DNA of 19,104 nt from positions 1-19,104 of the forward strand of contig JAHQWW010000073.1 in the NCBI GenBank assembly GCA_029856365.1, written 5' to 3'. The notes beneath the pieces were generated by a model, which was given only the letters and a program-made list of their open reading frames with translations, ran no database searches and had not been told where the DNA came from. A program made the translations under genes and the position numbers. Source of the stretch: Candidatus Hodarchaeota archaeon. Its GTDB lineage: Archaea; Asgardarchaeota; Heimdallarchaeia; Hodarchaeales; Hodarchaeaceae. This document shows, piece after piece, positions 1 to 19,104 of this stretch; the first letter of the stretch is position 1, and each line of letters starts with the position of its first letter.

Positions 1-21
1 TAGGGCTTTTACTAATGAGAC

Positions 22-495
22 TTAGAAACGAGTTTTTCGAGAAGAGACTTTGATCTTAACTGCGACACCTTTTCCTTTTAAAACCTCATATTTACTTCCA
101 CTCCCGTAAACTATTGGGATTTCGGATTTTATAACGGTATCGTCTCGTGTAGCATCATGTTCTCGAAGTTTAATAGGAATCTGTTTAGTTTTTGCCTTAT
201 CTGACTCATCAAATTCGATCCACAGAGTGAAATCTTGTTTAGCCGAGTAAGTGAGGTTCTCTTTAATGTTAACAGTTCCTTGGTGAGGAACTCGGTAATC
301 ATGTTTTAAAGTTCCCTTTCCTCCAACCTCGAAGTAAAATTCTCCTGTTCTATCTATTGGGCTTGTTTCGTGAACATCTTCTACTCGTATGGACATCAAG
401 CTAATGATATTTTGATATCGGTTTGATTTCGATAGATCAGGCGCTTGACCTTTGGCATAAGTCTTTTTTCCCTTCACATATACCCTACGTGACAT
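22..495 (-). CDS. Small beta-rich hypothetical protein, probable C2-like domain with basic N-terminus
   Basis: 157 aa ORF with ATG start and SD-like TGAGG on the minus strand (506-510). The segments IRVEDVHETSPIDRTGEFYFEV and IPIKLREHDATRDDTVIKSEIPI resemble the conserved ends of C2 domains. The CDS is well supported and the product call is tentative. Confidence 0.6.
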   Translation of the reverse strand: MSRRVYVKGKKTYAKGQAPDLSKSNRYQNIISLMSIRVEDVHETSPIDRTGEFYFEVGGKGTLKHDYRVPHQGTVNIKENLTYSAKQDFTLWIEFDESDKAKTKQIPIKLREHDATRDDTVIKSEIPIVYGSGSKYEVLKGKGVAVKIKVSSRKTRF

Positions 496-684
496 TTTGA
501 CACTTCCTCATATTTTCAATAGAATTATTTAACTAAAAACTACTATATTCTCCCTTGAGAGATGTGATTTAAAAGTCTGTGTCCTTTTCATGGATTTCTG
601 CATTCAAATCCTTATAGAAGGTTTTACTTGTTAATGAGTCCAATGCTATTGCTAGTGTATTCCAAACATGTTTTATGAAATAGA

Positions 685-2007
685 TTACTCTGATATAGGT
701 TGTGATTCAGGAATAACTGGTAAAATAGAGACTGATTCCACAGTCGTGACTGTTTTTTCAACATAACGGAATCTTGTAAAAAACCATGAATAACCCAAGA
801 ATAACATTCCAAAGAGACTTGATGCTACTAGCACTGGAATGATTCCGAAGAACTCTCCAAGAATTCCTGAAAGAATGATGGCAATCGGGCCTGATCCTTG
901 CGCAATAGTTAAACGTACTGAATATACCCGACCTAGTTTCTCAGGGGGAACTATCTTCTGCCAGATAGTTTGAGATGATACATTAGCAATTGGAAGACCA
1001 AAACCATTCAAAAATACACCAAGAATAAGTAAAGGATAGAGACCTTGGGGTGCAAAACTGCAAACCATAAATCCAAAATACATGATAAAAATGCCTAATG
1101 CTACTCCATGAGCATTATTCTCAAATCCTTTCCATGATGACATGATCATTGAAGCGCCAATAATCCCAGCTTGTACTATTGCAAATAGAAAAGCTAATTC
1201 CTCCGCGCCTCCAAGGTGAACATCCTTAACAAATAATGGCAATAAAACATAGAGAGGCCTCATAAAAAAGTTTGCTGCAGTAAAAACAGTCAATAAGGCT
1301 AGCAATCCTTGCTGATTTCTGATGAAAATAATACCTTCAGATAGCTCGGTAATGAAAGGTGTTTTTTCTTTCACTATTGTGGATGTTTTAACTGAAGGAA
1401 TGGAAATGATAATAGTTGGAATAATGGCAATCATGAATGTAATAGCATCTAACCACAAAACATCTTGGAGTATAAAATAATTAAGTAGTAGTGCACCAAC
1501 AAGTGGTCCTACCATAAGAATTACTCCGTTAAATAAATAATCTAATCCATTCATTCGACTTAATTTTTCTTTAGGCACTAATAAAGGAATAATTGCTTGG
1601 ACAGCAGGACCATGAAACGCTTGAAAGACCCCTCTAAGGGTTATTATTGCTAAGACGAACCAGACATTTGCTATTCCAATCATGAACATGTATATCAAAC
1701 CAATAGTGGCTACTGCTTGCGAAAAATCGACAGCTGCGATTAATTTCTTTCGTGACCATCTATCAACAAAAACCCCAGCTATTGGAGTAAAAAGCATTGT
1801 AGGTCCAAATCCTAAAAAAGTCGATAGAGCCAAGAAAAATTCGCTTTCAGTTTCAACTGTTATCCACCAGATAATTGTGAATTGAACAACACTTGAACCC
1901 AATAAAGAAATTAATTGGCCAATCCAAAAAATAATATACCCTGTAAGATTATGATTGAATTGAATACTATTATTACTCTCTATTGGGACTTTATTATTTT
2001 CAGTCAC
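685..2007 (-). CDS. MFS transporter, MefA/DHA3 (macrolide efflux-like, MFS_3) family
   Basis: About 12 hydrophobic segments. N-terminal FWIGQLISLLGS, motif A AGVFVDRWSRKK, AFHGPAVQAIIPLLVPKEKLSRMNG and C-half WQKIVPPEKLGRV. GTG start preceded by SD-like GAGGG. Confidence 0.93.
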   Translation of the reverse strand: MTENNKVPIESNNSIQFNHNLTGYIIFWIGQLISLLGSSVVQFTIIWWITVETESEFFLALSTFLGFGPTMLFTPIAGVFVDRWSRKKLIAAVDFSQAVATIGLIYMFMIGIANVWFVLAIITLRGVFQAFHGPAVQAIIPLLVPKEKLSRMNGLDYLFNGVILMVGPLVGALLLNYFILQDVLWLDAITFMIAIIPTIIISIPSVKTSTIVKEKTPFITELSEGIIFIRNQQGLLALLTVFTAANFFMRPLYVLLPLFVKDVHLGGAEELAFLFAIVQAGIIGASMIMSSWKGFENNAHGVALGIFIMYFGFMVCSFAPQGLYPLLILGVFLNGFGLPIANVSSQTIWQKIVPPEKLGRVYSVRLTIAQGSGPIAIILSGILGEFFGIIPVLVASSLFGMLFLGYSWFFTRFRYVEKTVTTVESVSILPVIPESQPISE

Positions 2008-2041
2008 AGTTATTCCCTCTAGAAACGATTTAGCTTTAAAC

Positions 2042-2056
2042 TAAACCGTTGGTTTA
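2042..2056. promoter_or_regulatory. Inverted repeat TAAACC-GTT-GGTTTA, candidate operator in the divergent MFS/regulator promoter
   Basis: Perfect 6-bp arms with a 3-bp spacer, lying between TTTAAA (2035-2040) and TTTAAAAA (2053-2060) TATA-like boxes, 35-49 bp upstream of the MFS start. Confidence 0.35.
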
Positions 2057-2227
2057 AAAAATTTTTTGATATGGTAATCAATATTTAAAAACAAAGAAAT
2101 TTTATTCTTCGTGTAATGTAAAATCTAAGAAATTAACATCTACAAGTGGTTATTCATAATTTGGACCTTTATTAACAATTTAGTCTTAACTAAACTGTAT
2201 TAAAAAAGTTCATTGTGGTCAATCATA

Positions 2228-2989
2228 ATGAGATCATCGCAATCGAAAGTTTTGTCAACAAAGAACGAAAGAATCAGAAAACTACCAAAACTGATTTCTG
2301 AATCTAAGTTTAAAAAGACCATATTCGCTCATTGGCAAAAAATACCTGTGATAAAAGAAATAGCAGAATCAATGCCAGAAGAATTGGTTTTACAAGAAGT
2401 TAGATCGGCAATTCTAGATATATTGCGTAATGGAATTGAGGAGTATGATGAAAGACGCGATCTTATCGAAATTAGACATGTTTTTTCAGTCAAAGAGCTA
2501 CATAAATTAATAAGAGAGAAAATCTCCAAAAAAATTAAACTTTCTAATGTTTATTTTCACTTAAATCAGTTGAAAGAAAGAGGATTCGTCCAAATAGTCA
2601 CTAGTATAAAAGAAGGACGTCAAATCACTCATTTTTATGGAAGAACTGCAAAGTTATTTCTTTGGATGGGAGAGACTCTTGATGAAACAGAATTAACTGA
2701 TGATTCTATTTTTCATAAATTTATGGCCCTAATGCAGCATTTTAATTCTGATCTTACAGTAGAAACTATTGAGACACTTTATAAATCCCTTTTAAATACT
2801 AAACAAGAAACTCATAACCGAGTGAAAATGTGGATGGAAAATAACTTGGAAAAATTAACAGAACTAAATATGGATACGAGAGATGTTTATAACTTTCTTA
2901 GATCCATTGATAGATGTAATCCTGAGTCAATAGAGGTGCATAACAAGATTATAAGACTGTTGAATTTTCCAATTGACTCCAACACCTAA
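2228..2989 (+). CDS. Winged-helix (ArsR-like) transcriptional regulator with helical C-terminal domain
   Basis: EVRSAILDIL...FSVKELHKLI...IKLSNVYFHLNQLKERGFVQIV...ITHFYGRTAK is an HTH plus beta-wing pattern. It is divergent from the MFS gene. ATG at 2228 preferred over TTG at 2213. Confidence 0.8.
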   Translation: MRSSQSKVLSTKNERIRKLPKLISESKFKKTIFAHWQKIPVIKEIAESMPEELVLQEVRSAILDILRNGIEEYDERRDLIEIRHVFSVKELHKLIREKISKKIKLSNVYFHLNQLKERGFVQIVTSIKEGRQITHFYGRTAKLFLWMGETLDETELTDDSIFHKFMALMQHFNSDLTVETIETLYKSLLNTKQETHNRVKMWMENNLEKLTELNMDTRDVYNFLRSIDRCNPESIEVHNKIIRLLNFPIDSNT

Positions 2990-3129
2990 ATTAAATATTA
3001 GATAAGAAAAATTTGGAAAAAAAATTATTAAATAACCAGTATTACTATTTTCGACAATTATTATTGGATTTCAGAAGCCTAAATTTTCCATTCTAATAAC
3101 AACAGACTTTTTTACTTATTTAATTATCA

Positions 3130-4965
3130 TTGATTTCAGCCAAGATGGTTATAATGTTTAAGATACCAAATGAAGACATTTGTAGAATCTTAGTCCACAA
3201 GATAGAAGATGAATATGATCTTAAAAATCGATTAAATCGTTATAAGAGTCAATCAGAGCTGATTACCCTAGCTTCGAATCAAGGCTTAACTGAAATTGAT
3301 GATGCAGTGCGTGCGCTTTTTGTAGCTGATTTCATTGTGACTGCTTCCGAAGTTCCTTCTGGTGGAACGGATGACGAGCGATATCGTTCTGTCTTTCACT
3401 CTTTCATCAGAGGTCGTACTCGCTGTTCATCATCAGATTACTTGATGAGAATTTTCTATCTTGCATATAAGACAGCTACCAGCATTCGACGTCAGGACTT
3501 ATTTATGGCTGGTCGGGGATTATCACGGAAGGCTGCATTAGTGCGGTTAAAAGATAGTTATATTACCCCTTACCTTGCAGTGGTATCAGAAATTTTAGGT
3601 AAGGGTTCTTGTGGATGGGAACTAGGCGTATTATCCGCTGCTATGAAAAGAATGTACCCTGACAACGAAATTCAACAATTTGATAATTTACCTGAATACA
3701 TGGAGTATCAAGCATTAACTGAATCTATTTGGCGCTTAATGATAAGTTATAGCGAGAAACAAATCGTAGAAACAAACCCTAATCCGATTATTCCAAATAT
3801 GAATGAGAGTCAAAGTCTTTTACTTCTTGATGCTAAACAAACCTCGCTACTATCTTTATGGAATACTACTCCCCCAAATGCTCTTAAGTTACAAGTCGAA
3901 TTGCCTTCGCTTGTAAAATTCGTAAATCAACCTGTTGATGGAAAACAATTGGTACTTATGAGAGGGAGCATATTAGATACCATGGAACATTTTTTCATTA
4001 TTCGGGATCCTTTTACCCGTGCTAAACCAATGTTTATTATTAAGACACCCGCAGATGAACTTAATCTTTCAAGAGTCCTTACAGTTCTTCATTTACGTGG
4101 TCTTGAACAGCGTGGTTGGAAATCATTGTTTATTTCCAAGGAAGAACCTGTTGTTAGACCAAAAAAAATATCAGTCATTGAACCTAAAGAAATAGTTACG
4201 GGGGTAGAAAAAGAAGAACTTCCATTAAAAGAAGGCTTTTTTGCAAAAATCAAACGAGTATTGTTTGGCAAAAAATCACAAACAATTGTCAAAGAGAAAT
4301 CCGTTCTTAAACCTAAACCACAAAAATTTGAACCAATCAAAGAATTAAAGAGAGAGAAAAAACAAGGTTGGTTACCATTATTTATGTCCCAAAGTTCTTT
4401 CATCGCTCAAGGAATGACTGTTGATGCGGTTGGAGACATGAATCTTTTTGAACTATTTGACACGGTACGAGAAGAAAGCTATTACGTTGTTGGAACCTTT
4501 GAAACAGATTTTAAGAAAACGGACACTTTTTTTTTAACAAGATTAGATACCCTTCCAAGTACAGTGATTACTTTTTTCAATGGTTTAGATCAAGAAATGT
4601 CAAAATTGTATAAATCATGCTTTGGTGATAATCAAATATTAATTGAGGAGCTCTTTTTAATAGCCGATGACGATCAGAAACTTATTATTAGCTTAAATGG
4701 AAATCAAGAACGAGTTGTTGGCACTATTGCTACAACTTCTGTTGAAATTGCAGGGATTTCACAGCATATTGCAGATTGGCAATCAAGAGCTAAAACGGTG
4801 GAATCATTGCAACGTAGATCCTTACATATGAGAACTAATCAATTACTAGCAGCTAGACGCCATACTCCGTTTAATGAGGCGGTAGAAAGAATATATGGGT
4901 CCAATTTGAATATAGAAGCAGCAAGCCTTCTCACTATTGATCAACCTATTTTTTCCTTGAGGTAG
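3130..4965 (+). CDS. Multidomain hypothetical protein: helical N-terminus, central beta-rich domain, amphipathic helix, possible C-terminal roadblock-like domain
   Basis: 611 aa ORF whose true start may be ATG at 3145 or 3154. A Lys/Pro/Glu-rich linker contains EGFFAKIKRVLFGKK. The C-terminal region has an apparent alpha-beta-beta-alpha-beta-beta-beta-alpha pattern. The CDS is secure and the domain calls are tentative. Confidence 0.6.
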   Translation: MISAKMVIMFKIPNEDICRILVHKIEDEYDLKNRLNRYKSQSELITLASNQGLTEIDDAVRALFVADFIVTASEVPSGGTDDERYRSVFHSFIRGRTRCSSSDYLMRIFYLAYKTATSIRRQDLFMAGRGLSRKAALVRLKDSYITPYLAVVSEILGKGSCGWELGVLSAAMKRMYPDNEIQQFDNLPEYMEYQALTESIWRLMISYSEKQIVETNPNPIIPNMNESQSLLLLDAKQTSLLSLWNTTPPNALKLQVELPSLVKFVNQPVDGKQLVLMRGSILDTMEHFFIIRDPFTRAKPMFIIKTPADELNLSRVLTVLHLRGLEQRGWKSLFISKEEPVVRPKKISVIEPKEIVTGVEKEELPLKEGFFAKIKRVLFGKKSQTIVKEKSVLKPKPQKFEPIKELKREKKQGWLPLFMSQSSFIAQGMTVDAVGDMNLFELFDTVREESYYVVGTFETDFKKTDTFFLTRLDTLPSTVITFFNGLDQEMSKLYKSCFGDNQILIEELFLIADDDQKLIISLNGNQERVVGTIATTSVEIAGISQHIADWQSRAKTVESLQRRSLHMRTNQLLAARRHTPFNEAVERIYGSNLNIEAASLLTIDQPIFSLR

Positions 4966-5060
4966 TCTCAATATTGAAATCTAAGGAAAAGTTCTTGGTG
5001 AAAGGATGGGCTGTTAAAAGCTTACATTCATAGATTTTAATAAACCACAATCAATGGATA

Positions 5061-6716
5061 ATGAGGAGATTGACTAATATTAAAAAAAAAGAAAATAATA
5101 GATATGGAAGGCTTGTTTTTTATATGATTGCGTTATTGCCCTCCCTATTTACCTGGGTATTACTCATCGCTTTTGTTTTAATTTATTCTTTTGATATGAT
5201 GGACTATATTAAGGACAATAACATTTTTCCTGGGGCCCATGATTTCTTTATTATGATTATCTGGGCGGTTCCTATAGCGATTACTGGATCTTGCTGCGGA
5301 ATGGTTATAGATAAATATCCTAAGCATTTGGGGAAATTCACGACAGTTGGACTAGTTGGAAGTTCAGTCTTTCTAGTAATTGATATGATTGCATTACATT
5401 TAGTAAATGGATTATTCTTGATCATCGCAGTATTTTGCCTAGGGGCCTTTATGGGGATTTTAACTATTACTGCTCATACTATATACGGATCATCGATCAA
5501 ATGGACTCATCGTGGTAGAGGGTATTCATGGGCGATATTTGGTGGATTATTTTTTTGTATTTTATTGCTTTTAGGAACTGAAATTTTTAATTTAGACTTT
5601 TTCTTTTCTTTTTCCCTCATCTCCTTTCTTGGTAGCTTAATAAGCATTACTTTCTACTATTATACCCAAGACTGGCCCTTCTGGGAAAATGATCCTTGGG
5701 TGACACCTCTATTCCGTATTCTTAAGCGAGTATCCGTTGACGCATATTATTGGACGCATGCCCTTGTATATTTAATGATTGGCCTAACTTTCGGTTCACT
5801 TGCGCAAGCTGGTATTATCCTTGGTTTTAGTACCTTTCTTGATTTTAGTTGGTACAAATCTTTTTGGTTCGTTGTTCTTCTTGGAAGTTGTTTCTTTAGT
5901 CTCCCCTCTGGATTCCTTACTGATTATTGGGGAAGAAAGACATCAATAATTTTAGCTTTATATGGGATAGTTTTTGCTTCATTAATAGTTGGGTTGTTTA
6001 ACGACTATTCAACAACATTTTACTTATCTGCATTGATTATTGGTATATCTTTTGCTTTGATTCACCCAGCTTTGGATGGAAGTTTATGGGTAGATTTAGC
6101 TCCAAGAGATTCCGTTGGTAAATATTCCTCTCTTAATTTCCAATCTCTTGGTCTAGGAATTTACATTGGCTTCCCCTTAAGTTACTTATTTGTTTCTGAA
6201 CAAATCTTAGATATTACGTTGATTATGAACGTCTTCATCTTGCTTGGGTTAGCCATACTTGCTGGTTTACCATTATTTTGGATTGGAGATTCCTTTCCAC
6301 CATTAGAATTTTTTCTATTATTAGTCATTAATGACGCTGGAATGCCTATTTTTCATTATGATTTCGGGAGAGAGAAAGAACTTAAAGTAGATCTTCCTTT
6401 GATTTCTGGTGCCCTCTCAGCAGTAGGATCGTTCATGCTAGAAGCAACTGGAGAAGAAGGGGCAAACCTGAGTCTAGTTCGTCATGGAACTCACTTCATA
6501 ATTTCTGATGAAGGGAAGATGGGGCTTTCTGCAGCAATTTTTGCTAATAAAAATGACCCTGAACTACATAATCTCTTACAAAAGTTCTTACGGAAATTCG
6601 AGGAGAAATTCAAAGCTATTATCCCTACTTGGAGCGGAGACCTTAGCCAATTCTATGATGCAATAAATGACGCTGAACAAATTTTTGGGCCATTGGTGAC
6701 TATCCAAGTAGACTAG
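5061..6716 (+). CDS. MFS-fold 12-TM protein fused to a C-terminal longin-like domain
   Basis: I count 12 TM segments. Motif A GFLTDYWGRK in the C-half, degenerate GMVIDKYPKH in the N-half, and DLAPRDSVGK after TM10. The soluble tail from about residue 413 reads LLLVINDAGMPIFHYDF...LISGALSAVGSF...LLQKFLRKFEEKF...WSGDLSQF, which is typical of Asgard longin-type domains. Confidence 0.85.
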   Translation: MRRLTNIKKKENNRYGRLVFYMIALLPSLFTWVLLIAFVLIYSFDMMDYIKDNNIFPGAHDFFIMIIWAVPIAITGSCCGMVIDKYPKHLGKFTTVGLVGSSVFLVIDMIALHLVNGLFLIIAVFCLGAFMGILTITAHTIYGSSIKWTHRGRGYSWAIFGGLFFCILLLLGTEIFNLDFFFSFSLISFLGSLISITFYYYTQDWPFWENDPWVTPLFRILKRVSVDAYYWTHALVYLMIGLTFGSLAQAGIILGFSTFLDFSWYKSFWFVVLLGSCFFSLPSGFLTDYWGRKTSIILALYGIVFASLIVGLFNDYSTTFYLSALIIGISFALIHPALDGSLWVDLAPRDSVGKYSSLNFQSLGLGIYIGFPLSYLFVSEQILDITLIMNVFILLGLAILAGLPLFWIGDSFPPLEFFLLLVINDAGMPIFHYDFGREKELKVDLPLISGALSAVGSFMLEATGEEGANLSLVRHGTHFIISDEGKMGLSAAIFANKNDPELHNLLQKFLRKFEEKFKAIIPTWSGDLSQFYDAINDAEQIFGPLVTIQVD

Positions 6717-6764
6717 AGATTAGTTTTGAAAGTATCTACTTATGTATTGATTATTGATATACTG

Positions 6765-8204
6765 TCAATCATCCGAAATTCCAGAAAGATACTTCGCGAT
6801 TTTTTTTCGTTCATCGATATCATATTGTTTAAGGATAGCTATGTCTTCCATAACTGGACTACCACCACCGTGTATTCCTGCAACGGCTACAACACCACCA
6901 ATACCAGAACAAAGAGTATCTGACAGTGTTCTGAAGAGCTTGTACACATTCTCAGCAGAGACATCTTCTTTTCGTTTGATGTATTTTTGCAGAAAAGGAC
7001 CAGTTATTTCATTGAAAAAGTCTTTTTCGTAAGGAAGAGTGGCAGGTAATCCTCCAGCAAGATCAGCTAGAGTTTCTAGTTCGTGGTAATAATTTTTCCC
7101 AGCGTGTTTTCGCCCTACATTACAGAAAACTGGATCAGGAATCATTGTCCCTGATTCATCTTTTGTCGCTTTATAGGCTGAGGCAATTCCCGCTGCATTA
7201 ACAAGTTCAGCTATGCTAATTAAGTCTGCGAGTTTAGATTGAACATGTTTTTTATCTTCTACACCATTGTACTCTGTAACTAGCGCACTATAGCCCATAA
7301 TAATATCGGTAGTCGCAGGTTTACATCCAGTATAACTATGCCGGTGGTACAGAGCAAACAACAGAGCTAACCAACCCCCAAACTGATGTTCACCCTCATA
7401 ACCCCCTAGAAACACCCTATCGTTTGGAATAAATGTATCATCAAAAATGATAAAATTTTCAACATCACCTAGATCTGCTGAAGGACAAGGCGTGTGATCA
7501 CGTGGTCTCATATTAGACGCTCGTGTAACAAGATAAACGTTATCCCAATCCCCAGGAATGGCAAAAGAAACTGCATATTGATCCTCCTCTGAGGTCAAGA
7601 ATCGTGTTGGAGTAACGATGATCTCTTCAGCTACCGCAGCTGCAGTAATATGATTCTTGGCTCCCCGAACCACAATACCATCATCACGATGCTCTACAAC
7701 ATGAACGTACAAATCAGGATCAGCTTGTTGATGAGGCCTCAGAGATCGGTCTCCTTTAACATCTGTCTGCGCACAAGTCGCAATAATGTCATTTTTTTGC
7801 CAGAATTTTAGATACTCTAGCCAACGTTGATGATACGGTTTACCCGTCATTGTCTCCGCACGATGAGTTATAATTGAGAGCGCATTCATTGCGTCAATGC
7901 CCATGCAGCGAAATATGCATCCTCCTGTATAACGACAAATCCTTCTTGTCATCTCTTGTTTCTTGAGAAGATCATCAACAGATTGATGAATATGAGTAAA
8001 TCTATTTACAGTCTCACCAGTAATATGGGACTTGACAGATAGTAAATCTTTAAATTCTGGTTCATTAACTCTATCTAGGGTTTGAGAAATTGTCTTTATT
8101 ACTCCATCCATTCTCGGATCTTTCCGACCAACCTTCTCCCCATTAATGAATAGATTATGCTTCATTTTGTATAAGCTCTCTCTATATTCTTGAGAAGTCT
8201 TCAT
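6765..8204 (-). CDS. abfD: 4-hydroxybutyryl-CoA dehydratase / vinylacetyl-CoA isomerase family protein (AbfD-like, HpaB fold, [4Fe-4S]+FAD)
   Basis: GGCIFRCMGIDA (CxxxC), QTDVKGDRSLRPHQQADPDLYV, GIVVRGAKNHIT, YHRHSYTGCK (His and Cys cluster ligands), DLAGGL and HGGGSP. ATG at 8204 preferred over TTG at 8213. Confidence 0.85.
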   Translation of the reverse strand: MKTSQEYRESLYKMKHNLFINGEKVGRKDPRMDGVIKTISQTLDRVNEPEFKDLLSVKSHITGETVNRFTHIHQSVDDLLKKQEMTRRICRYTGGCIFRCMGIDAMNALSIITHRAETMTGKPYHQRWLEYLKFWQKNDIIATCAQTDVKGDRSLRPHQQADPDLYVHVVEHRDDGIVVRGAKNHITAAAVAEEIIVTPTRFLTSEEDQYAVSFAIPGDWDNVYLVTRASNMRPRDHTPCPSADLGDVENFIIFDDTFIPNDRVFLGGYEGEHQFGGWLALLFALYHRHSYTGCKPATTDIIMGYSALVTEYNGVEDKKHVQSKLADLISIAELVNAAGIASAYKATKDESGTMIPDPVFCNVGRKHAGKNYYHELETLADLAGGLPATLPYEKDFFNEITGPFLQKYIKRKEDVSAENVYKLFRTLSDTLCSGIGGVVAVAGIHGGGSPVMEDIAILKQYDIDERKKIAKYLSGISDD

Positions 8205-8410
8205 TCCATTCAACTCACGATCTTTTTATCAAAAAAAGGTCTTATGTCTCAGGATTTTATATTTTTTATATTTTTTTTCAGAAAATAGTATTTGAAAAGG
8301 TAATAAATCTAGTTTTATTTTCTGCATTTGTGAGAAACTTATTATATTTAAAATGTCCAATATACTCGCTAATAACTCAAATAATCACTATAATCATCTA
8401 GAAATATAGT

Positions 8411-10414
8411 ATGAGCTTAATGAAAAGATGGATAAGTATTATTAAATTCAGTAAAATAAAGATAACTATCCCTCTAGCTCTTTTTCTTGTCTGGTTATTC
8501 TTTTTATCTGTGATGACACCAGTATCTGCTGATAAAAGAAGACTGGAGTGGTACTTCAACAATTTTGACTATGAGGATCGGTTAAAGATCAGGAAAGCAA
8601 TGGATCATGCTATCCCCCGAGACCAAATCATAGATAGCATCCTGAAAGGACTTGGAATTAAAATTGCCAGTCCCGTTGAGGCGAACGATGGTGCGTACAA
8701 CCCAACGGTTACAGCTCGAGATTTCGACATAGAAACAGCGTTAGACTACATGGAAGACGTTTTTGGTTATAGATACGATGCTTCTGCCGAGACGGGTGAA
8801 GAGAGATTAAAATACTTCAGCATGGTACTCATGACTCCAGTATCTCGTACTGATAGGATGAAATGGGTTGCGTTAACCACCCAGACGTTTCAAGAAATCG
8901 GGATTGATGTGACACTAAAGTTCATTTGTTGGAAATTTGCTGTTCCTCTTGTATTCAGCCCACCTATTGAAAAACAAGGGTTTGACTATATACACGGTGG
9001 ATATGATGGTTTCTTTATTGATTGGACTGGTGTTCCTGAATCTAATGTCAGACAATGGTTTAGCAAGGACAATTGGGTACCTGCAGGATCTAACCTTGGA
9101 TATGTCGATAATATAGAAGTTGATGAAATCCTTGTGCGAGCTTTAGAAAGCGTAGAAAAAGCTGATCGATTAGATGCCTTCGACGAATTCCAACAGTGGT
9201 TTAAAGACAATCTTCCCTACTTTATTGTCTTACAACATATAGATTTGGTCGTTTATGATCCAGATTTGAAAGGAATGTCAGCTAGCTTCGACTATCCCAA
9301 CTATGGAAACTGGACTCATCCAGACAATGTGGTAGTGGTTCAAACTCCATGTGACTTTATAGATTTTAATCCATTTCTGGCTGGTTCCTATTATGATTTT
9401 CTTGCGATGAATGCAAACTATGAAACCCTCATACAGCGATACCCCGATGATCCTGAGACATACTACGGGGCTGTAGCAGAAAGTTGGGAACATAGCGATG
9501 ACGGATTAGTGTGGACCTTCGATATCAGAGATGGCATTCAATTCAACGATGGTTCATATTGCACTGTTGATGATGTCATTTTCAGCTATAAGCAATTTAT
9601 CAACCCAGACGTGGGTGCCTTTGATGGTACAGATATGGCTTATTTTCTAAATGAGACTGGTATAAAAAAAATTGATGACAATACAGTTGAATTCACGTTG
9701 AATACGTTCTACGCGTACGCGGAAGGATTAATTGGCGCACATATACCAATCTTATCAGAGACAGAAATGGGAAACGTTCCTGATGATGAATGGGCAACTG
9801 ATGAGACCACCACAGTATACGCACCATTGGGCACAGGACCTTATATGATGGACACAGACAGAACAGACATGGAAACAAGTTTCGCTGTAATGGTTCTGAA
9901 TCCCTATTATGATGGCTCATTGCGTGATCCTAACGGTCAGTTCGATAATCCAGATATGATCGAAGAAATTCAAGTCAAATTAATCACATCAGTCGCTTCA
10001 TGTATTGTTGAATTAAAAGCTGGCACGATAAACGTTATCGACAAAAATGTGGCTCTCCAACCTTATATGGATGAACTCAATGGCACTAAGTCTGGCCACA
10101 CATGGGGTACGATTAAAAAAGTCCTTGGATGGGGTCATCAAGGATTCTATATCAACAATATCAACCCAATTTGGGGTATGAATCCGTTGAATCCCCGCGA
10201 GATGTACCCAGAAGATTATGAGCTGGAACCAACAATTACAGAGACGAATACAAAAATGATAACTAGCATAACCAGTCCTACAGATACCAAGCCTACTTCT
10301 CACACTAGTCTAATTAGTTCACAATCACCTTCGATTACACCTAGCTTTGGTTATTTAATTACCCTTGTTCTCCTAATGAGTAGTTCAATCATAGTATTAC
10401 GAAGAAGACAATAA
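8411..10414 (+). CDS. ABC transporter substrate-binding protein, family 5 (peptide/nickel), circularly permuted, with signal peptide and C-terminal membrane anchor
   Basis: Signal peptide ending TPVSA. Motifs IRKAMDHAIPRDQIIDSILKG, YETLI, AESWEHSDDGLVWTFDIRDGIQFNDG...DDVIFS and PLGTGPY. Ser/Thr-rich linker followed by TPSFG, a hydrophobic helix and RRRQ. Confidence 0.9.
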   Translation: MSLMKRWISIIKFSKIKITIPLALFLVWLFFLSVMTPVSADKRRLEWYFNNFDYEDRLKIRKAMDHAIPRDQIIDSILKGLGIKIASPVEANDGAYNPTVTARDFDIETALDYMEDVFGYRYDASAETGEERLKYFSMVLMTPVSRTDRMKWVALTTQTFQEIGIDVTLKFICWKFAVPLVFSPPIEKQGFDYIHGGYDGFFIDWTGVPESNVRQWFSKDNWVPAGSNLGYVDNIEVDEILVRALESVEKADRLDAFDEFQQWFKDNLPYFIVLQHIDLVVYDPDLKGMSASFDYPNYGNWTHPDNVVVVQTPCDFIDFNPFLAGSYYDFLAMNANYETLIQRYPDDPETYYGAVAESWEHSDDGLVWTFDIRDGIQFNDGSYCTVDDVIFSYKQFINPDVGAFDGTDMAYFLNETGIKKIDDNTVEFTLNTFYAYAEGLIGAHIPILSETEMGNVPDDEWATDETTTVYAPLGTGPYMMDTDRTDMETSFAVMVLNPYYDGSLRDPNGQFDNPDMIEEIQVKLITSVASCIVELKAGTINVIDKNVALQPYMDELNGTKSGHTWGTIKKVLGWGHQGFYINNINPIWGMNPLNPREMYPEDYELEPTITETNTKMITSITSPTDTKPTSHTSLISSQSPSITPSFGYLITLVLLMSSSIIVLRRRQ

Positions 10415-10488
10415 ATTCTTCTCCTAGTAAAATTACTTAGTGGTTATTTTGGAAAATCTTGGAAACCTCCCTAGTAGAATTCTCTGTT

Positions 10489-10519
10489 CTCTACTTTTTC
10501 AAACAGTGAGAAAATAGAG
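10489..10519. terminator. Imperfect stem-loop between convergent genes, possible terminator
   Basis: CTCTACTTTTTC-AAACAGT-GAGAAAATAGAG forms a 12-bp stem with one mismatch and one G-U pair. It lies between the SBP and sirtuin stop codons. Confidence 0.3.
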
Positions 10520-10651
10520 TCAGCAAAATAATTGCAATTATCAATCATAGAATTTTAAGTCATAAAAGGTTTTAAGGAATAGAAAAAAAAATTAAAACTT
10601 ATCTTTAGGATACTATCTTAATTCATGGCCTTTTTGAATATAATTGACCAT

Positions 10652-11368
10652 TTAGATCGAAAAAAATTTTGGTAGTGTTTTTTCAACTGATCCGAGAATT
10701 ATTTCGGTAACAATATTAGAAATAGGTGTATAATCAAGATTAAACTCAAAAATCTTAATTGATGGATTCTGTAGTTGGGCAAGAAAAGGAAATTCTGCTA
10801 CTGGATAAACAACTGCTGATGTTCCAGCAACGAATAGTATATCTGTCATGAATAAGCGATCAATACATCCTTGAAGGATATTACTATCCAAACATTCTCC
10901 AAACCACACAACATCAGGACGGCAAACTGATCCACAATTATTACATTTAGGTATGTCGTTAATAATATTAAGGAGATCTAATGTCCAACTGAACTTCTCT
11001 CCACAGCTGACACATCTTGCTTGACGGATCTCACCGTGAAGATGGGTCACATTTTGTGATCCAGCTCTTTCATGAAGATCATCGACATTCTGTGTTAAAA
11101 TAGCTATATCAAGACCTTGCTGTTCAACTTTTGCCAACGTTAAGTGTGCAGGATTTGGATCTGCATTTAAGATAATATTTAAGCGCCATTTATACCACTG
11201 CCAAACAACAATAGGATCTCTAGCAAAAGCACTAGGAGTAGCGAGTTCAGAAGGATCATAATTTTTCCAGAGTCCGTTTTTTCCGCGAAAAGTTGGAATT
11301 CCAGAAGCTTTGGAGAACCCTGCTCCAGATATCACTGTGATTTTCGTACTTTTATTATAATCAATCAT
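10652..11368 (-). CDS. cobB: NAD-dependent protein deacylase (sirtuin, CobB/class III)
   Basis: SGAGFSKASGIPTFRG, TQNVDDLHERAG, catalytic HLHG, zinc ribbon CVSC...CNNC, RPDVVWFGE and GTSAVVYP. YxxR in WYKWR is the class III succinyl-binding pocket. Confidence 0.96.
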   Translation of the reverse strand: MIDYNKSTKITVISGAGFSKASGIPTFRGKNGLWKNYDPSELATPSAFARDPIVVWQWYKWRLNIILNADPNPAHLTLAKVEQQGLDIAILTQNVDDLHERAGSQNVTHLHGEIRQARCVSCGEKFSWTLDLLNIINDIPKCNNCGSVCRPDVVWFGECLDSNILQGCIDRLFMTDILFVAGTSAVVYPVAEFPFLAQLQNPSIKIFEFNLDYTPISNIVTEIILGSVEKTLPKFFSI

Positions 11369-11412
11369 GTAACAGAAATTCTCCGAAGAGTTTATCGGAA
11401 TGGTTGAATGAA

Positions 11413-12114
11413 TTAAGCTGGGGTCCCCAATAATACTATAGTGTACAGCACATCTGCTGCGGATGTAATTGCATCGGAAGCATTTTCAAAGTTTTTCGCA
11501 GTGTCGAGAAGAAGAAAGTGAGTAGAATATCCATAGCTATCAGACATCCCTAAAATTTCCTCTCTGGCGCGAAAATGAACCTCATCAGCTTCACGCTCAC
11601 GATCTTCAATGATTTGGCGATTATCAAGAATTGTACGATCATCTCGTCCAAGAGCTGAACACATCTTTCGGAAAACACGAACAGATTCTATTGTAAGTTT
11701 ATTTATTGCCTTAAAATAGTTTAATATTGGATCTTCAAATTGTGACATGTCTACATTTAGCTTAGCAAGCATAACCAAATTTTTACTGGCAGATTTTGTC
11801 CAATTTGCTGTTGCATCAGCTAATCGAACAAGACGATATAGTTTTTCCCGAATTTCAGGGGGGAGTACTCCCCGCGCTATTTCATTTGCGAGGTCGTCTT
11901 GGCAGTGATCCGCAGATCGTTCGAGCATACTCACTCGATTATATAGTTTTTCTACACGAGCCAACTCTGGTGAGGCCATGTGTTTGACTAATTCTTCGCA
12001 AGAGGTGAGTGTATCTAAGATTTTCTCATTATGTTCATCTAAACCCGTTAAAATTACTTGATTTCGCCGTTGACGGAACCAATGCAATAAACTACTTTCT
12101 TCATATTTACTCAA
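11413..12114 (-). CDS. DUF47 family PhoU-like putative phosphate transport regulator
   Basis: All-helical with two repeats carrying LERSAD and REREAD, plus GVLPPEIREKLYRLVRLADATANW and FENASDAITSAAD. The TTG start overlaps the upstream ATPase by 8 bp. Confidence 0.85.
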   Translation of the reverse strand: MSKYEESSLLHWFRQRRNQVILTGLDEHNEKILDTLTSCEELVKHMASPELARVEKLYNRVSMLERSADHCQDDLANEIARGVLPPEIREKLYRLVRLADATANWTKSASKNLVMLAKLNVDMSQFEDPILNYFKAINKLTIESVRVFRKMCSALGRDDRTILDNRQIIEDREREADEVHFRAREEILGMSDSYGYSTHFLLLDTAKNFENASDAITSAADVLYTIVLLGTPA

Positions 12115-13201
12115 GTGCTAATACCTTCTTTAAACCAAATTCTGGAGAAGCGAATAAACGTGCTTCGTAGGGATCTATTTGGATGAATATCTTTTCTTTT
12201 TCTTCCAATAGAGTCTGGGAATCGATAATTATTAAATCATCAGTTAATAGTTTTACTTCATATCGAATGTATCCCCCCCTAAATCTTTTTCGTAAAATAG
12301 TTCCGCTCAGAGCATTATCTTCTTCCTGAGAGCAATAGTTCATGGTTTCAGGACGGAAAGCCAAGATAATACTCTCACCCTGATCAAAATCTCCTTTTAA
12401 GCCCTGAAGATCAATGTATTGATTATTTCTAAACTCAATTCTATAAGAATCTTGAGCTCGTTTCTGCTTGATCATTCCCTCTAAGAAATTACTTTCTCCC
12501 ACAAAATTCATTGAGAATAAAGTATGTGGATGTTCGTATAGCTGCTGGGGAGTTCCAACCTCGACAATCCGTCCAGCTCGAAGAATAACTAATCGATCAG
12601 ATATTGACATTGCTTCTTCTTGGTCATGTGTGATGTGCACGGCAGTTAATCCTAATTTTTTTACCAACCGTCGGAGTTCATACCGAAGAGACACCCTGAC
12701 TTTATAATCTAATGCTGAGATTGGTTCGTCTAATATTAATAGCTTTTCTTGATTAGCGAGAGCTCGTGCAACCGCTGTTTTCTGTTTGGCTCCTCCACTT
12801 AATGAACGGGGACGTAATTGCTTCTGTTCAAGTAGATCTACCAATCTGAGCATTTCTTCACTTATTTCCCCTCGAGTTTGTTTAGGTACATTCCTTACAA
12901 AAGGTCCGTAAGCAGCATTTTGTTCAACTGTCATATGAGGAAATATTGCGATACTTTGGAAAACCATTGCAAAGTCTCTTCGTTCAATAGGAATATTTGC
13001 CACATTTTTTCCATCAATCAAGATCGTTCCGTGTGTTGGTTCGACGATTCCAGTGATGCAATTTATTAATGTGGTCTTTCCACATCCTGATGGACCTAAG
13101 ATACCAACATATTCCCCTTCTTTGATTTCTAAATCTATTTCTTCAAGAGCTTTAATACGTCCAAAATACTTAGAAACCCCTTTTAACTGCACATTTGGCA
13201 T
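12107..13201 (-). CDS. ABC transporter ATP-binding protein (PotA/CysA/FbpC-like, C-terminal TOBE)
   Basis: Walker A GPSGCGKTT, Q-loop MVFQ, signature LSGGAKQK, Walker B LLILDEP and ITHDQEEA. Confidence 0.95.
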   Translation of the reverse strand: MPNVQLKGVSKYFGRIKALEEIDLEIKEGEYVGILGPSGCGKTTLINCITGIVEPTHGTILIDGKNVANIPIERRDFAMVFQSIAIFPHMTVEQNAAYGPFVRNVPKQTRGEISEEMLRLVDLLEQKQLRPRSLSGGAKQKTAVARALANQEKLLILDEPISALDYKVRVSLRYELRRLVKKLGLTAVHITHDQEEAMSISDRLVILRAGRIVEVGTPQQLYEHPHTLFSMNFVGESNFLEGMIKQKRAQDSYRIEFRNNQYIDLQGLKGDFDQGESIILAFRPETMNYCSQEEDNALSGTILRKRFRGGYIRYEVKLLTDDLIIIDSQTLLEEKEKIFIQIDPYEARLFASPEFGLKKVLALE

Positions 13202-14365
13202 TCAAGTCATCTCCAGTCTTTTAGCTACTTCCCAAGGTTCAAAGAAATAATTTATATTCTCAGAAGGGATTTCTAATCTAACCTTAGTTCCAACGTTGTA
13301 CTGATGAAGATCTGATGAAGGAATACTTACATGAAGCTCTTTCTTTGAAAGACCTTCAACCTGAACAGCGAGATTTGCCCACTTTCCCAAGAAGAAAGCT
13401 TGTTCAACAGTTCCCTCAAAGATATTAACCTTAAATTGTGACTCAGGCTTAGTCCTTATTAAAGGCGTCACAAGGATTTTTTCTGCTTTAACTGCAAGCA
13501 CAATTTCTTCATCTGAATGGCTCTCTTGTTTATCAAAGCTACGGATAATATCTTTTGGTTTAATGGTTATTTCATGTTCCCCCGCTTGAACCACTTCCCC
13601 GTTATTTTCATTTCTTGCTCTTGTGGCTAGTACTAAATTTGTTGTACCAAAAAAGTACGCTGCGAATAATGTGGAAGGATAATCATAGATTTCTTCAGGG
13701 ATATCAAATTGGACTATTTTTCCCTCATTTATAACAAGCACCCTATCAGCGACTGCAATTGCTTCCTCTTGATCGTGAGTAACATGAAATGTCGTTTTTT
13801 CAAGATCACTTACTAATTTTCGTATCTCAGTTCGCAATCGAATACGTAACCTGGCATCTAAGGCACGTAATGGCTCATCTAGCAGGAAAATGTCTGCATC
13901 CGCTGCCATCGCTCGAGCTAAAGCAACCCGTTGCATCATCCCCCCACTTAGTTCATGAGGATATGCATTGTAGCGAGTCCTTAGATTAACTAAATCGAGT
14001 ATCTCGTCTCCCAAGGCTATTATTTCTTCCCATGGTTTATCTCCTTTCATCTTCGGAGAAAAGACCGTGTTCTCCCACACGTCCATATATGGAAAAAGAG
14101 AATAATCTGATGTTTGAGGTAGATATGCCATATTACGTCTTTCAGGGGGAATATTATTTAATAGCTCACCATTCTTGTAAATTTTCCCTGAAGTTGGTTT
14201 AACTAAACCTGCTATCAATTTTAGTAATGTGGTTTTCCCTGCGCCCGTTGGTCCTAGAATCACCACATATTCGCCACGTTCTACTTCTAAATTAAAATCT
14301 TGTATGGCATAAAGCTTCCCGAAGCGTTTATTCAAGTCTTGAATTTCAATATGTGCTTTTACCAT
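13202..14365 (-). CDS. ABC transporter ATP-binding protein (PotA/CysA/FbpC-like, C-terminal TOBE)
   Basis: Walker A GPTGAGKTT, signature LSGGMMQR, Walker B FLLDEP and VTHDQEEA. SD AGGAG at 14374-14378 overlaps the permease stop codon. Confidence 0.95.
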   Translation of the reverse strand: MVKAHIEIQDLNKRFGKLYAIQDFNLEVERGEYVVILGPTGAGKTTLLKLIAGLVKPTSGKIYKNGELLNNIPPERRNMAYLPQTSDYSLFPYMDVWENTVFSPKMKGDKPWEEIIALGDEILDLVNLRTRYNAYPHELSGGMMQRVALARAMAADADIFLLDEPLRALDARLRIRLRTEIRKLVSDLEKTTFHVTHDQEEAIAVADRVLVINEGKIVQFDIPEEIYDYPSTLFAAYFFGTTNLVLATRARNENNGEVVQAGEHEITIKPKDIIRSFDKQESHSDEEIVLAVKAEKILVTPLIRTKPESQFKVNIFEGTVEQAFFLGKWANLAVQVEGLSKKELHVSIPSSDLHQYNVGTKVRLEIPSENINYFFEPWEVAKRLEMT

Positions 14366-14376
14366 ACAATTTTCTC

Positions 14377-16101
14377 CTATGCTTTACGTTTGCCTTTTTT
14401 TGTTACTTTAGCTCTTAGAACGAAGATCAATAGAGAAGAAATTAAAATTAAGATCACTGTTGTGAGAGCCGCGAAAAAATAATCGGGTTCTGCGCCCGTT
14501 ATCAGAGCAACGATGAAAACTGGAGCAGTGATGGATTCAGGAGACACCGCTAGAGTAGCTCCTGTTTCCCCAATACTACGGGTAAAAGACATGATTGCTC
14601 CAGCAATAATAGAAAATTTTACTACTGGAAGAGTAACATGATGAAACGCTTGAATAGGTCGAGCACCTAAGCTTCGTGCAGCATCTTCATATGCAGGATC
14701 AAGTTCAGCTAATCCTCCAATGGTATTTCTAACGATGAAAGGAAATGTCATGCTAATATGAGCCATAATAACAAAAAATAATTCATTTGGGGGAAAAATG
14801 ATTTGTGTAGTCCAGAATAAGCCCACACTAAACCCTAATGCTGCACTTGGTACGACATAAGGAATATCGACCAGTGCATCAAGAATACGTGAAAAAGGAT
14901 GGTTTTTACGTGTAATTAGAATAGCCATTGGAACTCCTAAACAGACATTTACAAGGGTTGCAACAGTAGCTACTATTACTGATAATAAAATACTTTGGCT
15001 AAAAAGAAACCAATCAGCAGTGAGAAGTTTTTCTATACTTATTCCTTGAAAAATGTACAGAACTAGGAAAAATGAGGGAATTAAAACAAAAAATACTAAG
15101 AAACCGAAAGATAAAATTGAACGAGCTTGTGGTGCCGTACCCTCGCTAATTCTCCATTCAATGCTTGGAAACACTCGTCGAAATGGTAATTTTGCTTGTT
15201 TTGCTAGAATTTTAGCAAGAAAAACTAGACATAATGCGATACAGATCATTAATACACTCGCAAAAGCCATTCCAGGTAATAGATAACCAAGCGGTTCCTT
15301 CCCTGCGGCAATAGCATGTTGGTAATCACCTTTCCAATTTCCAATTAGTACGGTACTCGTCTGTTTAAGGCTACCAATTGTAGCTAAAACGGTCATCGCT
15401 CCACCAGTATCACTTAAACTCTTAGCGAGACTTAACACCATTGCTGTCGCAACTCCAGAGCGAAATAAGGGAAGGGTAACAGTTCTTGCTGCTGTAAACT
15501 TGCTTGCTCCGCATGTTCGAGCAGCGATTTCTAGTGTGATGTCAATCTCATCTAATATAGCTGCTAATGAACGAATGACATAGGGAAATGTTGTAGTAAA
15601 ATGGAAGAGAATTAAAATAGGTAGAGCGTCTCGGACGAAATTCAAAGCAAAAAATGGTTTCACAGGGACATTTGGAGTCACTCCCCAAAAAAGTGCGACT
15701 GAGAAACCAAGCCCAGCTGTAGGGACAGCCAAAGGGAGTTCAATAATACTATTTAAGATCGATTTGAACCGAAATTCTTTTCGCACTAGTATCCAAGCAA
15801 TAGGAAGACCAAATATTAGGTCTACTATTGTTATCGTAACTGACACAGCAATTGAATACATCAGTGCTTCCAAAATCTCAGACATTATTGTTGGATTAGA
15901 AAGTACCTCAGATTGGATAATAACAAATTCCAAGACCGCATAGATTAAAACAAAAATCGTTGGGAATAAGACAAGAGTAAAAAAAAACAAAATAATAAAA
16001 AAATACCACGTGTAGGAAACACTAGGTTTTGATACGTATTCAATAAATCTAGTTTGAAACTGTTTCAGCTGTTGTTGATGTGAACTGGGAATCAGTGCCA
16101 T
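14377..16101 (-). CDS. ABC importer permease with two fused type I TM domains (CysT/CysW, ModB/WtpB, ThiP/FbpB-like)
   Basis: Two homologous halves: ELPLAVPTAGLG / DIPYVVPSAALG, FPYVIR / FPFIVR, EAA loops LEIAARTCGA / YEDAARSLGA, and AKSLSDTGG / TRSIGETGAT. Confidence 0.93.
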   Translation of the reverse strand: MALIPSSHQQQLKQFQTRFIEYVSKPSVSYTWYFFIILFFFTLVLFPTIFVLIYAVLEFVIIQSEVLSNPTIMSEILEALMYSIAVSVTITIVDLIFGLPIAWILVRKEFRFKSILNSIIELPLAVPTAGLGFSVALFWGVTPNVPVKPFFALNFVRDALPILILFHFTTTFPYVIRSLAAILDEIDITLEIAARTCGASKFTAARTVTLPLFRSGVATAMVLSLAKSLSDTGGAMTVLATIGSLKQTSTVLIGNWKGDYQHAIAAGKEPLGYLLPGMAFASVLMICIALCLVFLAKILAKQAKLPFRRVFPSIEWRISEGTAPQARSILSFGFLVFFVLIPSFFLVLYIFQGISIEKLLTADWFLFSQSILLSVIVATVATLVNVCLGVPMAILITRKNHPFSRILDALVDIPYVVPSAALGFSVGLFWTTQIIFPPNELFFVIMAHISMTFPFIVRNTIGGLAELDPAYEDAARSLGARPIQAFHHVTLPVVKFSIIAGAIMSFTRSIGETGATLAVSPESITAPVFIVALITGAEPDYFFAALTTVILILISSLLIFVLRAKVTKKGKRKA

Positions 16102-16400
16102 CTGTTTGCCCGCTGTTCATTTAAAAGATTCTATATTTATACTGATATTAGAGAAAAAACATTTCATGTTTTTTAATAATCATTTAAATCTGTTCATTAA
16201 CAATTGAATGAATATGCCAAGATAATTAAAATCTGATCAGGGTTTGATTTTTTAATAGATGTTTTATGATTCTTCATTCATTCATTTATCTCGAAGAAGG
16301 CATTAGATACAGTCAAACACGCTTACTATGTTTTTAAATATTACCAATTCCTTTTTCCAAATTGTAATATTTCATAAATGCTTTAATATAGGTGAAATTC

Positions 16401-17396
16401 ATGAAAGAAATACAAGTTACACTTCCTACTGATCGTAAAACCTTGATGGAGGAATTTCTTAAGGAATTTTCCCTTCAAGCTACTAGCTACGATTTTGGTG
16501 AATCTTATCGTTTTGAGTGTAGGATTGATGACTATCAGATGAATTTTACATTAGAAGAACTGAAAGCAAGAGGGATTGGTGTCAGCTACGGCGACATTAT
16601 AATCCGTCCAGTATCCTTGCTTATTTCTAGTAAAGAAAAGGAAGATGTTTTACCCGTAAGTGCTGGAGTGAATAGAGAAGAGATACTAGCAACTCTTGGT
16701 AAAATCTCAGGATTCTCTAGTATATACATTCTAATGAATTGTCTTGCAGCTGCTTTAGCTACTTTTGGTCTACTTAACAACGATGTAGTTGTCATTATTG
16801 CTAGCATGATCGTTGCCCCCCTCCTAGGGCCAATAATATTGACTTCCCTTGGATTATTAAGTCTTGAAACAACCTCTTTCATAAAACGAGGATTACTTGC
16901 CGAAATTACAGGTATTTCGGTAACAGTGGTTGTTGGAGGATTGATGGTTGTGATCACTCAATACCTCATCACTCTAGGAATATTAGGAGATTTTACAATT
17001 GAATTAACAACAGAAGTCCGAAATCGGACAGAACTAACCCTTCCGATTATCGCTCTTGCTTTATTAGGAGGACTTGCTGCGGGTATCGTAGTTGCACGAG
17101 GATTAGACGTGTCAATTGTTGGGGTTGCTATTGCAGCATCATTGTGCCCTCCTGCAGCAACTATTGGGATTTTAGTTGCATTAAGAGAACTTACATTGGC
17201 TTTGAACGCAATAGGCCTTCTCCTTTTTAACATTTTAGCTATTAATCTCTCTTGTACTGGAGTATTTTGGATATTTGGAGTTAAAAGCAGAGGCCTCTCA
17301 AAAAGACAGTCAGAAAAAGTTAGACGGATGAATATCATTTGGATATTTGTGGTTACAGTTCTGTTGGTGTTAATAATCATCTTAGCAGGGGGATGA
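16401..17396 (+). CDS. DUF389 / TIGR00341 family membrane protein
   Basis: ATFGLLNNDVVVIIASMIVAPLLGPI, EVRNRT, IALALLGGLAAG, VGVAIAASLCPPA and LLLFNILAI. A GGTGA SD at 16391-16395 favours ATG 16401 over GTG 16392. Confidence 0.92.
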   Translation: MKEIQVTLPTDRKTLMEEFLKEFSLQATSYDFGESYRFECRIDDYQMNFTLEELKARGIGVSYGDIIIRPVSLLISSKEKEDVLPVSAGVNREEILATLGKISGFSSIYILMNCLAAALATFGLLNNDVVVIIASMIVAPLLGPIILTSLGLLSLETTSFIKRGLLAEITGISVTVVVGGLMVVITQYLITLGILGDFTIELTTEVRNRTELTLPIIALALLGGLAAGIVVARGLDVSIVGVAIAASLCPPAATIGILVALRELTLALNAIGLLLFNILAINLSCTGVFWIFGVKSRGLSKRQSEKVRRMNIIWIFVVTVLLVLIIILAGG

Positions 17397-17422
17397 GTGC
17401 TGTTCTCCTCGTTTCATTAACC

Positions 17423-19104
17423 CTACTTCTCACCCTCTTCTTTTATTTCCTTATCATTTAATTGAACAATACAAAGACGCCCTTCAACAACATCGATTTT
17501 AGCATTGATCTCATTTTCGTTAATCATTTCATAAACAAGATTTTCTAACTCTTTGGGATCAATTTCGACACTGCGTGCTAATGTTTCGATTGGTACACTC
17601 CCAAACTTAGTTATTTTCGCTGCAAGTTCAATACGTTTTTGTTTTCGAAGAAGACCATCCGAAAGTGTTCCAGCAAACGTTAATACTCGTTGAATATCTC
17701 CCTTTTGGTAAGCGTGAAAAATATCGTAAACAATATGTCCAAATGAACCTAGATTTCGTGTTAGTGCATCCTGTACAAGTTTGATTCCCAGTTCACTCTG
17801 GTGCTCTATTATTTCCAGTGCTACCAAAGTTGCATCAAATTTAATGAGACCAAGCCAGAGTTCATCTAGTTTCACCCCAGGTGATTCATAATGACTTAAG
17901 TACGTTCTAATGGCTCGTCTTTGTAATGTTACATTTTGGGCAGTAATCATCCCGATTATTGTACGGACACGTTCTCGTTCAGTAGAGGAAAGAGATTTTG
18001 AAATATGATAATCAACTACTTGTGCAATCAATTGTTCTATGAATTGGACATCTTGTTTACTCATTGAAATAATAATTGAAACTCGTTGAGCAAAAGCTAC
18101 ATAATCAGGAGATTCGAGATCTGTTAATAACCAATCTAATAGCTCTTTAATAAATGTTAAAGCTCTAGGCTTAAGAAATTCAAGATAGACTGGGATAAGT
18201 TGAATTGATTGCGTTTCCAACGCTTTAGTGAGCTTTTTTGCAGCATAAATTGCCATATCTGCATTCTTTGAGATAGCATCTCCTATTCCTTGAATTAATT
18301 CACTCTCAAGATCGATCTTTTCTAACTTTAAGAGCTTTTGAATCGCTTCAGTAAAAGATTCTTGACTTTCATATTGAATACTAGGTTCTGCTCTGTCATT
18401 TTCCCTTGAAACAGAGTCTAAAACGTCATCATCGATAATAACTTTAGATTCTTGCTCTGATGGTGGAAATTCATCAGTTAATTCCTGCATGAGTCCTTCA
18501 ATCATTTCTTGTGTGAGGGTCAAGGAAGAATCATCAAAATCGTAATTTTTTCTTTCTGTATCTAATAATTTTACTGGTGGGGGAAGAGTTTCACTTCGGC
18601 CAGCCTCAATTACAGTTCCAGGTTCCGTAACAACTTCCTTACTAGTATCTGCTTCTATGGTATCAGGTTCTTCAGTTTCAGGTATTTCTTCCACTTTGTA
18701 GGAAAGCCGGGTGACAAGATCTTCGAGTGTTCGTTTCTCATCAGTTTCTTCAGATTCGACTGAAATATCCTTGATGGATATTCCCATACTCTTTAGAATT
18801 GGTGATAAGCCTTTCTTGCCTTTTGTTTTAGTAAAATCTTCCATAATAACGTTAAAGCCTTTAGAACGGAGAGATGTAACCTCACTAGCTTCATCGGGGC
18901 CAACTACAAGGTGATCCACTATCCCATCACATAATTCTGCAATTCCAAGTAATGTAGGTTTGACTCCTAATAATTGAAGAACGAATTGCTCCCGAAAGCT
19001 GAAATGACTAGGATAAATCAAGGCAGCTGGGGCTTTTGATTCTTTAACGGTTTTAGTGAACTCCTTGTGCAAGAGAAGGAGAGCTAGTGAACAAGGATCT
19101 CCTG
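17423..19104 (-). CDS. 5'-partial multidomain protein: CofD-like N-terminal domain, acidic linker, helical repeats, C-terminal PCI/winged-helix domain
   Basis: The frame stays open beyond the called TTG (19072) to the window edge, reading GDPCSLALLL|LHKEF. The C-terminal FGSVPIETLARSVEIDPKELENLVYEMINENEINAKIDVVEGRLCI matches the PCI consensus. The N-terminal part resembles the C-terminal third of CofD. Confidence 0.75.
   Translation of the reverse strand, partial: GDPCSLALLLLHKEFTKTVKESKAPAALIYPSHFSFREQFVLQLLGVKPTLLGIAELCDGIVDHLVVGPDEASEVTSLRSKGFNVIMEDFTKTKGKKGLSPILKSMGISIKDISVESEETDEKRTLEDLVTRLSYKVEEIPETEEPDTIEADTSKEVVTEPGTVIEAGRSETLPPPVKLLDTERKNYDFDDSSLTLTQEMIEGLMQELTDEFPPSEQESKVIIDDDVLDSVSRENDRAEPSIQYESQESFTEAIQKLLKLEKIDLESELIQGIGDAISKNADMAIYAAKKLTKALETQSIQLIPVYLEFLKPRALTFIKELLDWLLTDLESPDYVAFAQRVSIIISMSKQDVQFIEQLIAQVVDYHISKSLSSTERERVRTIIGMITAQNVTLQRRAIRTYLSHYESPGVKLDELWLGLIKFDATLVALEIIEHQSELGIKLVQDALTRNLGSFGHIVYDIFHAYQKGDIQRVLTFAGTLSDGLLRKQKRIELAAKITKFGSVPIETLARSVEIDPKELENLVYEMINENEINAKIDVVEGRLCIVQLNDKEIKEEGEK

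Follow-up and report, generated by a model that had tools for sequence, protein, structure and literature searches.

A predicted carrier-longin fusion and a multi-domain longin/roadblock-type protein encoded side by side in part of one Hodarchaeales-type genus

Longin and roadblock domains serve as platforms on which the Rab, Arf and Rag GTPases of eukaryotes are switched at membranes. The lysosomal Ragulator-Rag-SLC38A9 system is anchored by the lipidated LAMTOR1 and includes, in SLC38A9, a transporter from outside the MFS. Asgard archaea, too, possess many longin and roadblock copies. In the accessible part of PMC10933270, the Asgard proteins are single-domain or fused to GTPases or TRAPPC3, and the terms 'transmembrane', 'transporter' and 'MFS' have no occurrence in that article. 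According to the accessible part of PMC12290439, longin domains of the FLCN/SMCR8/NPRL2 GAP type, which have look-alikes in Heimdallarchaeia, act in eukaryotes at membranes near amino-acid transporters and carry, where strand 2 begins, a GP motif beside a conserved arginine finger. The literature searched, which included the accessible parts of PMC10933270, PMC12290439, PMC13734099, PMC12962969 and PMC7997004, describes neither an MFS-longin fusion nor the family of gene A introduced below.

Here, we analysed a stretch of 19,104 nt (the window) on the forward strand of contig JAHQWW010000073.1 (assembly GCA_029856365.1, Candidatus Hodarchaeota archaeon), which carries two neighbouring genes, A and B. 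Gene A is an ORF at 3130..4965 (+ strand) with 611 codons from a TTG. Since the family alignment and profile start at the ATG at 3154 (MFKIPNE) and the Atlas record starts at residue 6 (ATG 3145), the true protein probably comprises 603-606 aa and begins at one of these two codons. Gene B (5061..6716, + strand, 551 aa) follows after a 95-bp spacer (4966..5060) whose sequence was read directly, and a convergent HpaB-family ORF (6765-8213, - strand) lies 48 bp from B. The ORF coordinates thus agree with the earlier note, which had described the pair as co-oriented, 95 bp apart and followed by a convergent gene. Within the spacer, about 25 bp 5′ of the B start ATG, the TATA-like element TTTTAATAAA may provide B with its own promoter; alignment of seven A-B spacers revealed no conserved promoter-like element, and TTTTAATAAA is not kept in the 6 relatives. 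In our reading, which we hold at a probability of roughly 60%, A and B are separately evolving, membrane-associated proteins of the longin/roadblock fold, whose genes stand together in part of one Hodarchaeales-type genus because an ancestral arrangement was retained and not because they form an obligate module.

The first 404 residues of B (5061..6272) form an MFS transporter core, matched by Pfam MFS_1 over residues 64-370 at 54.8 bits (cut-off 33.4). A crude hydropathy scan, which gives no exact count, indicates roughly 11-12 hydrophobic spans behind a K/R-rich N-terminus, and no NCBIfam match assigns the protein to a subfamily. The remaining residues 405-551 (6273..6716) make up a tail, predicted to be cytoplasmic, with the signature G427, F435, H475-G476 and W524-x-G526, of which H475, W524 and G526 are invariant. 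Folded from 30 sequences, the tail was modelled with a pLDDT of 87.4 and a pTM of 0.83 in the order beta-beta-alpha-beta-beta-beta-alpha-alpha (DSSP, tail numbering: E13-19, E25-29, H41-59, E68-71, E74-80, E86-91, H96-112, H130-146), which is the longin element order complete with C-terminal helices, and the model strongly matches solved longin domains over the whole domain. Judged by this modelled fold, the B tail is a true longin domain, and the MFS-longin fusion proposed in the earlier note is borne out.

At the sequence level, the tail stands apart from the eukaryotic longins. Its identity to TRAPP Bet5/TRAPPC1, Trs23/TRAPPC4, Sec22, VAMP7, Fuzzy, Mon1-Ccz1, AP sigma/mu and SRX is only 7-17%, and no Pfam family, including the curated longin families (Longin, Sybindin, Sedlin etc.), matched it even at E 10. 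The nearest approach was that of a paralogous tail to Sybindin (E 0.064; 13.8 bits, cut-off 25), and a profile search of the PDB returned TRAPPC1 and Trs23 at E 0.8-1 only, its best match being a designed protein (E 0.014). Furthermore, the tail has a signature of its own in H475-G476 and W524-x-G526 and is fused to an MFS carrier, whereas none of the matched solved chains is built in this way. With the GAP-type longins it shares an occurrence in Heimdallarchaeia (PMC12290439, accessible part) and, in the place of the GP motif where strand 2 begins, an invariant Gly and a Pro. The assignment to the FLCN/SMCR8/NPRL2 type was nevertheless rejected, as the tail reads G427-x-P429 rather than GP and Arg474 is present in only 19/30 of the wider family. 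This G-x-P pattern is found in 35 of 38 MFS-longins, and its Pro in 19 of the 30 members of the wider family.

The tail family extends far beyond this locus, being a membrane-tethered longin family with matches in 362 of the 399 Asgard genomes. Most of these lie in open frames of about 750 aa, and the four such frames that were translated have 7-8 hydrophobic spans each. This genome alone contains 7 copies, in three MFS proteins, a polytopic membrane protein, a P-loop ATPase and two proteins of about 250 aa. The domain is terminal in the polytopic membrane proteins, internal in the P-loop ATPase and N-terminal in the small soluble proteins. B is an MFS secondary carrier with a C-terminal cytoplasmic longin domain, whose surface might dock another longin/roadblock domain or a small GTPase; by such docking, the carrier would be coupled to a switch in the cytoplasm or confined to a site in the membrane. 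Such a fusion gives a direct handle on how Asgard archaea use these domains, starting from what binds the tail.

The alternative that survives best, though we consider it improbable at about one chance in five, is that the tail acts among transporters only, as a homodimer or paired with the tails of the two tandem MFS-longin paralogues, thereby controlling carrier oligomerisation, stability or turnover with neither a GTPase nor A involved. Longin and roadblock domains generally dimerise (PMC10933270, accessible part), two of the three MFS-longin genes of this genome stand in tandem on another contig, and this layout recurs across the genus, all of which is in line with such pairing. However, the tail family is also found on proteins other than transporters, among them the small soluble proteins and the P-loop ATPase, whose gene adjoins a small GTPase gene and two roadblock genes. 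Such a spread speaks in favour of a broader docking function.

Gene A encodes a soluble protein of about 605 aa, for which the same crude hydropathy scan gave no TM span, and belongs to a family restricted to Heimdallarchaeia, the class of the window: of 399 Asgard genomes, 65 gave a match, and 63 of these belong to this class. The family has 85 representatives among 1.84 billion proteins, and all 76 homologues collected are about 570-635 aa long and lack a Pfam domain. The Pfam, PDB and profile-profile searches connect A with no longin or roadblock family, which counts against our reading of its fold. Pfam, NCBIfam and the PDB sequences gave no match to the protein, and the Protein Atlas no usable one; a permissive Pfam search with three pieces of A (E up to 10) yielded MTP_lip_bd alone (E 0.014, under its cut-off), and the A alignment drew a single PDB sequence, uL3, at E 0.16. 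Comparison of the A and B-tail alignments by their profiles gave a probability of 0.5% (E 0.12). In addition, Foldseek with the whole A model found nothing in the PDB at E <=1e-3, the best matches being lipocalins and FliM at E 0.17-0.3.

The AF2 model of A, built on a 41-sequence alignment (pLDDT 84.9, pTM 0.82), consists of three folded parts and a linker. Residues 15-210 (3172..3759) form an all-helical N-terminal domain, the best-conserved part of the protein, with D67, E74, R84, K114, R129 and D142 invariant. It is followed by a beta-beta-alpha-beta-beta-beta-alpha domain in longin order (residues 228-335; 3811..4134). Residues 337-412 (4138..4365) form a disordered basic linker (pLDDT <50 at 337-369 and 380-412; 22 K/R against 12 D/E in 79 residues), variable in sequence and length across the family. 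The C-terminal domain (residues 417-590; 4378..4899) shows the order alpha, beta-beta-alpha-beta-beta-beta, alpha-alpha with an Arg-rich helix at its end (H423-434, E451-460, E465-470, H475-497, E503-511, E517-524, E528-535, H562-575), which corresponds to the roadblock/LC7 order alpha-beta-beta-alpha-beta-beta-beta(-alpha), its longin/roadblock-like part lying at about 450-595. The roadblock-like C-terminal region named in the earlier note is thereby recovered in the model, and a second domain of the longin/roadblock type at 228-335, which that note had missed, is added to it. Since the pTM reaches 0.82 although 87 residues are disordered, the three folded parts appear to be held in a fixed arrangement.

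Inside the disordered linker, residues 369-382 (4234..4275) carry the amphipathic, basic-hydrophobic motif GFFAKIKRVLFGKK, with the family consensus KxGFFxKIKxxxFGKK in 40 of 41 aligned relatives and a helix predicted at 370-378, as expected from the amphipathic helix of the earlier note. Its hydrophobic moment of 0.48 is not exceptional, the maximum for any window of A being 0.60. A is thus modelled as one compact soluble body with a flexible basic linker, and this helix would hold it at the membrane, where Ragulator has the lipidated LAMTOR1; alternatively, the motif could be a peptide that docks a partner. Its two longin-type domains would form an intramolecular pseudo-dimer, a platform for one of the many small GTPases of this genome, and A could be an archaeal counterpart of the multi-longin GTPase regulators. 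As a tri-longin RabGEF subunit (Mon1, Ccz1, Fuzzy, Inturned, HPS1/4) it was rejected, given that this class is defined by three consecutive longin domains and a heterodimer on a Rab, a layout that A does not have.

A and the B tail share their fold and phylum with the Asgard roadblock/longin proteins (PMC10933270; PDB 7yh1, 9jue, 9jq8, 7f8m and 8yqg), and Asgard chains of this kind occur among the structural matches of both models. One of them, 8yqg, holds a roadblock and a longin domain in tandem within one chain, resembling the two-domain layout of A. In contrast, the helical N-terminal domain and the linker motif are not described in the accessible part of PMC10933270. The new part is the Heimdallarchaeia-only architecture of A, in which a helical domain, two longin-type domains and a putative membrane-binding motif are combined without any Pfam or NCBIfam annotation. 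We regard another reading as rather unlikely: A would not be a longin/roadblock protein by descent, its alpha/beta domains being convergent two-layer sandwiches, while its function would lie in the highly conserved, charged helical N-terminal domain, as an enzyme or a binding module, and the neighbourhood of B would be coincidental.

The earlier note had proposed that the two genes form a module reminiscent of Rag/Ragulator-type nutrient sensing. On that proposal, scaffold A and transceptor B would make up one membrane signalling complex similar to Ragulator/Rag with SLC38A9, in which the C-terminal domain of A heterodimerises with the B tail and the GTPase is encoded elsewhere. Dimerising folds are present in both proteins, the genes are co-oriented here and spaced by 43-100 bp in close relatives, and the genome offers many candidate GTPases (57 matches to the Arf model and 32 to Gtr1_RagA). 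The synteny check suggested in that note gave a divided answer. Both genes could be placed in 14 genomes of the same genus; they are adjacent in 6 of these and separated by one ORF in 1, but stand apart in the other 7. At one of the adjacent loci, order and strand are kept although the A proteins are only 43% identical. This adjacency exceeds what random drift usually leaves, which speaks against full independence and could reflect a real link that was later lost in other lineages.

Besides these 14 genomes, three encode A but have no B orthologue, the completeness of one of the three being 96%, and one encodes B but not A. A also occurs elsewhere in the class, in four further families that include f4 (31/31 genomes), f5 (3/3) and f6 (10/12). 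Searches with the B tail yielded no more than weak matches there, with E-values of 1e-6 to 1e-11 in the three named families. Thus, transporter and scaffold genes are not consistently coupled across genomes, and a conserved two-gene module was not recovered. The possible promoter of B also stands against a single complex.

The association with Rag-like or other small GTPase genes likewise failed to appear. No GTPase gene is present among the 14 ORFs of at least 80 aa in the window (Pfam), as the earlier note had remarked, and none of the genome's matches to Arf (57), Gtr1_RagA (32) and Robl_LC7 (9) falls on this contig; at a density of about one GTPase per 74 kb, absence within 19 kb is expected and uninformative. 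Among the 60 ORFs neighbouring A at the loci scanned against Pfam, neither a GTPase nor a roadblock gene was found, and a dedicated Rag-like GTPase beside the pair is absent from both these ORFs and the contig, although a partner could be encoded elsewhere. Complex prediction with full-length A and the B tail returned scores of 0.00 and 0.00 (mark 0.32) and, run without controls, counts neither for nor against binding. With no Rag-type GTPase linked to either gene, the likeness to Ragulator-Rag-SLC38A9 is one of analogy only; we consider the single complex quite unlikely, and the value of the finding is limited by the lack of support for the proposed A-B pairing. Least probable of all is an ancestral version, in which A, held at the membrane by its amphipathic helix, is a single-chain, two-domain GEF, GAP or scaffold for one of about 57 small GTPases and was co-expressed with B in the genus ancestor, the B tail docking on A or on the same GTPase; if true, this transporter-coupled GTPase switch of a prokaryote would operate in the manner of the lysosomal SLC38A9-Ragulator or transporter-longin-GAP systems and be older than them.

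The best-kept neighbours of A are the genes of a conserved 157-aa protein without Pfam or NCBIfam match (g157; 22..495, - strand; 72-94% identical) and of a membrane protein of about 190 aa (g190), which would lie beyond the contig end at the present locus; both are divergent from A and within 3 kb upstream of it at 14 of 19 loci. Downstream of A, where B is missing, a block of phoU, two ABC ATPases, a permease, DUF389 and PCI recurs. B has no recurrent partner where A is apart, being flanked by another MFS gene, a ferredoxin, a beta-helix protein or an HD-domain protein, and the HpaB gene adjoins it only in the closest relatives. In one close relative with separated genes, B is 84% identical and still adjoins the HpaB gene, while A, flanked by g157 and an ordinary MFS gene, is found on a different contig.

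Genes A (3130–4965, + strand) and B (5061–6716, +) belong among the longin/roadblock proteins of Asgard archaea, a known kind, and the new part is the family of A, which is unannotated and of which no description was found in the literature searched. As an earlier note had stated, the two genes are co-oriented and 95 bp apart and the next gene is convergent with B; this ORF (6765–8213, −) encodes an HpaB-family protein. Since the family alignment and the profile of A begin at ATG 3154, the protein is probably 603–606 rather than 611 aa long. Searches of Pfam, NCBIfam and PDB sequences returned no match for it, and it has no transmembrane span. The family is small, with 76 clusters in a search of 5.8 billion proteins, nearly all of 570–635 aa, and 85 representatives among 1.84 billion proteins. 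It occurs in 65 of 399 Asgard genomes, 63 of which fall in the window's own class (17/21 in family f1 plus the window's own genome, 1/2 in f2, 31/31 in f4, 3/3 in f5, 10/12 in f6, 0/12 in f7 and 0/1 in f3), and in 2 of the 316 genomes outside it. Homologues of A and B are labelled Hodarchaeales, Heimdallarchaeota or Promethearchaeota in the source databases; the window makes up an entire contig of 19,104 bp (C86), and its source genome is Asgard and 84% complete.

The AF2 model of A, built from 41 sequences, was confident (pLDDT 84.9, pTM 0.82), and so high a pTM points to a single body made up of the folded parts. A helical domain (residues 15–210), where 12 of the 25 invariant positions lie, many of them occupied by charged residues, is followed by a β-β-α-β-β-β-α domain (228–335), a disordered basic linker (337–412) and an α, β-β-α-β-β-β, α-α domain (417–590) with an Arg-rich helix at its end. 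Although the linker otherwise varies, 40 of 41 relatives retain its motif GFFAKIKRVLFGKK (consensus KxGFFxKIKxxxFGKK), amphipathic as proposed previously. The fold-match scores of the domains lie below the level for a safe match; the model is long, the strand–helix order fits and no rival α/β fold appeared. We put the probability that the C-terminal domain is of the longin/roadblock type at roughly 0.8, while for the middle domain this assignment is slightly favoured. Such scores do not discriminate between longin and roadblock, and the label "roadblock-like" was a fair one, as the 417–590 domain has the N-terminal helix of roadblocks together with C-terminal helices. The earlier domain reading was thus right and can be extended, A having two such predicted domains and a conserved helical domain. 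A distant paralogue family (676–758 aa; P0221, P0223 and P0224; in the same genome C204:15503–15928, −, locus L028) has the helical N-domain in common with A (residues ~42–178, 21–25% identity); one case also has the first α/β domain of A, and the C-terminal part differs.

In B, residues 64–370 matched Pfam MFS_1 with 54.8 bits (cut-off 33.4), and this domain is present in all 82 proteins found with the tail. Since the hydropathy profile fits 11–12 spans and the N-terminus is K/R-rich, the tail (residues 405–551) should be cytoplasmic. No part of B is better conserved than the tail (61–95% identity in 76 of the 82 proteins, the query's own record left out), and the tail sequence matched no curated family. 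A tail-only alignment of 30 sequences taken from the loci yielded an AF2 model with pLDDT 87.4, pTM 0.83 and the order β-β-α-β-β-β-α-α, for which Foldseek returned 38 PDB chains at E ≤1e-3, with TRAPPC1, Bet5 and Trs23 at the top (~1e-5). Judged from the modelled order and these matches, the tail is a longin domain by fold, in agreement with the previous description of B as a transporter with a longin-like tail. No description of an MFS-longin fusion was found in the literature searched. G427, F435, H475, W524 and G526 are each invariant (30/30), and G476 is kept in 28 of 30. Assignment to the FLCN/SMCR8 type was rejected: GAP-type longins carry a GP motif, as stated in PMC12290439, whereas the B tail has G-x-P, and Arg474 is not conserved across the wider tail family.

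The window's own genome contains seven copies of the tail domain, namely in three MFS-longin genes (B and a tandem pair on contig C162), a polytopic membrane protein (contig C36), a P-loop ATPase (contig C9) and two soluble proteins of ~250 aa with the tail-type domain at the N-terminus. Across Asgard archaea, 362 of 399 genomes matched the B-tail query at E ≤1e-5, usually several times each; among the matches listed, many are C-terminal in open frames of ~750 aa, and four such frames, when translated, each showed 7–8 hydrophobic spans and ended in a common IDHGD ... WSG pattern. Strong MFS-longin matches (E <1e-25) are limited to the window's own family and order, and one MFS-longin was found in another class. 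The tandem paralogues (C162, ~38258–41715, +; loci L021 and L022), with tails 54% and 44% identical to that of B, recur across the genus; they are followed by a hexapeptide-repeat transferase, and a small GTPase gene lies ~3.8 kb upstream (C162:33955–34473, −).

On species-representative contigs, B comes after A in 4 of 19 A-loci (L001, L002, L013, and L005 with one ORF between), and one further locus ends at A, so the position of B is not readable. Within the genus, synteny of the pair held in about half of the genomes with both genes, in a collection that overlaps the locus set and is not an independent count: A lies directly 5′ of B on the same strand in six genomes (G000, G074, G071, G057, G075 and G076) and with one opposite-strand ORF between in a seventh (G073), whereas both are present but apart in seven (G060, G072, G061, G062, G058, G069 and G070). 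Three genomes have A without a B orthologue (G067, 96% complete, G064 and G065), one has B without A (G068, 74% complete), three have neither (G059, G066 and G077), and in G063 the contig ends and the state is unclear. In G060, B (84% identical) still adjoins the HpaB gene and the phoU-ABC block, and A is found on another contig, between the gene for a 157-aa protein (g157) and a plain MFS gene. In f4, f5 and f6, beyond the genus, A occurs frequently, and matches to the B-tail query are all weak. The A-then-B order persists in a genome with A at only 43% identity, which speaks against simple chance and suggests that the adjacency is probably ancestral in the genus and was repeatedly lost. Such a history would fit a gene order that was inherited but dispensable, or else a facultative link. 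In the spacer, a TATA-like box ~25 bp upstream of the ATG of B is not conserved.

The most faithful neighbours of A are g157 (window 22–495, −) and a ~190-aa membrane protein; at 14 of 19 loci both lie upstream of it in divergent orientation. Besides the window, g157 is found at L003, L006, L007, L009–L013, L016 and L017; it is 72–94% identical across loci and more conserved than A. It gave no family match; its Atlas hits are hypothetical clusters, apart from a weak lead to a C2 domain at rank 25 (score 0.89, 30% of members). Should A have a fixed partner, g157 and the membrane protein are better candidates than B. Among 60 neighbouring ORFs of A at 13 loci, Pfam found no small GTPase or roadblock protein. 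In one relative, A stands beside an MCM helicase gene (L008:4068–7703, +) with an intein that includes a LAGLIDADG endonuclease (matches to Intein_splicing and LAGLIDADG_3).

The window has no small GTPase gene among its 14 ORFs of at least 80 aa, as previously noted, and none of the 57 Arf-model, 32 Gtr1_RagA-model and 9 Robl_LC7-model matches of the genome lies on its contig; given this GTPase density, absence from 19 kb is uninformative. The sole site seen here with the tail family beside both a GTPase and roadblocks is an operon-like run on contig C9 (63890–67723, −; locus L024), in which the P-loop ATPase with the tail-type longin (66020–67723; CbiA/ParA-like, weak) precedes a small GTPase gene (65253–65750) and two Robl_LC7 genes (64254–64511 and 63890–64150), all on the − strand. 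This neighbourhood hints that the tail family as a whole may be linked to GTPases, and one such case among 57 GTPase loci and 7 tail loci could still be due to chance.

The longin/roadblock fold is carried by both proteins, the assignment being strong for B and moderate for A. On the cytoplasmic side of the carrier, the B tail would serve as a docking site for a small GTPase or a further longin/roadblock domain, while A would sit on the membrane through its amphipathic basic motif and present two longin-type domains as an intramolecular pseudo-dimer. Ragulator, TRAPP and Mon1-Ccz1 assemble that arrangement from two chains, whereas A would hold it in one. The earlier reading of A and B as a two-gene, Rag/Ragulator-like nutrient-sensing module is at best a minority possibility, and an improbable one.

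Immediately 5′ of A and in the same orientation, a 258-aa protein (2213–2989, +) gave weak winged-helix matches (HTH_20, FUR) below cut-off and a sub-threshold BORCS6 match (16.8 bits vs 35), probably by chance; its gene is kept 5′ of A in the closest relatives only (L002 and L004; inverted in L001). The family-5 solute-binding protein (8411–10414, +) matches NCBIfam models in two stretches of swapped order, residues 46–293 corresponding to their C-terminal and 308–546 to their N-terminal part. A block composed of PhoU_div, two ABC ATPases and a permease (11413–16101, −) stays 3′ of A in several relatives without B. A 549-aa protein (17423–19072, −) bears a PCI domain at its C-terminus (35.1 bits, cut-off 22), another eukaryote-like domain, and at locus L016 a PCI protein also comes after the DUF389 gene.
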